The notes under the pieces are model-generated. The model ran no database searches and had not been told where the DNA came from. It saw only the letters and a list, made by a program, of their open reading frames with translations. DNA of 64,000 nucleotides, from IMG/VR virus record IMGVR_UViG_3300023184_000035, positions 84,134 through 148,133 of that record. One strand, given 5' to 3'. Both the position numbers and the translations under genes were made by a program. How positions within the stretch are numbered: the first letter of the stretch is position 1; the number at the start of each line of letters is the position of its first letter. This stretch comes from a virus. Positions 1 through 64,000 of this stretch are shown here, piece by piece.

Positions 1-2
1 AA

Positions 3-176
3 GTGGCAGTGAACTTCGAAACTTTCCTGGAACAGTGCAACATGTGCGGTGCCGAGTACTACTACATCATGGAAGATGGTCAGTGGTACTATGGTAGCAT
101 GCACGAAAGCGATCCTTTCTACAAGCGCCTGGTGTTGTTGAGTGACGCACTGGAATCTGAAACGGTTGACCAATAA
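3..176 (+). CDS. Partial hypothetical phage protein (5' truncated by window edge)
   Basis: Open frame from the window start to TAA at 174-176 (…GAEYYYIMEDGQWYYG…ETVDQ*). Confidence 0.6.
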   Translation: MAVNFETFLEQCNMCGAEYYYIMEDGQWYYGSMHESDPFYKRLVLLSDALESETVDQ

Positions 177-194
177 TTCCCAAAGTGCTATAAT
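166..194 (+). promoter_or_regulatory. sigma70-type early promoter
   Basis: TTGACC-N17-TATAAT followed by AAGGAG RBS and ATG 225. Confidence 0.85.
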
Positions 195-224
195 ACGAAC
201 ATACAAAGCAAAAAGGAGTTGACA

Positions 225-449
225 ATGCAAGACGCACAAGAGATCTATTACGGCATGTTTACAGATGCTGGCAATCAAGAAGTTGCCGCTATTGTAAAAC
301 ACGCCAAGGCAAAACAACTTACGTGGGCACAGACTTACAAACTGTTGTCACAGTTGGCAATGGTTTCAGATTATGCTGAAGCCCTGGACACCATGGTGCG
401 TGAGATGGTGTATGACGCAATCGGCGCTGATGGCCCTTTTTACATCTAA
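225..449 (+). CDS. Hypothetical protein
   Basis: ORF with AAGGAG RBS downstream of a promoter. Confidence 0.75.
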   Translation: MQDAQEIYYGMFTDAGNQEVAAIVKHAKAKQLTWAQTYKLLSQLAMVSDYAEALDTMVREMVYDAIGADGPFYI

Positions 450-456
450 GGAGACG

Positions 457-651
457 ATGATGAAAATACGCAACGAATATTTGTGGCTGGTACTGTTGGT
501 GGCTGTGATTGCAGGTGGTCCGCTGTTGAGCATCTGGGCCTTGAATACACTGTTTCCTGTGTTGGCTATTCCTTACACCCTAGAGACCTGGGCCGCAATG
601 GCCTTGGTTGGTGGCGTATTTCAAAGTTTGAAAATTGGTAAGAAAGACTGA
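457..651 (+). CDS. Small membrane protein
   Basis: TAAGGAG RBS; two hydrophobic segments. Confidence 0.7.
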   Translation: MMKIRNEYLWLVLLVAVIAGGPLLSIWALNTLFPVLAIPYTLETWAAMALVGGVFQSLKIGKKD

Positions 652-652
652 T

Positions 653-1420
653 ATGTTTGTAGATGTCTCTAACATGACAGCCCGCGAAATACAACGCCTG
701 GGCCACGAGGACGATGAGGGGCCTGTGCAACGCCGGTGGAAGCCACGTACTACTGCCGGTGGTGGGCATCGTGGCTACAGTGTAAGCGATGTGTGGGGTG
801 CCGCATGTCATGCACAATGCATCAACGGTGTGTACGTCAAAGAAGATTTATGGGAATGGCCCTCAGAGTCAGCAACTGCTATGCAACTCAAACGCAAAAG
901 CAATCGCAACATCATGATGGATGCATTAGAAAATCCTTTCATGATCACAGACGAAGATCGCTCAGCAGGCGAGCAGTGCATGAAGTTCATTTCTAATGAC
1001 ATGACGTTCCGCGCACTGCAAAACAAACTCACAGACTTTGACCGCAGTGTGATGAAGATCACTGCTGTGACAGATCGATTCTTTCCGCAGGCGCATAAAT
1101 TAGAATTGGCCACTGTGGCTTGTTTGCCCAACAGTCATCAACGTGCCCTGACACGCATTGCGGAACAGGACAGACTCAATCAGACTGCTGGTTATATAGG
1201 TGCTGTGGGCGACAAGGTCACCATCAACGTGGACATTGTTCGCTGTGTATTCAGTCAGAAGTGGAACACCTACTACGCAACTGGTATCACCAGCAACAAT
1301 GAAACAGTGTTCTTTTCCATCCGTGAACCGCTAAACACAGGCACCTTGCTGTCAGTGCAGGGCACTGTGAAAGCGCACCGGGATGGACAGACTCAACTCA
1401 ACCGCGTGAAGGTGCTATGA
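653..1420 (+). CDS. Hypothetical protein with probable C-terminal OB-fold
   Basis: C-terminal YIGAVGDKV…V.GTVKAH…TQLNRVK pattern typical of OB-fold nucleic-acid-binding domains. Confidence 0.6.
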   Translation: MFVDVSNMTAREIQRLGHEDDEGPVQRRWKPRTTAGGGHRGYSVSDVWGAACHAQCINGVYVKEDLWEWPSESATAMQLKRKSNRNIMMDALENPFMITDEDRSAGEQCMKFISNDMTFRALQNKLTDFDRSVMKITAVTDRFFPQAHKLELATVACLPNSHQRALTRIAEQDRLNQTAGYIGAVGDKVTINVDIVRCVFSQKWNTYYATGITSNNETVFFSIREPLNTGTLLSVQGTVKAHRDGQTQLNRVKVL

Positions 1421-1554
1421 GATTGGTGTTGGTTGTGTTTGCGTTGACAGGGTGTAGTGTGTTTCACGACGCCCGAGATGAATTCAAGAAAGAAGTAACT
1501 GGTGTTCAATCAGAATTTGCTAGACTTTACAACAAGGAGAACTCAAATGAGTAA
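1417..1554 (+). CDS. Small lipoprotein (45 aa; below ORF-track cutoff)
   Basis: MRLVLVVFALTGC lipobox; ATGA overlap with upstream stop. Confidence 0.65.
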   Translation: MRLVLVVFALTGCSVFHDARDEFKKEVTGVQSEFARLYNKENSNE

Positions 1555-1675
1555 GATTTTAATTGGTTTTGTGTTGGGATTGATTGTGGCTAGTGTGGGC
1601 TTCTCGGGCATTGCCCGAATTGCCGACCGAGGTGTCCAAACCATCCAAACACAGAGCAAAGAATTGGCCCAGTAA
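1547..1675 (+). CDS. Small membrane protein (42 aa)
   Basis: AAGGAG RBS; MSKILIGFVLGLIVASVGFSGIA hydrophobic N-terminus. Confidence 0.65.
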   Translation: MSKILIGFVLGLIVASVGFSGIARIADRGVQTIQTQSKELAQ

Positions 1676-1711
1676 ATTGGGCAAATCAAATCTAAATTGT
1701 GCAAAAAGTGG

Positions 1712-1740
1712 TTGACACAGATACCGTTTTGTTGTATAAT
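1712..1740 (+). promoter_or_regulatory. sigma70 consensus promoter
   Basis: TTGACA-N17-TATAAT perfect consensus. Confidence 0.9.
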
Positions 1741-1804
1741 TTGGATATGCTGAAGCACAGCATGTTTCGTAATTTAACTTTAGGCAACTCAGAAAGGCAA
1801 CAAA

Positions 1805-2161
1805 ATGTCAAATGACAAACTCTTTACCGTAGCAGGCACCGCAACTCACAAAGGCGTGACCAAGGTACGCTTTGCAAACGACTTGGTGGCTCGCATCAAG
1901 ATCCTGGCCAAGGCCGGCGCAACTGATGTCAACTTGGTGGAACTGCCCCAAGCTATGACCAAACTGCAAGCACTCAAGTACTTGCAAGAACAAGGTATCA
2001 CTGCTGGTGATGCTGGCTTTGCTGTGGCCAACAAACTGGCTGAGAAAAGCAAAGTGGCCAAGAAAGGCGAAGTCAAAGTGTCTGCAAGCGGCACCAAGGC
2101 CAAGTCTAAAACTGCTCCTGCAACTGTTCGATCAGATGCAGTTGAAAGCACCAACGCCTAA
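1805..2161 (+). CDS. Basic hypothetical protein
   Basis: 118 aa, Lys/Ala-rich C-terminus, own promoter and terminator. Confidence 0.8.
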   Translation: MSNDKLFTVAGTATHKGVTKVRFANDLVARIKILAKAGATDVNLVELPQAMTKLQALKYLQEQGITAGDAGFAVANKLAEKSKVAKKGEVKVSASGTKAKSKTAPATVRSDAVESTNA

Positions 2162-2179
2162 TACAAACAGGCTCCCAAC

Positions 2180-2204
2180 AACGCCGTCAATGACGGCGTT
2201 TTTT
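2180..2204 (+). terminator. Intrinsic terminator
   Basis: AACGCCGTC-AAT-GACGGCGTT hairpin followed by T-run. Confidence 0.85.
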
Positions 2205-2233
2205 ATTGACTCGTCAATCGAGATAATTACTGT

Positions 2234-2494
2234 ATGCTGGAATTTGAAGATGACCCCATTTACGAATACGCCAAGACTGTGATGTTTCAAATCATGACAG
2301 TGCTGTACATGAACGGACGCACAGAAGCACACGTGGGTGCCATAATGCGGCTGTTGGGTGTGGATGAAGACCATGCTAGACTGCATGATGATGAACGCAT
2401 TGAGCTGGACGAAAATTTTGCCCGGATGGCTGCGGAATTAAATATGAATGAGCTTGTGTCTGCTCAAGTCCCCCAAGGAACCACAATCCATTAA
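2234..2494 (+). CDS. Hypothetical protein
   Basis: ORF; TAATTA 4 nt upstream of ATG. Confidence 0.7.
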   Translation: MLEFEDDPIYEYAKTVMFQIMTVLYMNGRTEAHVGAIMRLLGVDEDHARLHDDERIELDENFARMAAELNMNELVSAQVPQGTTIH

Positions 2495-2739
2495 TGTCTA
2501 TCCCCACATACCGTGCAGTTGAACCACTGTACATTGTGATGTTGCGCAACAACCAAGCTGAGCCCATGTTCAAGACTTGGATACGCCGACATCAAATTGA
2601 ACATGCCAATGTCACTGGCAACCGAATGATGCTTCATCACCAGCAAGCCTTTGATCGATTTCTTGTGACATGGACACATGAGTGGACTGCCATCACTGTG
2701 TGGGACACTTGGAACCGCAGACACATCTACATGGACTAG
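2494..2739 (+). CDS. Hypothetical protein
   Basis: ORF coupled by TAATG overlap. Confidence 0.7.
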   Translation: MSIPTYRAVEPLYIVMLRNNQAEPMFKTWIRRHQIEHANVTGNRMMLHHQQAFDRFLVTWTHEWTAITVWDTWNRRHIYMD

Positions 2740-2767
2740 GCAGGAGTGCCAAATTCCTGTGTTTTTC

Positions 2768-2796
2768 TTGACATGCTGTGATAATGCATGTATAAT
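2768..2796 (+). promoter_or_regulatory. sigma70 consensus promoter
   Basis: TTGACA-N17-TATAAT perfect consensus. Confidence 0.9.
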
Positions 2797-2821
2797 TACT
2801 ATTCATAACAAAGGAGTCATA

Positions 2822-3013
2822 ATGACCAATCATGAACAAATCGTAGCCGCTTACGACACATACATTGCGGAAAATGAAAAATTCACAGCCAAGGGTGTGA
2901 AAGCCGCGGCTGCCCGTGCTAGAAAAGCCTTGCAAGAAATGACCAAAGGTATCAAAGAGCGCAGAAAAGAAATCACAGCAGAGAAAGAAGCACTTGCGGC
3001 AGCACCCAAGTAA
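2822..3013 (+). CDS. Histone H1-like (Hc1 N-terminal-like) small DNA-binding protein
   Basis: AAGGAG RBS; KGVKAAAARARKAL…RKE resembles the KGNKAAAQRVR motif of Hc1-family proteins. Confidence 0.6.
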   Translation: MTNHEQIVAAYDTYIAENEKFTAKGVKAAAARARKALQEMTKGIKERRKEITAEKEALAAAPK

Positions 3014-3026
3014 CGCTCAGCCTGAG

Positions 3027-3179
3027 ATGCAGGAGTTACATTCGTGGCCCTTGCATCTCACTGCCGACTTGCGGCAGCGACTGTTGGATGATAAAATGCG
3101 TCGAGCCCAGCATTACTGGCAGGCGCAGGAAAAAATCCGCAGTGCCAAAAATCCACAAAATCATGGCAATCACAACTGA
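3027..3179 (+). CDS. Possible small hypothetical protein
   Basis: Short ORF filling the gap between neighbours; weak RBS. Confidence 0.35.
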   Translation: MQELHSWPLHLTADLRQRLLDDKMRRAQHYWQAQEKIRSAKNPQNHGNHN

Positions 3180-3651
3180 TCAAATTCCCACCATAACCAT
3201 AGATGAACTAAGCGATCATCTCGATCATCTAACCAGTGGCGTCAGCACCGACACCATAACCTGGGGCAACAGCTCAATCTGGAGCACAACCGGAACAGTG
3301 GTACCGGGCTATGGTGCTGCTATTGGTGGTCAAAATGCTTACACCTACGCAACCAATACCACTAGCCCTTGGATTAGCGTTAGCAATGGTGGCACTGGGT
3401 CAATCAACCCCAGTGCCAGCATAGAAATCAAAGGCGAAGACGCTGACATCAAGATCAATGGCAAAAGCATGGTGACCTGGATGGAGGCGGTAGAAGAACG
3501 ACTTAACATACTCACACCCAATCCTGAACTGGAAAAAGACTGGGATGACTTGCGCAGACTGGGGCAACGCTACAGAGCCTTGGAAAAGAAATGCAAGGAA
3601 AAAGCACAGATGTGGGCGGCCTTGAAAAAAGTACAACCTCGACAACCATGA
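3163..3651 (+). CDS. Hypothetical protein
   Basis: Thr/Gly-rich N half, helical C-terminus (IEIKGEDADIKING…ERLNIL). Confidence 0.7.
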   Translation: MAITTDQIPTITIDELSDHLDHLTSGVSTDTITWGNSSIWSTTGTVVPGYGAAIGGQNAYTYATNTTSPWISVSNGGTGSINPSASIEIKGEDADIKINGKSMVTWMEAVEERLNILTPNPELEKDWDDLRRLGQRYRALEKKCKEKAQMWAALKKVQPRQP

Positions 3652-5033
3652 GCACATGGGCAGAGTTTTACAATCAAATCCGAGATCCTGCATGGCCTGA
3701 CTGCAAACAAGAACATCAGTTCTCACAACTACCCGAACATATTCAAAAAGAATGCTGTGAAGTATTTGGGTATGTTCCGGGTGCATTTAAAAAACAATCC
3801 AAGCTGCCCAATCGGGTGTTTCCAATCAACACAGCAACAGCTTGTCAGTTAAAATGGAACTGGAGCACAATATATCTTACCACAGAAGACACAGCCAGTT
3901 GTCATAGAACCACTCATCATAAATTTGACACTGACACGTTTGATTTTCACAACACGCCTAGTAAATTGCAAGACCGGCGGCACATGTTGGCGGGCAAATG
4001 GCCCGAACATGGTTGCGAATACTGTCGTGATATAGAGCAGGCAGGTGGACAAAGCGATCGTATTACCAATTTGGACTTCCCAGGTATACATGCGCCTCCT
4101 GAGCTAGATCAAGATCCTGTGGCGGTTGATGTTACTCCTCGTATACTAGAAGTATATTTCGACAACACTTGCAATTTAAAATGCCTGTACTGTGGTCCTC
4201 ACTTTAGCAGTCTGTGGGACGCTGAAAACATTCGACATGGCGCTGGGGCATTTGCCAAGAGTGCCAATATTGAAAGCAACAAACAAAAGATATTTTCTTG
4301 GTTGAGGCAACATGGGCACAACCTTACAGTGTTCAATATTTTAGGTGGCGAGCCACTGTATCAAGACGAACTTGATCAATGCTTGGATTTATTTGAGCAG
4401 CATCCTGCACCCGAACTTAAATTACAAATATTTACAAATCTCAATGCCAAGTTGAGTCGTGTAAAAAATTTAGTTGAACGTGTTAAACAATTGATTGATC
4501 AGAACAAACTGAGAGAATTTGAAATAACTGCCAGTTTGGATTGCTGGGGTACACCGCAAGAATATGTGCGATACCCATTGGATCTCTCTGTATGGGAAAA
4601 GAACTTTGAATACTTGGTAGACCAACCTTGGATAAATTTAATTATTAACTCCACAGTGACACCACTCACTGTAAAAACTCTACCTGATTTACTGCAAAGA
4701 ATAAATCAGTGGAGTACAACTAGAAAAATATATCACTATCAAAATTCTGTCAACGGCCCCAGTTACATGTTTATTGACATATTTGGCGGAATTTTTCAAA
4801 ATGATTTTGATCAAGCCCTGGCCATCAAGCCAACTAATACTCCAGAAGAACAATCTAGTACTCAGTACTTGAAAGGCATTGCACAACAAAGTTTGCATCG
4901 TGGCCCCAACGTGCCTGAAATAAAAAAACTTTTTAATTTTTTAAACGAAAATGATCGTCGACGTAATACCAGCTGGTCCACGGTGTTTCCTTGGCTGGTT
5001 GAAGAATTTGTCAAATATGATCTAAAAATTTGA
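3648..5033 (+). CDS. Radical SAM protein
   Basis: CNLKCLYC motif, GGEP motif, extra Cys (C..CH…CEYC) for an auxiliary cluster. Confidence 0.9.
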   Translation: MSTWAEFYNQIRDPAWPDCKQEHQFSQLPEHIQKECCEVFGYVPGAFKKQSKLPNRVFPINTATACQLKWNWSTIYLTTEDTASCHRTTHHKFDTDTFDFHNTPSKLQDRRHMLAGKWPEHGCEYCRDIEQAGGQSDRITNLDFPGIHAPPELDQDPVAVDVTPRILEVYFDNTCNLKCLYCGPHFSSLWDAENIRHGAGAFAKSANIESNKQKIFSWLRQHGHNLTVFNILGGEPLYQDELDQCLDLFEQHPAPELKLQIFTNLNAKLSRVKNLVERVKQLIDQNKLREFEITASLDCWGTPQEYVRYPLDLSVWEKNFEYLVDQPWINLIINSTVTPLTVKTLPDLLQRINQWSTTRKIYHYQNSVNGPSYMFIDIFGGIFQNDFDQALAIKPTNTPEEQSSTQYLKGIAQQSLHRGPNVPEIKKLFNFLNENDRRRNTSWSTVFPWLVEEFVKYDLKI

Positions 5034-5058
5034 CACACAATACAAATCATTATATAAT
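5030..5058 (+). promoter_or_regulatory. sigma70 consensus promoter (nadE, likely leaderless)
   Basis: TTGACA-N17-TATAAT; ATG only 6 nt after the -10. Confidence 0.85.
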
Positions 5059-5064
5059 GCTATT

Positions 5065-5877
5065 ATGATACCCAAAACACCTAAACAACGCATCAAACAC
5101 ATCGTCAAGTGGATCCAAGACTATGCTCGCAAAGCAAAGATTAATACCTTGGTGGTGGGTATTTCAGGCGGCATTGACAGCTCAGTTGTGAGTGCCTTGT
5201 GTGCTCGAACTGGCTTGAAAACCATTGTGGTACAAATGCCCATTCGCCAGAATAAGAAACTGGACAACTTGAGTTCAGCACACGCAGGCTGGCTGTTGAA
5301 TCATGTGCCCAGCTTCAGCATCACGCACATGATCATGGATTTGACCCCAGTGTTCACAGCATTTGAGAAAAAGCTCACACCTTTTGGCGACAGTGAACTG
5401 GCATTTGCCAACAGCAGAGCCCGACTGCGCATGATGACCCTGTATCAAATTGCACAGAGTCATGGTGGCATTGTGGTGGGCACAGGCAACAAAGTGGAAG
5501 ATTTTGGCGTGGGATTCTTTACCAAGTACGGTGACGGTGGAGTGGATATCTCTCCCATTGGTGACTGTTTGAAAACTGAAGTCTGGGACATGGGACGAGA
5601 ACTTGGCTTGCTCCAGGAGATCATCGATGCCCCGCCCACCGACGGACTCTGGGCCGATGACCGTAACGACGAAGATCAACTGGGCATGAACTACCCTGAA
5701 CTGGAACGCATGATGAGCATTGACTTTTTGAAGCGAGCCAAGATCGTGGATTCAGACATGCCTGGCAGCGCCAAACTCAATGCTGACGATCGAAAAAAAT
5801 TAAAACGTTATCAAGAACTACGTGCTCAGAACATGCACAAGATGATGTCTATCCCTGTTTGTACAATGCCCCGTTAA
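5065..5877 (+). CDS. nadE: NH3-dependent NAD+ synthetase
   Basis: SGGIDS PP-loop, ARLRM, GTGNKVE, FFTKYGDGGVD, PTDGLW…DEDQLG motifs. Confidence 0.95.
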   Translation: MIPKTPKQRIKHIVKWIQDYARKAKINTLVVGISGGIDSSVVSALCARTGLKTIVVQMPIRQNKKLDNLSSAHAGWLLNHVPSFSITHMIMDLTPVFTAFEKKLTPFGDSELAFANSRARLRMMTLYQIAQSHGGIVVGTGNKVEDFGVGFFTKYGDGGVDISPIGDCLKTEVWDMGRELGLLQEIIDAPPTDGLWADDRNDEDQLGMNYPELERMMSIDFLKRAKIVDSDMPGSAKLNADDRKKLKRYQELRAQNMHKMMSIPVCTMPR

Positions 5878-5949
5878 CTACAATGTTAATGGCAAAAACA
5901 CACCATTTTGACAGTTTTTTGACAGCCTTACAGCTAGATCAAATAAGTA

Positions 5950-6260
5950 AAAGTGGTGGTAGAACAACACATTGCAATCTAATAGGATCTTCTACTGCTG
6001 ATTGGTATCTTGTCCAATTGAATAAAACAAGTACCCGTGACACCAAAAGAGGTTTGTCCAAGCCAAATTGGTGTTCGAAAGAGACTCTCGGAAAGTCTCT
6101 TCGTTGACAACTAGAATTGGACAGGCTCATTTCTCAGGACGCGAGCTTGTCCCAAACGAGTATGCCAAGGAGGCCCGAGGTCTATCTATGCTCATCTCAA
6201 CTGCACTTTTGTCAACGTGATCTACTCGGGACTCCGCGTATAGCCACGTATTGGCAAGAA
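5950..6260 (+). ncRNA. Candidate structured RNA / cis-regulatory leader of sleB
   Basis: ~390-nt non-coding gap in a dense genome with multiple helices and long-range complementarities (see findings). Confidence 0.5.
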
Positions 6261-6271
6261 AAGGAAATCAA

Positions 6272-6847
6272 ATGAAAGTTAATACAAATCGGCCCAATGC
6301 ATTGGCATCGTGGTCATCTCGAGTTATCAAACTACTGGGACTGTTTTTGGTCATGCTGGTGGTTTGGAATGTGTGCCAAAGCAGATTGGCCTCACTACGA
6401 AGCGACCGGGCAGCCGGCATGGTGGGCTATGTGTCAGCAGAAGACAAATTACGACAATTGGATTGCCTAACCCGCAACATCTACTGGGAAGCAGCCTCAG
6501 AGCCGTTTGAGGGCAAAGTGGCAGTGGCGCAGGTCACGTTAAATAGAGTAGAGAGCGGCAGATTTGCCAACACTGTGTGCGGTGTGGTCTATCAAAAGAA
6601 CGTGTTCTATGAAAAGGTAGTTTGCCAATTCTCGTGGTTCTGCGAAGGCAATCACAAGGTCCGAGCAGTGTATCAGCCCATGTGGCAAGAAAGCGAACTA
6701 GTGGCCAAAAAAGTACTATTGGAGAACTTCCGATTGCCCGGCATGAAAAATGCGTTATACTATCATGCTGACTATGTAAATCCCAACTGGCACAAAGCCC
6801 GAATTGACAAAATTGGTCGTCACATCTTTTATGGAGAAAAATCATGA
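6272..6847 (+). CDS. Cell wall hydrolase, SleB/Hydrolase_2 family
   Basis: N-terminal TM; CL..NIYWEA..EP..GK.AVAQV.LNRV, CQFSW, YYHADYV.P.W, IGRHIFY. Confidence 0.92.
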   Translation: MKVNTNRPNALASWSSRVIKLLGLFLVMLVVWNVCQSRLASLRSDRAAGMVGYVSAEDKLRQLDCLTRNIYWEAASEPFEGKVAVAQVTLNRVESGRFANTVCGVVYQKNVFYEKVVCQFSWFCEGNHKVRAVYQPMWQESELVAKKVLLENFRLPGMKNALYYHADYVNPNWHKARIDKIGRHIFYGEKS

Positions 6848-7155
6848 ACGCCTGGCCCTTTAACTTACAAATTGTTCGAGACTTTTTGAACAATCACCTG
6901 CACAAAATTTCAGCAGACACCCTGGGCTGGTTGGCAGCCATTGTGTTGCACTGTGCCACAATTCCTTCACTGCTGGCCTTGATGACTGGACTGAGTGATC
7001 GAGTGCCCAGCCTGGATGTGGTGGCGTTTCTTTGGGCAGGCCTAGTACTGCTGTTCCTGCGAGCCATTGTGCTCAAAGATACCCTGAACATCATCACAAT
7101 TGGTCTGGGGTTTATAGTGCAAGCCGGGCTCATGGCCCTGATCCTGTTTAGGTAA
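6844..7155 (+). CDS. Membrane protein (3 TM)
   Basis: Hydrophobic segments; ATGA overlap. Confidence 0.75.
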   Translation: MNAWPFNLQIVRDFLNNHLHKISADTLGWLAAIVLHCATIPSLLALMTGLSDRVPSLDVVAFLWAGLVLLFLRAIVLKDTLNIITIGLGFIVQAGLMALILFR

Positions 7156-7168
7156 TACTTCAGTAGTA

Positions 7169-7197
7169 TTGACCAATAATTGCAATCCTGCTATAAT
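7169..7197 (+). promoter_or_regulatory. sigma70-type early promoter
   Basis: TTGACC-N17-TATAAT; shares TTGACCAATAATT…TGCTATAATAC with the promoter at 166. Confidence 0.85.
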
Positions 7198-7228
7198 ACA
7201 GCATGATTAGCAACTCTGGAGTACTGCA

Positions 7229-7621
7229 ATGACCATGCATCTTGAAGGCCCATGGCTCAGCATGAGCGGCAAAAAGCGCGGCAAAGTAAAGTTTCGCAAC
7301 GCTGAAGAAGCCCGACGTGCTAGAGAACTTGATGAGTCATGGCGAGAACTGCTGAAACGTCAAGGCGTGGAAGCAGAGCAAAAGCGTCAGACTCGTGCTA
7401 TGACAGCACCCCCACTAGATTACAAGCTGACCACACCCGTGGGTCGTACCAACACACATCACATTCCCAGCCGTGACACAGGTGGCAACGCCACACTGGC
7501 CGCACCCAAAGTTTACACAGGTACCAAGGTCAAGGGCATTGCTACCATGCACAAGTCAAATGCTGTGCCGGTGTTCTCGGACGAGGAGGCAGTAGAAATT
7601 TCAAGGATGCGCCGTGGCTAA
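7229..7621 (+). CDS. Conserved phage hypothetical protein
   Basis: GGAG RBS; C-terminal YTGTKVKGIATMHKSNAVPVF motif typical of large myophages. Confidence 0.8.
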   Translation: MTMHLEGPWLSMSGKKRGKVKFRNAEEARRARELDESWRELLKRQGVEAEQKRQTRAMTAPPLDYKLTTPVGRTNTHHIPSRDTGGNATLAAPKVYTGTKVKGIATMHKSNAVPVFSDEEAVEISRMRRG

Positions 7622-7922
7622 AATTAATCGTTGCACTTATTATTTTGAACTGCTGAAAAACCGTAGTGATGGTATCAATTCTTGGAAAGCCGGTGCATAC
7701 TCAGCCGCAGGTTATGTGGGTGCATATTATGGCGGGCAAAGTAGACTGTCACATAACTGTGACAGGGTATGGATGCAAGGACCACGCGGTGGTGTCAAGA
7801 TTATAAAAGATAGAATAAACTGGTACGGCGGTATGTATGGAAGATACATCACAAACAACAAAAAAGCCATGAAAGAGTTTGCCTGGATCAAACTGTCAGC
7901 ACGGCCCTTGGAGTTAGGATGA
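7614..7922 (+). CDS. Hypothetical protein, GPRGG paralog 1
   Basis: DRVWMQGPRGGVKIIK…MKEFAWIKL shared with next gene. Confidence 0.75.
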   Translation: MAKINRCTYYFELLKNRSDGINSWKAGAYSAAGYVGAYYGGQSRLSHNCDRVWMQGPRGGVKIIKDRINWYGGMYGRYITNNKKAMKEFAWIKLSARPLELG

Positions 7923-8182
7923 CATATCATTACTACGGTGTCAAAGGTGACTTTGCATGGAAATTGGCAGTGGACAATAAATTGCGCTCAACCAATATCA
8001 ACCACGTTCCCCGACTCATGCGTGAAAGCGATCAAGTGTGGTGTCAAGGTCCACGTGGCGGTGTGCAGTTGATCAAGGGTGCATACTGGAACTACTGGGC
8101 CACATACTTGCGCCGGGATTCAGAAAAAATGAAACAGTTTACTTGGGTAAAATTACGAGCAAGGGCATTAAAACAATCATGA
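7919..8182 (+). CDS. Hypothetical protein, GPRGG paralog 2
   Basis: DQVWCQGPRGGVQLIK…MKQFTWVKL. Confidence 0.75.
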   Translation: MTYHYYGVKGDFAWKLAVDNKLRSTNINHVPRLMRESDQVWCQGPRGGVQLIKGAYWNYWATYLRRDSEKMKQFTWVKLRARALKQS

Positions 8183-8493
8183 ACTTTATAACATGGATTT
8201 TTAGACGAATCAAAAACAGTCAATCAGATTGGGTACGGGGTTATCACCGTTTGATCCTAGAGGAAACATTCCTGAGTATAGTGTTTACACTTGTGTGTGG
8301 AATTTTTTTGTATATTGTACCTGTGGGATTTCTGTTGATGCCCTACGTTGACCGTGCAGACACAGTCGTAACGATCATATGGGGTCTTGTAGCATCGGTT
8401 GTGATGTTCTATGTGTATCATTGGCTCATGGCCCTGCATGAAGTTTACCTGCTGGAAAGACAGAAAACTTGGAACGCATTGTCCAGAAAGTAA
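8179..8493 (+). CDS. Membrane protein (2 TM)
   Basis: ATGA overlap; two hydrophobic helices. Confidence 0.7.
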   Translation: MNFITWIFRRIKNSQSDWVRGYHRLILEETFLSIVFTLVCGIFLYIVPVGFLLMPYVDRADTVVTIIWGLVASVVMFYVYHWLMALHEVYLLERQKTWNALSRK

Positions 8494-8496
8494 AGT

Positions 8497-8760
8497 ATGA
8501 TCTACTACAAAATTCGCAAGAAGTCAGACCCTACTCAGTTTCGCAAAAGTGATGGCTCTTACAATAGCTCAGGCAAAGTGTATGACACCCTGGGCAAACT
8601 CAGAGCCGTTATTACCCAGCACATGAACGCTCACAATGCGTATTTTCGCGATCAACTACAAGATTGGGAGTTTGTGGAATACGAAGTAGTCGAGCGTGAA
8701 GTCCGGCAACTGGTTGATGTTGTGGACAAGAAAAAGGTCTGGGAGATACTGAAGCGATGA
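8497..8760 (+). CDS. Hypothetical protein
   Basis: ORF in operon context. Confidence 0.7.
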   Translation: MIYYKIRKKSDPTQFRKSDGSYNSSGKVYDTLGKLRAVITQHMNAHNAYFRDQLQDWEFVEYEVVEREVRQLVDVVDKKKVWEILKR

Positions 8761-9044
8761 TCAAACAAGAATTTCCCAACATTTACAAAATGACATTTCC
8801 TGAACATGCCGCTATGGTGATGAGACTTAATCTTCCATACACTGCTTACATTGATGAGCACAAGCATATTGCGGCCGAAACATGGTGCCGACAAACATTT
8901 GGCAGCAGATGGAGCATTGCCAGCACCGCTGGTAAGGGTGGCGTTTGGGCATGCAGGCATGGCGGTGTGGGTCATCACTGGCAATATTTGTTTGGCTTTG
9001 CTGAAGAAAAATACAAGACATGGTTTGAATTGAGGTGGTCATGA
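8757..9044 (+). CDS. LRW-family small protein 1
   Basis: WC..TFG…F.F.EE…WFELRWS. Confidence 0.75.
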   Translation: MIKQEFPNIYKMTFPEHAAMVMRLNLPYTAYIDEHKHIAAETWCRQTFGSRWSIASTAGKGGVWACRHGGVGHHWQYLFGFAEEKYKTWFELRWS

Positions 9045-9277
9045 ACAGCAAGCAAAGACGAAATCTTACCCGTAAATTAAAATATCATATTACACTGGGA
9101 TTTGATCCTGGAAATTATAATATTGAATTTGATGAAAATGTTGATAAAGCAATTGAATGGTGTATGAAGAAAACTACAGGGGCTTACCATATTGATAGTG
9201 ACACCTACTTTGAAAAGGTTATTTTTAGATTTGAAAAAGAACGTGATGCGGTATTCTTTACGTTGAGGTGGGTATGA
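9041..9277 (+). CDS. LRW-family small protein 2
   Basis: WC…FRFEKERDAVFFTLRWV; GAGGTG RBS. Confidence 0.75.
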   Translation: MNSKQRRNLTRKLKYHITLGFDPGNYNIEFDENVDKAIEWCMKKTTGAYHIDSDTYFEKVIFRFEKERDAVFFTLRWV

Positions 9278-9531
9278 ATACGGAACAAAGACGCAAAGCA
9301 ATCAAGAAAAATCATGCCACAATGTTTGGACATAGTGTATTGCTTGACAGTGTCAGAAGTGGCTGGGCAAGGACTTGGTGTGAACAACAGTTTGGAAAAC
9401 GCTACGAGGCTGTGGACAACGAACAAGGGCGGTGGGCATGTTTCTGGGGCGGCAGAGACCATCCCAGTCATTACAGATTTCATTTTGCAGATGATCAAGA
9501 TCGTATGTGGTTTGTGTTGAGGTGGTCGTGA
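9274..9531 (+). CDS. LRW-family small protein 3
   Basis: WCEQQFG…FHFADDQDRMWFVLRWS. Confidence 0.75.
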   Translation: MNTEQRRKAIKKNHATMFGHSVLLDSVRSGWARTWCEQQFGKRYEAVDNEQGRWACFWGGRDHPSHYRFHFADDQDRMWFVLRWS

Positions 9532-9764
9532 TGTTGCTGGGACATGGCACAGTGTATGGCGCACAGTATTATACTGTGGCTCCACCCATGGGCGGTACGC
9601 CCTGGCGTGATATGGAGGCCTGGTGCCAGGCGACATTTGGCGCCAGCACTGGCAGTATTTGGTCAGCCTGGCAGAAATCCAGCGAACGTTGGTATGTCAA
9701 CAACAGCAAGTTTTGGTTCCGTGATGAAGCAGATAGAACCTGGTTCTTGTTGAGGTGGTCGTGA
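9531..9764 (+). CDS. LRW-family small protein 4
   Basis: WCQATFG…FWFRDEADRTWFLLRWS (alternative GTG start 9528). Confidence 0.75.
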   Translation: MLLGHGTVYGAQYYTVAPPMGGTPWRDMEAWCQATFGASTGSIWSAWQKSSERWYVNNSKFWFRDEADRTWFLLRWS

Positions 9765-9919
9765 AGAATTTATTGATAATGTATACTGTGTTGAGTTTGC
9801 AGGGCTGTGCTACAGCATTTGCAGTGGCCGATGTGGCTGGTGCCACTGTGGTGTATGCAGGAAAAACTGTGGTCAACACAGTTGATGCCATCACCCCAGA
9901 CATTGTAAACAAGAAATGA
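9761..9919 (+). CDS. Small lipoprotein (52 aa)
   Basis: GTG start after GAGGTG RBS; MKNLLIMYTVLSLQGC lipobox. Confidence 0.65.
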   Translation: MKNLLIMYTVLSLQGCATAFAVADVAGATVVYAGKTVVNTVDAITPDIVNKK

Positions 9920-10152
9920 AAAAGTACTACGGTGGCATGAACGGCACTCAGAATCCTGATTTCCCATACCAGGTGCGTGTGATCAATTTCACTACTGAAA
10001 TGTTTGCGTGGTGTGAAGACTATGATGATCAAGGTGACCCGTTGTGTAGATTTCACGTGAACTGGGATTTGTATGGTAACGATTATGATCGTGTGACATT
10101 TGAGCAGGCGGCGCCGGCCATAATGTTTGCACTGAGATTTGGACGAGCATGA
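9916..10152 (+). CDS. LRW-family small protein 5 (divergent)
   Basis: MFAWC…VTFEQAAPAIMFALRFG. Confidence 0.7.
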   Translation: MKKYYGGMNGTQNPDFPYQVRVINFTTEMFAWCEDYDDQGDPLCRFHVNWDLYGNDYDRVTFEQAAPAIMFALRFGRA

Positions 10153-10187
10153 GAAAGAAAAGTTTATTAACTGCAAGAGGAGATTTT

Positions 10188-10607
10188 ATGGAAAACCCAT
10201 TACCTTGGGAACAGCAAGAAGTATTTAGATTGTTAAAGGCACAGCCCGGCACCAGCTATCAAGAATCAGACGAAACAGGTCGACACATTTTTAGAGACTG
10301 GGTGCGCAACCTGTTGAATGTGAGCGAAATCACTGTGACGTTTGTCAAAGCAGATGGCAGTATTCGTGACATGCGATGCACCTTGGATGGTGATCGTATT
10401 CCGCCTCAACCCCCAAGAGCAGAAAAGCCGGCCAAAGAAGCACCTGTAGACGGCTTAAGGCAACATGGCTTCTTGGGAGAGGCTAAAGAAGTCACCAAAC
10501 CCGAAGAATCGCACACCCAAAAAGTGTTTGACTTGGACGCAGGTGCCTGGCGCAGTTTCCGTTACGATCGGCTCAAAAAGGTCACAGCCAGCATGAGTTT
10601 TGAATAA
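10188..10607 (+). CDS. SH3/Sm-like beta-barrel (WYL_2-like) phage protein
   Basis: GAGGAG RBS; VTFVKADGSIRDMRCTL…VFDLDAGAWRSFRYD. Confidence 0.7.
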   Translation: MENPLPWEQQEVFRLLKAQPGTSYQESDETGRHIFRDWVRNLLNVSEITVTFVKADGSIRDMRCTLDGDRIPPQPPRAEKPAKEAPVDGLRQHGFLGEAKEVTKPEESHTQKVFDLDAGAWRSFRYDRLKKVTASMSFE

Positions 10608-10614
10608 GTAACGC

Positions 10615-10833
10615 ATGGCCAAAGAAGAAACAATCAGCATGGAGGGCAAGGTTCAAGAAATCCTGCCCAACACCATGTTTAGGGTATTGCTGGACGATGT
10701 CAACACAGAAGTAATTGCATATCTATCGGGAAAAATGCGCACACACAACATCAAGGTGTTGCTGGGCGATAGAGTTGCTATGGAGTTCAGTCCCTATGAT
10801 TTGACTCGTGGCCGTATCACACGCCGTAGATGA
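10615..10833 (+). CDS. infA: Translation initiation factor IF-1
   Basis: [20 protein letters not shown]…SGKMR…[17 protein letters not shown]. Confidence 0.97.
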
Positions 10834-11555
10834 TAACAAGCACCACAAATCAAGTTCCGGAGTTGCAAGGGTTAATTCTCATTGACTGTTGGGAACCAAG
10901 CCAGAAAACCCGCCTGGTCATAAATCAATTCTATCAAAACATAATTGACAGCACTGTACAACACAATTTTGTTTGTGTCATCAACAGCGGCAATAATATT
11001 TTGTTGGATTTAACAGATCACAGTTTTGCAAATTTGTTTTACCATCACTGCAACAACCGGTTGACTTGGCTGCCGGAACATTTACAACAACGACACAATC
11101 GTGTGATTGCCAACAGTTGTAGGTGGGCTGGTCAAAGTCACATCAACAAAGAATCACAAAGCAATTCTAGCTCTAGACTTTTACACAATCATTTCTTAAC
11201 CCAGGAACGCGGAATCTACATCATGGATCCGTTGGATCTTGTGTTTCATAACCAATTGGTATTTTCAGGCCAGGTCAAAAATTGGTTAATTGTTGGCCGT
11301 AGTTGGCAAATGTGTGTTCACAGCAATGGCCTAGGGCTCAACAATCTAGCAGAATTATCCAGCAGGTTTGACTTGAATTTTTATGCCACAGATTACAGTT
11401 TTTTAAAAGAAGATAATGAAACCATGGCCACGCATGCGGATTTTGAATCTGATGAACTGGAGTGGGCAGTTGTGAGCAACTTTGGGTATCAATTGGTACC
11501 GTCAACCAAACGCAACCGATACTCTGAAATACTTGCTAAATATCTTTATGCGTGA
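10830..11555 (+). CDS. Hypothetical protein, possible isochorismatase/cysteine-hydrolase-like fold
   Basis: N-terminal LILIDCW and later [10 protein letters not shown] resemble Asp…Cys motifs of that family. Confidence 0.4.
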
Positions 11556-12090
11556 ACACATCAACCTGGTAGAAGCCAGCACCAGACCGGCAAAATTAGA
11601 AACCACTCCCTTGCCCTACGGACCCAAGGACCTGGCACCTGTTATGAGTGCCGAAACCATTGATTATCATTTTGAACATTTGGCCAAAGGGTATGCCAAG
11701 CGTTACAATGCCGGAGAAGGCAATGCAGATTTCAATCGCGCTGGTAGCTTTTTACACAACAAGTTTTTCCCGCAACTGCAACCGGTCAAGGGCGCCAACA
11801 GACCTCGTGGTGCTGCACTTGCGTTGATTGAAGAGCACTTTAAAACCTACGAAGATTTCAAAGAAGCAGTTAAAGCGACTGCCATGAAGATACAAGGCTC
11901 GGGATGGGTGTACTTGAGCACTGGTGGTGAAATCAAAACCATTGCCAACCATGCTGTGCGCACAGATATATGCGTGTTGATTGACTGGTGGGAACATGCT
12001 TGGGCCCTGGACTATCAGTCAGATAAAGAAAAATATCTAGATAACATCTGGAAAATAATAGATTGGGACGTCTGTAACCAACGTCTGTAA
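11548..12090 (+). CDS. sod: Fe/Mn superoxide dismutase
   Basis: LPY…L.PVMS.ETIDYH…H, FLHN, GSGWV, DWWEHAW metal ligands. Confidence 0.93.
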   Translation: MREHINLVEASTRPAKLETTPLPYGPKDLAPVMSAETIDYHFEHLAKGYAKRYNAGEGNADFNRAGSFLHNKFFPQLQPVKGANRPRGAALALIEEHFKTYEDFKEAVKATAMKIQGSGWVYLSTGGEIKTIANHAVRTDICVLIDWWEHAWALDYQSDKEKYLDNIWKIIDWDVCNQRL

Positions 12091-12099
12091 GGAGTCAGC

Positions 12100-12342
12100 A
12101 TGTGGAGATATCTGTGGGTATTTGTACCCGTTGTGGCACATGCAGACATGAGCGAATGTATAAACATTGCTGATCAGAACAAAAAAAATTACTGCATGGC
12201 TTCCTACAGCGGGAGTGCCGCTTTTTGCGATAAGATCAAAAGTTACGAATCAAGAACACAATGCATGCGAATGGTAATTGCCCGACAACGACAATCCGCA
12301 TATCAAGTACCTAAACCACCCAAAAAGGAAGAAACAAAATGA
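12100..12342 (+). CDS. Secreted Cys-containing hypothetical protein
   Basis: AAGGAG RBS; signal peptide (AHA-D); 4 Cys. Confidence 0.7.
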
Positions 12343-12659
12343 ACCTACAACCAGCTGCTATTAGTAAACTGCAAGAACTTGTTGCCGAAGAAGGCAATCC
12401 CAACTTGATGCTACGTGTGTTTGTGCAAGGTGGAGGATGCTCAGGATTCAGTTATGGATTTACATTTGATGAAGCACAAAACGAAGATGATTTTGACTTT
12501 GTTTACGACTCTGTGAAAGTTGTTGTGGACGCAATGAGCATGCAGTATCTGCAGGATTCGGCCATTGATTACAAGGAAGACGCCATGGGTGCCAGCTTTG
12601 TGATCAACAATCCACAAGCGGTGTCAACGTGTGGGTGCGGCAGCAGTTTTAGTGTTTGA
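12339..12659 (+). CDS. erpA: Fe-S cluster insertion protein ErpA/IscA (HesB family)
   Basis: [17 protein letters not shown]…NP…TCGCGSSF. Confidence 0.93.
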
Positions 12660-12854
12660 ATTTAACCAGTTATCGTAAGTCTCTGCCAGCGGATCCACTA
12701 GTGTTTGTTTTCCTAGAGCATGCACAATCAATGGCAGGCCGGGAACAATTTTTTCTATTAAACCAGCATGGTCAGCCACCAAAAGAAATAACTTGTGTGT
12801 CTCTGATGGACTCAGTTGTCCAATTGCTTCAGTAATTGTTTGTATATCGTACAT
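12624..12854 (-). CDS. Hypothetical protein
   Basis: Coupled directly downstream of 12856-14772 on - strand. Confidence 0.55.
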
Positions 12855-12855
12855 T

Positions 12856-14772
12856 TTATTTCCGTTCAATTAATCTACCCAGTTCAGCAACAAGTTTAAA
12901 CATCACAAACACTGGGATCAACATCAAGCCCTTGCCAAATCCTGCTGGCTTTTTGCTGGGGCCAAACCATCGTTGCCACACACCCACTGCTTTACATATG
13001 GGAATACCAGCTGCCATGATCATGCGTCCGGTCAAACTGCCTTGTTCTTTTCTGCCAACTCTATAGGCCATTTCTTCTGCCCAAGGTGTAGCAATGTCTT
13101 GTGCCCAAGAGGTTGACCATTTGGCAGCAGCAACACTGAATTCTTCATCAGTCATCCAAGGCATCATTTTGGGTCCACCACCACTCATCCAGTCTACAAC
13201 AATCTCGGCCCATGCCCGATATCCATTGTAGATGTCAGGACGCACTTGTACCAGTTCAGCACCAAATGCTTGATCAGCTTCGTATATATCTTGTGACATG
13301 AGGCCAAGTTCAAATAGTTTAGTACAGATGATCTTGCCACCTCCACCGCCACCTCCACCGCCACCACCAATTCCAGCTCTTGGTTCCCAACCAAAATAAC
13401 CAGCCACAGTGCTGAGTGTTGGTGCATAGTCATCACTGGCACCAATGATGTGAGTCCATGTCCCGTTGTATTTCACAAACACATTGCGAGATTCTTTCCA
13501 AACTCCGTTGACGTTTATATAGGCCTTTTGCACCGGGGTCCATGCATCGTCAAGTTTGACTTGATAACTGGTGGGACTGAACTCTAGCACAGCATATCCG
13601 CCATTGCCAGAAATGGTGTAAACGCCACCTAATCCGCCTCGCCCATCATACCGAGGTAACCCAGCACCGCCAGGTTTGAGCCCATTGGGCAGGTATGTGA
13701 CGTCGCCTGCTGATCCGCCATACATGCCAGAATATCCGCCAGTATCCCCACCAGGGACAGTGCCACCATTCCCAGCATTAACACCACCACCGCCACCACC
13801 GCCACCACCGCCATCACCTGTCCTGTTGGTACCATTTTGTCCGGCTGTGGTACCTGATTCTTGTCCTCGGTCACCAGGCGCATCTTGGCCAGTTGAGGCA
13901 CCAACATTGCCACCGCCACCGCCACCGCCACCACCGCCGGCCACGGCCAACAACGTGAAATTTTTAAACAGCAATGTGGCGCCGCCGCCGGCGCCACCAG
14001 CACCTGAACTGCCTGCTGGGCCAGCTGTGCCGCCGTAGCCACCGGAATATGATATATCTAGCACATCACTATCAGTAATAGTCACTGCAATAGATGCTGG
14101 GCCACCAGTGTTGACTCCGCGTATTCTCACAGAATGATTGCCGGCTGGTATCAACACTTGACTGTTGTACACAGTGGGCCAATTGGTACCACTCAGTACT
14201 TCATTGCCATCCACATACACATTGAAGTAGTTGTCACATGTGCCGGTAAAGGTGTAAACTTTTGTGAAAGGGAAATTCACAATGGCACTGTGATCAAACA
14301 CTGGTACATTGTACCAGTATGTGTAGTTACCACCACCCCAATTATAGCTGTATTGCCTTTTTTCTTCCCATACACCGTATTTGTTTAAAAAAGTAGGGTA
14401 CACATTGAGTGAATACTTGTAGATTGATTGGTAGGGACCAAGAGATCCCAATAATTCAAGTGTGGTGAAAATTGTGCCGGTTGTGGTATAGCCAGGACCT
14501 GGAATACCTGGACGACTGCCTTGTCCAGCACCAGTGCCACCCGATTGCCCGCCGCCGCCCACGGCAACATCTATTATGTCACCAGGTTCTACTGTGAATG
14601 TTTTTACCGAACACATGGCCCCGCAGCCATTTCCACCTCGATGACTGTCATTGCCGCCGCCGCCGCCACCTCCACCCCAAAGATATGCAGTCACATTGGC
14701 TTGGAAGCCTTCTGGCATGACCAGACGTTGCAGGGTATCTGTAAACCCAGTTGCTCTAATTATTTCTGCCAT
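12856..14772 (-). CDS. Glycine-rich virion/tail-fibre-associated protein with C-terminal 'KIICT' domain
   Basis: Poly-Gly runs, beta-sandwich segment (CDNYFNVYVDG), GGGGKIICTKL C-terminal domain. Confidence 0.75.
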   Translation of the reverse strand: MAEIIRATGFTDTLQRLVMPEGFQANVTAYLWGGGGGGGGNDSHRGGNGCGAMCSVKTFTVEPGDIIDVAVGGGGQSGGTGAGQGSRPGIPGPGYTTTGTIFTTLELLGSLGPYQSIYKYSLNVYPTFLNKYGVWEEKRQYSYNWGGGNYTYWYNVPVFDHSAIVNFPFTKVYTFTGTCDNYFNVYVDGNEVLSGTNWPTVYNSQVLIPAGNHSVRIRGVNTGGPASIAVTITDSDVLDISYSGGYGGTAGPAGSSGAGGAGGGATLLFKNFTLLAVAGGGGGGGGGGNVGASTGQDAPGDRGQESGTTAGQNGTNRTGDGGGGGGGGGGVNAGNGGTVPGGDTGGYSGMYGGSAGDVTYLPNGLKPGGAGLPRYDGRGGLGGVYTISGNGGYAVLEFSPTSYQVKLDDAWTPVQKAYINVNGVWKESRNVFVKYNGTWTHIIGASDDYAPTLSTVAGYFGWEPRAGIGGGGGGGGGGGKIICTKLFELGLMSQDIYEADQAFGAELVQVRPDIYNGYRAWAEIVVDWMSGGGPKMMPWMTDEEFSVAAAKWSTSWAQDIATPWAEEMAYRVGRKEQGSLTGRMIMAAGIPICKAVGVWQRWFGPSKKPAGFGKGLMLIPVFVMFKLVAELGRLIERK

Positions 14773-16437
14773 TTAAATTTGATACCAAATATCACCGTTA
14801 TTGCCTCCTGAAGGAGCAAGGGTTGAAATATATCTTGTGCCATATCCATTGGAGTTGGCAGCAATTGATATAGTTCTGTCGGCAGCTAATGTGCCTCCAC
14901 CTGACAATCCTGTGCCAGCTGTAATTGACGTGCTGGTCCAGGCCGCTTGTAAATTTGATCTTGCTTCGGCAGCAGTAGCACCACCTGTACCACCAGCATT
15001 GACCAATATTGGAGTAATGCCTGTGATTGAGCCACCAGTTATCACAACTGAATTGGCATCTTGACTACTCATGGTTCCCAGGTTGTCAAACACAGCAGTG
15101 ATACCAAGATTGTCTCTAGCACCCAATGGAGTTGATGCACCGGTGCCGCCAGCAGTGACCGGGATTGGTTGATCCAATGAAACAACCTGTCCGCCAGTTA
15201 TGGTTATTGCCCCTGATAAATTAACGCTGGAACTGCTTTGTGTGGCGATTGATCCAAGTCCAAGATTGTTTCGCGCCAATGCTGCATTGTTTGCACCGGT
15301 GCCACCACTGGCAACGGGTATGGGGTTGAACAGGCCATTGATGTTTCCGCCTGAAATTTCTACTGAGCTGGCATTTTGTACTGCCATTGTGCCCACAACG
15401 GTGACAGCGCCTGTTTGTAGACCAAGACTTGCTCTAGCATCAACTTGTGTGTTGCCGCCTGTTCCGCCACTGGCTATGGGAATAGGCGCACTTAATCCTT
15501 GAACTGTTCCACCAGTGATGTTTACTGCACCTTGATCTTGCTGGGCCATGCTGCCCAGCAAGCCGCCGGGATAACTCAAGGCATTGACCACAAATCCAGT
15601 TGTGGCCAGTTGTGTGTTGGCAGTGCCCAATCCAGGGGTTGGTGCAGTAGGAGCACCAGTAAACTGTGGACCAACTGTGACAAATTCTGTAGTGGCCAGT
15701 TGTGTGTTGGCAGTGCCCAAAGGTGCTGTGGGTGCAGTGGGCACACCAGAAAGTTGCACACTGTTGGTGACAAATGCTGTGGTGGCAATCTGTGTGGTAG
15801 CATCGCCTGACAGTGCTGTGGGTGCTGTGGGAGTTCCTAAAAATGCCGGGCTGGTTTTTTCAGTTTGTACAAATGCTGTGGTGGCAACTCGCTGAGTGTT
15901 ATCATTGTAATTTGCTGTGGGTGCAATCACATTGCCTGTGAACACTGGGTTGATCTTGTTGTTCTGCACAAAAGCAGTGGTGGCAATCCACGTGCTGTTG
16001 GTGGCAGTGGGTGCAGTGGGTGCAGTGGGAACCCCGCTCAGTTGCGGGCTATTTGTAACAAAACCAGTAGTGGCAATTTGTGTATTTGCTGTGCCCGAAG
16101 GTGCTGTGGGTGCTGTGGGCACGCCAGTGAATGTTGGGGATATTTTGGCAGCTTCTACGTAGTTTTGCGAGGCCAATACAGTCCAGGTATTGGCAGTATT
16201 GTACGCACTGATTAAGTCAGTGTTGGCATTATACCAAAGTTGCCCCAAAATAGGTTGTACTGGTGCTGTTCCATTGGCAAAATTTTCCAGCAAATACACG
16301 TAGTTTTCGTTCTGATATTCGCCGTAGTTGGTGACAGCTCGTCCCACTAGGGATAGATCAGTAGCTGTGGTGTTTACTGTACCGTCTCCCACAACGGCAA
16401 CAATTTGTCCACGACTGTTATTGATGATGTATGACAT
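14773..16437 (-). CDS. Tail fibre protein
   Basis: N-terminal baseplate-type domain (LSLVGR…YGE…NEN…LLENFA); ~6 SP.FTG.PTAPT…NTQIATTAFV repeats; GGTGA…AR.NLG repeats. Confidence 0.85.
   Translation of the reverse strand: MSYIINNSRGQIVAVVGDGTVNTTATDLSLVGRAVTNYGEYQNENYVYLLENFANGTAPVQPILGQLWYNANTDLISAYNTANTWTVLASQNYVEAAKISPTFTGVPTAPTAPSGTANTQIATTGFVTNSPQLSGVPTAPTAPTATNSTWIATTAFVQNNKINPVFTGNVIAPTANYNDNTQRVATTAFVQTEKTSPAFLGTPTAPTALSGDATTQIATTAFVTNSVQLSGVPTAPTAPLGTANTQLATTEFVTVGPQFTGAPTAPTPGLGTANTQLATTGFVVNALSYPGGLLGSMAQQDQGAVNITGGTVQGLSAPIPIASGGTGGNTQVDARASLGLQTGAVTVVGTMAVQNASSVEISGGNINGLFNPIPVASGGTGANNAALARNNLGLGSIATQSSSSVNLSGAITITGGQVVSLDQPIPVTAGGTGASTPLGARDNLGITAVFDNLGTMSSQDANSVVITGGSITGITPILVNAGGTGGATAAEARSNLQAAWTSTSITAGTGLSGGGTLAADRTISIAANSNGYGTRYISTLAPSGGNNGDIWYQI
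15590..16140 (-). repeat. Tandem ~30-aa tail-fibre repeats
   Basis: e.g. GTGGCCAGTTGTGTGTTGGCAGTGCCCAA at 15602 and 15692. Confidence 0.8.
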
Positions 16438-16509
16438 TGATCACTCCAATTCCCAGTATTTAGCGGTGCGCAGAGTTTTGGTAAATACCATACTGGGACG
16501 AATCAAAAC

Positions 16510-18888
16510 ATGGCACAAGAAATCATCAACGTAGGGGTAGTAGCAAACGACGGGCAAGGCGACCCGATACGATCTGCATTTACCAAGACCAACAACAATT
16601 TTAGTCAATTGTTTGCGGCTGGTGGTGTTAGTGGTATTTCAAACGGCACTAGTAATATCACAATTTTAGACAGTGGTGCCATCTTGATGAGCCCGCAAGG
16701 CACTGCTAACGTGATTACTGTAACCACAACAGGTGCCACTGTGACAGGCACACTGGTTGGTAGTCCCAATATTTCAGCCACAGGTAACGTACTTGCAGGG
16801 CAATTTTTCATTGGAAATGGTAGCCAATTATCAGGGGTAGTATCAACCGCAGCGGCTGCGCTGATCACTGGCAGCACACTGAGTTCCAACGTGTTGACCA
16901 GCAGTTTGACCACTGTGGGCACCTTGGGCACACTCAGTGTCACGGGCAACATACGCGGAGGAAACATCCTTACCCCTAATGATGTGGTTGCCACGGGCAA
17001 TGTGGCAGGATCTAATTTCAACGCAGGATTGAACATAAATGCATCAGGTAACGTAACAGGTGGTAATGTTATTGCCGCCAGCGCACTCAGTGTAGGCGGA
17101 GTTATCAGCGGTGCTGGCAATGTTGACATTGGCACACAGTATTTTATTGGTAACGGCAGCCAACTTTCGGGCATTGCTGTGAGTTCAAATGCAGCATTGT
17201 TGACCTATAGTACCTTGAGCAGTAATGTCACAATCAGCAGTTTGCAACAGCTGGGCAATCTCAGTTATCTTGTTGTGAGCAATGCACTGGGCAATGGTAC
17301 CATGGTGGTCAATGGTGGTATCACCACTGGAACTGCCATATCAGCCACTGGTAATATCACTGGTGGCAACATCAACACTGGTGGTGTGGTCAGTGCCACA
17401 GGCAATATCACAACTGGCACAGGCAACATTGGCGGCGGTAATTTGTCAGTTGGTGGCAACGTTATTGCTGTCAACATTGAAATTGGCACAGAAATAAGAT
17501 CCCTGGGATATATCACCGCCGTGGGCAACGTGATTGGCAGTAACCTGGTCACTGCAGGATTTGTTACCACAACTGGCAACGTGGTTGGGGGCAATTTAAC
17601 CACTGCAGGTATTGCCAATGTTAACTCGTTACGAGTTCCCACAACTGCCAGTGTCACTGGCAACATCACTGGCGGAAATGTATTAACAGGTGGGATAGTC
17701 AGCAGTACTGCCAATATCATTGGCGGAAATATCTTGACTGGTGGCATAATATCAGCCACAGGCAATGTCACAGCACCCAACTTTATTGGCAATGTGGTTG
17801 GTAATATTTCAGGTACTTTGTCAGCCCCAGGCGCCAATACACAAGTGGTGTTCAATGACACTGGCGTAGCCAATGCCACGGCAGGCATGGTGTTCAATAA
17901 AACATCAAATGCGTTTGCAATATCAGGCAACATCACTGGTGGTAATTTGATCACAGCTGGTGATGCCACAGTGGGCGGTAATGTAGTTGCTGGAGGCACC
18001 AATACCTATCTTAACACAACCAACATTTACGCTGTAGATCCTATTGTGAGTTTTGGGCGCAATGCCAACAATCAACCCTTGCTCAGCAGTGACAGCAAAG
18101 ATCGCGGAACACAACTTTACTACTTTGCTACATCAGAAAAGAGTTCATTTATTGGGTATCAGGCCAGCACAGGCAATTTGATAGCCGCAGTACAGGCCAC
18201 TGTCACTGGTGAAGTGGTCACAGTCAACAGTTATGGCAATCTTGTAGTGGGGACATTGTTGGGATCGGTGGTCAGTGCCACAGCCAATGTGATTGGTGGC
18301 AACATCAGCACAGGTGGTGTAGTATCAGCAGGCGGCAACATCACTGGTGCTAACTTGCTGGCAGCTGGATTAAGTTTGAGCAGCAACGTTATCAGTGCGC
18401 TCAATGTCACTGCCAATATTGCTGGCGGCAATATTCTAACACCAGGGTTGATTTCAGTTGCTGGCAATGTCACTGGTGGTAACATATTAACTGGTGGATT
18501 GATCAGTGCCACAGGCAACATTACAGGTGGCAACTTGACTGTCAGTGGCAACACAGCCACAGTCACCACCGCCAGTTATCAAATTGGCTACAGAGATTTG
18601 CCACAGAACACCAGTTTTGGTACCTTGGCGGCAACTGATGGTGGCAAACATTATTATGGGTCAGGCACAATCACCATTCCTGGCAATGGCACGGTGCCAT
18701 TTAATATAGGAACTGCTGTGCTGGTGATCGCTAGTGCATCAACCACAATCTCTCCAGCAGTTGGTGTGACATTGGTTCAAGCTGGTACTGGTTCAACAGG
18801 CTCAAGAACTTTGGCTGCTGATGGCATGGCCACCTTGGTAAAAGTTTCCACAAACACCTGGTACATCAACGGTACAGGGATAAGTTAA
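16510..18888 (+). CDS. Tail fibre/baseplate protein with T4 gp9/gp10-like N-terminus
   Basis: IINVG..ANDG.GDPIR.AF.K.N.NF..L N-terminus; many ISATGNITGGN repeats. Confidence 0.85.
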   Translation: MAQEIINVGVVANDGQGDPIRSAFTKTNNNFSQLFAAGGVSGISNGTSNITILDSGAILMSPQGTANVITVTTTGATVTGTLVGSPNISATGNVLAGQFFIGNGSQLSGVVSTAAAALITGSTLSSNVLTSSLTTVGTLGTLSVTGNIRGGNILTPNDVVATGNVAGSNFNAGLNINASGNVTGGNVIAASALSVGGVISGAGNVDIGTQYFIGNGSQLSGIAVSSNAALLTYSTLSSNVTISSLQQLGNLSYLVVSNALGNGTMVVNGGITTGTAISATGNITGGNINTGGVVSATGNITTGTGNIGGGNLSVGGNVIAVNIEIGTEIRSLGYITAVGNVIGSNLVTAGFVTTTGNVVGGNLTTAGIANVNSLRVPTTASVTGNITGGNVLTGGIVSSTANIIGGNILTGGIISATGNVTAPNFIGNVVGNISGTLSAPGANTQVVFNDTGVANATAGMVFNKTSNAFAISGNITGGNLITAGDATVGGNVVAGGTNTYLNTTNIYAVDPIVSFGRNANNQPLLSSDSKDRGTQLYYFATSEKSSFIGYQASTGNLIAAVQATVTGEVVTVNSYGNLVVGTLLGSVVSATANVIGGNISTGGVVSAGGNITGANLLAAGLSLSSNVISALNVTANIAGGNILTPGLISVAGNVTGGNILTGGLISATGNITGGNLTVSGNTATVTTASYQIGYRDLPQNTSFGTLAATDGGKHYYGSGTITIPGNGTVPFNIGTAVLVIASASTTISPAVGVTLVQAGTGSTGSRTLAADGMATLVKVSTNTWYINGTGIS

Positions 18889-19427
18889 TGAGTGGCATAA
18901 TGACTGCCGTGGCAGGCAGCAGCAGTGATGCCATACTATATACAGCTGGCTTGTACGGGCCGTTTGGTGCCGATCCATTGCCCATCACTGGCAGTAGCAC
19001 CAGTGCAGGTGGCAGCACAGTAACCATCAACCGTACCTGGATAGGCTATTTGCGTCCAGCGTCAACTGGCACCAATACCTTGACCATACAGTCCTTGTGG
19101 GATCAATACGTAATATATCTTGGCGGCACGTATGCATTTAATTGGGGAGGCAGTCCCAGCAGTATTTCCTATATTTGGGTTGGTGCCCTTGCCGAATCAG
19201 GTTATACTGTATTCAATGCCAATGCTGCATCAAGCAACAACACTGTTACCTATAGTCCCAGTCTCACTGCCGGCAGAAATTATCCTGTGAGGTATCAATG
19301 GGCCGCCACGTTGCCATATAGTGCCTTTGCATACGCTGGTGCGTATCCAGGATACACCACAGGCAGTTGCAGTTTCAGTGCAAGCAACGGAACAGCCTAC
19401 TACAATGCCTTGACCAATGGCTTCTAA
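18888..19427 (+). CDS. Putative virion protein
   Basis: Ser/Thr/Gly/aromatic-rich, coupled to fibre gene. Confidence 0.65.
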   Translation: MSGIMTAVAGSSSDAILYTAGLYGPFGADPLPITGSSTSAGGSTVTINRTWIGYLRPASTGTNTLTIQSLWDQYVIYLGGTYAFNWGGSPSSISYIWVGALAESGYTVFNANAASSNNTVTYSPSLTAGRNYPVRYQWAATLPYSAFAYAGAYPGYTTGSCSFSASNGTAYYNALTNGF

Positions 19428-19462
19428 CACTACAATAAATATGTCAAAGGCACAATAAACAC

Positions 19463-22400
19463 ATGGCACAACCTGTATGGATCACACCAGCTGGCAACTT
19501 GGGAATTATTCCTGAGGGCATATTCTATCAACAGACCTTGTCAGCCTACGACCCTGATCCTGCACCAGGCACAGAGTTGTATTATCAAGTGATTGCAGGT
19601 GTATTGCCTGGTGGTGTGCAGTGCAGTTTGTCAGGCTTGATTGCTGGTGTTCCGCAGGCACTGGCCAGTGTGGAAGGCGTACCATATCCGGTTAATCGCA
19701 ACGTCACCAGCAAATTTACAGTTCGTGCCTATACGTTTGATGAAGCCACTGGCCGAGTACTACGCATTGCTGACCGAACATTCAACCTTACTGTGTCGGG
19801 TAACAACACTCCTGAGTTTATTGCGCCAGCTGGCAGCTTTGCCACAAACAATTCAGCCACATTTGTGGCAGCAATTTCAGGATATGAACTCACTGTAACG
19901 TCAGTTTCAGCAGGTGCGCTGTACTTGGGCATGGTCATACGAGGCGCCGGTGTCGCACAGGGCACAACAATCACAGCGTTTGGAACAGGTACCAGCGGAG
20001 CAGGAACATATACTGTGGACATCAGCCAGACCAATGCTGGTACGGACATGACTGGTTGGATTGGCGTATACTATGATGGCGACCATGTAGATTTACAATT
20101 TGAATACACCAATGTAGATCCAAATGAAACTGTGACTATTCGTGTTGTAGGAGGACAAATTCCTCCAGGCTTGACCTTGAGCTCAACAGGATTGCTTAGT
20201 GGTTACATTGAGCCAGCTATTAATGTTACTGAACAATCAGGTTATGATTTGACCCCTGCAAGCACTCTGCCATTTGACTTTGTAGTTTCTGCCATCAGCA
20301 AGAATTATCAATTTACACTGGAAGCCAGTGATGGAAAAAGCAGTACATTAAGAACATTCACAATATACGTGTATAATCGCAGTGATAATACTGCGGATAC
20401 CACAACTATCACAGCCGACAACACCTTTGTCACAGCCGATCAAGGCACAGATCGTAACCCATTCTTGGTCAATGCCTTTCCATCAAATCTTGGCAGCATA
20501 CGTGCTGACAACTATTTTGCGTATCAATTCCGGGGCAACGATTACGACACAGTGGATCTCACGTATTCAATCTCAGTAAATGAAGGTATTGGACTACCAC
20601 CTGGGCTAGTGCTGGATGCCACATCAGGTTGGTACTATGGGTATGTACCCAATCAGGGCTTGACTGAAATTACCTACAGTTTTAATATACAAGTCAGTCA
20701 AACTGACGATCCTACTATTGCCAGTCAGTTATATCCGTTTACTATAACTGTGACAGGTGTGAGTGATGATGAGGTCACTTGGCTCACTCCCGCAGATCTT
20801 GGCAGCATTGAAAACGGTTCCACAAGTTTGCTCAATATTGAAGCCATTAACAATGGTGGCCGTGAACTAAGTTACAGACTGGAAAGTGGTGGATACAACC
20901 AATTACCACAAGGGTTGACCTTGTTAGAGACTGGTGAGATTGCTGGCCGATGTACTTTTAACACCTTTAGCGTTGACTTGGGATTTACAACATTTGACAA
21001 GAGTCAGAGTGTGGCGTCGGGCATTCAAGAAACCACGTTTGACAGCACTTTTGTGTTTACGGTAAATGCATTTGCCAAAGATCCCAGTCAGTTTTTGTAC
21101 ACAGTGGGCGGTGTAAACATCATCAGTGGTGGTACAGGTTACAGCAGTGTAACACCACCCACAGTTGAATTCAGCCTGCCTGTTGGTAGTACAGCCGTGC
21201 AAGCAGTGGCCGGCACAGTAGAAGTCACTGGTGGAGCCATTACAAATATTCCTCTTGTGACAGGTGGTGCAAGCTACACTGAACCTGCTACAATAACCAT
21301 TACTCAAGGATTTGGTGGCACAGGAGCCATACTTGAATCAGAAATGTTTCGCACCGGCAACCGTGATGTTATCTCGGTGTTTAAAACATTCACCCTACGA
21401 GTTGTAAGAGCCTACAACTATCCCTATCAAAACTTGTTCTGTGTGGCCATGCCGCCTCCTAATGATCGTGTGATATTAAACGAGCTGTTAGACGATCCAG
21501 TAATTTTTGATCCCACATATATCTACAGACCTGATGATCCTAACTTTGGGGTAGCCACACAAGTAGAATACGCACATGTTTATGGACTTGCACCAGATAC
21601 CACAGACACCTACGTGGCCAGTTTGTATCTCAATCACTATTGGAAAAATCTTGTACTGGGATCAATAAAGACCGCACAGGCCTTGGATGCGGATGGCAAC
21701 ATCATATACGAAGTTGTATACAGTAGTATTATTGACAATTTGGTAAATGCCGCTGGGGCTAGTGTGTCCAAGATTGTGAATTTGCCATACACCATTATTG
21801 ACCCACTAGATGGAAGTACACAGATCACTCAGGTATACCCCAACAGTCTTGTGAACATGAGAGATCAAGTTATTGATGTTGTGGGGCAAATTTCAAGTAA
21901 ATTACCACTGTGGATGACCTCAAAACAAACCAATGGTAGTGTGTTGGGATTCACACCTGCTTGGGTTATTTGTTACGCCAATCCTGGTAGAGGCAAGCAA
22001 ATTGCCTACTATATACAAGAATATTTTGGTCAGCAGTTAAACTTGATTGATTTCAAGGTTGACCGATATGTCATGGATCGTACACTGAGCAAAAACTGGA
22101 ACCCAGCGACACAAAGTTGGACTCCCAAGGGCAGCCTCACTACATTTGACTTTTACAACACCACGGGTTATGTGAATCTTGGCACTGTGGAGTGTGCTAC
22201 AAACTTGGCCTACGATGATATTAACTATAGAACTATAGATGAAATAAATGCCTTGGGTGGTATTGATGGCCTAACTTGGATTGCAGTAAGTGGTCAAGCG
22301 CCGCCATCGGGCACCAAGGTTGTGATACGAAATGGTAGTAAGTTGATATTTGTCAATCAAGAAAACTACGGCAACTACAATAGTGTAGATGATGCCTGGC

Positions 22401-23080
22401 AGCAATATACCACAACATATGACGCAGTGGGATTTAGTCCTGAAGTAGCAGGTGAAAATTTTGACGAGAGCTACACAATTTCTGGCGGGCAAACAGTACA
22501 GTGTACTGTTACCACAGCTGCCACTGATCGAATCACCTGTACCAGCACCACCGGCATGGTAGCAGGAGATACCATATGGTTTACTAGCACTACATTTGGT
22601 GATGTCACTGCCTTCAACAACAACAACCAAATCTACTACATCTACGACGTGCCCAACAGCACTCAGTTTAGAATTGCAGAAACAGTGGATGCAACATCAC
22701 CATTGGCTCTCAGTAATGACTCTGGTGACATGACTGCCAACTGGGGCGATTATAGAATGGGCATTTGGGAAGTCAGCATTGGCGGTGTGGACAACAACAT
22801 TGTCACACTGTCACTGTTGCAACAAACTGCACCCAATGATTATCTAAGAGTCACTCAAGGTGAAACTTACAACACTGCCCAGTTGTATAGACCCACCACA
22901 CCAGGACCTGCACTGACCTTGATCAATTGGCAACCATTGATCACTGCTGTGACAGTAATTGGCAATGAAACCACATTCGACCAGGCCAGCATGCAGTTTA
23001 TTGCGCCTGTTGATATGTACGATACCAGCGATGCGCTGGATAAATATCTCGTATTCCCCAAGAGCGATATTTTGGTGTAA
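19463..23080 (+). CDS. Large virion structural protein with Ig-like repeats
   Basis: Repeated P.W.TPAG.LG / G.LPPGL.L…G.I.G motifs; 1205 aa. Confidence 0.8.
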
Positions 23081-23092
23081 CAAGGACAACAC

Positions 23093-24592
23093 ATGACCAG
23101 CAGTATTAACCCAAACACAATTGACGGCACTTATCCAATTGCCGGACAAGACAACAATTCACAAGGTTTCCGTGACAACTTCACACAGACCAAAGTTAAT
23201 TTTACCTATGCGGCCCAAGAAATTGACGACTTGCAAGCCAAAGCAGTGCTCAAAGCAGCTCTGACTGGTACCGTGCTGGACAACAACATGGCGGACAATT
23301 TGATCTATGCTGCCAAGATACAGGATTTTTCAGCTGTCAAAGTTGCTGTTACCCCCACAGGTGGTGTGCTGACAATGAATTATGCATCAGCACACTATCA
23401 AAGTTACAGTACTGCCAGTGCCGGTAGCATCACCCTGGCGTTCTCTAATTTCCCACCTGCAGGTGCATATGGGTACATGAAATTGCAAATCACCGTGACC
23501 GACATAACTTACACATTGACTTTGCCTTCTTCAGTCAGTTTGGGTATTTCGGGAATTCAAGGTATTAGCCCAGGCACAGCCGGCGTCACAAATACCATTA
23601 CATTTGGTGCCACAGGAGTTTATGAATTTGGATTTGGCAGTTATGATGGCGGCAGCACCATTACTATATTTGACTTGAACCGTGCGTTGACAAACTTCAC
23701 CGGGGCCAATATCGCCACAGTCAACGTTACTGCTTCAGGTTATGTCAGTGCCACAGGCAACGTGCAAGGTGGTAACATTCGATCAGTAGGCTTGGTCAGC
23801 ATAACCGGCAACATCAGTGGTGGCAATGTCAACACAGTGATTGTTAGTGCCACAGGCAACGTGCAAGCCGGTAACCTTCGTACCGGTGGATTGATCAGTG
23901 CAACTGGCAACGTCACTGGCGGTAACATCGTTGGATTCTCAAGACCCAGTACAGGTACTGCAACTGTTCCTGCAATTTTGTTGACATCTGGCACCAATCT
24001 GACCACTGCCGCAGCCGGCGCCATGGAATATGATGGTACTGTGATGTATGGTACTCCCAGTGCCAGCAATCGTGGTGTACTCAACACAGCACATGTTATT
24101 GTGTTAGCTTCTAACAATACCATAACTGACAATGCTAGTGCTCAAGCAGTATTCAACGTTGGTACTGGTGGATTAGGCACCATTACATTACCAGCCAGTA
24201 CCTCCTACATCATGGAAGCAGTGTATTACCTCACTCGAAGTGTGGGCACAAACAGCCACACATTGAGCACACTGTTTGCTATTGGGGGTTCATTGACCAG
24301 TATTGCTTATGTGGCTGAGACCACCAGTACCACTGGCAACGTTCTGGGTGCAGTCAGTAGAATATATGGTACAGCAGCCACAGCTCTTGCTGTGACCGCA
24401 GCTAGTAGTTCAGCTACAGAGAACATCACTGTTGTGATTCGCGGCATTGTACGCACCAATGCAGCCGGAACGTTTACTCCGCAGATCAAATATGATGTTG
24501 CACCCGGTGGTGCTCCTATAGTATTGGCCAACAGTTATTTCAAATTGATCCCAATTGGCAATAACTCCGTGACTTTTGTGGGCAACTGGTAA
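23093..24592 (+). CDS. Virion structural/fibre protein
   Basis: ID.TYPIAGQDN.SQGFRDNF N-terminus; SATGNV.GGN repeats. Confidence 0.8.
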   Translation: MTSSINPNTIDGTYPIAGQDNNSQGFRDNFTQTKVNFTYAAQEIDDLQAKAVLKAALTGTVLDNNMADNLIYAAKIQDFSAVKVAVTPTGGVLTMNYASAHYQSYSTASAGSITLAFSNFPPAGAYGYMKLQITVTDITYTLTLPSSVSLGISGIQGISPGTAGVTNTITFGATGVYEFGFGSYDGGSTITIFDLNRALTNFTGANIATVNVTASGYVSATGNVQGGNIRSVGLVSITGNISGGNVNTVIVSATGNVQAGNLRTGGLISATGNVTGGNIVGFSRPSTGTATVPAILLTSGTNLTTAAAGAMEYDGTVMYGTPSASNRGVLNTAHVIVLASNNTITDNASAQAVFNVGTGGLGTITLPASTSYIMEAVYYLTRSVGTNSHTLSTLFAIGGSLTSIAYVAETTSTTGNVLGAVSRIYGTAATALAVTAASSSATENITVVIRGIVRTNAAGTFTPQIKYDVAPGGAPIVLANSYFKLIPIGNNSVTFVGNW

Positions 24593-24602
24593 TCCAAACT
24601 CG

Positions 24603-24632
24603 TTGACTTTGTTCAGCGGATCGCGCTATAAT
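24603..24632 (+). promoter_or_regulatory. sigma70-type promoter (likely leaderless)
   Basis: TTGACT-N18-TATAAT; ATG 5 nt after the -10. Confidence 0.7.
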
Positions 24633-24637
24633 ATACT

Positions 24638-24874
24638 ATGGAACATCCGCTGATAGGCTCACTTGAAGAACAAACGCTAGAAGAACTTGGCGCCAAAATC
24701 AATGAACTAGGCAAAAAATTGGGCATTGCTGCCCGCACAGGAAATGGACATTTGTGTAATCAAATACGCATGGCCATGGAAAACTATCAAAACATGTATC
24801 AAACCCGGTTGCAAGAGAGTTATAAAAAGGCTCAAGGCGACTCAAACTTCGACGACAAGATAAACATCCAATGA
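24638..24874 (+). CDS. Hypothetical protein
   Basis: Helical 78-aa ORF downstream of promoter. Confidence 0.75.
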   Translation: MEHPLIGSLEEQTLEELGAKINELGKKLGIAARTGNGHLCNQIRMAMENYQNMYQTRLQESYKKAQGDSNFDDKINIQ

Positions 24875-25473
24875 ACGTTAGATTACAATATGACATGGAT
24901 TTCCTTGCAGGAATCTACTACGACGAGCGACTGCAATTAAACAGTTACTCCATCAGCATGAGTTTGTTGACCAAGACCACAGATGCACTCAACACCAATA
25001 TTGCCATGGACCGACTCAAAATGTTTATGCATGGCGAATTGGCCAATACTGTGTTCGTCAATCAAGCACTGCAAGAACGTGCAGAAATGTTGCAAATCAT
25101 GGGTGTGAATGTGACAACCCTGCCCGAAGAACCAGTAGACCAAATCGTGGGCATGATGTTATACTACAAGCTCAATGCCATCATGGAAGGACGCATGAGT
25201 GTGACCCGACTGGATCTCATGAGTGCATTGGGCGACAGTGTTTGGTACCAGCATGATGCTGAGGAAGACTCACCGGGCCCATTCAGAGCCGAAGGTTGGT
25301 GGCATGAACCCAGTGTGCAGCATGACACTGTGGTTCAGGGAGATGCAGGAGACAATGTGGTCAAAGTTGTGCCCAACGCTTGGATTGAATACGGACTGAC
25401 CTGGCCCGAAAACACACCTGAACCCACTGCCAACACTGTGGTGTTTGCCAATTTCACAAAAAATGAAGACTAA
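24871..25473 (+). CDS. Hypothetical protein
   Basis: 200-aa ORF, ATGA overlap. Confidence 0.75.
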   Translation: MNVRLQYDMDFLAGIYYDERLQLNSYSISMSLLTKTTDALNTNIAMDRLKMFMHGELANTVFVNQALQERAEMLQIMGVNVTTLPEEPVDQIVGMMLYYKLNAIMEGRMSVTRLDLMSALGDSVWYQHDAEEDSPGPFRAEGWWHEPSVQHDTVVQGDAGDNVVKVVPNAWIEYGLTWPENTPEPTANTVVFANFTKNED

Positions 25474-25975
25474 TCAATACGGCGAAATTATATATGACGA
25501 GAGTGATCTTGTGAACATGGTCATGAGCGGTGCCACCATAGAGTGCTTGCAAGGCATGCTGGTTGAGCCAGGTGTGAATTTAGAAACAGCGTCGGCATAC
25601 CTAGAACAAGTTCCTGAACTGGTTGAGTATGCATTCACAGACATGACTGTGGAAGAGTTTGATCAAATGAAACAAAACTCCTGGCACATGCCTGACGAGT
25701 ATAAAAATTTAGACATTGCTGAATACATTTTGAGTCTGTGTGATTCAGACGCTCGACTGCAACGATGCGGTGAAGAACTGTTGCTGTTCCAAGAACGCAA
25801 CTTGTTTGATCTGTTGCGTTATCTCAAATATCTTGTGGACACATTAAAATCCAACCGCATGATTTGGGGTGTAGGACGTGGCAGTTCAGTGGCCAGTTAC
25901 GTGTTGTATCTCTTGGGTGTGCATAGAATTGATTCAATGTTCTATGATTTAGATGCTCGTGAGTTCCTGCGTTAA
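25463..25975 (+). CDS. Stand-alone DNA polymerase III alpha (DnaE)-like fragment
   Basis: R..EEL…WGVGRGSSVASYVLYLLGVHRID…YDL…EFLR matches DnaE GRGS region; ends before the PDID catalytic motif. Confidence 0.8.
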   Translation: MKTNQYGEIIYDESDLVNMVMSGATIECLQGMLVEPGVNLETASAYLEQVPELVEYAFTDMTVEEFDQMKQNSWHMPDEYKNLDIAEYILSLCDSDARLQRCGEELLLFQERNLFDLLRYLKYLVDTLKSNRMIWGVGRGSSVASYVLYLLGVHRIDSMFYDLDAREFLR

Positions 25976-25997
25976 ATAAAATTTTAGGAGTAAGACA

Positions 25998-26225
25998 ATG
26001 ACCAAAGACGTTTATAAAAGTGCTAGAGGCAAAGCAGTTGACATGGGCGCACTGCGTTTGAAAAACGAAAAAGAACGTGCAGTGGGCAACATGAAGGTCA
26101 ACGCTCGCGGCGATGCTGTAGATGACAAAAATGTTCCAGTACACAGCCGACCACAACAGGTGCACAAACAATATCAACAACAGGTTCAGGCAAAAACCGC
26201 CAGCCACAAATGGGATCTAGATTAA
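25998..26225 (+). CDS. Hypothetical protein
   Basis: TAGGAG RBS; AVGNMKVNARGD motif. Confidence 0.75.
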   Translation: MTKDVYKSARGKAVDMGALRLKNEKERAVGNMKVNARGDAVDDKNVPVHSRPQQVHKQYQQQVQAKTASHKWDLD

Positions 26226-26608
26226 TGAAGGCAGCATATTCAGCACACCAAATCACACGTGAAAAATTTCACGCACTCAATGATTCAGTCATAGTAGAAG
26301 ACATGGAATTTGATGTCAGGATCACACAAACTGGTCTTATCTTGCCCAGTGACAACGGCAAGAGTTCAGGCATTCGTCCACGTTGGGGTCGGGTGTATGC
26401 TGTTGGTCCCGAGCAAACAGATGTGCGTGTGGGCGAGTGGGTGTGTGTGGCACATGGACGTTGGACCCGCGGTATTGACATTGAAGATGGTGATGTCAAA
26501 CGCACCATCCGCAAAATTGATCCCAAAGACATCTTGATCTCAGCAGATGAACGTCCCAATGACCTCACATTTTCAGACGCTATTCATGTGGAAAAGAAAG
26601 AATGGTGA
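26225..26608 (+). CDS. Co-chaperonin GroES-like protein
   Basis: L.D.VIV…T.TGLILP…G.V.AVGP…V.VG..V. Confidence 0.8.
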   Translation: MKAAYSAHQITREKFHALNDSVIVEDMEFDVRITQTGLILPSDNGKSSGIRPRWGRVYAVGPEQTDVRVGEWVCVAHGRWTRGIDIEDGDVKRTIRKIDPKDILISADERPNDLTFSDAIHVEKKEW

Positions 26609-26835
26609 TCCGGACCTGGAACGCAGATACCATTATTGGTCAACTTCAACAATGTTATTTTGCTGTTAATGATCCCCACCTAGACGGTTTTACCGGATGG
26701 CATTGCAAAAAAGACTTGCTTCGTGTAAAATTAGCACTGGACGACATGTTAGAAAAGTCCCCAACCTTTGCTGGTGAGCAAGAATGGTTACTAGAGCAAG
26801 AACAAGACAAGATGTGGAAGGTATTAAAATCATGA
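26602..26835 (+). CDS. Hypothetical protein
   Basis: ORF in operon. Confidence 0.7.
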   Translation: MVIRTWNADTIIGQLQQCYFAVNDPHLDGFTGWHCKKDLLRVKLALDDMLEKSPTFAGEQEWLLEQEQDKMWKVLKS

Positions 26836-27002
26836 TAGAAATTCAACCCAAAGACCCAAGTCGTAGACATTTCTACGCAAGTATGATCAAGAGCATTGTG
26901 AGATTGGGTGCGTGTGCAGCACTGTACACCGGCGACTATGCCACAGCAGCCATCATGCTGTTCACTGCTGAAATGATTGGTATTGCTGAGGAACTGGTGT
27001 GA
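26832..27002 (+). CDS. Small membrane-associated hypothetical protein
   Basis: ATGA overlap; hydrophobic C half ending GIAEELV. Confidence 0.65.
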   Translation: MIEIQPKDPSRRHFYASMIKSIVRLGACAALYTGDYATAAIMLFTAEMIGIAEELV

Positions 27003-27199
27003 ACATCCGTTGTGAAAAGTGTGATGCTGAGTTTGAATGCGGCGCCCACACTGGACACTGCTGGTGCTTTGGCTTGGATCACATTACTCCTGACAATCGA
27101 GGCACAAACTGTTTGTGCCAATCCTGTTTGCAACAACTAATAGACAAAAAAAATGAAAGAACTCTGGACCGAAAAGTACCGCCCGACTACACTATCTGA
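26999..27199 (+). CDS. Cysteine-rich CWC-family protein
   Basis: C..C…F.CG…CWC…CLC..CL. Confidence 0.75.
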   Translation: MNIRCEKCDAEFECGAHTGHCWCFGLDHITPDNRGTNCLCQSCLQQLIDKKNERTLDRKVPPDYTI

Positions 27200-28076
27200 T
27201 TATGTGTTTCGAGATCAAGCACAGCGAGAGCAAGTAGAAAGTTGGGTCCGGTCGGGTGCTATTCCGCACTTGCTTTTTAGCGGATCACCTGGCGTGGGCA
27301 AGACCACCTTGGCCAAGATCTTGATCAACGAACTGGGCATTGACCCATTTGATGTGATGGAAATCAATGCGTCAAGAGAAAACAACATTGATACCATTCG
27401 AGCCAAGATCACAGGCTTTGTTCAAACCATGCCATTCGGCGATTTCAAGATTGTGCTATTAGATGAAGCTGACTATATTACCCCAAATGGACAAGCGGCT
27501 CTACGTGGAGTCATGGAAACTTATGCGTCAACTGCTAGGTTTGTTCTTACTTGTAACTACCCCAATCGTGTTATCCCTGCTTTGCACAGCCGTTGCCAAG
27601 GCTTTCATATCGAGCGTGTGGATGTAACAGAATTCACTGCCAGAATGGCCACCATACTGGTGACAGAGAGTGTGGATTTTGACTTAGACACACTAGACAG
27701 TTATGTCAAGGCCACTTATCCAGATCTGCGAAAATGTATCAACCTGTGCCAAATGAACACCGTGGAAGGTCGACTCAGTGCGCCACACGGAGACGAAGGT
27801 GGTGCAACATCTGACTATTTGTTGGCGGCTGTGGACTTGTTCAAACGTGGCAAACTGCGTGAAGCACGTACCTTGCTGTGTCAAAATGTGCGCAGTGAGG
27901 ACATGGAAGCCTTGTTCCGTTGGATGTACGACAACTTGGACTTGTGGGGCACCACTCCAGAACATCAAGACCAAGCCATTGTGATCATACGCAACGGGGC
28001 TGCCAACAACAGTCTTGTGGCAGATCACGAAATTAACCTGAGTGCCACCATAGTTGAACTCTGTCAAATCTCTTGA
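27153..28076 (+). CDS. Clamp loader subunit (RFC/T4 gp44-like AAA+)
   Basis: LWTEKYRP, GSPGVGKT, LDEAD, SRC motifs. Confidence 0.93.
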   Translation: MKELWTEKYRPTTLSDYVFRDQAQREQVESWVRSGAIPHLLFSGSPGVGKTTLAKILINELGIDPFDVMEINASRENNIDTIRAKITGFVQTMPFGDFKIVLLDEADYITPNGQAALRGVMETYASTARFVLTCNYPNRVIPALHSRCQGFHIERVDVTEFTARMATILVTESVDFDLDTLDSYVKATYPDLRKCINLCQMNTVEGRLSAPHGDEGGATSDYLLAAVDLFKRGKLREARTLLCQNVRSEDMEALFRWMYDNLDLWGTTPEHQDQAIVIIRNGAANNSLVADHEINLSATIVELCQIS

Positions 28077-29199
28077 GCCAGTAGTAGATCCCAACAACAG
28101 AATTAGTTTTTTGTTGGATTGGGAACTCACATTAAAATGCAACTTAGATTGCAGTTATTGTGCTAGTGGCGTGGATTTTTTTCATGATAATTCAACCAGT
28201 CACCCACCACTGGCAGAGTGTTTAAAAACTGTAGATTTTATGTTTGAGTATGCGGACATGTATATGTCAACTAAACCTAAATCATTGCGTCAGGTTATAC
28301 TCAATGTGTATGGTGGAGAGAGCCTGCATCATCCAGATATAGTGCCTATATTAGAGCAGGTGCATGCACGTTACAAGCAATATCGTGATCGATGGAACCT
28401 CACCATTACCACAACAACAAATGCTGTTGTTAGTGACAAAAAATTTGCAAAAATTATTCCGTTGATTGACGAATTTACCACAAGTTACCATACTCAAGCC
28501 ACAGACAAACAAAAACAACAATTCAAAAAAAACTTGTTGGCTATCAAGGCTGCAGGACGCAGGTTAAAATGCATTTTGTTGATGCACCCTGAGCCTGACC
28601 TGTTTGCGGATGCAAATTCCATGATGGCCTGGCTAAACACCAATGATATTCGATACCTGCCCAGGGCGTTGGACCATATTAAAGATCAGGTTGAATTCAA
28701 CTACAAGACCACACAAGTTGTATGGTTTAAAAATTTATACAAAAATAAAAGTTTTAATTCCGCAAATCAATTACCTGAACTAACACAAGACACAGACAAC
28801 AATACTGACTTGTCTGATTCAGGACGAGCTTGTTGTGGTGGAAGACAACTGCATCAAGATCAAAATTACAAAACCAGAGATTTTTTTGTTGCGAACCGAT
28901 TTCCTGATTGGCATTGTAGTGTAAATCATTTCTTCTTGTATATCAAACAATACACTGGTGATGTTTTTGTGAACAAAGATTGTAAAATGAATTACAATGG
29001 CTCCGTGGGCCCAATTGGAAATTTAAAACAAGCTGATCAATTACTGACTGAAACAAAGAATTACGTTGATACTGATACCATGCCAGTTATACAGTGTAAA
29101 AAATTACAATGTTTTTGTGGACTGTGTGCGCCAAAAGCTGCCAGTAGAAGCGAGTATGACATAATTATTAACAAATATTTTACAAAGAAAACATCATGA
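28054..29199 (+). CDS. Radical SAM protein
   Basis: CNLDCSYC, GGE motif, C-terminal Cys cluster (C…CFCGLC). Confidence 0.88.
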   Translation: MNSVKSLEPVVDPNNRISFLLDWELTLKCNLDCSYCASGVDFFHDNSTSHPPLAECLKTVDFMFEYADMYMSTKPKSLRQVILNVYGGESLHHPDIVPILEQVHARYKQYRDRWNLTITTTTNAVVSDKKFAKIIPLIDEFTTSYHTQATDKQKQQFKKNLLAIKAAGRRLKCILLMHPEPDLFADANSMMAWLNTNDIRYLPRALDHIKDQVEFNYKTTQVVWFKNLYKNKSFNSANQLPELTQDTDNNTDLSDSGRACCGGRQLHQDQNYKTRDFFVANRFPDWHCSVNHFFLYIKQYTGDVFVNKDCKMNYNGSVGPIGNLKQADQLLTETKNYVDTDTMPVIQCKKLQCFCGLCAPKAASRSEYDIIINKYFTKKTS

Positions 29200-29486
29200 G
29201 ATACTTATTGCTAACCTACTACACCAAACCTGATGGCAAAATTGACGAAGTCATGGCTGTGGCTAAAAATTTGAAACAGCGCGACCATCAAACTTGCAAT
29301 GTTATACTTGACTTTAAAACCCTGAGTGTGTTAAAATGCAGCATGGGCGGAACACAAGTACCAAGAGATTTTGATAGAATCACAGCATACTATCATCAAC
29401 ACTATGCCTCAACAATAGAACGATTATTCAAAGAGAACGGATACGAAGTTGAAGTCAACACACAAAAAGAACCTGATCCTGGTTGA
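29196..29486 (+). CDS. Hypothetical protein
   Basis: ORF, ATGA overlap. Confidence 0.7.
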   Translation: MRYLLLTYYTKPDGKIDEVMAVAKNLKQRDHQTCNVILDFKTLSVLKCSMGGTQVPRDFDRITAYYHQHYASTIERLFKENGYEVEVNTQKEPDPG

Positions 29487-30042
29487 TGCTGATGGCGTAC
29501 TTTTGGATTGGGAATACGCATTCTCAATCTGGATGGAAGAACACGGATTTGCCAAACGCGACGGACACCAATTTGAATACGATATTGGCAACAGATATGG
29601 CATAGATCGGGAACAAGGCAAAAAACTGATCAAGATGTTCAACGAATCGGCTGCAATTGGATTCTTGCCACCGCTACGTGATGCCATGTACTACGTGAAA
29701 CGCCTGCACGAAGAACACGGCTATGTATTTCACTGCATCACCAGCTTGAGCACTGATGTCAACGCTGGCCGACTGAGAGAAATGAACTTGCGCAAACTGT
29801 TTGGCAAGACTGCGTTTGAAGGAGTGACTTGTTTGGCCACTGGTGCCGACAAAGACTCAGCCTTGGAACCTTATGCTGGGTCCTATCTCTACTGGGTTGA
29901 GGACAAGCCAGAAAATGCTGACCTAGGCCACCGCATGGGCCTCAGGAGCATACTAATGGAACACGGGCACAACATGCATCATGAGTGCCCGTATCCGGTG
30001 GTTAAAAATTGGCGGGAAATCTACGAAATTATCACCTCCTAA
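29449..30042 (+). CDS. HAD-superfamily 5'(3')-nucleotidase-like protein
   Basis: DADGVLLD motif I; WVEDK motif. Confidence 0.85.
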   Translation: MKSTHKKNLILVDADGVLLDWEYAFSIWMEEHGFAKRDGHQFEYDIGNRYGIDREQGKKLIKMFNESAAIGFLPPLRDAMYYVKRLHEEHGYVFHCITSLSTDVNAGRLREMNLRKLFGKTAFEGVTCLATGADKDSALEPYAGSYLYWVEDKPENADLGHRMGLRSILMEHGHNMHHECPYPVVKNWREIYEIITS

Positions 30043-30773
30043 ACTGCGTAGAGTTTCAACACTGACCCAATGATGCTGTGACGTTGTACATCACGTGTTT
30101 GCATTTCGCACACAGCAATTCCTGCGACTGGCGTTTGAGCCAATTTCGCACATAGATCAAACAATCCGTTGTCTCCTTGAGCACGGTCTGCTTGATCCAC
30201 ATCTCCTGTGATCACTATCTTGGAGTGTTGTCCAATGCGTGTCATCAGCATCTTGACCTGTGCTGGTGTGGCATTCTGCATTTCGTCTGCGATGATCCAC
30301 GAATTTTTGAAGGTCCGGCCTCTCATGTATGCCAGAGGAGATATTTCCAGAATCTGATCTTCAATCATGGCCAAGATGTCTTGTGGCCTATAGTATTCAC
30401 GCATGACGTCCAGTAAGGGACGAGTCCAAGGTTCCATTTTGGCAACCAAATTGCCGGGAAGAAAGCCATGACTTTCACCCTCCACACCCACTGCGGGTCT
30501 TGTCAGCACTATTCGATCGCATACTCCTTCTCTTAGATTTTTAACAGCGGCCAGCATTGCCAGGTACGTTTTACCTGTTCCAGCGGGTCCTGCTGTAACG
30601 ACAATGTGTTGAGCTGGATCTTGCAGGGCCATGACCAAGCGTTCTTGATTTCGTGTTCGAGGGATCAAGTCAATGCGGCGAGGTTGTGCTCGCGGCGCTG
30701 AGTTAAATGCTATGGTGTTTGCTACTTCCAGGTTCATACGTTTTTGTGCTTTTGTTGCTCGTTGTCTACTCAA
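30039..30773 (-). CDS. phoH: PhoH-like protein
   Basis: GPAGTGKT, LTRPAV, GFLPG, YMRGRTF, DEMQN, GDVDQ; TTG start after AGGAGA RBS. Confidence 0.95.
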   Translation of the reverse strand: MSRQRATKAQKRMNLEVANTIAFNSAPRAQPRRIDLIPRTRNQERLVMALQDPAQHIVVTAGPAGTGKTYLAMLAAVKNLREGVCDRIVLTRPAVGVEGESHGFLPGNLVAKMEPWTRPLLDVMREYYRPQDILAMIEDQILEISPLAYMRGRTFKNSWIIADEMQNATPAQVKMLMTRIGQHSKIVITGDVDQADRAQGDNGLFDLCAKLAQTPVAGIAVCEMQTRDVQRHSIIGSVLKLYAV

Positions 30774-30940
30774 GTGTGATTCTCCTAAGCCCTGTAGGGC
30801 CAGGTATTTACGGTCAAAGATTTGACAATAACTGAGTGGTATTTTCAAATAGTTGGTCACTAAATACTGACCTGGCTGCATAAAAGTGTCACGACTCAAG
30901 ACTGTTGTGTGCTCTCAACAACTTTGGTAAATAATGCATT

Positions 30941-31552
30941 ATGCAAACCAAAAACATTCACGGCATCAACGACAAAGAACTGTTTAAAAATCACGAAGAT
31001 TATTGGCAGGTCGCTGACAACATCCGCGACATATACATGAGTGACGGCAGTTTGACCACACTGTTGGACTTTGAACGTGTGTTAGATGACATGGATATCT
31101 ACGCATTTAAAAACTGGGAAATTGGTGAACTAGTTGCTGGTCCTGAAATTAGCAAGTACACTGTGACTGTGACATTCATGTGGCCTGAAAAAATGATGCC
31201 CGATCCACGTGGAGCCAAACGTTTATTGCCGTTTGACTGCAAGGTCAATTACAAAAAACAAAAGATCAAAATACCCATCAAGATCAGTGATCCCAGCGAT
31301 TACATTCCTGGTACCAAAAAAGCACGAATCATTGAAAAACCTGTGTGGTTGGTGGAAATTACCATGCCCAAACGACTCATGAGTGAGATCCGCACAGGTG
31401 CAGTAGAAATGGAAGATCAAGACATTGACCTTGATGAACTAGACGCAGCCTACGAGCAGGATCTAGACAAAGAAGACACACAAAGCGATTCAAAGGCACA
31501 AGATGCACAACAAAACCTCGAACAAGACCTTGCCCCAGTCCCAGCTGCTTGA
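30941..31552 (+). CDS. Conserved hypothetical protein
   Basis: LLDFERVLD..DIYAFKNW…MPDP.G motifs; TAAATA-N7-ATG. Confidence 0.8.
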   Translation: MQTKNIHGINDKELFKNHEDYWQVADNIRDIYMSDGSLTTLLDFERVLDDMDIYAFKNWEIGELVAGPEISKYTVTVTFMWPEKMMPDPRGAKRLLPFDCKVNYKKQKIKIPIKISDPSDYIPGTKKARIIEKPVWLVEITMPKRLMSEIRTGAVEMEDQDIDLDELDAAYEQDLDKEDTQSDSKAQDAQQNLEQDLAPVPAA

Positions 31553-32072
31553 AGGACTACAGTATCGTGACCTAGAAGGCATGATGAAACCCACTATCCA
31601 CGTGGACGAATTTTCAGGCAAAATGGGCGATGACGAAGACATCATCGTACTCAGCTTCTTTGTGCGTGACAAACAAGCAGCCAAAGATCTAGTGGCCTGG
31701 TTTGAAAAAGGCTATGACTTCGTGCTGGATGCTGACCGCTCACCAGGCGAAATCAAACCGTCACGCTTCTTGGTATACGTGGAAATGCGCAGACGCAGTG
31801 CCGCACCACAGTATGTGGCAGAACTCATAGATGACTTGGCCACACTTACAGAACATGAACTTGAAGACTGGCACATGCGCTACGATGGCCAAACCATGCC
31901 GTTTTCAGAAGAAGCATTTGCAAAAACTGTGCCGTTGACTCCAGATGATTACCGTAAAACACATGAGACGGATCTAAACGAGTGGCGCACAGCCGCTGGA
32001 CTTCCAGTTAAAAAGATTCATGATACCAAGCGTGACCTTAAAGAACTACAATCAGCAGCAGGTATACTATGA
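31503..32072 (+). CDS. Conserved hypothetical protein
   Basis: LEGL…DEF.GKMG.DEDIIVLSF…FEKGYDFVLDAD. Confidence 0.8.
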   Translation: MHNKTSNKTLPQSQLLEGLQYRDLEGMMKPTIHVDEFSGKMGDDEDIIVLSFFVRDKQAAKDLVAWFEKGYDFVLDADRSPGEIKPSRFLVYVEMRRRSAAPQYVAELIDDLATLTEHELEDWHMRYDGQTMPFSEEAFAKTVPLTPDDYRKTHETDLNEWRTAAGLPVKKIHDTKRDLKELQSAAGIL

Positions 32073-32446
32073 GAATGCGCGACATCATCATGGAAGGTGA
32101 AGAGGCCAAGAATGTCACGATAAACATTCCCATCACAATCACCATTCCTGCAGGCGGTGGCATGCCCACAATTGGTAGTATAGCAGCGGCAGCAGACCCC
32201 AAGGACTTGCCTGATGAAACTATCATGGTTCCGCCCTTGCAACAAGAGCTAGAACTGATGAAACAACAAGGCGGCAAAAAGAGCAAGATCATCAATCAAA
32301 TTGTATCAGACAACGGAGCAGGCGGCCGAATGAGCGAGGCCAGCGAGGCCGAACAAGAATACGCCAAACGCAATTACTTTAATCTTGCTGAAGATTTTGA
32401 CGAACTGGCTGGAGAATTTGATCGCTTAGCCGAAGACCAGGAGTAA
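32069..32446 (+). CDS. Putative internal head protein
   Basis: MRMRDIIME N-terminus (capsid-targeting-like); MVPPLQQELELMK motif. Confidence 0.6.
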   Translation: MRMRDIIMEGEEAKNVTINIPITITIPAGGGMPTIGSIAAAADPKDLPDETIMVPPLQQELELMKQQGGKKSKIINQIVSDNGAGGRMSEASEAEQEYAKRNYFNLAEDFDELAGEFDRLAEDQE

Positions 32447-32449
32447 TCC

Positions 32450-33097
32450 TTGTCGTTTATTCAAAATCTTTTTACCAGCAGAGACAACAACGCCAACTCA
32501 GCCACATATGTTGGACAAGCGGATCGTCTTTGGTGGGATCCAGTAACCAACCAATTTTACTACAGTGATGGCAACACCGCTGGGGGATTCCCTGTGGGAG
32601 GCGGCAGCGGCAACGCCGAACCAGCTGGCAGCAACACACAAATACAATTCAACAACAACGGCAGTTTTGGTGCCAGTGCAAATTTAACATTCAACAATGC
32701 ATCCAATGTGTTGTCCTTGGGTGGTTCAGTAACAGCCACAGGCAATGTCACAGCCAATTACTTTGTGGGCAACGGTAGTCAATTGACTGGGCTTCCCTCG
32801 GGCGGCAGCAATATCACTGTACAAAATCAAGGCAGCATACTGACCACAGCGGTCAATACCATAAATTTCACCGGTAACGGGGTTGTGGCCAGCAATGTGG
32901 GCAATGTTGTAACTGTCAGCGTTTCTGGCGGTGGTGGCACATTGCCCAGCCAGGCTGGCAATGCCGGGAAGATTTTGAGCACAGATGGGGTCAACCCATT
33001 GTGGGAAACCATGCCTGGAGTGTTTGGTCTTGTGATAGACGGAGGCGATGCTGCCTTTGCAAGTTTGGATTTTATCATTGATGGAGGACCGGCATGA
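32450..33097 (+). CDS. Virion structural protein
   Basis: GSNTQIQFNNNGSFGASANLTF and GNVTANYFVGNGSQLTG fibre modules. Confidence 0.75.
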   Translation: MSFIQNLFTSRDNNANSATYVGQADRLWWDPVTNQFYYSDGNTAGGFPVGGGSGNAEPAGSNTQIQFNNNGSFGASANLTFNNASNVLSLGGSVTATGNVTANYFVGNGSQLTGLPSGGSNITVQNQGSILTTAVNTINFTGNGVVASNVGNVVTVSVSGGGGTLPSQAGNAGKILSTDGVNPLWETMPGVFGLVIDGGDAAFASLDFIIDGGPA

Positions 33098-34005
33098 CCG
33101 CAGGTGCAACGATTAAACTACGCAGAGATACTTCTGCAAACTGGGCGACAGCCAACACAGTGTTGGCCATGGCTGAACCTGGACTAGACACCACAGTCAA
33201 CTCAATCAAATACGGTGACGGGACCACAGCCTGGAACAATTTACCATATTCTGGTATTGTGCCCACTGCTACAGGCAATCTAATCCCGGCAATTGGTAAT
33301 ACTTACTCTCTAGGCAATGTAACAAATCCCTGGGCTGGGTTGTACATCAGTGGAAATACCATCTATCTTGGCAATGTAGTTTTAGAAGCCACGGGCAACG
33401 CACTTGTAATAGACGGTAGTGTTGTGACCCCCGACGGCGGCAATGTTGTATACGACCAAATATCTGCCACGGGCAATATTACAGGTCCAAATATCAGTAT
33501 CAGTGGCAATGTTACCGGCAACTATTTTTCGGGAAATGGCGCAGGATTAACCAGTATAACAGCCTCAAATGTTGGTGTATTAACTTCTCTCAGTGTAACG
33601 GGCAATATTGACACTGGCAATTTACTCACCGCTGGGCTGGTATCAGCGGCTGGCAATGTCACAGCCAACTATTTTGTGGGCAATGGCAGTGCATTGACCA
33701 GTGTTATGGCCGATCGTGGAGCAGATCTCAACAACTGGGACAGCATGACCCAAATGGGTGTGTATACGGTAAATAGAGCTAGTTGGTCAGGTACAGTGGG
33801 AACACCGTTGGACAGTCAGGTTTACGTGGGATTGGTAGAAGTAATGAATAGTACAGGAACTGCGTTGTCGCAGGTATTTTACCCAGGAACAGTGGAATCA
33901 GGTAATGTCAAGATACAGTGGAATCGTACGTACTGGTCAGGAACATGGAGTTCATGGCTCAAAATAGTCAATGATGATCAAGTGGTGGTGGGTGGTGCGT
34001 ATTAA
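33094..34005 (+). CDS. Tail fibre protein (Mtd_N-like N-terminus, knob-like C-terminus)
   Basis: IKLRRDTSANW…EPGLD…KYGDG.TAWN.LPY; C-terminal DLN…GVY…W.GTWSSW. Confidence 0.8.
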   Translation: MTAGATIKLRRDTSANWATANTVLAMAEPGLDTTVNSIKYGDGTTAWNNLPYSGIVPTATGNLIPAIGNTYSLGNVTNPWAGLYISGNTIYLGNVVLEATGNALVIDGSVVTPDGGNVVYDQISATGNITGPNISISGNVTGNYFSGNGAGLTSITASNVGVLTSLSVTGNIDTGNLLTAGLVSAAGNVTANYFVGNGSALTSVMADRGADLNNWDSMTQMGVYTVNRASWSGTVGTPLDSQVYVGLVEVMNSTGTALSQVFYPGTVESGNVKIQWNRTYWSGTWSSWLKIVNDDQVVVGGAY

Positions 34006-34024
34006 GTTATAGGAAAAAGAAGAA

Positions 34025-36673
34025 ATGTCAAATACAATTTTATTAAAAAAATCAAGTACAGCCAACAGCGTACCATTAGCAGCTAATCTTGCATTGGGTG
34101 AAGTTGCCCTTAACTACACTGATGGTAATTTGTTCTACAAAGACGGCGGCGGCACAGTCAATCTCCTGGTCAGCAACAAATTTGTATCTGTTACAGGCAA
34201 CATCACTGGTGGTAATTTGGTCACGTCAGGTGTGGCCAATGTGGGCAGTTTGAGCACTGCTGGCAACATCACAGGTGGCAACGTCAACGGTGGGGCAAAT
34301 GTTTTTGCTACCACACATACAGGTACCACAGTTTCAGTAACAGGCAACATTACTGGTGGCAATTTAATCACATCAGCAGCCATTAGTGCCGCTTCAGTCA
34401 GTGCAAGTGCAAATATCACCGGTGGCAACTTGAATGCTGCTGGATTGAGTTTGTCAAGCAACGTGGTCAGCGCATTAAACTTGAGTTCAAGCCTGACGGC
34501 GGCCACTACAATTTCAGCTGTGGGCAACATCACTGGTGGCAATTTGAATGCCGCTGGCCTGAGTTTATCAAGCAATGTGATCAGTGCATTGAATGTTACT
34601 GCCAACATTGCTGGTGGCAACATCACAACACCTGGATTGATCAGTGCCACTGGTGACATCTCTGGCGCAAATATTACCACAGCAGGCCCCAATGCCACAA
34701 TTGGTTCTTCAACAGCCAATGCCACTTACAACATTGGTACAGGTGCAACCACCACAGGTCTGCTGAAAAACATCAACATTGGCACCGGTGGTCTTGCCAA
34801 CTCTACCACCACTGTTGCTGTTGGTCCCACACTGGGCAATGCCACTGTAACAACTTCTGCCAACACCACAGTGGCCATTGCCAACACTTCTGGTTTGGCA
34901 CTGAGTGTGGCTGGTAATGTAACTGCCAATTACTTTATCGGTAATGGGTCACAGTTAACCGGACTAACGCCCAACAAGATTTTTAACGGTACCAGTGAAG
35001 CCAACATTGGAACTTCAAGTGGTAATGCCAATATTTCAATTGGTGGCACAAGCAATGTGGCTGTGTTTACCACGGCAGGGTTGAATGTCACCGGCATTGT
35101 TAGTGCATCGGGTAACATCACTGGCGGTAACCTAAATGCCAGTGGCTTGAGCCTAAGCGGCAATGTGGTGTCACCACTCAACGCCTCATCAAGTATTGCA
35201 GCCGGCACCACTGTTAGTGCTGTGGGTAACATCACTGGTGGCAACATCATTACAGGTGCAGCCGTAAGTGCTGCCTCAGTCAGCGCCAGTGGCAATGTCA
35301 CTGGTGGTAATTTGGTCACAGCGGCTGCTGTAAGTGCTGCCTCAGTCAGTGCTTCGGGCAACATCACTGGCGGTAACCTAAATGCTGCTGGACTGAGCCT
35401 GAGTTCAAACGTAGTATCAGCACTGAATTTAAGTTCAAGTTTGACGGCTGCAACAACCATCAGTGCTGTGGGCAATATTACTGGTGGTAACTTAAATGCT
35501 ACCGGATTGAGTCTCAGTGGTAATGTTGTTTCAGCAATCAATTCAACTTCTGCTATCACAACCACTGCCAACATCACTGGTGGCAACATTGTCACAGGTG
35601 CGGCGGTCAGTGCTGCTTCAGTCAGTGCCAGTGGCAACATCACTGGTGGCAATGTCAACACCAATGTGTTGTCAGGCACCGGGACCACAATCAAATCTTC
35701 AGGTGCATTGAATCTCAGTGCTACCGGAAACATTGTGGTCAACAGCCAATACATCAATGGTTTATTAGATCCTATACAAAATCAAGACGCAGCCACCAAA
35801 GGCTATGTTGACAGTGTGGCGCAAGGTCTTGATCCCAAAGCATCAGTGGTATACGCCACAGCCGCAGCCCTAAGTGCATACACTTACAACAATGGCTCAT
35901 CAGGTGTTGGCGCAACCATTACAGCCAACAGCAACGGCGCACTCAGCATCGATGGATCAACTCCCAGTGCCGGCGAACGTGTGTTGGTTAAAAATGAAAC
36001 ATCAACCAACCAACCCTACAACGGTATCTATGTTGTAACACAGGTTGGTAGCGGTAGTTTGCCGTTTATATTGACCAGATCAACTGACTTTGATACCGGC
36101 ACAGAAGTTCCAAGTTCGTTTGTGTTTGTTGAATTTGGCAGTACCCAAGCCGACACTGGTTGGGTGTGTACCACAAATTCACCAGTCACCATTGGTACTA
36201 CCAACATTGTATTCACACAGTTCTCTGGTGCAGGTACATATACTGCCAATACCGCAGCTGGCCTGGTACTAAACGGTTCGGTATTTTCTGCAAAAACTGA
36301 CAACACAACCACTGCATTTGACGGTTCAGGCAACATCATTGTCAAAGCCAGTGCGCAGTTGACCACACCCAACATTGGTGCCGCTACTGGTACCAGCTTG
36401 AGCGTAACAGGCAACATCACCGGTGGTAACCTAAATGCCACTGGATTGAGTTTGAGTGGCAACGTTGTTAGTCCGATCAACACAACGTCTACAATCATTA
36501 CCACTGCCAACATCACAGGTGGCAACATAATTTCTGTAGCAGCATTCAGCGGTGTTAGTGTCAGTGCCAGCGGCAACGTAACTGGCGCCAACATAAACGG
36601 TACCACTGGAGTTTATTCAAGTGGTGTACAGGTCTTAACTATCAATGATACTGTAGATGGTGGCACCTACTAA
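34025..36673 (+). CDS. Long tail fibre-like protein
   Basis: TILLKKS…P…L..GE.ALNY.DG.LFYK N-terminus; GNITGGN repeats; DP…QDAATKGYVD; RVLVKN…NGIY. Confidence 0.85.
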   Translation: MSNTILLKKSSTANSVPLAANLALGEVALNYTDGNLFYKDGGGTVNLLVSNKFVSVTGNITGGNLVTSGVANVGSLSTAGNITGGNVNGGANVFATTHTGTTVSVTGNITGGNLITSAAISAASVSASANITGGNLNAAGLSLSSNVVSALNLSSSLTAATTISAVGNITGGNLNAAGLSLSSNVISALNVTANIAGGNITTPGLISATGDISGANITTAGPNATIGSSTANATYNIGTGATTTGLLKNINIGTGGLANSTTTVAVGPTLGNATVTTSANTTVAIANTSGLALSVAGNVTANYFIGNGSQLTGLTPNKIFNGTSEANIGTSSGNANISIGGTSNVAVFTTAGLNVTGIVSASGNITGGNLNASGLSLSGNVVSPLNASSSIAAGTTVSAVGNITGGNIITGAAVSAASVSASGNVTGGNLVTAAAVSAASVSASGNITGGNLNAAGLSLSSNVVSALNLSSSLTAATTISAVGNITGGNLNATGLSLSGNVVSAINSTSAITTTANITGGNIVTGAAVSAASVSASGNITGGNVNTNVLSGTGTTIKSSGALNLSATGNIVVNSQYINGLLDPIQNQDAATKGYVDSVAQGLDPKASVVYATAAALSAYTYNNGSSGVGATITANSNGALSIDGSTPSAGERVLVKNETSTNQPYNGIYVVTQVGSGSLPFILTRSTDFDTGTEVPSSFVFVEFGSTQADTGWVCTTNSPVTIGTTNIVFTQFSGAGTYTANTAAGLVLNGSVFSAKTDNTTTAFDGSGNIIVKASAQLTTPNIGAATGTSLSVTGNITGGNLNATGLSLSGNVVSPINTTSTIITTANITGGNIISVAAFSGVSVSASGNVTGANINGTTGVYSSGVQVLTINDTVDGGTY

Positions 36674-36691
36674 AATAAGTAGTAGAGCACC

Positions 36692-38554
36692 ATGACAAAC
36701 ACAGTATTAATCAAACGTTCTGGCACAGCCAATTCAGTCCCGCTTGCAGGCAATCTGCAAGCGGGCGAGCTGGCCATCAACTATGCTGACGGCAATTTGT
36801 TCTTCAAGAACAGCGCAAACGTAGTAACTTTGATTGCCAGCACTCAATTTGTTTCAGTAGCTGGCAACGTAACCGGCGGCAACATCACCACTGGCGGATT
36901 ATTAACTGCCACAAATCAAATGGTGATTGTGGCGCCCAGCCCCACATCAGAAGGCGGTCAAATTGTTCTGGCCTGGGCCAACATATCAGGCATCACTGGA
37001 CAGGCCAATTCAACTTGGAATTTGGATGTAGATTCCAGCAACAACTTCAGAGTATTCTCTCAAAATGCCACAGGCGTGGCAAATGTTGTTTTGAGTTTGA
37101 ATTCTGCAAGTCAGGTGGCCAGTTTTGGGGGTAATGTCAGCGGTTCATATTTCATTGGTAACGGTTCAGCTCTTACTGGTATCACGGCCACAGCAGGTGC
37201 TGCCATCACCAACGGCACATCAAATGTCACAGTGGCCGCCAACAGCAATGTCACAGTAGGTGTAACTGGCACCACCGTTGCTACGTTTGCATCAACAGGT
37301 GAATACGTCACAGGATTGATCAGTGCTACTGGCAACGTGACCGGCAACTACATCTTGGGCAATGGTGCGTTGTTGACTGGTGTTATCACAAGTGTGGCCA
37401 ACATCAATTTAGGAACCAGCAACGTCACTGTAGTAAGTTCAGGTGGCAATGTCACAGTAGGGGTGGGTGGCACTGGCAATGTGGCAGTGTTTGCTACTAC
37501 TGGTGAATACGTCACAGGATTGATCAGCGCAAGCGGTAATATAACTGGTGGTAATCTAAATGCTGTGGGTTTGAGCCTAAGTTCAAACGTTGTATCTGCA
37601 CTAGTGTCAGCAGCCAACATCACCACAACTGCCAATATCTCTGGTGGTTTTATACTGGGCAATGGGTCACAGTTGACTGGAATTGCCACCGGGAGCAGCA
37701 CCAAAATATCCAACGGTACCAGCGAAGCCAACATTGGTACCAGTGCCGGCAATGCCAACATCACCATTGGCGGTGTGTCAAATGTGGCAGTGTTTACCAC
37801 CACAGGACTGAACATAACCGGCAACATCAGCGCATCAGGCAACATATCTTCGGGCCTGTTCTTTGGTGGCGGCAACATGGGCCTGGACACCGAAGCAGTC
37901 ACACAGACGTTTAACTTTGGCAATCTCACTGCTGGGGTAGACACAATCTATGCCTTGAATGTGGTAACTGCGCCAACTGACGCTGTGAACGGTGTCAACA
38001 TCATTGACTACAGTATTGCCAATACCAAATTGGCCAACAGCATAGTGTTGACCACTCCCAACATTGGTGCTGCAACCGGCACCGGCCTAACTGTCACTGG
38101 CAATGTCAATGCTGCTGGTCTCACAGGCACCACAGCATCAGTCACAGGCACAGTATTTGCTGATAGAATCACCACAGTGAGCGTCCCGCAGGTGCTGAAT
38201 GACATCAGCAATCAATGTGATGGGGCAAAAATGATATTTCCTTTACAGGTTGATCAAAGCAACATCACCTCAGCCAACATCACAGACAGCAAAAATCTGC
38301 AGGTGGCAGTGAGTGGCTTAGTGCTGTCGCCCTGGGTCAATACCCAAACCTGGCCCTGGTTCCAGACTTTTGCTGGATTTCCTTTGCGCAGTCCTGGATA
38401 TCGTGTGACTGCAGACGCAACTTCAGCAAACGTGACATTTTACCGATCTCCAGCACAAGGATCACAGGTAGTTCTCACCATCATAAATAATTCATCTACT
38501 GCACAATTAAGGAAATATCCATATAGTGCTACCACCATAGCACTGGGAGATTGA
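36692..38554 (+). CDS. Tail fibre-like protein (paralogous N-terminus to 34025)
   Basis: TVLIKRS…GELAINYADGNLFFK; shared repeat modules. Confidence 0.85.
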   Translation: MTNTVLIKRSGTANSVPLAGNLQAGELAINYADGNLFFKNSANVVTLIASTQFVSVAGNVTGGNITTGGLLTATNQMVIVAPSPTSEGGQIVLAWANISGITGQANSTWNLDVDSSNNFRVFSQNATGVANVVLSLNSASQVASFGGNVSGSYFIGNGSALTGITATAGAAITNGTSNVTVAANSNVTVGVTGTTVATFASTGEYVTGLISATGNVTGNYILGNGALLTGVITSVANINLGTSNVTVVSSGGNVTVGVGGTGNVAVFATTGEYVTGLISASGNITGGNLNAVGLSLSSNVVSALVSAANITTTANISGGFILGNGSQLTGIATGSSTKISNGTSEANIGTSAGNANITIGGVSNVAVFTTTGLNITGNISASGNISSGLFFGGGNMGLDTEAVTQTFNFGNLTAGVDTIYALNVVTAPTDAVNGVNIIDYSIANTKLANSIVLTTPNIGAATGTGLTVTGNVNAAGLTGTTASVTGTVFADRITTVSVPQVLNDISNQCDGAKMIFPLQVDQSNITSANITDSKNLQVAVSGLVLSPWVNTQTWPWFQTFAGFPLRSPGYRVTADATSANVTFYRSPAQGSQVVLTIINNSSTAQLRKYPYSATTIALGD

Positions 38555-38561
38555 GGAAACT

Positions 38562-41500
38562 ATGTCAAAACACGTTATTATCGAAAGTTACGGATTAAAC
38601 CCAGCCACTAAAACGGTCACAGTCACCGGCAAAAACATCCGCAAAGAACAACTGCTGTTGATCACCAACGTAACTGCCAATGCCAGTTATCAAGGCACAG
38701 TGATCTACAATTTCTCAGATCCCAATCTTGGTGCCACATCATACACCACCAGTGTCAGTACCGACACTGGCCTAGAAACCACAACCGTTGTGTTGAGTTA
38801 CAACACAGCGTCAATGTTGAGCACAGACAAACTGGCCATCATGACCGAGGAAAGTTATCAGGAAATCATGCCGGATGAAACCCTGCGCGATCCCGTGGAC
38901 AAACTGCGTGTGAGCACACCACAGGCCTTGATTGACACTGACTTTGAATACGGTTTACAGCCCACCAAATGGGAACAGCTGAACCTGTTGAACAATCGTC
39001 CCACAGGGTTTTATGATGTTACCTCACCTGCCACAATTTCCAACGTGGCTGCGTCAGGCAACACTGTCACCGTCACAGGCAGCATTGCTACTTTTACCGC
39101 CACCATTGCCACCAACACCCTGACTGTGACTGCTTTGAGCTCAGGCCTAATAGGCAACGGCATGGTCATCACCGGTGCAGGTGTCACTGGCAACTCTGTA
39201 GTCACCGCTTTAACTGGCAATTCGTCAGGCGGCATTGGCACATACACCTTGAGTCAAAGCAGCACTGTAATCAGTCCAGTCACAATGACAGCTACACCGG
39301 CCACAGGCACACCGGTGTTTGTGCAAGGCACCCTTGACACCAACTACGCAGACGGTTGGTGGACTGTGCAGACCAGTTCGGGCACTGCATTCACCTATCA
39401 AACCTTGGTCAATCCTGCTGCTGCCTTGTATGATTCACAGAAAACTTATGTGTTCCCTGGTGCTTGGTTCACCGGTGCTGTGTATCCCATGGCTGCTGGC
39501 AACATTTCCAACGTGGGCAATGTGCTCACCATTACCACAACTTACAATCATGGTCTACGTGTGGGTGACGGCGTGGCCATTGCCAACGTCACTGCATCGG
39601 CCAATGCGCCCAACGGACCATTCACTGTGGTGGCAACTCCCACCACAAACACATTCACAGTGAACACAGCCAACACTCCTGGCACCAGCATCACTGCCAC
39701 AGCCAACAACAGCATTTTCCCAAGACCCCTGGGCTACACACAACAACGTGCGTTTGACGGTGGTGTGCAGTTCACAAACTTGGTGCCATATCATGGTTAT
39801 CAAGTGATTCGCCAAACTCGACGATACTTCCGTTATCAGTCTGGCAAAGGTATTCAGTTCTCAACAGGCAGTATTTTAAAACCTGCCTTGTCCCTGACCA
39901 CAATGACCAGTTCAGGCACCACTGTCACAGTATCTTGCCAACAACCACACGGCTTGTTGCCCGGAGCAGGTATCAAGGTTGTGGGTGCTGCACAGACCGC
40001 CTACAACGGCACAGGCACAGCAGGTGGCAGCACTTACACAGTGGTCACAGTGCCCACACCCAGTAGTTTCACATACACTGCTGACTCAACTCCTTCGGCC
40101 AGTCCAGCCACATCCTCATCAGCAGGCAACACAGGTATTATTGTGAGTCCCACGGCCTGGTATGGCAGCAGCAACAGACTGGGCATGTTTGACAGCCAAA
40201 ACGGTTTTTACTTTGAATTTGACGGACAAACCCTGTATGCTGTGAGACGCAGCAGTACCACTCAGTTGTCAGGCCTGGTCACTGCCACCAATGGTTCAGA
40301 TTCCATCACTGGCAGCAACACCAAATTCAGCACACAGCTCACTTCGGGTGATTTCGTTGTTATTCGTGGACAAAGTTACATTGTCAACGCCATCATTAGT
40401 GACACATCAATGACTATAAGTCCTGAGTATCGTGGTGCCACCACAGTGGCCAACAGCACTCAGATCAGCAAGACCATCAACACTAGAACTGCGCAGAGCA
40501 GTTTCAACATTGACAAAGTGGATGGCACAGGTGCCAGTTTGTTCAATCTGGACTTGACCAAGATGCAGATGTTCTACGCTGACTATTCTTGGTACGGTGC
40601 TGGTGCCATCAGATACGGATTTAAAAACAACCGCGGTGAAGTCATATACTGCCATCGCATGCCCAACAACAACTTGAACACCGAAGCATTCATGCGTTCA
40701 GGTAACTTGCCGTCGCGCTATGAGACCAATACCTTGCCAATATACACAGCGTTGACTGCTTCTGTGAGCAGTGCGCTGACCACAGGTGCCACAATCAGCG
40801 TGGCAGATGCCAGCACATTTCCCTTGGCTGGCAACATACGCATAGTTGAAAGCAAAGCCACAGGTGGCAATGTGGAAATCATCAACTATTCCACACGAAG
40901 CAACACTGTGTTGACTATTGGTTCAGCAGGCACAGCAGGACGTGCGGTGACTGGCGGCGCAACAACAGCACAGACATTCACTTATTCAGCCACATCACCC
41001 ACAGCGGTAGAATTGTACAGTCCGCAAACTGCCAGCACAATCAGTCACTGGGGATCATCAGTCATCATGGACGGACGCTACGACGATGACCGATCATTTG
41101 TGTTCTCGGTGGGTTCTTTGGCTCCTGTTGCCAACGTGGCACAGAACGTGCGACAGCCTATCATGAGTGTTAGATTGGCACCCAGTGTGGACAACGGCCT
41201 AACTGGTCTGATTGGTGTGCGTGAGATTTTGAATCGCATGCAGTTGACACCGCGTGGTATTGACTGTTACACTTCAGGCACTGCTTACCGCATTGACTTG
41301 TTGTTGAATGCTAGACTCAGCGGGGGCACCTGGACCAGCGTGGGCGGATCCAGCTTGGCACAGTACATATTCCACACTGCTGGACAAACAGCCGCAGCCG
41401 GTGAGGTTATCTACTCATTCTTTACCAACACAGGATCAGCCACCAGTCAAGACTTGGCCTTGGTGCGTGACATTGGCACCAGTATTTTGAGTGGTGGTAA

Positions 41501-41639
41501 TACCACCACTGCCAGCGTGACTCAGGCCAATTTGTATCCAGATGGACCGGACGTGCTGACTGTTTGCGCTACCAATATCACTGCAACTGGCACCAATACC
41601 ATCAACAGTCGTTTGAGTTGGACAGAAGCACAGGCATAA
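38562..41639 (+). CDS. Large virion structural protein
   Basis: DKLRVS.PQALIDTDFEYGLQ.TKWE, RQTRRYFRYQSGKG, DYSWYGAG motifs of large myophage virion proteins. Confidence 0.8.
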   Translation: MSKHVIIESYGLNPATKTVTVTGKNIRKEQLLLITNVTANASYQGTVIYNFSDPNLGATSYTTSVSTDTGLETTTVVLSYNTASMLSTDKLAIMTEESYQEIMPDETLRDPVDKLRVSTPQALIDTDFEYGLQPTKWEQLNLLNNRPTGFYDVTSPATISNVAASGNTVTVTGSIATFTATIATNTLTVTALSSGLIGNGMVITGAGVTGNSVVTALTGNSSGGIGTYTLSQSSTVISPVTMTATPATGTPVFVQGTLDTNYADGWWTVQTSSGTAFTYQTLVNPAAALYDSQKTYVFPGAWFTGAVYPMAAGNISNVGNVLTITTTYNHGLRVGDGVAIANVTASANAPNGPFTVVATPTTNTFTVNTANTPGTSITATANNSIFPRPLGYTQQRAFDGGVQFTNLVPYHGYQVIRQTRRYFRYQSGKGIQFSTGSILKPALSLTTMTSSGTTVTVSCQQPHGLLPGAGIKVVGAAQTAYNGTGTAGGSTYTVVTVPTPSSFTYTADSTPSASPATSSSAGNTGIIVSPTAWYGSSNRLGMFDSQNGFYFEFDGQTLYAVRRSSTTQLSGLVTATNGSDSITGSNTKFSTQLTSGDFVVIRGQSYIVNAIISDTSMTISPEYRGATTVANSTQISKTINTRTAQSSFNIDKVDGTGASLFNLDLTKMQMFYADYSWYGAGAIRYGFKNNRGEVIYCHRMPNNNLNTEAFMRSGNLPSRYETNTLPIYTALTASVSSALTTGATISVADASTFPLAGNIRIVESKATGGNVEIINYSTRSNTVLTIGSAGTAGRAVTGGATTAQTFTYSATSPTAVELYSPQTASTISHWGSSVIMDGRYDDDRSFVFSVGSLAPVANVAQNVRQPIMSVRLAPSVDNGLTGLIGVREILNRMQLTPRGIDCYTSGTAYRIDLLLNARLSGGTWTSVGGSSLAQYIFHTAGQTAAAGEVIYSFFTNTGSATSQDLALVRDIGTSILSGGNTTTASVTQANLYPDGPDVLTVCATNITATGTNTINSRLSWTEAQA

Positions 41640-41666
41640 CCGGCATAACAAGGATAACAATAAAAA

Positions 41667-42743
41667 ATGTCAACACAAGTACAATTTAGACGTGGCACCG
41701 CAGCAGAAAACAATGCTTTTACCGGAGCATTGGCCGAAGTCACGGTCAACACCACTGACAATACCTTGCGTGTGCATGATGGCGTCACTGTTGGTGGATT
41801 CACCATGGTTGGACTTGCTGCCACACAAACGTTGACCAACAAAACTCTGACCAGTGCTGTGCTGACCACTCCCAATATTGGTGTGGCCACAGGTACCAGT
41901 TTCAGTGCAACAGGTGCCATCAACACTGCCACCACTGTGAGTGCCACAGGCAACATCACAGGTGGTAATGTCAACACTGGTGGAACAATATCTTCCACAG
42001 GCAACATTGTTACCAGTGGGTTCTTTGTGGGCAACTTCTCATCAGGCACAAATTTAACGCTGGGCAATGTCACACTGGGCAACATTATCAATGTCAATGC
42101 CAGCGGCACAGGCAACATTGGCAACACCACTGGATATTTCAACAGTGCATTTGTGCAAAATATCACATCTGTCACGGTCAGTGCCACAGGAAACGTCAAC
42201 GCAGCCAACGTGAACATAACTGGCACAGCCGCTGCCGGTTCAGGTGTGTTGATTGTGTCTGGTAACATACAAACTACCACAGCCAACAACACTTCAAACA
42301 TTGGCAATGTCAGCAACTATTTCAACACAATACATGCCAAAGCCACCACAGCACAATACGCTGACGTTGCAGAATTGTATACAGCCGACGCTGCCTATGC
42401 TCCTGGCACAGTGTTGATATTTGGTGGTGAACAGGAAGTCACTGCCAATATCACCAGTCACAGCACTGCAACAGCAGGAGTAGTTAGTAAAAACCCCAGC
42501 CATTTGATGAATGCTGGTCTACAGAGTGATTATGTTGTGGCAGTAGCACTGTTGGGGCGAGTATCATGCCAAGTGCAAGGCACAATTCACAAAGGTGAGT
42601 TGCTGGTGGCCAGTGACACCACAGGTGTTGCACAACGACTAGATCCTGCACAATATCAACCTGGTTGCATAATTGGCAAGAGTTTGGAAAACTATGACAG
42701 CACCACTGTGGGCATGATTGAAGTTGCTGTGGGTGTCAAGTAA
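41667..42743 (+). CDS. Tail fibre protein with Mtd_N-like N-terminus and intramolecular-chaperone-like C-terminus
   Basis: QFRRGT…FTGA..EVTV.T…LRVHDG; YADVAE.Y…GVVS.NP..LMN…VALLGRV. Confidence 0.8.
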   Translation: MSTQVQFRRGTAAENNAFTGALAEVTVNTTDNTLRVHDGVTVGGFTMVGLAATQTLTNKTLTSAVLTTPNIGVATGTSFSATGAINTATTVSATGNITGGNVNTGGTISSTGNIVTSGFFVGNFSSGTNLTLGNVTLGNIINVNASGTGNIGNTTGYFNSAFVQNITSVTVSATGNVNAANVNITGTAAAGSGVLIVSGNIQTTTANNTSNIGNVSNYFNTIHAKATTAQYADVAELYTADAAYAPGTVLIFGGEQEVTANITSHSTATAGVVSKNPSHLMNAGLQSDYVVAVALLGRVSCQVQGTIHKGELLVASDTTGVAQRLDPAQYQPGCIIGKSLENYDSTTVGMIEVAVGVK

Positions 42744-43259
42744 TCAGCGAATCCACTCGCAGTAGATTCTGTTGTTTGAATCCTGTTGCATGTCTGCTAC
42801 CCAAAATCCAAACTGACCAGCATATTGGGTCAACAGTTCTGGTGTCCATAAAAAGAAATCAATCTCTCTGCACTGCTCATTGCCATGATCCTGACGTCCA
42901 GGATTGCAACGCCAGTAGATTCTAGCATGCGGAGTCAACAACTTGGTCACACATTCAATTTGTTGTAGTATGGTCTCTTCTGTGCCAAAGTTTATACTGC
43001 CCAAACAAAAAGCCACATTGAAATGAATATTTGATTTAAATTCTTCAATGGTGCATTGGTAGTCAGCAGAATCAAACGCAGGGTCAATTCCGGTCAAATT
43101 GGCAATACGCCCACGAAACGGATTTGGACCACAACCTATGTCTATCACTGATTCTCCAAGTTTTATCTTTTTACACAACGCCCATCCAGAATACTCATAT
43201 TGGTCTATGTTTGAGTGCCAATGTGTGCTGAAATATTTGTCCAGGGTGTGTTGATCCAT
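42744..43259 (-). CDS. Class I SAM-dependent methyltransferase
   Basis: VIDIGCG motif I, GIDP motif II. Confidence 0.8.
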   Translation of the reverse strand: MDQHTLDKYFSTHWHSNIDQYEYSGWALCKKIKLGESVIDIGCGPNPFRGRIANLTGIDPAFDSADYQCTIEEFKSNIHFNVAFCLGSINFGTEETILQQIECVTKLLTPHARIYWRCNPGRQDHGNEQCREIDFFLWTPELLTQYAGQFGFWVADMQQDSNNRIYCEWIR

Positions 43260-43272
43260 ATAATTAATTATA
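43259..43272. promoter_or_regulatory. Bidirectional late-type promoter (palindrome TATAATTAATTATA)
   Basis: TAATTA 43265-43270 is 5 nt from both divergent ATGs. Confidence 0.65.
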
Positions 43273-43275
43273 CAC

Positions 43276-43851
43276 ATGCTTCCCAACAGAATATTTTTAA
43301 CAGGCGTACCTGGTTCACGCTGGTCAGGTATTGCACAGACCCTGGAGTCTATTCCTGAGTTCAACACAAGTGATCGCACACCCGAGCGCACATATACACA
43401 TCACAGTTATACCGGACACCAAGGTGCATACTTTGGACCAGGCATGGAACTGGAATGTAAATTAAATGACCAGTACATTGATGCAGCCTGGACTGAACCT
43501 GGCGGCACACGATTAGTCAAAAGTCATGACTGGGCCTATGTATTGCCACAAGTTGAGCATTACTTTCCCAAGGACTGGATCATGTTGGTGTATCGTCCAG
43601 ACATGGCAAGTTATGCCTGGTGGCACGAAGCTGGCGGGTTTCAGATCAAGTATCCTTGCTATGATGCTTACCAGGACAGCACAGGCATGCTGGCAGCCAT
43701 CACAAGACAAAATCAGTGCATACTTGAATATGCACACCGTAAGAATGCCACTTGGCATCACTTTACTCCTGAGTGGGTCAAAAGTACATTTGGACATCAA
43801 GTTGAAATTAAAAAGACTTTTCCAGATATTTTAGTAACGGTGTTTAAATGA
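43276..43851 (+). CDS. Sulfotransferase-like/P-loop-fold protein
   Basis: IFLTGVPGSRWS N-terminal loop, LVKSH, MLVYRP. Confidence 0.5.
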   Translation: MLPNRIFLTGVPGSRWSGIAQTLESIPEFNTSDRTPERTYTHHSYTGHQGAYFGPGMELECKLNDQYIDAAWTEPGGTRLVKSHDWAYVLPQVEHYFPKDWIMLVYRPDMASYAWWHEAGGFQIKYPCYDAYQDSTGMLAAITRQNQCILEYAHRKNATWHHFTPEWVKSTFGHQVEIKKTFPDILVTVFK

Positions 43852-44078
43852 GAGATCATGTTTGGTATATCAAGTACGCCAGTGCTGTCACAATTTTGTG
43901 TGCCATGGTGTTGCATGTTTTTGGCATCACACCCTGGAATAGTTTTGTGCAGATGATTGGAGCCACAGGCTGGATCTATGTAGGGTACAAATGGAATGAA
44001 CGTGCGTTGATGTTGAATTTTATTCCACAATTCTTTATCATCATTCCTGGCCTGGTGTACATGTATTTTTTGAAATGA
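43848..44078 (+). CDS. Small membrane protein (3 TM)
   Basis: Hydrophobic; W…G.KW.ERAL..LN. Confidence 0.7.
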   Translation: MRDHVWYIKYASAVTILCAMVLHVFGITPWNSFVQMIGATGWIYVGYKWNERALMLNFIPQFFIIIPGLVYMYFLK

Positions 44079-44479
44079 AACGCATCTTGATCATGGGCTT
44101 GCCGGGTGCAGGCAAAACCACGTTGGCTCGAGCATTAGCAGACAAAATAAATGCCATGTGGTTCAATGCTGACGATGTGCGTAAACAATATAACGACTGG
44201 GACTTTAGTCATGAAGGCCGCATTAGACAAAGCCACCGTATGCGTAGTTTAGCAGATGACAGTGATGCAAAATTTGTCATTTGTGATTTTGTGGCACCAT
44301 TGGAGGAAATGCGTGAAATTTTTTCAGCAGATTTTACCATATGGATGGACACTGTTAGGCAGAGCAAATTTGAAGATACCAATCAGATGTTTGCTCATCC
44401 CAGCTACTGGGATTTAAAGATCGTCAATTATGAATATGATGTGGACGAAATAGCAAGGAAATTAAATGAAAGAACTTAA
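44075..44479 (+). CDS. Adenylylsulfate kinase-like P-loop kinase
   Basis: GLPGAGKTT, NADDVR, DFS.EGR.RQ, DFVAP. Confidence 0.8.
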   Translation: MKRILIMGLPGAGKTTLARALADKINAMWFNADDVRKQYNDWDFSHEGRIRQSHRMRSLADDSDAKFVICDFVAPLEEMREIFSADFTIWMDTVRQSKFEDTNQMFAHPSYWDLKIVNYEYDVDEIARKLNERT

Positions 44480-44792
44480 AAAGAAATTCAACGACTGGAG
44501 ACGTAGAAGCATAGCTAGACTAGTAAGCTGGCGCATAATTGGTGGCAGCACAACTGCTGCCATTGTATATTTTGTTGCAAAAGGCGGTGCCAGTGCCGCA
44601 GAAACTGCTACTATTATCTTTATTTGTCAGTTCACTATAAACGCATTGATGTACTACATTCATGATCGCGTTTGGAATCATTTCCAATGGGGAAGAGAAG
44701 TGGTTTTTGAGGACGGAACTACTGTGACACGGGCTGAATACCTAGAATCTGTGGCAAATGCCAAATCCACAAATCATGAAAAAACGGTATAA
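44466..44792 (+). CDS. DUF2061-like membrane protein
   Basis: RS…SWRI…YYIHDRVW…WG. Confidence 0.7.
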   Translation: MKELKKKFNDWRRRSIARLVSWRIIGGSTTAAIVYFVAKGGASAAETATIIFICQFTINALMYYIHDRVWNHFQWGREVVFEDGTTVTRAEYLESVANAKSTNHEKTV

Positions 44793-44830
44793 ATAATGGT
44801 GTATCGATACACACCTTAGGAGAACACTCG

Positions 44831-45526
44831 ATGGACGCAAAACAATTTGTAAACAAAATCCGCAAGGATAATCAAGCATTGTTCCAAGCCAGCCAAATCA
44901 ACGTCAAAGCCTACTTCGACAGCAAACCTGCTCAAGAAGTCCTGGTAGAACACTTTGTGGGCCGCATGGTCAACGAGCGCATGAATATGGTGGAAATTGC
45001 CAACGCAATCGCTGCTATGCCTGCTGATACTCCAACAGAAGAACTTGAACTGTTGACACGTCAGGCACAAGACGAAGCCCGGCACTTCCGCATGGTAAAA
45101 GAAGTCATTGAGCACATGACTGGTCAGCCGCTAGACGTGGCTGCTGCCATTGCTGCTGAGGCTGCCAAACCCACTGCCAAGGGTGCTGGCTTGTTGGCCA
45201 AGTACGAAGCTGAAACTGATCCTGTTGCCCTGGCAGCATATCAACTGGTTGCTGAAGGCCGTGCCGAAGCAGTATGGAATCAAATGGCTGACTGCATTGA
45301 TGATGAGTTCATCTCAACTTCATATGCTAAAATTGCCCGGGACGAAGGCTTTCATGCCAACATTGGTGGCTGGAAACTGGAAAAATTGGTGCAAGACGAA
45401 GCCACTCAAGTTCGCGTTGAAACACTGGTTGCCAAAATGCGTCGAGACTTGTTTGACATCAGCTGCAAAAACACAATGGAAGTTCCTGCAGCCAAACAAC
45501 TAGTGGCCGAAGCCTACGGTTGGTAA
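44831..45526 (+). CDS. Ferritin-like di-iron protein
   Basis: NE…DEARH / AE…DEGFH paired ExxH ligands; TAGGAG RBS. Confidence 0.8.
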   Translation: MDAKQFVNKIRKDNQALFQASQINVKAYFDSKPAQEVLVEHFVGRMVNERMNMVEIANAIAAMPADTPTEELELLTRQAQDEARHFRMVKEVIEHMTGQPLDVAAAIAAEAAKPTAKGAGLLAKYEAETDPVALAAYQLVAEGRAEAVWNQMADCIDDEFISTSYAKIARDEGFHANIGGWKLEKLVQDEATQVRVETLVAKMRRDLFDISCKNTMEVPAAKQLVAEAYGW

Positions 45527-46062
45527 TGCGAATAGGACTCACACAACGAGTCCTGTTGCACAAAGGTCGGGCGTATGATTCCTTGGAGCACTCGTGGTAC
45601 GAGTTTTTGCAAGGACATACGCTTGTTTCTATTCCCAACAGACTTCCAGTAGATATACCAGACATAGACGCACTGATCATCACAGGCGGTGATGATCATC
45701 CTGTGCGCAATCAAGTAGAACATGAACTGGTCAACAGCATGTTATCTCGTGGCCTTCCTATCATAGGCATCTGTCATGGCTGTCAAGTGCTGACAACAAC
45801 ACTAGGTGGCACAGTTGTGCCCGTGGATGGTCACATGGACAGTTATCATGAAGTCACTTATCATGAGCAACAACATTTGGTCAACAGTTATCATAAACTG
45901 CGTATAGAACAGCCACCCCCAGGTGCTACAGTGTTGGCCCAAGATCCTGATGGCCATGCAGAAGCCTGGATTCATGAGCGCACTGCTGGCATTATGTGGC
46001 ATCCTGAACGCATGATCGAGCCTTGGATTCCTAGAGAGATACAACTGCTGTTGACACGATAA
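45526..46062 (+). CDS. Class I glutamine amidotransferase-like hydrolase (C26/Cj1417-like)
   Basis: IGLTQR N-terminus, ITGG, GICHG nucleophile, VNSYH, WHPE. Confidence 0.88.
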   Translation: MRIGLTQRVLLHKGRAYDSLEHSWYEFLQGHTLVSIPNRLPVDIPDIDALIITGGDDHPVRNQVEHELVNSMLSRGLPIIGICHGCQVLTTTLGGTVVPVDGHMDSYHEVTYHEQQHLVNSYHKLRIEQPPPGATVLAQDPDGHAEAWIHERTAGIMWHPERMIEPWIPREIQLLLTR

Positions 46063-46070
46063 ATATCTGT

Positions 46071-46529
46071 ATGTGGATTTTACATTTTTTACCTGATGCC
46101 GTAATTCTTTGGATCTGCAACACAGTGTTGTTGGCAGGCATCTTGCTGACTACTGTTGCATTTTTTATCAAACGCATACCCATCATTAACCAATACCGGA
46201 TACCCGCACAAGTCCTGGGCATCGCACTGCTGGTTGTGGGTGTGTACTGGCGTGGTGGCTATAGTATCGAAATGGAATGGCGTGAGCGTGTGGCAGAAGT
46301 ACAAGCTCAGGTAGCGGCTGCCGAGGCAGCAAGTAAAGAAACCAACACAAAGATTGTCACCAAGGTTGTTACAAAAACGCAGGTGATTCGCACCCGCGGT
46401 GAGACCATCACCAAGTACATTGACAAAGAAATTGTCAAATATGATACAAAGTTTGCAGCTGGTGGCGAATGTGAAATTCCACGAGAATTCATCAAAGCCA
46501 TCAATGATGCAGCGGAGGCACCCAAATGA
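46071..46529 (+). CDS. Rz-like i-spanin candidate
   Basis: N-terminal TMs, coiled coil, C-terminal Cys (CEIP); in lysis region. Confidence 0.55.
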   Translation: MWILHFLPDAVILWICNTVLLAGILLTTVAFFIKRIPIINQYRIPAQVLGIALLVVGVYWRGGYSIEMEWRERVAEVQAQVAAAEAASKETNTKIVTKVVTKTQVIRTRGETITKYIDKEIVKYDTKFAAGGECEIPREFIKAINDAAEAPK

Positions 46530-47407
46530 AAATAAACGACATTATCAAGGAAGATTTCAACGGCGAGTATGATGACGAAGCCGGAATGGCGCAAGGCAAC
46601 TTGTATACCATTGCCAAGGCAGCGCAAGGCTTGCTGGACACCATTGACGATCATGACAACTTGCCTGAGTGGGTACAAGAGAAAATTGCCAAGGTAGAAG
46701 GCATGATGGTTACCGCATGGAATTACTTACAGAGTCAAGAAGCACAAGGAATTGACCCACAGATAGCAGAAAGTGCTGAAAAACGCTGTCGGCAATGTGG
46801 CATGAAGAACTGTAAATGCCCAGGTGATAGTTGCAAATGCAAACCCATTGCAGGCTGGGTTCCTGGCAAAGGATTTAAGAAAGCCATGGACGAAGCAGCC
46901 AAGTCAGCCCATCCCCAACAGGCTGCCAAAGCCATTGCCATGAAAAAGGCAGGCATAAAGCCCAGGCACATGGGTGAAAGCGCAGAACTTGAAGAAGAAT
47001 TTGATCTTATTGAATCGATCATCAACCGACTGGCAGAACACAATGGCGTTGATGCTGAAGTAATCTGGGAAGACCTGGACAGTCTCACAGAAGATGAACT
47101 GTATGCATTTGCTGTGACATCAGAACCCATCATGGAAAGCGAAGCCTGGCAGAAAGCCAACAAGCGTGACCATACCGACGGTATGAGTCAAAAGGCTGTT
47201 AATACATATCGCAGAGAACATCCCGGCAGCAAGTTAAAAACTGCTGTAACAACCAAGCCAAGCAAACTAAAACGTGGCAGCAAGGCTTCAAAGCGTAGAT
47301 CAAGTTATTGCAGCCGCAGTCGTGGGCAAATGAAAATGCACAGCATTTCATGCTCAAAGACTCCAGACAAAGCCATATGCAAAGCTCGTAGACGTTGGAA
47401 CTGCTGA
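46526..47407 (+). CDS. Modular putative internal head protein
   Basis: MKINDIIKE N-terminus; short modules separated by IAE/MDE/IME; basic C-terminal RR.SYC.RS.G…ARRRWNC module. Confidence 0.65.
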   Translation: MKINDIIKEDFNGEYDDEAGMAQGNLYTIAKAAQGLLDTIDDHDNLPEWVQEKIAKVEGMMVTAWNYLQSQEAQGIDPQIAESAEKRCRQCGMKNCKCPGDSCKCKPIAGWVPGKGFKKAMDEAAKSAHPQQAAKAIAMKKAGIKPRHMGESAELEEEFDLIESIINRLAEHNGVDAEVIWEDLDSLTEDELYAFAVTSEPIMESEAWQKANKRDHTDGMSQKAVNTYRREHPGSKLKTAVTTKPSKLKRGSKASKRRSSYCSRSRGQMKMHSISCSKTPDKAICKARRRWNC

Positions 47408-47694
47408 TGAATTTGCTTAAACTATTTTTTCTAGTGGTGTTTGTTATTTTGGCATTCCTTGCCACTGGATGTTCAACCGTGGTGCCGGTCACACAAAAGT
47501 TTCCTGAAGCACCGGGCAACATAGCAATGACGCCTTGCCCGCAACTACAGAAATTAGCGGAAGATGCCAAGTTAAGTGACATTAGTAAAACTGTGTCAGT
47601 GAACTACGGCACTTACTATGAGTGCGCTGTGAAAACAGATGCCTGGATTGAATGGTATCAAAAACAAAAACACATATTCGAAAACATAAAATAA
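47407..47694 (+). CDS. Rz1-like o-spanin lipoprotein candidate
   Basis: Lipobox LATGC, Pro-rich, C…NY..YYECA. Confidence 0.65.
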   Translation: MNLLKLFFLVVFVILAFLATGCSTVVPVTQKFPEAPGNIAMTPCPQLQKLAEDAKLSDISKTVSVNYGTYYECAVKTDAWIEWYQKQKHIFENIK

Positions 47695-47704
47695 GGAGCC
47701 ACCT

Positions 47705-48319
47705 ATGGAGCTAACATTACAACAACTAAAACAAATGGTGCCAGGCATACCCTATGCCGAACACTGGCTGGAAGCCCTGGATCAACTGCTGCCAGACTAC
47801 GAAATCAACACACCCGAACGCATTGCGGCTTTCATAGCACAGTGCGCACATGAGTCAGGTGGGTTTAAATTTATCAAAGAAAATTTAAATTACAAAGCCG
47901 CAAGTTTGCGCACAGTGTTTGGCAAATATTTCCCCACGGATGACTTGGCCAATGCCTATGCCAAAAAGCCTGAAATGATTGCCAACCGAGTGTATGCATC
48001 ACGCATGGGCAACGGTGACGAACACTCAGGTGATGGCTATCGCTATTGTGGTCGTGGACTTATCCAACTAACTGGCAAAAGCAACTATGAAAACTTTGCT
48101 GCCAGCTTGGAAATATCACCTGAAGAAGCAGCAGAATACCTGGCCACATTTGAAGGCGCCGCACAAAGCGCCTGCTGGTTCTGGGAAAGTAATAACTTGA
48201 ATGTGGAGGCTGACGCTGGCGACATCAAAAAGATGACCAAGAAGATCAATGGTGGTTATATTGGTTTAGAAGATCGTATTCATCACTATGAGAATGCATT
48301 AAAAATCATGGGAGCATAA
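47705..48319 (+). CDS. Endolysin, glycoside hydrolase family 19
   Basis: AAFIAQCAHESG, ENLNY, GRGLIQLTGK.NY, TKKINGG..GL.DR. Confidence 0.92.
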   Translation: MELTLQQLKQMVPGIPYAEHWLEALDQLLPDYEINTPERIAAFIAQCAHESGGFKFIKENLNYKAASLRTVFGKYFPTDDLANAYAKKPEMIANRVYASRMGNGDEHSGDGYRYCGRGLIQLTGKSNYENFAASLEISPEEAAEYLATFEGAAQSACWFWESNNLNVEADAGDIKKMTKKINGGYIGLEDRIHHYENALKIMGA

Positions 48320-48320
48320 C

Positions 48321-48647
48321 ATGGCAGAAGAATCAGCAAAAGGTGCGTTTATAGAGAAACTGTTGTTTGCTCTATTGCCACTGATCATAGCAGGAGTTGG
48401 ATATTTGCTTAATTCGGTGGCACAACTCAATCACCAAGTGACCATACTAGAAAGCAAAGTAAGTCTAGTGGTAACACAGGACAACAAGCAGGCCAGCAAC
48501 ACCGGCAGCGAACTTGCTCGTGAAAAACTACGTCAAGACCTGACAGAAGCAATTCAAAAGAATCGTGACAGCATTCAAGAAAATAAACAAATGATTGCTG
48601 TGCATGAGGAACGAATTAGACGTTTAGAAAAAGCAGGAGCAAAATAA
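48321..48647 (+). CDS. Membrane-anchored coiled-coil protein
   Basis: Single TM followed by heptad-rich region. Confidence 0.7.
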   Translation: MAEESAKGAFIEKLLFALLPLIIAGVGYLLNSVAQLNHQVTILESKVSLVVTQDNKQASNTGSELAREKLRQDLTEAIQKNRDSIQENKQMIAVHEERIRRLEKAGAK

Positions 48648-48648
48648 C

Positions 48649-49176
48649 ATGACAGAAGCAGCAAAACCCTTATCACGTAGCGAACGTGAAGCAGCAATTA
48701 AAGACAAAGCAGGACTAGTAATTGTGATCATGGCCCTGTTTATGGGCATCACAACTTACTTTTCAAACAATTACTCAGGTGCTGTGCTGAAGAACATGCT
48801 CAAGGCCACAGACACTTATGCTTTTTATCAAAGCAAAAGTATCAAGCAAAGCATTGCCGAAGGACAGTTACAAGATGCTCGAGATCCCAACCGCATCAGA
48901 GAACTGGCAGCCAAGATCGAACGTTACGAATCTGATCCTGCTAAAGGCGAAGGCAAGCGTGAATTACTGGCTCGGGCACAGGCTTATGAAGCCGCCCGTG
49001 ATGATGCCAGTCAACACAGTCCATGGCTGACATTTGCATCAATGGCATTCCAACTGGCCATTGTGTTGTTAAGTGCTAGTATATTGGCAGTCAACAACAA
49101 AATGTACCGAATCAGCGAAGTAGTTGCTGTAATTGGTGTACTGTTGTTGAGCCAAGGTATCTGGTTGTGGTTCTAA
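48649..49176 (+). CDS. DUF4337-like membrane protein
   Basis: ATD.YAFYQ.KSIK motif, 3 TMs. Confidence 0.7.
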   Translation: MTEAAKPLSRSEREAAIKDKAGLVIVIMALFMGITTYFSNNYSGAVLKNMLKATDTYAFYQSKSIKQSIAEGQLQDARDPNRIRELAAKIERYESDPAKGEGKRELLARAQAYEAARDDASQHSPWLTFASMAFQLAIVLLSASILAVNNKMYRISEVVAVIGVLLLSQGIWLWF

Positions 49177-49247
49177 CACCCACTTAAACTAAAGTACAGA
49201 TCCGTTAAATACTTCAAGCCCCCAGCGTAGGGGCATGAGCAATAATA

Positions 49248-50078
49248 ATGGATCCACTAACACTGTTTGCCTTGGCCAACGGCGCTGTTCAAGCCGTGAA
49301 AAAAGGATGTCAATTATACAAGGACATCAAAGGTGCCGCGGGTGAGATAAATGGCGTTCTCAAAGACCTAGATGAGCAATTTCACAAAAAGTATGATGGC
49401 AAGCCTGTGCCACCGGCAGCCACCAAACAACTGGCAGAAGAAAAATCTCGTGTTCGAGAACTGAACAAACGCAGTGAAGAAAGCACCAACATCTACACCG
49501 ACATTGGTGACAGCCTGGGTGTGTACTATGACAACTATTTCAAATGTCTAGCAGTGCTGGAAGACGAAGAAAAGCGATCAAAAACTGAATTGTATAGTGG
49601 TGGCGACAGTCTAGCAAAACGTGCCCTCAAGCGTGTGCTGATGAAAAAGCAACTGGAACAAATGGGCAAGGAACTGCGAGAACTCATGATTTATCAAAGC
49701 CCGCCTGAACTGGGTGCCTTGTTCACCGAAGTAGAAAGTATGACCAAGGAACTGGGCAAAGAACAAAAAGTTCTTGTGGCCCAAGAAATTGCTCGAGCCA
49801 ATCGTCGTAGACAACGCATGGCCAAGTATCAATTTGAATTTGCCTTGGGTATTGCTGTGATCATATTGATGTTTGTCATGGGCGGATTCTTTATGTGGGT
49901 TGCACATGACGCACAACAGCGTTGGGGAGACTGGATCAATCGTCCCAACAATTACCGAGCCCAAGAAGAGGCATTGCGCAAACAAGAGTGGTTTGCACAT
50001 CAGCAACGGCTGCGCGAGTATGAAGAGTTTTTAGAACAAAAAAGACGCCAGGCCGAGCACGATGAATCCCGTAACTAA
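49248..50078 (+). CDS. Hypothetical coiled-coil membrane protein
   Basis: MDPLTL…; TM near residue 200. Confidence 0.75.
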   Translation: MDPLTLFALANGAVQAVKKGCQLYKDIKGAAGEINGVLKDLDEQFHKKYDGKPVPPAATKQLAEEKSRVRELNKRSEESTNIYTDIGDSLGVYYDNYFKCLAVLEDEEKRSKTELYSGGDSLAKRALKRVLMKKQLEQMGKELRELMIYQSPPELGALFTEVESMTKELGKEQKVLVAQEIARANRRRQRMAKYQFEFALGIAVIILMFVMGGFFMWVAHDAQQRWGDWINRPNNYRAQEEALRKQEWFAHQQRLREYEEFLEQKRRQAEHDESRN

Positions 50079-50397
50079 AACCCTGCTACTAATCTTGAGC
50101 ACAATACTTGCTGTGTTTGCCGTACCTGCTGTGCTGATTGTGTTTCATGTGTACTTGAATGCGTTCTTTGCCATAACGCTTTTTATAGCCTGCTTTGTGC
50201 TGTTTGGGTACTATACCTTTCAAGAGATTTACCCAGAGATACAACGGAAACATCTAGAGGAGGAAGCGATATTTCATCAGTTCCACGGGGACAAAGACAA
50301 GATACGCTACTACAAAGGATTCAAGAAACACTTTGATGGAGAATTAGATCTAGAGCAGTTGGAACAATGGTTTGAGCGCCATCCCCGCAAACATTAA
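50062..50397 (+). CDS. Membrane protein (2 TM)
   Basis: Hydrophobic N half. Confidence 0.65.
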   Translation: MNPVTKTLLLILSTILAVFAVPAVLIVFHVYLNAFFAITLFIACFVLFGYYTFQEIYPEIQRKHLEEEAIFHQFHGDKDKIRYYKGFKKHFDGELDLEQLEQWFERHPRKH

Positions 50398-50537
50398 CGA
50401 CGAGTGGTAAACCACACAGCACTGAGTGTGATAGCACCCACAACTATGTACCCGCAAAAAACTGCCAACAGCCACAGCCAAGGGCGTTTCACTTCAGAGA
50501 GATAGGTGTGTAGTTGATCAATTGCAGATTTGGCCAT
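50394..50537 (-). CDS. Small membrane protein (47 aa)
   Basis: MAKSAIDQ…WLWLLAVFCGYIVVGAITLSAVWFTTRR*; TAAATA 5 nt upstream on - strand. Confidence 0.5.
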   Translation of the reverse strand: MAKSAIDQLHTYLSEVKRPWLWLLAVFCGYIVVGAITLSAVWFTTRR

Positions 50538-50619
50538 GCTATTATTTAAATGCAGTGTGTCTAAATATTACGCAGCAGTTATCTTGTGTTGGGCCGATAC
50601 ACAATTATAAATACACATT

Positions 50620-51015
50620 ATGGCACCATCAGCAAGCGTAACCTTTACTTCAGTTCCTACCAGTATCACAAAAGGCTCTACAGGAACATTTAATACCACC
50701 TCAACTGCTTCATTAGCAAATGCTACCCTGTATTGGGTTATAAATAATGGCACTACAACCAACAGCAATTTCTCTGCAGTCACGGGATCATACACAGCCA
50801 CTGGTGGCGCTGGCTCATTTTCGATTGTGACACTAACAGATGGAATTTACCAAGCTGACTTGACTTTTACTGTCAGTGTATATCAAGATTCAGGATATAC
50901 CGTCTTGAGAGCCACCAGCGCCTCAGTGAATTTGGCCAGCCCAACTCCACCCGGGGGGCAAACAGTGACAATTGGTGGCGGAATCACCATTGGTGGCAGC
51001 ATCACATTCAATTAA
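50620..51015 (+). CDS. Small Ser/Thr-rich virion-type protein
   Basis: TATAAATA-N6-ATG; beta-rich composition; IGGGITIGG C-terminus. Confidence 0.65.
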   Translation: MAPSASVTFTSVPTSITKGSTGTFNTTSTASLANATLYWVINNGTTTNSNFSAVTGSYTATGGAGSFSIVTLTDGIYQADLTFTVSVYQDSGYTVLRATSASVNLASPTPPGGQTVTIGGGITIGGSITFN

Positions 51016-51044
51016 AACCATAAATATTCTTAAAGGAGCCTGAC

Positions 51045-51521
51045 ATGTCAGAAGAACAAAAACCAGAAAAGAAAGACGAAGACTGGATGCAGAAAAAATG
51101 GCGTCCAGCCATGGGATGGATGTACATGGGAGTGTGTATATTTGACTTTGTGGTTGCACCAGTGTTATGGAGCACAGCACAGGCCATATTCCACGGTGGG
51201 GTAAATGTGCAATGGCAACCCCTCACACTACAAGGTGCAGGCCTGTTCCATATCAGCATGGGTGCTGTGCTTGGCCTGGCAGCATATGGTCGCACACAAG
51301 AAAAACTAGCAGGAGCTAACAATGGCGGAATCCAATTACCATCAGGCGTCGGTACAACATATACGCCGCCGGTACCAATACAACAGCCCGCAGCCAGCGG
51401 TTTTAGTACACCAGCAGCAGTCTTTGGAGCACCAGCGGTTACACCCTCAGCAGCACCAGCAGTCATTACAGGATTTGGCGGCAAACCTGGGCCTGTGCAG
51501 CCATCATTCCCGGAGATATGA
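51045..51521 (+). CDS. Holin-like protein (3TM holin family)
   Basis: W…WRPAMGW.Y…DF…P; GA.LG..AYGRTQEK. Confidence 0.7.
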   Translation: MSEEQKPEKKDEDWMQKKWRPAMGWMYMGVCIFDFVVAPVLWSTAQAIFHGGVNVQWQPLTLQGAGLFHISMGAVLGLAAYGRTQEKLAGANNGGIQLPSGVGTTYTPPVPIQQPAASGFSTPAAVFGAPAVTPSAAPAVITGFGGKPGPVQPSFPEI

Positions 51522-51553
51522 AATAAATAAAAGTTATTAATTAGGATGATTTG

Positions 51554-52336
51554 ATGTCTTCACCACCATATGACAACATAACCGGTATCAGTCGGACTGT
51601 CATGAAAGATAATGCACAGGAAACTGTGTATGATTACAACGGCAATGCTCGTCCTGGCGAGATGGTAGCCGATTTGACTCAAGATCCGCCTGTGGTTTAC
51701 ATAGGCAATAATTTGGGGCAGCTAACACAGGTATTCCCCAGCACGTCCGGTGGCCCAATCGGTAGCAGCGGTGCTGTACAAATAAATTGGATGAGCACCT
51801 TTAGCAATCAAGGTGGCACCCCCGGATCTACATATTCTACTATACAATTCAATAGTGATGGGCTGGCCACTATCAGTGGCACTAATGCGTTCCAATCCAG
51901 CAGTAATGTGACCTACTTAACAATCAATGCACCACAGGTGCAAAGTACGGATTTTGGCACATTGTCCGGCCCCGGCGTCACTGTAGTGGGGTATGATGAC
52001 AACTACAATACTCCTCGCAGTGCTTATTTTAGTGTGCAGGATCAGGCCAGTGTTACACAACAATGGGATTTTGGTATCCTTGGTAGTGGCAGCAACAATT
52101 TTACTGTGCGCAACAGAACTGCAGATTCCTTACCATTTACAGTAAATACCAATGGAACAGTTCAACTTCAAGTTATGGCTGTGGCATCATTACCTGCGGC
52201 CACAACTATTGGATTAAAAACTTTTGTCAACGATTCTAATCGAGTGGCATCAGGCAACTTTGGAGCAGTGGTAGGGAACGCCGGTTCAAATGTTGTACCA
52301 GTCTACAGCGATGGCGCCAATTGGCGCATAGGTTAA
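51554..52336 (+). CDS. Virion structural protein
   Basis: ITGISR.VMKDNAQ N-terminus; LP.A…VPVYSDG.NWRIG C-terminus. Confidence 0.7.
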   Translation: MSSPPYDNITGISRTVMKDNAQETVYDYNGNARPGEMVADLTQDPPVVYIGNNLGQLTQVFPSTSGGPIGSSGAVQINWMSTFSNQGGTPGSTYSTIQFNSDGLATISGTNAFQSSSNVTYLTINAPQVQSTDFGTLSGPGVTVVGYDDNYNTPRSAYFSVQDQASVTQQWDFGILGSGSNNFTVRNRTADSLPFTVNTNGTVQLQVMAVASLPAATTIGLKTFVNDSNRVASGNFGAVVGNAGSNVVPVYSDGANWRIG

Positions 52337-52357
52337 TTAATTAAAGGAGATAAAAAA

Positions 52358-53338
52358 ATGAAAAAATTGAATCTTGTGTCGGGAATTGCTGCAATAGCAA
52401 TTGGCCTAGCATCATTCTTTGCAGCAGCTCAAAGCAATCAGACTCCGGTCAATATCACCACGGTCACTCCTGGGGGCGCAACAGCAATTACCAGTTATAG
52501 TAGCATGAATACCACATATACTTTTAATCTGCAAAACACAACAAACGCACAATTTTGTCAAGGCACAGACGACTGTGCATTGCCCACTGCACAAACAGGG
52601 GCAAATGCCTATACTATTTCCAACACACGCTGGGGAACCTACAAACTCAACAACGCTGTTCCGGGTGCCTGTGCTCCAAGTATCACCTACGGTGGTGTTC
52701 AATATTGCTTGTTGGAGTTTCATTTCCATGGTCCATCTGAACACTGGGTCAATGGCGGGGCAACAGATTTAGAAGTGCATTTTGTTTTCTTCAATTTAGC
52801 AGATGCCACATCTGGTGCACGTGGATTGTGCGCTGCAAATTCACTATTGGTAATGGGGCAACGAATGGTAGGTAATGGTAGCTCAGCAAATGCAGCCTGG
52901 ACCAATGTGTTTAATGCTATTCCAACTGCCAACGCTTCTGGAGCATACGCCAGCACTGGCACTACCCAACTGACGCTCAATGTCCAAACACTAATGGGTA
53001 TTCCAGGCGGCAACATTAACACCGCCCCTAGTTACAGATACCTTGGTGGGTTGACTGCCCCAATCAGTATTGCTACCCTAGGACAAGCAAATGGAAATCA
53101 ATCTAACAGTTGTGTGGCCAACAACAATCCCAACAACGGTCAACCATGGTGGGGCAATCCACAGAATCAATTGAACAATGGAGCATATCCAGAAATTGTG
53201 CAATGGGTGTTGTTTAGACAACCAATACAGTTATCTGTAGCACAGGTAAATCAGTTCAAGGCAAAGTTTCCAGATGGTAATGCTCGTTCGGTTCAACCCA
53301 ACACTGGTGTAACAATCAACTTGGCCAATCCAAATTAA
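52358..53338 (+). CDS. Secreted alpha-carbonic anhydrase
   Basis: Signal peptide; EFHFH..SEH, LEVHFV (Zn His triad), YRY.G.LT.P, E.V.WVLF..PI.LS..Q…F, NAR.VQP. Confidence 0.85.
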   Translation: MKKLNLVSGIAAIAIGLASFFAAAQSNQTPVNITTVTPGGATAITSYSSMNTTYTFNLQNTTNAQFCQGTDDCALPTAQTGANAYTISNTRWGTYKLNNAVPGACAPSITYGGVQYCLLEFHFHGPSEHWVNGGATDLEVHFVFFNLADATSGARGLCAANSLLVMGQRMVGNGSSANAAWTNVFNAIPTANASGAYASTGTTQLTLNVQTLMGIPGGNINTAPSYRYLGGLTAPISIATLGQANGNQSNSCVANNNPNNGQPWWGNPQNQLNNGAYPEIVQWVLFRQPIQLSVAQVNQFKAKFPDGNARSVQPNTGVTINLANPN

Positions 53339-53368
53339 AACAACTCAATCAAAAGGTAGGAAAGTAAA

Positions 53369-53614
53369 ATGAAAAATGTTATATTTGTAGCAGGATTAAT
53401 GTTTTGTGTGCCAGCCTTGTCTGCAGACTCACACTCAGCAGATGTAGCTCGAGCAGATGCAGCCAAAACCCAACACGAAACCAAGAAAGTGTGTGTGGAT
53501 CAAATGAAAGACGGTAAACCAGTCAAAGATGCCAAAGGTTTCACAAAACAAGATTGCAAAAAAATCCGAGTACATAAAAAACTCGAAGGCACCCCGGTAC
53601 CTGAAAAGAAATAA
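53369..53614 (+). CDS. Small secreted protein
   Basis: Signal peptide; KKVC…C…HKKLEG. Confidence 0.7.
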   Translation: MKNVIFVAGLMFCVPALSADSHSADVARADAAKTQHETKKVCVDQMKDGKPVKDAKGFTKQDCKKIRVHKKLEGTPVPEKK

Positions 53615-53643
53615 TTGACAACCAAGCCAGGGTCCTGTATAAT
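53615..53643 (+). promoter_or_regulatory. sigma70 consensus promoter for dnaJ-clpA
   Basis: TTGACA-N17-TATAAT. Confidence 0.8.
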
Positions 53644-53663
53644 TAACTATACAGGACCTTTTT
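53631..53663 (+). terminator. Intrinsic terminator overlapping the promoter -10
   Basis: GGTCCTGTATA-ATTAAC-TATACAGGACC + TTTTT. Confidence 0.7.
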
Positions 53664-53664
53664 C

Positions 53665-54450
53665 ATGACCGACTACTACGCCGCACTAGGCGTGCCAAAA
53701 ACTGCCACTGCTGACGATATCAAACGAGCCTTTCGTAAGTTGGCCAGCCAACACCATCCAGACAAGGGCGGGGATACTGCCAAGTTCCAGGCCATACAAC
53801 AGGCCTATGCCACACTAGGTGATGAACAAAAACGTGTGGAATACGACAATCCTAGACCACAATTTTCAGGATTCCATGGACACCCGGGTGGGGTAAACAT
53901 CAATGACATCTTTGGACAAATGTTCGGGCAACAGTTTGCGCACCAACATCAACAGCCGCGTAGAAGTCATGTGCGCATGACACTTTGGATCACACTGTTG
54001 GATGTGGCCACTGGTGGCAAGCGTACTGTAAGCCTGGGCACACAAAGCGGTGTGAGTGCTGTAGAAATTGAAATACCCCTGGGCATCAACGACGGGGACA
54101 ATGTGCAGTATGAAGGCATTGGTCCTGGTGGGTCGGACCTGGTGGTTAATTTTAGGATTTCACCAGATCGAACATGGATTCGTGAGGGGCTCAATCTCAC
54201 CATGGAGGTCCGACTGAATATTTGGAGTCTAATCTTGGGTGGTGATCTCACCATTGACACATTGACTGGCAAGACCCTGACTGTGAGCGTGCCTGAGCGC
54301 ACACAACCTGGCACCAGTTTGCGATTGAAAGCACAAGGATTGCGAGATCGATCAGGCAACACAGGAGATATTTTTGTGCGAGTACAGGCCACAATTCCCG
54401 ATAACATTGCGCCCGAAATCTTGGATGTTATCCGAAATCACCAAGAATAA
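53665..54450 (+). CDS. DnaJ/CbpA-type chaperone
   Basis: J domain with HPD, short G/F region, C-terminal domain, no zinc finger. Confidence 0.92.
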
Positions 54451-54525
54451 ATATTTTGGCACAGCCCAGGTTGCACCAATACTGCAAACACCGTATAATA
54501 AACACAAGACAACTCAAGGACCCAC

Positions 54526-56781
54526 ATGCAAAACAATCCCGAAATTGAACACATTGTAGAACAAGCAGTTAAAATTGCTCGAGACAAACATCACGAATAT
54601 GTGATAACAGAACATTTGTTGCTGAGCCTGGTCAGGCATGCACCGTTTAGAAAAACTCTAGACCGTTTTGGTGCGGAAGTTGCACAGATGGAGCAAGAAG
54701 TTGACACATATCTTGACAGTTTGAAACACCTTGTCAAAGCTGATGCTGACTTGCAACCAAGAAAAACACAGACCCTAGAACGCCTGTTTAATCGTGCCAA
54801 TGTGCAGGTCATGTTCACCGGACGCAGAACACTCACAACACTGGATTTGTACCTGAGTATCATGGCCGAAACCAACAGTCATGCACACTACTTCTTGCTC
54901 AAATACGGTGTGAAGAAAACTGAATTCTCAGACTTCTTTACCAAGAATTACACAGCTGGTGAAGCGTCCAAGATGAACATAAATCAAGCCAATGATATCT
55001 TGAACGAGTATTGCACCAATCTTACTGAAATGGCCAAGGCTGATCAGTTGGAACCGCTAATTGGACGCCAAACCGAACTGCACGAAATGATCACAGTAAT
55101 GGCACGCCGCTTCAAGGCCAATGTGCTCATGGTGGGAGATCCAGGTGTGGGCAAGACCTGCATTGTGGACGGACTTGCCCAAGAAATCATTGCTGGTCGT
55201 GTGCCTAAATTCATACAAGATCACGAAGTATGGGGGCTGGAAGTTGGCAGTTTACTTGCAGGATCCAAGTACCGTGGCGAGTTTGAAGAAAAGTTCAAGG
55301 CTGTGATTGCTGCTCTGGAAACCAAAAAGAACTGTATCCTGTTCATTGACGAAGCACACACCATGAAAGGTGCTGGTGCAGGGTCACAAAGTAGCCTGGA
55401 CTTTGCCAACATGTTGAAACCCGCAATCACCAAAGGACATTTGAAAGTGATTGCGTCAACCACCTGGGAAGAGTACTACGAATCATTTGAAAAGGATCGC
55501 GCACTCATGCGCAGGTTCTATCGTATCAGTATTGACGAGCCAGATACAGAAACCACAGAGAGAATCCTTGCTGGTCTAAGCCCCAGACTGGAAAAGTTTC
55601 ATGATGTAGTAATTGATCGCGCAGCCATGTTGGCCGCTGTGGAACTGGCCAACCGTTATATTCATGATCGTAAAAATCCTGACAAAGCCATTGACTTGTT
55701 GGATGCGTCATGCGCACGTGAACGTGTGAAAGATCAAGGTACCGTCACCATCACCAAGGAACTGATCCAAGCACAGGTAAGTCGTGTGGCCGGGGTGCCA
55801 GTGGATCGACTGCAAAATGAACGCAGTGCAAAGATCATGGATTTGGATTCAAACATCAAACAGAAATTGTACGGGCAGGATTCAGCCGTGGATGCTGTGC
55901 TGGAACGGGTGTATATCAACTTTGCCGGTATTGGCAATGACAAACGACCCATCTCAAGTTTCTTGTTCCTGGGCCCAACTGGCACAGGTAAAACTGAACT
56001 GGCCAAACTGTTGAGCGAACACTTGGAAATGAAACTGTTGCGCTATGACATGAGTGAGTACCAAGAAAAACACACAGTGTCAAGTTTAATTGGTGCACCT
56101 CCGGGCTATGTGGGCTTTGAAGATGGCAATGTGGGCGGCGGCAAACTGATTTCGGACATCAGCAAGAATCCCTATGCTGTGATCTTGTTTGATGAAATTG
56201 AAAAAGCACACTCGGATGTGACCAACATCTTGTTGCAGATGCTGGACGAAGGACATATCACCAGTGCAAACGGCAAACGAGTGGACGTGAAAAACTGCAT
56301 CATCATCATGACAAGTAACTTGGGCGCACAAGCCAACGATGCCAACAACATTGGGTTTGGTAGTTTGGAGAAATCGGGTGAAGAAGATCGTGCCATGAAA
56401 GACTTCTTCCGTCCTGAACTGCGCAATCGTATTGATCGTATCTGCAAGTTCAACAAACTGGACACACTGGCCATCAAGAAGATTGTGGTGAAGTTTGTGG
56501 ATGAACTCAAAGCCAGTATGACACACAAGAACATTCGATTGGTGCTGACCGAACCGGTTATTGACCATCTAGCTGACAAGGGCTATGACAGCAAAATGGG
56601 CGCACGTCCGCTGAGTCGCAAGATTGATGAACTGATCCGTGTGCCATTGAGCAAGCGGATCTTGTTTGATCGACTGGAAAACTGTACAATCACTGCTGTG
56701 ATGACAGAGGACGCTGTGGAGTTCATGATCGAACAGGACACTGTGACCAGTGTGAACACAGAAGGAATTATCATTGTATAA
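54526..56781 (+). CDS. clpA: ClpA-like AAA+ chaperone
   Basis: Clp N domain (HEY…EHLLL), two Walker A (GDPGVGKT, GPTGTGKT), no M-domain, IGF loop, GARPL. Confidence 0.9.
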   Translation: MQNNPEIEHIVEQAVKIARDKHHEYVITEHLLLSLVRHAPFRKTLDRFGAEVAQMEQEVDTYLDSLKHLVKADADLQPRKTQTLERLFNRANVQVMFTGRRTLTTLDLYLSIMAETNSHAHYFLLKYGVKKTEFSDFFTKNYTAGEASKMNINQANDILNEYCTNLTEMAKADQLEPLIGRQTELHEMITVMARRFKANVLMVGDPGVGKTCIVDGLAQEIIAGRVPKFIQDHEVWGLEVGSLLAGSKYRGEFEEKFKAVIAALETKKNCILFIDEAHTMKGAGAGSQSSLDFANMLKPAITKGHLKVIASTTWEEYYESFEKDRALMRRFYRISIDEPDTETTERILAGLSPRLEKFHDVVIDRAAMLAAVELANRYIHDRKNPDKAIDLLDASCARERVKDQGTVTITKELIQAQVSRVAGVPVDRLQNERSAKIMDLDSNIKQKLYGQDSAVDAVLERVYINFAGIGNDKRPISSFLFLGPTGTGKTELAKLLSEHLEMKLLRYDMSEYQEKHTVSSLIGAPPGYVGFEDGNVGGGKLISDISKNPYAVILFDEIEKAHSDVTNILLQMLDEGHITSANGKRVDVKNCIIIMTSNLGAQANDANNIGFGSLEKSGEEDRAMKDFFRPELRNRIDRICKFNKLDTLAIKKIVVKFVDELKASMTHKNIRLVLTEPVIDHLADKGYDSKMGARPLSRKIDELIRVPLSKRILFDRLENCTITAVMTEDAVEFMIEQDTVTSVNTEGIIIV

Positions 56782-57454
56782 GATTGAATCTGATCATCGT
56801 AGCAGTCTATACTACGAGCGGTACGAGTGGTGTGTGACTTTCAATATTGCCGAAGCCAATTGTTTGCGAAACTTGGAACAAAAACAATTTGAGAATGCCT
56901 TGCGCAGTGCTAAAAAATGGCGTCAGGAAATAGTGAGTTACGCTCAACTGCCGTCTGAGCGATGGACCGACGAAAAAGAACAGGCATTGCGTGAGGCCCG
57001 TGATTGTTTGTTGGCCGAAACTCATCCGTTTAAAACTGTGGTCAGTTACAACACCTTGTGTGCGTATACCAACCACCTGGGCCTGGCTGATCACCTGCAA
57101 GCTGATGGGTTTGAGATACAACTGGTACGGCAAGCCCAGCTGACCAAACCAGCCAACGTGGTGCAACTGCGTGAATCACAATATGCTTACAGAACGTATT
57201 TTCGAGAACGCCGAATCAATCTAGAGCAACGCAACATGCTGGCTAATTTTTTAAATTCACGCCGAGATACATTGCGTGTTAGCACAGCATTGGACAACTG
57301 GGCCAACGGCAAGTTTATTGGTTATGTACGAAATCACAGTTACTCTCGAGCCCACTATTTTATAGACCATGATCACCCCAACGAAGGCACCATGCTCAGC
57401 CTAGTAATGCCGGGCATTGTAAGAAAGACCATGCCCATTGAAACGACTAAATAG
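56774..57454 (+). CDS. Hypothetical protein
   Basis: 226-aa ORF overlapping clpA stop. Confidence 0.7.
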   Translation: MYKIESDHRSSLYYERYEWCVTFNIAEANCLRNLEQKQFENALRSAKKWRQEIVSYAQLPSERWTDEKEQALREARDCLLAETHPFKTVVSYNTLCAYTNHLGLADHLQADGFEIQLVRQAQLTKPANVVQLRESQYAYRTYFRERRINLEQRNMLANFLNSRRDTLRVSTALDNWANGKFIGYVRNHSYSRAHYFIDHDHPNEGTMLSLVMPGIVRKTMPIETTK

Positions 57455-57460
57455 TACACT

Positions 57461-57625
57461 ATGGCTAAAATACACCAAGAAACAGTGGTGATCACACTGA
57501 GTAAACTGATCAAAGATAACGATGCTGGCGTTGAAATTGCCACAGCCGACATTGTTGCTGCCTTACAAAGCGTGGCAGAAGAACTTGCTGGTGCAGGTAT
57601 TGTTGTAGAAGCGGACAAAGCATAA
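57461..57625 (+). CDS. Small hypothetical protein (54 aa)
   Basis: MAKIHQETVVITLSKLIKD…EELAGAGIVVEADKA*; TAAATA-N7-ATG. Confidence 0.7.
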   Translation: MAKIHQETVVITLSKLIKDNDAGVEIATADIVAALQSVAEELAGAGIVVEADKA

Positions 57626-57981
57626 TGACAACAAAGACCATTCTTGGCACCACTGTTTATGGTACGCCTTCGGGCAACTATGACGGATCAAGTCAAGACT
57701 GGTATTCAGATCCTGTCACAGCCGCCGACTACTATCAAGGTCGTGGCGGCATACAGACCATTACATTTTCAGTGGCAGATTTTGTGGGCACAATGTATCT
57801 AGAAGCCTGCTTGGATGCAAATCCTGCCGAAGCCAACTGGTTTGTCACGTACACGTATGGCAGCGGCACACCGTTGTCAGACTATCATCCTGAAACCATC
57901 ACAGGAAACTTTACATGGATGCGAGTCCGAGTTGAGGGGTTTGATGGCGGCACAATCACATCAGTCACAATCACATATTAA
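57625..57981 (+). CDS. Putative virion protein
   Basis: YY…QT…F.G…EA.L…WF…GNFTWMR beta-sandwich-like. Confidence 0.7.
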   Translation: MTTKTILGTTVYGTPSGNYDGSSQDWYSDPVTAADYYQGRGGIQTITFSVADFVGTMYLEACLDANPAEANWFVTYTYGSGTPLSDYHPETITGNFTWMRVRVEGFDGGTITSVTITY

Positions 57982-58419
57982 ATGAGCGACAGTTCAACAA
58001 TTAGTTTTGATATTGACACATCAGATTCTTCTGCCGCAATTGGTGTTGCTGCCTGGGTAGATGATGTCTGTGCGTTCCAAACTGATCATTTAACTGAGCG
58101 CAAACATATTGATCATACAGTATTGGATGATGGTACCAAGCGTGAACTGCGTATTGTAATTTCAGGTAAAACTCCCAAGCACACTCAAATTGATGAGCAT
58201 GACAATATCATTAAAGATGTGGTCGTAAAAATATCTAATATTTCCATTGACGGCATCGACATCACTCAGATATTCCATGAAAAATGTGTTTACACACATG
58301 ATTTCAATGGCACACAACCTGAGATCCAAGACATATTCTTTGGTATTGCCGGGTGCAATGGTACAATAAGTCTCAAATTTTCCACTCCCATTTACTTGTG
58401 GTTGCTGGAAAATATGTAG
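57982..58419 (+). CDS. Hypothetical protein
   Basis: ORF ending F.TPIYLWLLENM. Confidence 0.7.
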   Translation: MSDSSTISFDIDTSDSSAAIGVAAWVDDVCAFQTDHLTERKHIDHTVLDDGTKRELRIVISGKTPKHTQIDEHDNIIKDVVVKISNISIDGIDITQIFHEKCVYTHDFNGTQPEIQDIFFGIAGCNGTISLKFSTPIYLWLLENM

Positions 58420-58435
58420 CAACTAAATACAGTTT

Positions 58436-59938
58436 ATGACAACTGTAGTAATCATGCCCGGGGGTTTTCACCCTTTTCACCCAGGACACTTGGCGCTGTA
58501 TCAATCAGCACAACGTGCCTTTCCTGATGCCGAAGTTTACGTGGCCGCTACCAATGACAAGAGTGACAGGCCTTTTGATATCTCAGACAAACAAAAAATT
58601 GCCTATGCCGCAGGAGTTGAACCTGGACATTTTGTTCAAGTCAAGTCGCCATTTCGTGCAGAAGAAATTGCCAGTCAGTACAATCCCAATCAGGATGTTT
58701 TGATTTTTGTGCGCAGTGACAAAGACGCCAACACACAACCTCAGGCAGGTGGAGTTAAAAAAGACGGGTCTGCCAGTTATCTGCAACCGTTGTTGGGTGC
58801 CCGACGATTGGAACCATTCAGCAAGCATGCCTACATGGCGTATTTGCCCACTGTGGAATTTGGTCCTACTGACATGACTTCTGCCACACAGATACGAGCG
58901 GCATGGCCCACGCTCACACCCAAACGTAGACTGGCCCTGGTCATGAGCTTGTATCCCAACACACAACAAGATCCAGCAGGCGCACAGGATATTGTACGCA
59001 TATTTGATCAAACCATTGGCGGGATTGATGAAGACATCAGTCGTAGAGGATTCCTACGAGGCATGGGTGCAGCAGCTGGCTTGGCCGCAGCCGGCACAGT
59101 TGGTGCACAGGAAACTTCCAAACCTAATTTTATAGCCATTGTCAAAATTGGCGATGATGTTCGACAACTTGATCTTGGAAACAAATTTAACAGTTCCCAA
59201 GAAGCCTTGGAATTTGTTGGTAACATCTTGTCCAAAAAAGGACTGCAAGGTTACACTGTGAACATTGCTCGTGGTCAACCCAAGACAAATGAGAACCAAG
59301 GCTGGGCAGCAACATTGGAATCAGACGGCATCACCACAGGAACTGGTGTCACAGGCGGCATGCATGCTGGATATCAAGATCGTTATAACCAGCCCATTGA
59401 TGAACGTGACCTTGGTTCTAAGTTGGGTAGCAAGCGTGACCAGGGCAAAAGTGTTCGCAAGTGGCGCAAAGAGCGTGGGCTTGATGAGCAAGACTACTTG
59501 GACGAAGCTCGCACTGACCCCATCCAAGCTGCCACTGTGGACTTTTATCAAAATCAAGTTGGTGATGTTGATAAAAAGCCTGTGGACAACTATCGAGAAA
59601 TTGCTAGAAAATTACTGGGGCAAACAGAAAATCCTGGCATGCGTAAGAAAATCATGGATATTCTTGTGCAAGGAAATAAAAATCCCTACATCCAAGGCGG
59701 CATCATAACCACAGTGGCTGCCATAGTAAGTGGTGGGATTTTGAGCAGTGCCAATCGAATGGGCCTTACCCCACAACAAACCAACATGATGTTGCAGGCC
59801 ATATTAAACACAGTGGTTCCCACTGTGGTGTCTAGACTCAACGGCAAGAGTTGGGCTGATACTGCCAAATACACCCTGGCCTCAGCAGGCATAGGCACAG
59901 GCATTGCTGCCATGACCGAAACAGGTCGCAAAAAATAA
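58436..59938 (+). CDS. Modular protein: HIGH-family cytidylyltransferase-like domain plus appended modules (internal Tat-like signal)
   Basis: PGGFHPFHPGH, SATQIR; after IDE at aa 199 SRRGFLRG + hydrophobic stretch. Confidence 0.8.
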   Translation: MTTVVIMPGGFHPFHPGHLALYQSAQRAFPDAEVYVAATNDKSDRPFDISDKQKIAYAAGVEPGHFVQVKSPFRAEEIASQYNPNQDVLIFVRSDKDANTQPQAGGVKKDGSASYLQPLLGARRLEPFSKHAYMAYLPTVEFGPTDMTSATQIRAAWPTLTPKRRLALVMSLYPNTQQDPAGAQDIVRIFDQTIGGIDEDISRRGFLRGMGAAAGLAAAGTVGAQETSKPNFIAIVKIGDDVRQLDLGNKFNSSQEALEFVGNILSKKGLQGYTVNIARGQPKTNENQGWAATLESDGITTGTGVTGGMHAGYQDRYNQPIDERDLGSKLGSKRDQGKSVRKWRKERGLDEQDYLDEARTDPIQAATVDFYQNQVGDVDKKPVDNYREIARKLLGQTENPGMRKKIMDILVQGNKNPYIQGGIITTVAAIVSGGILSSANRMGLTPQQTNMMLQAILNTVVPTVVSRLNGKSWADTAKYTLASAGIGTGIAAMTETGRKK

Positions 59939-59990
59939 CACCCGCTGTTATAATCTTTAAATACTAACATAATTTTTTAACGGAGAACCC

Positions 59991-60935
59991 ATGTCAGACC
60001 AAGCACCGGTGACTACTACGCCACCAACCGATCCTGTAACAACCAATCAGCAAAACATTCAAGTAAACATTGATTATTTGCGCACCACACGAGTGCATAT
60101 TTGCATGCCTTGTTATGGAGGGCAACTCACTGAGCAATGCTTCATGAGCTACATCAAATGGGCCAACTTGTGCCGTCAACTCAACATTGACTGGACAGTA
60201 GAAACCATGACCAATGAGAGCTTGATCAGTCGAGCACGTAACACGCTCACAGCCAAGTTCCTGCACACCAAAGAATCCACACACTTGATGTTTATTGACG
60301 CTGACATTGGCTGGGAACCCTGGCATTTGTTGGTGATGTTGGATGCACAAAAAGACGTCATTGGCGGATTGTACCCCATGAAATCACTGCCGGTAAAATG
60401 GTGTGTGAACGGTATCCCAGGCCTGCCCGAAGATCCCAACAGTAATCTTGTGGAAGTCACAAAGACTGGCACAGGTTTCTTGTTGATCAAACGTGACGTG
60501 TTTGACAAGTTAACTGCACACCCTGCTACCAAGCCGTTCAACAACGACATTGGCTTGCCTGAAGAACTGAACCCTCACATGAAAACCTACTTTGACACTG
60601 CTGTGCGTGAGAACCGCTACTACAGTGAAGACTGGACTTTCTGTGAAAACTGGCGCGACATTGGTGGCCAAGTGTGGGTGGACAAACGTGTGCTGTTGCG
60701 TCACGTGGGCACATACACATTTGACTATGCCACACACGAACAACTGTACAAGGACCTCAAACAGATGTTTGAACCTGGTGCTGTTACTGTAACTCCAGTG
60801 TCACCAACTCAAGCATTGCCCAACAACAAAGTCACTGAAGGGCATGACTTGGCCAAAGCACCGGCTCCTGTGCCCGAGCCTGTGGTAATGGCTTCAAGCA
60901 AGAAGAAAGCCAAGAAAGCCGCTGCCGCAGCCTAA
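59991..60935 (+). CDS. GT-A fold glycosyltransferase-like protein
   Basis: ESLISRARN, FIDADI (DxD), GTGFLLIKR, SEDW.FC. Confidence 0.8.
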   Translation: MSDQAPVTTTPPTDPVTTNQQNIQVNIDYLRTTRVHICMPCYGGQLTEQCFMSYIKWANLCRQLNIDWTVETMTNESLISRARNTLTAKFLHTKESTHLMFIDADIGWEPWHLLVMLDAQKDVIGGLYPMKSLPVKWCVNGIPGLPEDPNSNLVEVTKTGTGFLLIKRDVFDKLTAHPATKPFNNDIGLPEELNPHMKTYFDTAVRENRYYSEDWTFCENWRDIGGQVWVDKRVLLRHVGTYTFDYATHEQLYKDLKQMFEPGAVTVTPVSPTQALPNNKVTEGHDLAKAPAPVPEPVVMASSKKKAKKAAAAA

Positions 60936-60950
60936 CGGTAAATACAACTT

Positions 60951-63512
60951 ATGAACATTCATGAGTTGTCTACCTATAATCTTGCCGACGCAGTAAAGTT
61001 TCACCGCCGTCTCAATCCCAGAATCTGGGGGCGAGACGAGCATTTGCTTCCTGAAGTGCGTGAAAAATTACTCACCATTGCTGAGGACTTTCAAGAATTC
61101 TTGGGCGTTGACGATCTCAATGTTCAAGACATCACCATATCAGGCAGCAACGCAGCCTACTCCTATACAAAAAATTCTGACATTGACCTACACCTTGTGG
61201 TCGAGATGCCTGACGATCCTGTGTATCAGGAGCTGTTCACGGCAAAAAAATACCAATACAACTCTGAGCACAACATACGGATTGGTGGGGCCGAAGTAGA
61301 ACTGTATGTTCAGCCTGCAGATCAAGCGCACCACAGTCAAGGCATTTACTCGGTAAAAGACGGCGAGTGGATTCAAGTGCCGCAACGCAAACGTGCGCAG
61401 ATAGACGATACCTGTGTGCGTGACAAAACAGCAGATTTAGATTCAAGAATTCATGCTGCTGTCAAAAGTAAAAACATTGATGCCATCAGCACACTGTGGA
61501 CCAAGATTAAAACCATGCGTCAAGCAGGACTTGAACAACATGGTGAGTTTGGTTGTGAAAATATCTCTTTCAAATTGTTGCGCAACCAGGGTTGCATCCG
61601 ACTGCTTAAAGATGCGATGACTGCTGAAAAAGATCGCGGACTCAGTTTGCGTGAAACTCCTGCAAAACCATTCCGTTATGGATACGGTGCAGAAGTTGAC
61701 GAAGCCAGTCTAGCAGACATGCGATCAGCATTTGCTGCCACTGATGCCACACGCAAGCAAGAAGTGTTTCACAGTCCAGACGAATACAACAAGGTCATGA
61801 AGCAACGACAGGCCGCTGCTGATGAGCGTCAAGAAAAAATTGTAAAGATATCACGAGGCCCAGTAAAACCCTGGCCCATGGGTGTAAAAGAAGGCATGCA
61901 AAGTCAGCCTTACAGCACCAGTGATGGTGTTGCTGCCAGCACCAAACAGTTTTTAGAAGATGCAGAGTCTGATGACCAAACTCTTGTGCATGACTTTATT
62001 CAACACACTGCCATGGAACTGGGCATAGATCCCTTGCCTGAAATTCAGTTGCACACCGACCCTGAATGGAGCACACACAATCACAGTTTTGGTCGTTATG
62101 ACCCTGACACACATACGTTGAATGTCAGCATGCCCAATCGCCACATCCTGGATGTGTTGCGCACAGTGGCACATGAATTGGTGCATTGCAGTCAAAATCA
62201 ACAGCATGGTCACTTGCCTGATGATGCAGGTGAAACTGGCAGTGACTGGGAAAATGATGCCAATGCCCGAGCTGGTATCATCATGCGTGACTGGGCCAAC
62301 ACCCATCCCGAACATTTTGAATTGCCGGCTCTGCGCGAGAGTGTGAGTGATTACCAAATACACGATACTGAAAAATTGGATCGTGTGCTGGCCAAATGCT
62401 GTCAAATGATTGAACGTGGACAACAAACGGATCCTGAACGTTATGGGCAGGTGGCTGCGTGTATAATTGATCCTGATCACAACTATGTGTATGGCATCAA
62501 CTTGCCTGGCGCTGATGGCCGACGCCGACATGCTGAACGTGTGGCCATAGACCGATATCGTAAAACACATGGTGATGTTCCTGAAGGCAGTATTGTGGTC
62601 ACCACACTGAGTCCTTGCAATGCACCCATGGATGAACGTGCAGGGAAGAGTTGCAAAGACCTGTTGAATTCAGTGGGCATACACAAAGTGTATTGTGGAT
62701 ACATTGACCCTACTCAGCATGACGATGCCGACGCTGACTTCACTGTGGGGCTCACACAAAATGATGAGTTATGGGAAGCATGCAAAGCATTTGCTGACAC
62801 ATTCCTGCATGAAGATGAGCTAGAAGAAGGTTGGCGCAGTGCATTGGCCGGAGCCGCTGCCGCAGGTGCCATGGCATTTACACCAGCACCAGCCAACTCC
62901 ACAGCCGCACCTGCATTAAATCCCGCAGCACAACCCGCTGCCGTTCAACAAGTACAACAGACTGGGCCACAAGCTGCATTGACCAAAGCCGCACAGGCAG
63001 CAGGCATCAAAGGTACAGAACTGGCGCAGTTCATGGCACAATGTGAACATGAGAGTGGTAACTTTGCACACCTGGAAGAACTGGGCGGTAAAAATTATCT
63101 TGCCAAGTACGATCTCACAGTGAATCCTGCCAAGGCCAAGGCCCTGGGCAACACTCAAGCCGGAGACGGTGCCAAATACAAAGGACGTGGGTTTATACAG
63201 ATCACAGGCAAAGCCAACTATGCCAGTGCTGGACAGGCCCTGGGCATAGACCTAGTGAGCAATCCTGAGCTGGCTGCCAAACCTGACGTGGCTGCCAAAG
63301 TTGCTGTGTGGTACTGGCAGAATCGTGTGAAACCGTATGTGCAAGACTTTAGTGACACACGTGGGGTTACCAAACGCATCAATCCTGGCTTGCAAGGCTT
63401 GCAAGACCGAGTGGACAACTTCAAAGATTATCAACAACAAACAGCCACTGTGGCTGCACCACCAGCTAGAGTGGCAGCCGCACCACAGGCTCAACCAGGA
63501 CCAGCAGCATGA
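60951..63512 (+). CDS. Multidomain protein: Pol-beta-type nucleotidyltransferase + zincin + Zn-deaminase + GH19 lysozyme
   Basis: GSNA.Y.Y…SDIDLH…ELYVQ; AHELVH…END; HAE…SPC…C; AQCEHESG…GRGFIQITG..NY…TKRIN. Confidence 0.85.
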   Translation: MNIHELSTYNLADAVKFHRRLNPRIWGRDEHLLPEVREKLLTIAEDFQEFLGVDDLNVQDITISGSNAAYSYTKNSDIDLHLVVEMPDDPVYQELFTAKKYQYNSEHNIRIGGAEVELYVQPADQAHHSQGIYSVKDGEWIQVPQRKRAQIDDTCVRDKTADLDSRIHAAVKSKNIDAISTLWTKIKTMRQAGLEQHGEFGCENISFKLLRNQGCIRLLKDAMTAEKDRGLSLRETPAKPFRYGYGAEVDEASLADMRSAFAATDATRKQEVFHSPDEYNKVMKQRQAAADERQEKIVKISRGPVKPWPMGVKEGMQSQPYSTSDGVAASTKQFLEDAESDDQTLVHDFIQHTAMELGIDPLPEIQLHTDPEWSTHNHSFGRYDPDTHTLNVSMPNRHILDVLRTVAHELVHCSQNQQHGHLPDDAGETGSDWENDANARAGIIMRDWANTHPEHFELPALRESVSDYQIHDTEKLDRVLAKCCQMIERGQQTDPERYGQVAACIIDPDHNYVYGINLPGADGRRRHAERVAIDRYRKTHGDVPEGSIVVTTLSPCNAPMDERAGKSCKDLLNSVGIHKVYCGYIDPTQHDDADADFTVGLTQNDELWEACKAFADTFLHEDELEEGWRSALAGAAAAGAMAFTPAPANSTAAPALNPAAQPAAVQQVQQTGPQAALTKAAQAAGIKGTELAQFMAQCEHESGNFAHLEELGGKNYLAKYDLTVNPAKAKALGNTQAGDGAKYKGRGFIQITGKANYASAGQALGIDLVSNPELAAKPDVAAKVAVWYWQNRVKPYVQDFSDTRGVTKRINPGLQGLQDRVDNFKDYQQQTATVAAPPARVAAAPQAQPGPAA

Positions 63513-64000
63513 GAGCACATGAATTTTTACGTGAAGATGTTGAGAATTTTCCCATTGCCAATGTACGTAGACCCAATGGTGCCATTGGCAACCAAGGTGT
63601 GAACACGGAGCAAGCAGCCGATGTGTTGACTCATGCTGCCGGCATGCAGGTATCGCCAGACTGGACCATGCGACAGTTAGTGGATGCGCTACGGGCTGAT
63701 CCTGCGGCACAACAACGTCTGCGACAATTTGTGCAAAAAAATCCCATCACAGTGTCTGCCCTACCAGATGGTTCATATCATTTGCTGGATGGCCATCACA
63801 GAACATTTTTGCTGAACCTGCTGGGCGATGAAACAGTGCCTGCTATTGTTAAAGAAGGTGTGGCGGAAGGCTTGACAGAAGCAGCCATGTCTAACGCTGT
63901 AACATTTTTTAGAGGTGAGCCAATACTTTCACAAGAAAGATTAAATCAATTAAAATCAAGCATAGGCAAACCTTACCCTATACTAAGGAAAGAAGGATCA
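63509..64000 (+). CDS. Partial modular protein with ParB/Srx-like domain (3' truncated)
   Basis: MRAHEFLRE N-terminus; PITV…LLDGHHR…VPAIV; then KEGVAEGLTE linker; frame open to window end. Confidence 0.75.
   Translation, partial: MRAHEFLREDVENFPIANVRRPNGAIGNQGVNTEQAADVLTHAAGMQVSPDWTMRQLVDALRADPAAQQRLRQFVQKNPITVSALPDGSYHLLDGHHRTFLLNLLGDETVPAIVKEGVAEGLTEAAMSNAVTFFRGEPILSQERLNQLKSSIGKPYPILRKEGS

What the first reader, a model, noticed from the sequence alone, without database searches (positions are those of the whole stretch)
59024..59113. Cryptic internal Tat-like signal peptide immediately after a putative prohead-protease site
Seen: in the 500-aa ORF 58436-59938 the cytidylyltransferase-like domain ends at …GGIDE (E199). 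It is followed directly by DISRRGFLRGMGAAAGLAAAGTVGA-QE: a near-canonical twin-arginine motif (S-R-R-x-F-L), an Ala/Gly-rich h-region and a signal-peptidase-like VGA end. Known: Tat signals act at N-termini and export folded proteins, and T4 prohead protease gp21 cuts after Glu in [IL]-x-E. Inference: head maturation cuts at IDE, leaving a packaged fragment whose new N-terminus is a Tat signal. After ejection into the cytoplasm, the host Tat machinery could then export the folded effector. The signal would stay masked during synthesis so the protein can be packaged. I am not aware of this being described.
Basis: partly seen in the sequence, partly recalled or inferred. Interest (0 to 1): 0.9.

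Follow-up and report, generated by a model that had tools for sequence, protein, structure and literature searches.

The report
Buried Tat export signal in phage polyprotein
An uncultured T4-related giant phage carries a genuine bacterial Tat export signal 200 residues inside a modular protein, directly behind a head-protease-type cut site; about a hundred related phage proteins keep this layout, which suggests (untested) that cutting exposes an export address on a cargo piece.

Summary
Residues I197-E226 of the 500-aa ORF 58436-59938 read IDE|DISRRGFLRGMGAAAGLAAAGTVGA|QE. The segment passes NCBIfam's Tat-signal cut-off. E199, D200 and RRGF are invariant in 16 homologues.

It begins an 87-aa module (D200-E286) inserted into a modular protein whose pieces always join at [ILVM]-x-Glu. 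An unbiased scan of viral contigs found 55 signal-like RRGFLxGxGAA contexts. In 45 of them such a site ends 2-5 residues upstream, against a 5.9% background. With the first scan's loci these make 43 distinct combinations of upstream module and cargo.

Cargo behind the signal is periplasm-type (LysM, SLT, GH19, TonB-C, M48). Other modules are cytoplasm-type. One ORF holds two such signals.

A syntenic complete relative and four other relatives encode a T4 gp21-type protease and Gp23. Many cargo genes start with T4-like capsid-targeting leaders.

Modular cleavage is well supported by comparison. Packaging, injection and Tat export in the next host are inferred. This protein lacks the leader.

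I rejected an internal start, chance and an ordinary endolysin.

This scan reported the same phenomenon before, on at least seven other genomes. I found no paper describing it.

The parts
58436..59938 (+). 500-aa modular protein (P0001): nucleotidyltransferase domain, inserted Tat-signal module, conserved tail
58436..59032 (+). N-terminal cytidylyltransferase-like domain, residues 1-199 (HxGH motif at 15-18); no capsid-targeting-type leader
   Evidence: Pfam PF01467 20.7 bits and TIGR00125 25 bits, both just under cut-off. AF2 model gives a moderately confident fold for 1-194.
59024..59032 (+). I197-D198-E199: module junction of the [ILVM]-x-Glu type, the putative prohead-protease site
   Evidence: Homologues have VAE, VDE, IDE, LDE, MAE or VSE at this position. 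Homologues without the insert read GGVAE|NQGW. E199 is invariant.
59033..59107 (+). Tat-type signal peptide D200-A224: n-region DIS, twin arginine R203-R204 (59042-59047), Gly/Ala-rich h-region, V-G-A end
   Evidence: TIGR01409 17.2 and 21.6 bits against a cut-off of 16.7. Conservation. AF2 leaves it unstructured.
59108..59293 (+). Cargo domain Q225-E286, a small beta-beta-alpha-beta fold of unknown function that ends in its own junction T-N-E
   Evidence: AF2 pLDDT about 79 for module residues 32-81. The same cargo family occurs in other address formats. No PDB match.
59294..59938 (+). Conserved remainder N287-K500: further short modules joined at IDE and LDE, and a hydrophobic glycine-rich C-terminal region (about 419-495)
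   Evidence: no family match

Best explanation
What it is. Residues 200-224 are a working Tat-type export signal. It belongs to an 87-residue cassette (signal plus a small cargo domain) that has been inserted into a modular 'beads on a string' protein of a T4-related jumbo phage.

How it most likely works, step by step:
1. Modules of such proteins are separated by cleavage after Glu in [ILVM]-x-E.
2. The cut is most likely made by the lineage's T4 gp21-type prohead protease inside the assembling head.
3. Cleavage after E199 would leave a fragment that starts D-I-S-R-R-G-F-L. That is a minimal N-terminal Tat signal.
4. Cleavage after E286 would free it from the downstream modules.
5. The fragment would be injected with the DNA into the next host's cytoplasm.
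6. The host Tat system would export it to the periplasm, and signal peptidase would trim it after V-G-A.

Status of each part. Shown here: the signal, the cassette nature, the junction rule, and the split between periplasm-type and cytoplasm-type cargo. Inferred: which protease cuts, packaging, injection, and export after injection.
For: The signal is genuine.
- TIGR01409 scores above its cut-off.
- SRRGF, the Gly/Ala h-region and the [VL]-x-A end are conserved across 66-92% identical homologues.

It is an insert.
- Homologues read GGVAE|NQGW where the window reads GGIDE|[87 aa ending TNE]|NQGW.
- Sister contigs L002 and L003 differ by a 127-aa Tat module bounded by VDE and VTE.

The junction rule holds.
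- All other inserts in the family begin and end at [ILVM]xE.
- The neighbouring polyprotein varies from 853 to 2081 aa by module swaps at such sites.
- QGVAE-type junctions fill the related polyproteins.

The enrichment is strong.
- With E-D fixed by the pattern, the residue two before the Glu is I, L, V or M in 43 of 51 contexts, against 33% background.
- In the unbiased scan, 45 of 55 signal-like contexts have [ILVM]xE ending 2-5 residues before RR, against 5.9% background.
- Over all fetched viral loci, 99 of 121 signal-like RRGFLxG sites follow such a junction. These fall into 31 cargo clusters and 43 combinations of upstream module and cargo.

The compartment logic fits.
- Behind Tat signals lie LysM+SLT, TonB_C/TolA_C, M48 and GH19.
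- Elsewhere in the same ORFs lie nucleotidyltransferase, deaminase, ParB, GNAT and Zeta-toxin kinase modules.
- L048 holds two Tat modules in one 1084-aa ORF, which only makes sense if the modules are separated.

A bacterial control behaves as expected. The same motif in bacterial genomes has a Met 1-4 residues before the E-D in nearly all genuine signals.

A suitable protease is present.
- Peptidase_S77 and Gp23 occur in G006, G007, G009, G010 and G001.
- G006 is syntenic with the window: ClpB, this gene, orf314 and the polyprotein, at 47-66% identity.
- The G006 scaffold protein is dense in [ILVM]xE, and its capsid protein has LAE|S at the expected maturation point.
- T4-family prohead proteases all cut after Glu (PMC5694885, PMC9026906).

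Leaders and delivery.
- Cargo genes start MRAxEFxxE, and one starts MKTYQFITE.
- T4 can deliver packaged fusion proteins into cells (PMC9026906).
Against: - No experiment exists for any member.
- P0001 starts MTTVVIMPGG, with no capsid-targeting-type leader.
- The window's own 148-kb record holds neither the protease nor the capsid gene. It is only 42% complete, so this is uninformative.
- Pfam's Tat model scores below its cut-off for this copy.
- The same cargo family also occurs behind a plain N-terminal Tat signal (P0124) and behind a leader with no signal at all (P0128). So neither unmasking nor export is obligatory for it.
- Where the signal follows a 9-10-residue leader directly, it is already exposed at synthesis.
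- Internal Tat signals can act without prior cleavage in dual Sec-Tat membrane proteins (PMC3471235, PMC5449189).
- 8 of 51 contexts have T, A or E instead of I, L, V or M two residues before the Glu.
- The contexts are related sequences, so the p-values overstate independence.
- The full-length AF2 model is poor, mean pLDDT 47.
Confidence: 0.42

Rival explanations
1. The signal works in the producing cell, not after injection. Either the polyprotein is cut in the cytoplasm by some Glu-specific protease and the freed module is exported, or the host Tat system recognises the internal signal by loop insertion and signal peptidase releases the cargo. The product would be a periplasmic phage protein made during infection, for example for superinfection exclusion or cell-wall remodelling.
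For: - The same cargo family exists behind an ordinary N-terminal Tat signal (P0124).
- Leader-plus-signal genes have the signal at the N-terminus from the start.
- P0001 lacks a capsid-targeting-type leader.
- Internal Tat signals function in dual Sec-Tat proteins (PMC3471235, PMC5449189).
- The neighbouring polyprotein carries an HExxH zincin module that could be a processing enzyme.
Against: - The junction motif has Glu before the cut, the hallmark of T4-family prohead proteases, which act inside proheads (PMC5694885, PMC9026906).
- The polyproteins mostly start with T4-like capsid-targeting leaders.
- Without cleavage, cytoplasm-type modules downstream of the cargo would be dragged across the membrane: Zeta-toxin kinase, GNAT and an HD-type motif (LLHDVLED, read from sequence).
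- Two signals in one ORF (L048) also need cleavage.
Confidence: 0.3
2. The segment is an uncleaved membrane anchor. The full-length protein would sit in the inner membrane with the nucleotidyltransferase in the cytoplasm and the rest outside or in the membrane. The RR motif would only set the topology.
For: - The protein has a further hydrophobic, glycine-rich C-terminal region.
- AF2 draws residues 198-219 as a helix.
Against: - The h-region is Gly/Ala-rich and weakly hydrophobic, typical of Tat signals and not of membrane spans (sequence; one search gives a best 12-residue Kyte-Doolittle mean of 1.41).
- A conserved [VL]-x-A signal-peptidase end follows it.
- Most homologues lack the segment altogether yet keep both flanking parts. 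The conserved tail would then have opposite topology in close relatives.
- The same cassette precedes soluble periplasmic domains elsewhere.
Confidence: 0.12
3. An internal in-frame translation start just upstream makes the Tat-signal protein separately. The long ORF would then be two overlapping products.
For: - The residue six before RR (seven before it in L007) is V, I, M or L in homologues.
- Some relatives read ...ADMNRRGFL, with a Met two residues before RR.
Against: - At that position the codon is ATT in the window, GTA in L002-L004, TTA in L007 and GTG only in L018. A start codon is therefore not conserved.
- No Shine-Dalgarno-like sequence lies upstream in the window.
Confidence: 0.04
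4. The signal is a relic. A Tat-exported gene was captured with its signal, and the signal is now functionless.
For: - The cassette is clearly mobile.
- One relative has the cargo with no signal (P0128).
Against: - SRRGF, the h-region character and the peptidase end are kept under selection across diverged homologues and 31 cargo clusters.
- The periplasm-type nature of the cargo is also against it.
Confidence: 0.05

Closest known systems
T4 internal proteins IPI, IPII, IPIII and Alt: capsid-targeting sequence, gp21 processing after Glu, injection with the DNA
   Same: - The lineage has a T4-type head module: Gp23, Peptidase_S77 and a scaffold rich in [ILVM]xE.
- Cargo genes sit in a hypervariable locus and start with leaders such as MRAxEFxxE and MKTYQFITE.
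- The junctions have Glu before the cut.
   Different: - Here many enzymes and small domains are strung into polyproteins of up to 2081 aa, with internal junctions.
- Some modules carry bacterial export signals.
- P0001 itself has no leader.
- No processing or packaging has been shown.
Bacterial Tat (twin-arginine) signal peptides
   Same: - S-R-R-x-F-L consensus, weakly hydrophobic Gly/Ala h-region and an A-x-A-type end.
- Passes TIGR01409.
- The cargo in relatives is periplasm-type.
   Different: - It lies at residue 200 of the translation product instead of the N-terminus.
- In bacterial genomes the same motif has a Met 1-4 residues upstream in nearly all genuine signals.
Bipartite presequences of thylakoid-lumen proteins (from general knowledge, not tested here): a stromal peptidase removes the first address and exposes a Tat-type signal
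   Same: Two addresses in series. Proteolytic removal of what lies in front would expose a Tat signal for a second transport step.
   Different: - The first 'compartment' here would be a phage head, and the transfer an injection into another cell.
- The piece in front is a whole enzyme domain, not a transit peptide.
Dual Sec-Tat membrane proteins with an internal Tat signal (actinobacterial Rieske proteins; PMC3471235, PMC5449189)
   Same: A twin-arginine signal that is not at the N-terminus of the polypeptide.
   Different: - Those signals follow Sec-inserted membrane spans and stay as the last span.
- Here a soluble 199-residue domain precedes the signal and a signal-peptidase site follows it.
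Processed ejection proteins of giant phages phiKZ, 201phi2-1 and SPN3US (PMC5694885, PMC9026906)
   Same: Many head-packaged proteins are cut after Glu by a gp21-related protease, with several sites per protein.
   Different: - The motif there is A/S/G-x-E, and long propeptides are removed.
- I found no report of export signals behind the sites in the papers searched.

Membership tests
Tat (twin-arginine) signal peptide | Consensus S/T-R-R-x-F-L-K with an invariant RR | tested here: met
   S202-R-R-G-F-L-R208; R203, R204, G205 and F206 are invariant in 16 homologues.
Tat (twin-arginine) signal peptide | Curated profile score | tested here: inconclusive
   TIGR01409 gives 17.2 bits against a cut-off of 16.7, and 21.6 bits for the module alone. 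Pfam PF10518 gives 17.8 bits against a cut-off of 22.7. Relatives reach 30.6 bits.
Tat (twin-arginine) signal peptide | Tripartite build: short n-region, weakly hydrophobic h-region, c-region with an A-x-A-type peptidase site | tested here: met
   DIS / GMGAAAGLAAAGT / VGA. Homologues keep [VL]-x-A while the h-region varies conservatively.
Tat (twin-arginine) signal peptide | Position at the N-terminus of the protein | tested here: not met
   It starts at residue 200 of a 500-aa ORF with no conserved start codon in front. It would be N-terminal only after cleavage at E199.
Tat (twin-arginine) signal peptide | Tat-dependent export of the passenger | not testable with these tools
   Needs tat+ and tatC-null cells. 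Indirect support: periplasm-type cargo in relatives.
T4-type head-packaged, gp21-processed cargo protein | The phage encodes a gp21-family (Peptidase_S77) prohead protease | tested here: inconclusive
   Absent from the window's 148-kb record, which also lacks the capsid gene and is 42% complete. Present in the syntenic complete relative G006 and in G001, G007, G009 and G010.
T4-type head-packaged, gp21-processed cargo protein | N-terminal capsid-targeting leader ending in [ILV]-x-E | tested here: not met
   P0001 starts MTTVVIMPGGFHPF, and the frame is closed 3 codons upstream. Many other cargo genes of the lineage do have such a leader.
T4-type head-packaged, gp21-processed cargo protein | Cleavage after Glu in a short hydrophobic-x-Glu motif | tested here: inconclusive
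   The motif is present (IDE199, TNE286) and coincides with module borders family-wide. Actual cleavage cannot be tested here.
T4-type head-packaged, gp21-processed cargo protein | Presence in the virion and delivery into the host | not testable with these tools
   No cultured member with the RRGFL form of the cassette was found among the three closest isolates checked.
Cytidylyltransferase-like nucleotidyltransferase (PF01467 / TIGR00125) | Profile match and HxGH motif | tested here: inconclusive
   20.7 bits against 21, and 25 bits against 27.7. HPGH at residues 15-18 is present in the sequence.

The most novel reading that the evidence does not exclude
A large uncultured clade of T4-related jumbo phages uses a two-step address code. 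Cargo is first sent into the phage head, as modular polyproteins with T4-like leaders. The head protease then cuts the polyproteins after [ILVM]-x-Glu. This exposes Tat-type (and in some cases Sec-type) signal peptides on selected fragments. After injection, the new host's own export machinery carries those fragments, which include wall-binding, wall-cutting, TonB/TolA-like and protease domains, into its periplasm within moments of infection. That would be a route for phage effectors into the periplasm that has not been described.
Probability: 0.4. Interest if true: 0.9.

Novelty: new variant of a known kind. Interest (0 to 1): 0.8.

Why it matters
Phage proteins injected with the DNA are known to act in the cytoplasm, for example T4 IPI and Alt. 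If injected fragments can be passed on to the periplasm by the host's own Tat system, phages would have a way to act on the envelope before any phage gene is expressed. Possible uses are superinfection exclusion, wall remodelling, and interference with Tol/Ton systems.

It would also show that a head protease can serve as a switch between two addresses. And it would show that a large clade of jumbo phages encodes dozens of small proteins as cleavable polyproteins.

The hypothesis is directly testable. The T4 packaging system already delivers foreign proteins fused to the capsid-targeting sequence.

Even the safer part would change how these genomes should be annotated. That part is the existence of modular polyproteins joined at Glu sites, with export signals marking the periplasm-type modules.

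Tried and rejected
- Internal translation start. Rejected because the codon is not a conserved start: ATT, GTA, TTA, GTG.
- Chance motif. Rejected: it is the only Tat-like site in a real gene of 148 kb, and it is conserved.
- 'It is just the endolysin.' Each genome has a separate free-standing GH19 endolysin without a signal. In the window this is 47705-48319, phrog_181, 261 bits.
- T4 late promoter TATAAATA near the gene. None found; there are 3 in the window, not above chance.
- Function of the cargo domain. No PDB sequence match (best E 0.16), no Foldseek match (best E 0.08) and no Pfam or PHROG family.
- C-terminal region in the ESM Atlas. Scores were 0.78 or lower, so uninformative.
- Full-length AF2. 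Mean pLDDT 47; usable only for rough domain limits.
- Literature. No paper combines 'capsid targeting sequence' with 'twin-arginine'. 'QGVAE' finds only alpha-synuclein papers. A 2026 Tat review does not mention phage-delivered substrates.
- Cultured relatives. Vibrio phage 2.275.O, Pseudomonas phage PA5oct and Sinorhizobium phage Phosso have capsid proteins 66% identical to G006's. They have no in-frame RRGF[L] cassette. Other RRxFL variants were not searched.
- The 359-kb JGI contigs (L002-L005) could not be searched whole.
- P0001 has only one weak hit among deposited phage genomes.
Full report
OBSERVATION.
ORF 58436-59938 (+) encodes 500 residues. Window 59024-59113 is I197-E226: IDE followed by DISRRGFLRGMGAAAGLAAAGTVGAQE. 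The coordinates and the sequence in the finding are exact.

The N-terminal part is cytidylyltransferase-like at borderline scores: PF01467 20.7 bits against 21, and TIGR00125 25 against 27.7. It has an HxGH motif.

The twin-arginine segment scores 17.2 bits with NCBIfam TIGR01409 (cut-off 16.7), and 21.6 bits when the module is scored alone. Pfam PF10518 gives 17.8 bits, below its cut-off of 22.7.

It is the only Tat-like site in a real gene of the 148-kb record.

WHERE THE WINDOW COMES FROM.
The window is the last 64 kb of a 148-kb IMG/VR virus record, estimated 42% complete. A virion protein (38562-41639) is 37-44% identical to structural proteins of T4-like cyanophages.

The record holds neither a Gp23 capsid gene nor a Peptidase_S77 gene. 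The head module must therefore lie in the missing part.

A complete 352-kb relative, G006, is syntenic with the window at 47-66% identity: ClpB-like gene, this gene, orf314 and the large polyprotein. G006 carries the T4 head module: Gp23 (331 bits), a scaffold protein, and Peptidase_S77 (95 bits). Four further relatives (G001, G007, G009, G010) have both genes.

By capsid protein, the closest isolates are Vibrio phage 2.275.O, Pseudomonas phage PA5oct and the Rak2/GAP32 group, at 64-67% identity.

THE PROTEIN IS MODULAR AND THE SIGNAL IS AN INSERT.
The protein has about 2900 metagenomic homologues. Most read ...GGVAE|NQGWAAT... The window reads ...GGIDE|DISRR...(87 residues)...KTNE|NQGWAAT....

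Every other length difference in the family is likewise an insert that begins after, and ends in, a hydrophobic-x-Glu triplet. Examples are LEE...VDE, VTE...MEE, VDE...LSE, LKE...IME and IDE|DYVEE|.

Two nearly identical 359-kb contigs differ in another gene in the same way. L003 reads MRAREFVAE|AKTVEYNG... L002 reads MRAQEFVDE|DLTRRGFLRG...(127 residues, a different cargo)...ESVTE|AKTVEYNG....

The gene after next (853 aa in the window) is 1269, 1432 and 2081 aa in relatives, through module swaps at the same kind of site.

Related polyproteins are full of QGVAE| and GSLNE| junctions.

THE SIGNAL IS UNDER SELECTION.
In 16 homologues of 66-92% identity, E199, D200, R203, R204, G205 and F206 are invariant. 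S202, L207 and G209 are nearly so.

AlphaFold leaves the signal unstructured in the module model. It folds the cargo as beta-beta-alpha-beta with pLDDT about 79.

First scan. A scan of IMG/VR for E-D-x-[ST]-R-R-G-F-L-x-G gave 88 in-frame sites in 51 distinct contexts. The residue two before the Glu is I, L, V or M in 43 of 51, against 33% for all xxED in the same loci.

Second scan. A scan with nothing fixed upstream (RRGFLxGxGAA) gave 55 distinct signal-like contexts. In 45 of them an [ILVM]xE site ends 2-5 residues before RR. This holds for 33 of the 38 contexts that lie at least 40 residues inside an ORF. The background is 5.9% of positions.

These contexts are related, so the p-values overstate independence. 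Over all fetched viral loci, 99 of 121 signal-like RRGFLxG sites follow such a junction. These fall into 31 cargo clusters, 33 upstream-module clusters and 43 combinations.

Bacterial control. In 185,579 bacterial and archaeal genomes the E-D pattern gave 26 in-frame matches. In nearly all of those that are Tat signals, a Met lies 1-4 residues before the E-D, so the signal is N-terminal.

COMPARTMENT LOGIC.
Behind Tat signals lie these domains:
- LysM plus SLT transglycosylase (L064)
- TonB_C/TolA_C (L057, which is a member of the P0001 family)
- M48 peptidase (L104)
- GH19 (G006, L026, L067)

The other modules of the same ORFs are nucleotidyltransferase, deaminase, ParB, GNAT, Zeta-toxin-type kinase and an HD-type motif (read from sequence).

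L048 has two Tat modules about 600 residues apart in one ORF.

These arrangements make sense only if the modules end up as separate proteins. They also say the signal really means 'periplasm'.

ADDRESS FORMATS OF THE WINDOW'S CARGO FAMILY.
The cargo family of the window occurs in five formats:
- inside nucleotidyltransferase polyproteins
- behind a T4-like leader, a basic spacer, VDE| and a Tat signal (P0122)
- behind the same leader, VDE| and a Sec-type signal (P0127)
- behind a plain N-terminal MSEDLSRRDFIKG (P0124)
- behind a leader with no signal at all (P0128)

WHICH PROTEASE.
All characterised gp21-family prohead proteases cut after Glu (PMC5694885, PMC9026906).

In G006 the scaffold protein is dense in [ILVM]xE. 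The capsid protein has LAE|S where T4 gp23 is matured (the alignment to T4 is from memory).

Cargo genes start MRANEFLIE, MRLVEFVTE, MRALDFILE and MRATDFIIE. One relative starts MKTYQFITE. This is close to the T4 capsid-targeting sequence, which I recall as MKTYQEFIAE. PMC9026906 confirms a 10-residue targeting leader, and that packaged fusion proteins are delivered into cells.

This makes the head protease the best candidate, but nothing shows cleavage. P0001 itself has no leader.

RIVALS.
- Internal start. Rejected because the codon is ATT, GTA, TTA or GTG in different relatives.
- Plain membrane anchor. Unlikely because of the weak h-region and the conserved peptidase site, and because most homologues lack the segment.
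- Export in the producing cell. This remains a serious rival, either after cytoplasmic cleavage or by loop insertion of an internal signal as in dual Sec-Tat proteins (PMC3471235, PMC5449189). Leader-plus-signal genes expose the signal from the start, and P0124 shows ordinary export suffices for this cargo.
- 'It is the endolysin.' Does not hold. The window and its relatives have a separate signal-less GH19 endolysin.

NOVELTY.
I found no paper joining capsid targeting with Tat signals. A 2026 Tat review does not mention phage-delivered substrates.

The closest analogy I know is the bipartite presequence of thylakoid-lumen proteins (general knowledge).

Earlier notes of this scan describe the same layout on at least seven other genomes, with the same reading. 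I reached my reading before I looked them up. They are not independent evidence.

VERDICT.
- Observation: confirmed.
- The Tat signal, the cassette nature and the junction rule are well supported by comparison.
- Protease-driven unmasking in the head, followed by injection and Tat export, is coherent and testable but unproven. I give the whole chain about 0.4.

Noticed in passing
window 60951-63512 (+): 853-aa polyprotein: nucleotidyltransferase-like (phrog_36119), HExxH zincin, cytidine-deaminase and GH19 modules. The GH19 module is preceded, right after LEE626, by a Sec-like hydrophobic stretch GWRSALAGAAAAGAMAFTPAPA. Relatives have 1269-2081-aa versions with other modules swapped in at LxE junctions. 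A similar 'E|GW...' Sec-type signal precedes the window's cargo family in P0127.
   Followed up: partly
window 47705-48319 (+): Free-standing GH19 endolysin without a signal peptide (phrog_181, 261 bits). This is the likely lysis enzyme, so the GH19 in the polyprotein is a second copy.
   Followed up: partly
window 32069, 46526, 63509 (gene starts); G006 194866-199861: Genes starting with T4 capsid-targeting-like leaders: MRMRDIIME, MKINDIIKE and MRAHEFLRE in the window; MRANEFLIE, MRLVEFVTE, MRALDFILE and MRATDFIIE in G006. The one at 63509 is ParB-like.
   Followed up: partly
window 54526-56781 (+) and relatives (L002 5215-8332): A phage-encoded ClpA/ClpB-like AAA+ unfoldase (751 aa) lies just upstream of the cargo locus. 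A DnaJ-like gene lies next to it in relatives.
   Followed up: no
L048 10700-13951 (-): One 1084-aa ORF with two separate Tat-signal modules: QLDE|IDRRGFLRG... and DMNE|DISRRGFLRG....
   Followed up: partly
L057 1804-3066 (+): A member of the same nucleotidyltransferase family whose Tat module carries a TonB_2/TolA C-terminal-type domain (62.6 bits). This could be a mimic of, or competitor for, host Ton/Tol systems.
   Followed up: no
P0085, P0088-P0092, P0100 (301-303 aa); L018/L054: Natural short forms of the protein that stop just after the Tat cargo (...NQGWAATYEDYVEERRS) and lack the hydrophobic C-terminal region.
   Followed up: no
P0077, P0124 (C-termini): These metagenomic proteins end in ...IGRAHV. 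By my reading this is a translated Illumina adapter at a contig end, an artefact rather than biology.
   Followed up: no
G006 101183-101497 (+): A small phage gene with an N-terminal RRRF motif and a lipobox (LLTGC): a possible Tat- or Sec-exported lipoprotein, unrelated to the cassette.
   Followed up: no

Follow-up and report, generated by a model that had tools for sequence, protein, structure and literature searches.

Why should a phage place a GH19 wall hydrolase 626 residues deep in a chain of enzymes, behind a segment that looks like an export signal? We addressed this question for ORF 60951-63512, which lies in a 64,000-nucleotide stretch (hereafter the window) at positions 84,134 to 148,133 of the virus record IMGVR_UViG_3300023184_000035, a 148-kb contig amounting to about 42% of a jumbo phage genome of about 350 kb. 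An earlier note had proposed that the hydrolase is packaged, cut free by a prohead protease, ejected and then exported. This model fits the sequence evidence best of the readings weighed here, and we hold it to be evenly poised between right and wrong; its main rival is processing and export in the producing cell.

Gene layout and the buried leader

The 853-aa protein runs through a nucleotidyltransferase, an HExxH module, a cytidine/dCMP deaminase, L624-E625-E626, a leader, a linker and a GH19 domain, and both the reading of the translation and the Pfam matches confirm the layout noted earlier for its C-terminal part (deaminase to E626, leader, linker, GH19). Full-length relatives with 77-89% identity are carried by independent contigs. 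The features, all on the + strand, are as follows.

60951..63512, +, modular ("polyvalent"-type) protein gene, 853 aa; its own stop and the start codon of the next ORF overlap (ATGA, 63509-63512)
60951..61652, +, module 1, nucleotidyltransferase-like, residues 1-234; phrog_36119 at 8-233, E 1.3e-40 (PHROGs)
61941..62339, +, module 2, HExxH zincin-like candidate peptidase; H408-H412 at 62172-62186, end at L461-R462-E463 (62331-62339)
62340..62828, +, module 3, cytidine/dCMP deaminase; PF00383 (dCMP_cyt_deam_1) at 476-583, 42.4 bits, cut-off 25
62820..62828, +, L624-E625-E626, candidate T4-type prohead-protease site, predicted cut after E626
62829..62894, +, leader G627-A648, 22 residues, Ala/Gly-rich, followed by N649-S650
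62895..62966, +, linker, Ala/Pro/Gln-rich, residues 649-672; predicted disordered, pLDDT <50, variable among relatives
62967..63440, +, module 4, GH19 muramidase/chitinase-fold, residues 673-830; Glyco_hydro_19 PF00182 at 685-792, 52.9 bits, cut-off 25.5
63441..63509, +, C-terminal tail, Ala/Pro-rich, residues 831-853

Module 1 is about 35% identical to stand-alone cyanophage proteins annotated as nucleotidyltransferase. It begins M-N-I-H-E-L, a start kept in relatives that bears a loose likeness to a capsid-targeting peptide, without the terminal Glu at position 9-10, and that may just be part of the nucleotidyltransferase fold. For the HExxH module the leads are weak (Tox-MPTase3, E 0.033; eCIS_core, E 0.04; IrrE/M78-like Atlas clusters at 0.90), and the motif together with these profile and Atlas matches yielded no confident peptidase-family assignment. 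Its end is a point of insertion: P0003, P0007, P0008, P0009 and P0012 carry extra cassettes at query residues 460-468, around L461-R462-E463. The deaminase displays H-A-E at 527-529 and P-C...C at 555-568, and closes with an acidic stretch and L624-E625-E626. The GH19 domain matches the solved phage endolysins 7r6s, 9ms7 and 4ok7 (E 6e-24 to 3e-20) and is modelled by AlphaFold at pLDDT >90; its predicted catalytic residues E701 and E710, the first placed as general acid within H-E-[ST] and the second some nine residues further, are invariant in a 16-sequence alignment (A1).

The leader has the anatomy of a signal peptide of the Sec (SPase I) type, with a basic n-region (G-W-R, R629), an h-region within the usual 7-15 residues (A631-F643, 13 residues, weakly hydrophobic at a mean Kyte-Doolittle value of 1.70) and a small-x-small c-region (T-P-A-P-A, with A646-P647-A648 before N649). 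It starts at residue 627 of 853, away from the N-terminal location of a Sec signal, and would occupy such a location only after the proposed cleavage. AlphaFold renders it as a short low-confidence helix, which with the linker lies outside the GH19 fold. As the earlier note had said, only one module of the protein carries such a leader: it is the sole Ala/Gly-rich uncharged run behind an [LIV]xE in ORF 60951-63512.

Compared with three relatives, the 22 leader codons show 19 synonymous and 6 conservative replacement changes, a pattern that indicates purifying selection in the frame of the ORF. Because it is under such selection and is also conserved in more than 200 distinct homologues, segment G627-A648 is, on comparative grounds, more than chance. 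An internal translation start, which the earlier note named as a finding that would overturn its reading, is not supported, since neither ATG nor GTG occurs in frame ahead of the leader. Two candidate starts within it were rejected: TTG at L632, behind a purine-rich stretch, is TTA in two relatives (L098 and L099), and the in-frame ATG at M641 would delete the h-region and is not kept in distant homologues.

Leaders, sites and cassettes among homologues

We collected 239 metagenomic GH19-bearing homologues, and all but four (235/239) have a hydrophobic leader-like run upstream of GH19. An [LIVMA]-x-E lies at most 14 residues before the leader in 228 of the 239, that is, ahead of 228 of the 235 leaders, mostly by 3-5 residues; most of these 228 cases derive from one ancestral cassette and are not independent events. 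Leader and site are kept whatever module precedes them, be it zincin-like, deaminase, amidoligase, GNAT, DUF6934 or phosphatase-like. The layout is the same in 203 distinct homologous leaders, whose hydrophobic cores have a median of 16 residues and are 63% Ala plus Gly. The earlier note had suggested checking whether such leaders precede secreted-type domains in homologues, and they do: among 26 relatives without GH19 just one has a comparable leader, and ParB-like, DUF6934 or other modules follow the same deaminase C-terminus leaderless. This distribution indicates that the leader is specifically linked to GH19 and is not a chance linker. Among cultured phages the leader-GH19 arrangement was absent in tblastn searches, which returned the GH19 core or the nucleotidyltransferase only and never the leader, and megablast gave no close DNA relatives.

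Stand-alone forms of 209-260 aa reduce the arrangement to its essentials, M-[RK]-x-x-E-[FIL]..., then [LIV]xE, then leader, then GH19, with an N-terminal peptide of nine to eleven residues like the T4 capsid-targeting sequence. A related polyprotein starts M-R-V-T-E-F-I-A-E, and the strict targeting-peptide pattern is found at the N-terminus of 102 of 251 homologues. In fused and free forms alike, module boundaries fall precisely behind the Glu of the site. The gene next to ORF 60951-63512 offers an example:

63509..64000 (continuing beyond the window end), +, neighbouring cassette as its own gene, ParB-like module; nine-residue capsid-targeting-like N-terminus ending L-R-E

Free, as it is here, the ParB-like module begins behind L-R-E; fused to the end of the deaminase in other phages, it begins behind L-N-E. 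The targeting peptide is clear in ORF 63509, set against the M-N-I-H-E-L start of ORF 60951-63512.

A second class of export signal occupies the same position. The leader of ORF 60951-63512 has no R-R, unlike those of 19 GH19 homologues, in which R-R-x-F-L twin-arginine leaders sit at the leader position. We looked for a [ST]-R-R-x-F-L-K-type motif with an h-region, scored by a curated model: NCBIfam TIGR01409 (cut-off 16.7) was passed by six of nine GH19 homologues tested, at internal sites such as 394-415 of 594 aa, and by seven of ten proteins in total, ORF 58436 included, while Pfam TAT_signal (PF10518) gave no match at E 0.01 or better in ten twin-arginine homologues. Because two distinct export-signal classes share one position, we argue for an export function. 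The only other real gene on the 148-kb contig with such an internal run, ORF 58436-59938, is of the twin-arginine type:

59024..59110, +, second buried leader, in ORF 58436-59938; I197-D198-E199, then twin-arginine leader 200-225

For this other member of the earlier note's pair of export signals behind LxE-type sites, TIGR01409 gives 17.2 bits at 201-221 against a cut-off of 16.7, and Pfam TAT_signal falls short (17.8 bits, cut-off 22.7). This leader and the module of about 58 aa behind it form an insert that relatives of 412 aa lack. Other cargo behind leaders comprises this module and, in L006, L028 and L044, two more families; none of the modules checked had a confident Pfam match, a result neutral as to a periplasmic destination.

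Related genomes encode a prohead protease of the T4 type: PA5oct and Atu_ph07, which are the closest relatives in culture, and three of five large related contigs with GH19 homologues have Peptidase_S77 matches above the cut-off. In one genome (G006), four [LIV]xE sites fall in the first 43 residues of the capsid protein, a scaffold-like protein has 22 where 10 are expected, and genes with a targeting-like N-terminus adjoin the head module. Peptidase_S77, Gp23 and head genes were not found on the 148-kb contig itself, which says little because the record is a 42% fragment. The neighbours of ORF 60951-63512 are genes for DnaJ, a ClpB-like protein and DNA polymerase, not for head proteins. The T4-type late promoter TATAAATA has three matches in the 64 kb, none of them near the ORF and not above chance, and scans for sigma-70 promoters and terminators gave shuffle-level results only.

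Proposed delivery route and competing readings

We infer cleavage, packaging, ejection, export and a purpose for periplasmic activity from these patterns as follows. The 853-aa protein would be a chain of the T4 "internal protein" or polyvalent kind, with four independent cassettes, made for loading into the prohead, where a T4-type (Peptidase_S77) protease would cut after the Glu of the [LIV]-x-E junctions, L624-E625-E626 included. The cut after E626 would turn G627-A648, Sec-type or SAR-like in look, into the N-terminus of the GH19 cassette. Until then 626 residues of cytoplasmic enzyme with an acidic end would mask the signal, so that GH19 would have no access to the producing cell's wall. 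Once freed, the cassette would be ejected with the DNA into the cytoplasm of the next host and exported by host Sec, or by Tat in homologues with twin-arginine leaders, to act on periplasmic peptidoglycan, and the nucleotidyltransferase, HExxH and deaminase cassettes would remain cytoplasmic.

The earlier interpretation survives in part: a conserved, module-specific, export-signal-like leader, exchangeable with Tat-type ones, sits in a family of cassettes with T4-targeting-like starts, and against it the phage's own contig carries no protease or capsid gene. Also counting against the proposed route are the loose match of M-N-I-H-E-L, the lack of head-gene neighbours and of a late-type promoter in the scans, the weak h-region, the Pfam TAT_signal scores below cut-off, the common descent of most of the 228 cases and the absence of the arrangement from cultured phages. 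With a little more doubt, we tentatively suggest a general form of it, in which a widespread lineage of uncultured T4-related jumbo phages may use an addressing code on swappable cassettes, made up of a targeting peptide, [LIV]xE joints and, on some cassettes, Sec or Tat signals that become functional only after the cut, and may thereby send enzymes from the inside into the next host's periplasm by way of its export machinery.

If this holds, phage-ejected proteins would not be confined to the cytoplasm; enzymes would be placed in the new host's periplasm through Sec or Tat, adding that compartment to those reached by injected effectors. With capsid proteolysis as the switch, the signal would stay silent in the producing cell, and this would account for the production of a muralytic domain in large amounts with no premature lysis. 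The rule of targeting peptide, [LIV]xE and leader would also find such cargo in metagenomes.

The strongest competitor keeps the whole process in the producing cell: the embedded HExxH module or another enzyme would process the protein in the cytoplasm, and GH19, never packaged, would be exported during that infection to serve as a wall remodeller or as an endolysin, auxiliary or of the SAR type. It draws on the presence of an HExxH module within the protein, on the proposal that polyvalent proteins are self-processed by metallopeptidase domains (PMC5512222), on the position of the gene among early or middle-type genes and on the Ala/Gly-rich composition that the leader shares with SAR domains, and same-infection export requires no unexplained benefit at entry. 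We nevertheless consider it unlikely, given that many family members, stand-alone forms included, lack a peptidase module and keep both leader and [LIV]xE, that the stand-alone forms begin like a T4 capsid-targeting sequence, and that the P3/P1 pattern agrees with S77 proteases, whose place of action in T4 is the prohead interior. The contig moreover already carries other wall hydrolases for lysis. The "stand-alone GH19 endolysin" that the earlier note placed at 47705-48319 is a weaker case than stated, scoring 22.5 bits, below the Pfam GH19 cut-off of 25.5.

The leader might also work from the other side of the membrane. A virion GH19 would leave the tail at entry and its helix would anchor in, or open, the inner membrane from the periplasm with Sec and Tat uninvolved, much as ejectosome proteins and tape-measure proteins with muralytic domains. 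The h-region has a small-xxx-small spacing that would favour helix packing, and the known virion muralytic enzymes (T4 gp5, T7 gp16, T5 Pb2) do act from outside. However, the same position holds model-positive twin-arginine signals, which are read at the cytoplasmic face; A-x-A type ends and a basic residue right before the h-region are features of signal peptides; and the median core of 16 residues is short for a membrane span. This makes insertion from the periplasmic side improbable.

We judge very improbable an uncleaved signal-anchor, by which the intact product would be bitopic in the inner membrane, its three enzymes on the cytoplasmic side and GH19 on the periplasmic side. Cleavage of the 853-aa protein is itself a proposal only, and bacterial proteins that combine N-in/C-out topology and a large cytoplasmic domain are common, but a core of 13 residues here (median 16 and 63% Ala plus Gly across homologues) lacks the length and strength that a stable span needs. 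In P0007, a close relative, one leader stands on either side of the deaminase, an order that would put GH19 in the cytoplasm. In 16 homologues further modules lie behind GH19, some of which occur elsewhere as separate cassettes with a targeting-like N-terminus, and an anchor leaves both the [LIV]xE and the N-terminal peptide of the stand-alone forms without a role.

That the segment is functionless, whether a low-complexity Ala-rich linker, a gene-fusion relic or the first residues of a GH19 protein translated from an internal start, is scarcely credible: Ala/Pro-rich linkers and tails are common in ORF 60951-63512 and its neighbour, and L632 and M641 offer nominal start codons, but the leader is kept with conservative changes where the adjacent linker varies freely, it is exchanged for Tat-type leaders rather than lost, and neither start holds up for the reasons given above.

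Comparison with known systems

Signal-peptide and SAR endolysins such as P1 Lyz and phage 21 R use a weakly hydrophobic, Gly/Ala-rich leader and host Sec, with activity withheld until the right moment. Those endolysins are small late proteins in which the leader forms the true N-terminus and has its role in lysis, whereas the leader described here lies 626 residues deep or behind a targeting-like propeptide, and its exposure would need proteolysis. Virion-associated hydrolases (T4 gp5, T7 gp16, phiKZ gp181, T5 Pb2) likewise let the particle bring a muralytic domain to the next host, but these are tail or core parts that reach the wall from outside, without a Sec or Tat signal. Internal export signals that send single products across a membrane are known from flavivirus and pestivirus polyproteins; those work at the ER during translation, with signal peptidase as the cutting enzyme, whereas the exposure proposed here would be post-translational, by a capsid protease, with export in another cell.

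A closer parallel is offered by the polyvalent proteins of phages and conjugative elements, multidomain effectors for which packaging, processing and injection have been proposed (Iyer et al. 2017, PMC5512222). Shared with them are metallopeptidase-like, lysozyme-type, ParB-like, GNAT, nucleotidyltransferase and deaminase-type domains, and the 853-aa protein may be placed among them on firm nucleotidyltransferase, deaminase and GH19 assignments and on a candidate peptidase recognised by HExxH and weak matches. That paper proposes self-processing by embedded peptidases and breaching of the wall at entry, and mentions neither a signal peptide nor a transmembrane segment; the proteins described here differ in having joints that fit a capsid protease and a wall hydrolase with an export leader of its own. 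We found no paper on an export signal buried behind a capsid-protease-type cut site before GH19.

The addressing itself is most like that of T4, whose targeting peptide comprises residues 1-10 of IPIII: positions 4 and 7 serve targeting, positions 8 and 10 processing (PMC9026906). The free-standing members resemble IPI, IPII, IPIII and Alt, which gp21 trims and which enter the host together with the DNA, in their short N-terminal E-F-[IL]-x-E peptide and [LIV]-x-E cut pattern, and the family as a whole resembles the T4 internal proteins in placing diverse cargo behind a constant address, with an S77 protease in related genomes. In T4 the cargo consists of single small proteins that act in the cytoplasm, whereas the genes described here encode chained enzymes with internal junction sites, as judged from the genes alone, and bear Sec-like or Tat-type leaders directly behind the predicted cut site, an arrangement not reported for T4.

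An internal leader before a wall hydrolase domain

The window forms the final 64 kb of a 148,133-bp IMG/VR virus record whose completeness CheckV puts at ~42%, more than half of the genome being missing. ORF 60951-63512, with DnaJ, ClpB-like and DNA polymerase genes as neighbours, encodes a polyprotein of 853 residues arranged as follows.

Modules of the ORF 60951-63512 product (plus strand), by residue
8-233: nucleotidyltransferase-like module (phrog_36119)
H408-H412: HExxH module, weak peptidase matches only (Tox-MPTase3, E 0.033; Atlas IrrE/M78-like clusters, 0.90)
476-583: cytidine/dCMP deaminase (PF00383)
Deaminase to GH19, in order: L624-E625-E626, the segment G627-A648, an Ala/Pro/Gln linker
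GH19 domain (PF00182, 52.9 bits), matching solved phage endolysins

In the segment G627-A648 a basic residue precedes a 13-residue core rich in Ala and Gly (mean Kyte-Doolittle 1.70), and the last three residues are A-P-A. An earlier note had read it as a cryptic Sec-like signal peptide, and the ORF translation, profile matches and residue positions confirm the layout and coordinates given there. Leader and linker fall outside the confidently folded GH19 domain in AlphaFold, and the catalytic glutamates E701 and E710 of that domain are invariant among relatives. The polyprotein's own N-terminus bears only a loose resemblance to a capsid-targeting peptide, and promoter scans of the window found no late-type promoter for its gene.

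The window holds three muralytic candidates: the polyprotein GH19, a SleB-type Hydrolase_2 protein at 6251-6847 (90 bits), and the product of 47705-48319. The last had been called a stand-alone GH19 endolysin; this 204-aa protein does have a GH19 match, but one that scores 22.5 bits against a cut-off of 25.5.

Conservation of the leader and its exchange for Tat-type signals

Two protein searches gave 265 relatives. An uncharged Ala/Gly-rich run lies upstream of GH19 in 235 of the 239 that carry this domain (within 120 residues in 234) and a comparable leader in only 1 of the 26 that lack it; because the majority of cases come from one ancestral cassette, these counts speak of sustained constraint and not of independent origins. 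[LIVMA]-x-E stands no more than 14 residues before the hydrophobic run in 228 of the 239, usually at a distance of 3-5. This pairing is independent of the preceding module, be it HExxH, deaminase, amidoligase, GNAT, DUF6934 or phosphatase-like, and an identical deaminase C-terminus elsewhere precedes ParB-like, DUF6934 and other modules without a leader. Across these homologues, the leader is specific to the GH19 module.

The hydrophobic core, compared over 203 distinct leaders, is 16 residues long at the median (39% Ala, 24% Gly), a length and composition that suit a signal or SAR-like peptide and not a stable membrane span. From three relatives, one with an unrelated upstream module, the leader differs over its 22 codons by 19 synonymous changes and 6 conservative replacements, while the linker beyond them varies freely. 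The junction Glu is mostly followed by G-W-K, G-W-R, D-W-K or D-W-R. E-G-W-K also occurs at joints with no following hydrophobic run, in contig L024 (G009) and at residue 493 of the homologue P0049, so that G-W-K may belong to the surroundings of the joint or cut site and not to a signal n-region.

Most informative are 19 homologues in which a twin-arginine leader occupies the same position, directly behind [LIV]-x-E. Seven of ten tested proteins exceed the cut-off of the NCBIfam curated Tat model, all at internal positions, and none of the tested twin-arginine proteins reaches that of Pfam's stricter model. ORF 58436-59938 of the window is one of the seven (17.2 bits, residues 201-221), which puts a Tat-type leader two ORFs away from the Sec-like one of the polyprotein gene. 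That two mechanistically different export signals are swapped before one wall hydrolase is difficult to account for if the position does not encode export.

ORF 58436-59938 itself is cytidylyltransferase-like, and its Tat-type leader plus a ~58-aa module (~residues 200-283) form an insertable cassette; 412-aa relatives pass from a V-A-E-type joint directly to the N-Q-G-W-A-A-T module. Neither the ~58-aa module nor the hydrophobic C-terminal part matched a family.

Proposed cutting at the joints and a possible route through the capsid

We propose a capsid-unmasking model, in which the polyprotein would be packed into the capsid, cut at E626 by the prohead protease and ejected, and GH19 would then be exported to the periplasm. 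From the sequence data we give the full scheme an even chance.

The borders of the cassettes are exact and consistent with it. Free-standing GH19 forms (209-260 aa) start with M-[RK]-x-x-E-[FIL], have [LIV]-x-E within ~10 residues and the leader directly after; the strict form of this targeting-like pattern is found in 102 of 251 relatives with a Met start, and a related polyprotein starts with M-R-V-T-E-F-I-A-E. In the next ORF, where it is a separate gene (63509), the ParB-like module begins after L-R-E; fused behind the deaminase in other phages, it begins after L-N-E. Extra cassettes in close relatives are inserted precisely at the position of L461-R462-E463, and 16 homologues carry additional modules downstream of GH19. 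P0007, an 81% identical homologue on a 37-kb IMG/VR contig (L006), has a ~340-aa insert at its L-R-E joint (residues ~463-801), upstream of the deaminase, which includes an additional leader, of twin-arginine type, and an unassigned module. Without cuts at its joints, we suggest, a chain of such architecture would make no sense.

Processing and export inside the producing cell would also use such cuts, and we consider this unlikely. An insertion helix acting from the periplasmic side is quite unlikely. An uncleaved signal-anchor is very unlikely, since with the two leaders of P0007 an uncleaved membrane protein would strand the muramidase in the cytoplasm. A functionless linker, or the internal translation start that the earlier note saw as fatal to its claim, is scarcely probable, and the lack of a conserved start codon there weakens it.

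Targeting-like N-termini number 9 on the window's contig against ~1.3 expected. ORF 63509-64000, which runs off the contig end, encodes a ParB-like nuclease whose first nine residues are capsid-targeting-like; start of this ORF and stop of the polyprotein gene overlap (ATGA), and its relatives are 277 aa long with a GP88-family gene next. The Fe/Mn superoxide dismutase of ORF 11548-12090 (Sod_Fe_C, 76.6 bits), read from its likely start, has a targeting-like N-terminus with L-V-E at the end, and is possibly capsid-loaded.

Neither Peptidase_S77 (the T4-type prohead protease family) nor Gp23 (major capsid protein) was matched on this contig, which represents ~42% of a jumbo phage genome of about 350 kb. 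Tail or virion proteins encoded on it have ~40% identity to marine cyanomyophage counterparts, and by its DnaB-like replicative helicase and ClpB-like ATPase it stands nearest to jumbo phages PA5oct and Atu_ph07, in each of which an S77 protease exceeds the curated cut-off. The same holds for three of the five large IMG/VR contigs with GH19 homologues. On one of these, G006 (258 kb), the protease gene is followed by those for a scaffold-like protein (22 [LIV]-x-E sites; 10 expected) and the major head protein (four such sites among its first 43 residues). Candidate starts with targeting-like N-termini number 21 there against ~5 expected, one cluster adjoining the head module and another containing the leader-GH19 polyprotein. 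Also adjoining that head module, L106:4161-4736 encodes a 192-aa protein with a targeting-like N-terminus that matches the T7 gp0.7-type kinase family (phrog_15752, E 1.3e-13), which shuts off host transcription; it may be an injected kinase.

Relation to known systems

Of the known systems, the nearest are the polyvalent proteins described by Iyer et al. 2017 and the internal proteins of T4, which carry a targeting sequence. In T4 this sequence is IPIII residues 1-10, with residues 4 and 7 for targeting and 8 and 10 for processing (PMC9026906), and a protein fused to it is packaged and, once gp21 has trimmed it, delivered to the cell that is infected (PMC9026906; PMC3012670); we liken it to the N-termini of the free-standing GH19 forms. 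Packaging, self-processing and injection were proposed for polyvalent proteins (PMC5512222), with no mention of a signal peptide or transmembrane segment there or in the same group's 2021 jumbo-phage survey. A full-text literature search returned nothing relevant on phage ejection proteins with internal signal peptides, and nucleotide and translated searches found the leader-GH19 arrangement in no cultured phage. The logic of leader plus muramidase is shared with signal-peptide and SAR endolysins, whose leaders stand at the true N-terminus and serve lysis, whereas that of the polyprotein is internal.

Follow-up and report, generated by a model that had tools for sequence, protein, structure and literature searches.

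Why does a phage gene join four unrelated enzymes in one reading frame, and does its product work as a single protein or as a precursor that is cut into parts? The question is raised by P0001, an ORF of 853 aa that is open throughout (60951-63512, plus strand) in the 64,000-nucleotide stretch of DNA analysed here (the window), which belongs to the IMG/VR virus record IMGVR_UViG_3300023184_000035. The source is an uncultured T4-like freshwater (lake) jumbo phage of ~350 kb, and its contig is a 148-kb fragment (42% complete). P0001 encodes a Pol-beta/ANT-like nucleotidyltransferase (NTase), a minimal HExxH gluzincin, a RibD-like zinc deaminase and a GH19 muramidase. This four-enzyme fusion, recognized in an earlier note, was borne out by Pfam, PHROG, AlphaFold and Foldseek, and the residue numbers given there were all correct, including the six tripeptides LRE235, VDE251, VKE314, FLE336, LRE463 and LEE626 that had been proposed as domain borders. 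A DNA search of phage records with the P0001 ORF returned no match, and tblastn against phages and plasmids returned single-module matches only, the fused form being absent from cultured phages and plasmids. We propose that P0001 is probably a 'polyvalent' capsid-cargo polyprotein of a T4-like phage, cut by the head protease and injected with the DNA; capsid loading, cutting and injection are considered probable because the short joints between its modules match the cut site of T4-type head proteases. The corresponding idea of the earlier note, a polyprotein that is packaged once and processed, is thus supported by sequence comparison.

P0001 is modelled as five to six independently folding modules on disordered linkers, in the order NTase, optional helical insert, zinc peptidase, zinc deaminase and a signal-peptide-like segment with GH19, and its NTase-zincin core is common to more than 100 homologs. 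All features described below lie on the plus strand. The first module (aa 1-235, 60951-61655) combines a Pol-beta superfamily NTase with a helical domain, matches PHROG 36119 over aa 8-233 and has the invariant S232-L233-x-E235 as its C-terminal end. Its fold is ANT/AadA- and CD-NTase-like, with Foldseek matches to AadA, AAD(9) and CdnE at E ~2e-4 and a further match to MNT, and the NTase motif G65-S66...D77-I-D79 is invariant across the family alignment. As the Pfam match to NTP_transf_2 (aa 56-101) is weak, at 15.2 bits versus a cut-off of 21, the module is assigned to the Pol-beta superfamily level only. Stand-alone NTase homologs in phages end at ~aa 233-243. The module is followed by the disordered spacer TPAKPFRYGYGAEVDE (aa 236-251, 61656-61703; pLDDT <50 at 233-250), which contains a conserved FRYG, and by an optional helical-hairpin insert (aa 252-314, 61704-61892) bounded by VDE/ and VKE/, where the slash marks the candidate cut. 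The insert, with AlphaFold helices at 251-262 and 276-300, is found in about one third of relatives; alignment occupancy falls at 246 and returns at 314, and BLAST matches break at 245 and 281.

The third module (aa 315-463, 61893-62339) consists of a GMQSQPY lead-in and a minimal gluzincin metallopeptidase with the C-terminal ALRE463/. The zincin motif H408-E409-x-x-H412 (HELVH) and the downstream E434 are all invariant in the family, model confidence is high over 340-457 (pLDDT 85-94), and Foldseek matches jannalysin (4jix), abylysin (4jiu) and selecase (4qhi) with probabilities of 0.99-1.0 and TM scores of 0.49-0.58. Based on this model, aa 315-463 is a minigluzincin-like zincin and predicted peptidase. 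No Pfam family scored above its cut-off on this module, and a phmmer search of PDB sequences with the NTase and zincin modules yielded no usable match. The RibD/CDA-like zinc deaminase (aa 464-626, 62340-62828) carries the terminal double site LHE621/DELEE626/ and is recognized by Pfam dCMP_cyt_deam_1 (PF00383) over aa 476-583 (42.4 bits, cut-off 25). Its AlphaFold model is of low confidence; the zinc motifs H527-A-E and P555-C556...C568 align with those of the RibD structure 2hxv. The remaining part (aa 627-853, 62829-63509) comprises a Sec-signal-like hydrophobic segment, GWRSALAGAAAAGAMAFTPAPA, a Pro/Ala/Gln linker and the GH19 muramidase (aa 672-833), with a Pfam GH19 match (PF00182) over aa 685-792 (52.9 bits, cut-off 25.5), Foldseek matches to the phage endolysins 7r6s, 9ms7 and 4ok7 at E 5e-9 to 9e-8, and the signature residues E699-H-E701, E709/E710, KGRG744 and WYW787.

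Linkers with pLDDT <50 in two AlphaFold2 models (233-250, 301-322, 329-339, 458-480 and 592-671) place all six proposed Glu residues in a predicted disordered linker or at its edge, a positive outcome of the structure-based check suggested in the earlier note. Within these otherwise variable linkers, L233, E235, E314, L461 and E463 vary little or not at all. P0001 contains 15 [ILV]xE motifs versus 9.1 expected from composition, and seven of the 15 lie in the low-pLDDT 29% of residues (P = 0.11); neither excess is significant, and the significance of the motif at borders derives from family-wide data rather than from P0001 alone. Comparison with homologs directly supports borders at 235, at 251/314 (the optional insert), at 463 and at 621/626. 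FLE336 was rejected, the FLED word being part of an N-terminal extension of the zincin module that is also present in stand-alone zincins.

The relatives comprise 120 proteins with about 45 architectures, in which 12 module types are exchanged exactly after [LIVM]-x-E (module counts are anchor-based, single-linkage clustering of junction-cut pieces having lumped most pieces). The core, aa 1-468, is common to relatives, and downstream modules are exchanged at 461-468 and 621; 111 BLAST matches end at 464-468, the downstream border of the zincin module. In an all-vs-all BLAST with 442 unique contexts, 53% of the breakpoints fall within 6 residues of [LIVM]xE versus a background of 17.6%, with end offsets clustering sharply at 0 to +2. 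No comparable excess was seen for the control motifs [LIVM]xD/K/Q/R and [SAG]xE, [LIVM]xK being only weakly above its own background. Processing of the phiKZ type, after S/A/G-x-E, was rejected because [SAG]xE is not enriched at P0001-family joints.

Of 335 module starts of the 12 types, 329 have Glu at P1; P3 is L, I, V or M in nearly all (F before GMQSQPY), P2 is free, and P1' is one of S, G, N, Y, F and D, in contexts such as PLEE/GASGYIP, NLRE/S, EEDIDE/SAGDY, VQE/NFADG and ELEE/GWRS. [LIVM]xE immediately precedes the deaminase start SxxDY in 21 of 21 cases and the GH19-module start GW[RK]xAL in 27 of 27. Modules are therefore gained and lost exactly at these sites, in agreement with the expectation of the earlier note. 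Further cargo modules of relatives include Amidoligase_2, LysM+GH19, NUDIX+GNAT, Pol-beta NTase+GNAT and DUF6934+GNAT. The SGYIP module and the C-terminal NFADG module have no Pfam match, and SGYIP is also without an Atlas match. SGYIP (58 aa), found in G007 directly behind LSLPE/SMVE/, is a possible targeting element; it is the commonest module of the family and is missing from P0001, which was counted against the capsid-cargo reading.

Modules fused in P0001 or its relatives are also found as separate genes behind a leader of the form MRAxEF[LIV]xE, which, judged by sequence, resembles the T4 capsid-targeting sequence (CTS), MKTYQEFIAE (PMC8442874). Nine ORFs begin with MRA[QRHT]EF[LIV]xE, most of these Met codons lying directly behind a stop codon, and the leader DNA pattern has 13 matches in five records, all on the coding strand, versus 0 in the reversed control. 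In four leader ORFs, one of which adjoins P0001, the remainder corresponds to internal polyprotein segments (55-92% identity), the match beginning right after the leader Glu. The adjoining ORF (63509-64000, plus strand, cut by the window end) overlaps the P0001 stop codon (ATGA) and encodes the leader MRAHEFLRE/, a ParB-like nuclease module and an IVKE/GVAE/GLTE/ joint. Its cargo is 92% identical to aa 452-566 of P0114 and is fused in relatives within the polyprotein after ...NLRE/. Besides this ORF, 12 other genes in relatives carry the leader. P0001 itself is without it, its N-terminus being MNIHE/LSTYNL (MNIHE/L is conserved), which does not have the form of a T4 CTS.

The linkers of P0001 end in [LIVM]-x-Glu, in sequence a match to the site recognized by the T4 gp21-type prohead protease (Peptidase S77), which cuts after L/I-x-E (PMC9026906). 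Relatives encode Peptidase_S77 (gp21), scaffold and gp23 in T4 order. The protease was found in five of five related records having the gp23 locus; in tblastn it adjoins gp23 in 76 loci and, among the 60 matches listed, is always just upstream of gp23. The gp23 propeptide of the clade contains four [LIVM]xE-type motifs in its first 42 aa versus one in the other 356, and the scaffold contains 26 in 366 aa, including QLRE/SA and ILRE/SV; the word LRE/S is common to the gp23 propeptide and scaffold and to polyprotein joints. Because of these head genes, the motif in the gp23 propeptide and scaffold, and the CTS-like leaders, the S77 head protease is the putative processing enzyme. S77 and gp23 genes are found neither on P0001's own fragment nor on four of five related core-bearing fragments, and the PF03420 profile is absent from the own contig and five related core-bearing fragments, an uninformative absence given that these records are 36-65% complete. 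The link between S77 and P0001 runs via record G002, which holds gp23 (PF07068, E 2e-97) at its contig start together with an 84%-identical core, and via near-identical gp23 loci.

If cut and delivered as proposed, P0001 would be assembled into the prohead scaffolding core, where the head protease would cut after E235, E251, E314, E463 and E621/E626. The freed enzymes would be kept in the filled head and ejected together with the DNA. In the host, the NTase, deaminase and peptidase might then act on host molecules, with a presumed anti-defence role of the NTase and deaminase, and the GH19 piece could reach the cell wall with its new N-terminus serving as a Sec-type signal. Counted against such packaging are the stand-alone NTase homologs located among replication genes in cyanophage S-CRM01, and the neighbours of P0001, which are chaperone genes (DnaJ, ClpB-like) and not head genes.

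A rather unlikely alternative is that the [LIVM]xE joints are processed by the zincin of P0001 itself, acting in cis or in trans, in the cytoplasm before packaging, in the head or after delivery. Every family member has the zincin in its conserved core, with no variation in the zinc ligands or the catalytic Glu, and the minigluzincin fold is predicted with confidence; in addition, PMC5512222, which cites DdrB of phage P1, proposed such a role for metallopeptidase domains of polyvalent proteins, and the lack of a capsid-targeting leader in P0001 would also fit. Gp21-type serine proteases, though, have the joint motif as their established specificity, and the motif also occurs in the gp23 propeptide and scaffold of the clade, which are not zincin substrates; leader-bearing genes with single or multiple modules share these joints although no zincin is fused to them. 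In records G006 and G007 the zincin looks like cargo itself, as it is a small stand-alone protein there, starting with MKIRE/ITE/S. Furthermore, zincins usually select a hydrophobic P1' residue, which contrasts with the S, G, N, Y, F or D at the joints.

Still less probable is an unprocessed multidomain protein whose enzymes remain tethered, acting late as an accessory of lysis or the cell wall, with Glu-ending linkers that are merely convenient for recombination and have no role for a protease. Segment 628-642 would then be an internal signal-anchor that places the GH19 domain in the periplasm and leaves the other enzymes in the cytoplasm. This would agree with the finding that the hydrophobic Ala/Gly-rich internal segment occurs in the family only ahead of peptidoglycan-hydrolase modules, with the location of P0001 outside the head cluster, and with N4 vRNAP and ArdC, given as polyvalent proteins delivered uncut in PMC5512222. 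Convenience for recombination, however, does not account for 12 module types that strictly keep a P1 Glu and a hydrophobic P3 while P2 varies freely, and the invariant L-x-E inside variable linkers is left unexplained, as is the occurrence of the same modules behind a leader that resembles the T4 CTS and has the joint motif at its end. The phage also encodes a separate 204-aa GH19, which is the likelier candidate for the endolysin. Very improbable is cutting by a host protease or another phage protease, for instance one that cooperates with the ClpB-like ATPase encoded nearby, the pieces then having a late role in the cell that makes the phage and never entering the capsid. At 4 kb upstream of P0001, in conserved synteny, there is a ClpB/ClpA-like AAA+ gene (phrog_4871, annotated 'ATP-dependent protease'), but Clp-type unfoldases are not known to have sequence-specific endoprotease activity, no Glu-specific protease besides S77 was seen, and the resemblance between leader and T4 CTS suggests the head.

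The closest known systems are the polyvalent proteins of phages and conjugative elements (Iyer, Burroughs, Anand, de Souza and Aravind, 2017; PMC5512222) and the T4 internal proteins. Polyvalent proteins combine at least two disparate activities in one phage-encoded polypeptide, as found in P0001 with its NTase, zincin, deaminase and GH19. The CTS-like leaders on sibling modules are an indirect hint that P0001 would also share their entry into the host with the DNA when infection begins. P0001 shares with them the union of unrelated enzymes (Pol-beta NTase, zincin-like metallopeptidase, lysozyme-type wall hydrolase), the GNAT, NUDIX and ParB-like domains added in its relatives, and the predicted delivery with DNA and processing. 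PMC5512222 ascribes processing mainly to the fused metallopeptidase, and no junction motif was found in the text consulted, whereas in the P0001 family the motif of the T4 head protease stands at the joints and a module may be either fused or encoded alone behind a leader; the pairing of deaminase and GH19 and the T4-like jumbo-phage setting were likewise not found there.

[quoted passage not shown] They resemble the P0001 system in the S77/scaffold/gp23 head module seen in relatives of P0001, the CTS-like leader of stand-alone modules, the L/I-x-E-type motif and a diverse, rapidly exchanged cargo. T4 internal proteins are single small proteins with their own leader and one cut each, in contrast to P0001, which chains several large enzymes with a candidate cut site per joint and no canonical leader on the chain. 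Giant phages of the phiKZ type (201phi2-1, phiKZ gp175, SPN3US gp245) also process head and ejection proteins (PMC9026906, PMC5694885); many head-packed proteins are cut there after the Glu of a three-residue motif, often at several redundant sites, but the motif is S/A/G-x-E versus [LIVM]-x-E in the P0001 family, and the substrates are mostly a propeptide with one mature part and not chains of unrelated enzymes. RNA-virus polyproteins follow the same logic of one product cut at short conserved sites into separate proteins. They have no homology to P0001, which belongs to a dsDNA tailed phage with a presumed capsid maturation protease acting inside the prohead, and they yield replication or structural proteins, whereas the P0001 products would be accessory cargo.

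If P0001 is packaged and cut as proposed, the T4 internal-protein system would extend beyond a few small restriction inhibitors of coliphages, and uncultured jumbo phages would possess a general modular delivery platform for whole enzymes, including nucleotidyltransferases, deaminases, peptidases, amidoligases, NUDIX and GNAT proteins, ParB-like nucleases and wall hydrolases. The 'polyvalent protein' idea would gain a concrete, testable processing mechanism. The MRAxEF[LIV]xE leader, or an [LIVM]xE joint plus module, could serve as a simple sequence criterion to predict which proteins are injected, and with which mature ends, in phage genomes from metagenomes, and the cargo list would amount to a set of enzymes that are candidates for early host takeover and counter-defence.

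The T4 late-promoter word TATAAATA occurs three times in the window versus 1.1 expected and is thus not enriched. Tentatively, and with considerable doubt, T4-like jumbo phages might be viewed as a natural 'express, package, process' system, in which the head protease separates and re-addresses dozens of interchangeable cargos, so that compartment targeting of injected phage proteins would hinge on capsid maturation. Cargos would then be loaded singly behind a T4-type leader or as chains, and cutting at E626 would uncover a cryptic Sec-type signal (GWRSALAGAAAAGAMAFTPAPA/N) for export of the ejected GH19 from the host cytoplasm to the wall. Likewise, a neighbouring 500-aa protein would expose a Tat-type signal after IDE/.

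The earlier note had described P0001 as an 853-aa fusion of four enzymes, and its gene is indeed one uninterrupted frame of 853 codons at 60951-63512 of the window (plus strand). The window is the final 64 kb of a 148-kb IMG/VR virus record with a completeness of 42%, so the phage would be roughly 350 kb in size; a virion protein encoded at 38562-41639 shares ~40% identity with T4-like cyanophage structural proteins over >85% of the length. In Pfam searches, a cytidine/dCMP-deaminase zinc domain (aa 476-583) and GH19 (aa 685-792) are over the cut-off and a Pol-beta nucleotidyltransferase (NTase) at aa 56-101 is sub-threshold, while aa 8-233 correspond to PHROG 36119, found elsewhere as stand-alone ~240-aa proteins in T4-like cyanophages, Maribacter phages and Lak megaphages. 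The motifs H408ELVH, H527AE and P555C556...C568, earlier read as zincin and deaminase signatures, are all in place, as is the NTase motif G65S...D77ID79. Two AlphaFold2 models (whole P0001 and aa 1-468), whose folded blocks agree, contain an NTase fold (aa ~20-232), a helical hairpin (aa 251-300), a zincin fold (aa 340-457, pLDDT 85-94), a low-confidence deaminase fold (aa ~480-620) and a GH19 fold (aa 672-833). According to Foldseek, these blocks resemble the aminoglycoside nucleotidyltransferases AadA and AAD(9) and also CD-NTases (NTase), the minimal gluzincins jannalysin, abylysin and selecase (zincin), and GH19 phage endolysins; the deaminase aligns best with the RibD deaminase domain. 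H408, E409, H412 and E434 of the zincin and GS...DxD of the NTase are invariant across 86 relatives, which suggests catalytic competence of both enzymes.

More than 100 cluster representatives have aa 1-468 (the NTase-zincin core) in common at 41-88% identity and differ in their downstream parts. BLAST alignments against P0001 break at 245/281, 461-468 and 621 in nearly every relative, and all breakpoint contexts read ...[LIVM]-x-E/next module (a joint; the slash marks the presumed cut), as in PLEE/GASGYIP, TVNLRE/S..., EEDIDE/SAGDY, VQE/NFADG and DELEE/GWRSAL. The gain and loss of modules among relatives thus falls on [LIVM]xE, a comparison that the earlier note had proposed as a check. Among 442 unique interior breakpoint contexts from all-vs-all BLAST, which share ancestry and are phylogenetically non-independent, 53% lie ≤6 residues from [LIVM]xE, compared with 17.6% of random interior positions, and 109 of 249 alignment ends lie 0 to +2 residues from the Glu. 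The control motifs [LIVM]xD/K/Q/R and [SAG]xE gave no comparable excess at breakpoints, [LIVM]xK being slightly above its own background. Across 12 module types, each defined by its first residues, P1 before the module start is Glu in 329 of the 335 occurrences; virtually every case of 11 types has L, I, V or M at P3, which is F ahead of the GMQSQPY lead-in, and P2 is free even ahead of a single module (the deaminase is found behind LRE, IDE, VQE, LAE, MTE and VNE). About 45 module orders occur among 120 proteins, with a cargo including Amidoligase_2, LysM+GH19, NUDIX+GNAT, Pol-beta NTase+GNAT and DUF6934+GNAT+deaminase. Because the 12 module types have many different upstream partners, a chance or purely historical origin of these borders appears unlikely. 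A 58-aa module, SGYIPKNKKEA..SVDIKPG..GEPGLLMKTVNLRE (e.g. L003:11372-11548), comes after the zincin in ~90% of relatives and forms the C-terminus of the NTase proteins in the distant records G006 and G007; P0001 and the relative P0006 lack it, and neither Pfam nor Atlas gave a match. One possibility is that it represents a packaging signal.

Within P0001, the six proposed sites LRE235, VDE251, VKE314, FLE336, LRE463 and LEE626 were found at their positions, all inside or at the edge of segments with pLDDT<50 (233-250, 301-322, 329-339, 458-480 and 592-671). P0001 contains 15 [ILV]xE, where its composition predicts 9.1, and seven of the 15 sit in the low-confidence 29% of residues (P = 0.11); linker placement by itself is weak support for borders. 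Comparison across the family upholds 235, 251, 314, 463 and 626 as breakpoints or insert bounds. Stand-alone NTases terminate at E235, and in record G007 LSLPE/SMVE/ and a different module come after the NTase; E251 and E314 flank an insert found in about one third of relatives; and the breaks are sharpest at E463 and E621/E626. L233, E235, E314, L461 and E463 are (near-)invariant amid variable linkers. FLE336 was rejected as a border, as it lies inside the zincin module, to which the word FLED belongs in stand-alone zincins as well.

The T4 head protease gp21 cleaves behind the Glu of L/I-x-E (PMC9026906). The related record G002, with a core 84% identical to that of P0001, has a capsid gene of the Gp23 type at its start (PF07068, E 2e-97), and tblastn identified a Peptidase_S77 gene at 76 loci around near-identical gp23 genes, in the 60 listed of these just upstream of gp23 (protease, scaffold and gp23 in sequence, as in T4). 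Each of the five larger records with the gp23 locus exceeds the Pfam cut-off for Peptidase_S77; fused core and S77 protease were not found together in any record searched (the 42%-complete record itself and related core-bearing fragments). In the gp23 of this clade, four [LIVM]xE (LLE/S, LLE/G, ILE/N and LKE/N) fall within residues 1-42 and one in the other 356; the 366-residue scaffold contains 26, among them QLRE/SA and ILRE/SV, the same words as the P0001 joint ALRE/SV at 463. The joint motif, with identical P1' residues, is therefore present in the presumed natural S77 substrates. The head module of loci L095 and L013 consists of an acidic ORF, the S77 protease, the 366-aa scaffold and gp23; the protease begins MALYLKE/HLTFDRASMVVE/S and may trim its own N-terminus, of which T4 gp21 is also suspected.

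A second polyprotein gene, at 63509-64000 and running past the window and contig end, overlaps the P0001 stop (ATGA). It begins with the leader MRAHEFLRE/, then DVENFPIANVRR..., resembling the T4 capsid-targeting sequence MKTYQEFIAE (PMC8442874), the processing of which is governed by positions 8 and 10 (PMC9026906). Behind the leader are a ParB-like nuclease module (LLDGHHR; Pfam ParBc_2 E 0.0026), the triple joint IVKE/GVAE/GLTE/ and a further module broken off by the contig end. In the related proteins P0047, P0108 and P0114 (92% identity in the last), the same module is internal, right behind ...TVNLRE/. ORFs at other loci start with MRAQEFVAE, MRAREFITE or MRATEFLIE, and in four of nine leader ORFs the remainder matches internal polyprotein modules (Pol-beta NTase, DUF6934+GNAT, NFADG and ParB-like), the match beginning immediately behind the leader Glu. 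The leader DNA pattern has 13 matches in five records, on the coding strand every time, and none in a reversed control. A module thus found behind a leader in some genes and behind a joint in others can, judging from these gene arrangements, be delivered by both routes, as expected for head cargo with gp21-type cut sites in both positions. P0001 itself has no such leader and starts with MNIHE/L, which is ≥90% conserved among relatives and disordered in the model; the T4 Alt propeptide is merely seven residues long (PMC9026906).

Possibly, P0001 is instead an uncut, membrane-tethered enzyme chain, for which the Ala/Gly-rich hydrophobic segment ahead of GH19 could be invoked, but this leaves both the conserved P3/P1 rule and the leader equivalence unexplained. 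Cutting by the fused zincin, in line with part of the account of polyvalent proteins by Iyer et al. (PMC5512222), in which the fused metallopeptidase does the cutting, is less likely because of the joint motif itself, its occurrence in gp23, scaffold and zincin-less leader genes, and the MKIRE/ITE/S with which stand-alone zincins themselves begin. By content and setting P0001 fits the descriptive definition of polyvalent proteins. As putative gp21-processed head cargo, it would work in the manner of the T4 internal proteins and Alt, but without its own N-terminal capsid-targeting sequence, a defining feature of these; in the literature searched, no T4-like phage was described with chains of enzymes linked by gp21-type joints.

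P0001 is not adjacent to head genes; its neighbours, in conserved synteny, include DnaJ and ClpB-like genes. Upstream, 53665-56781 contains a DnaJ-like gene (J domain and DnaJ_C) and a 751-aa ClpB/ClpA-like double-AAA+ gene, whose order is kept in the 354-kb relative L119. The conserved upstream neighbour, a 314-aa phrog_1574 protein (59991-60935), also adjoins the NTase gene in G006 and G007, where NTase and zincin are encoded apart from each other. The window also encodes a separate 204-aa GH19 protein (47705-48319), which shares 39% identity with the P0001 GH19 module and is more likely to be the true endolysin. Immediately past LEE626/, aa 627-650 of P0001 (62829-62900) read GWRSALAGAAAAGAMAFTPAPA/NS, arranged n-h-c like a Sec signal peptide; in relatives, an equivalent segment lies past the joint of peptidoglycan-hydrolase modules (LRE/YRNALATAALAGTMAMGAQA/K), and other module types are without one. 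Furthermore, a 500-aa protein (58436-59938) with a cytidylyltransferase-like N-terminal domain, then GGIDE/ and the Tat-signal-like SRRGFLRGMGAAAGLAAAG, may by its motifs be another cut-and-re-address cargo protein; PIDE/, LDE/, LDE/ and C-terminal hydrophobic segments follow.
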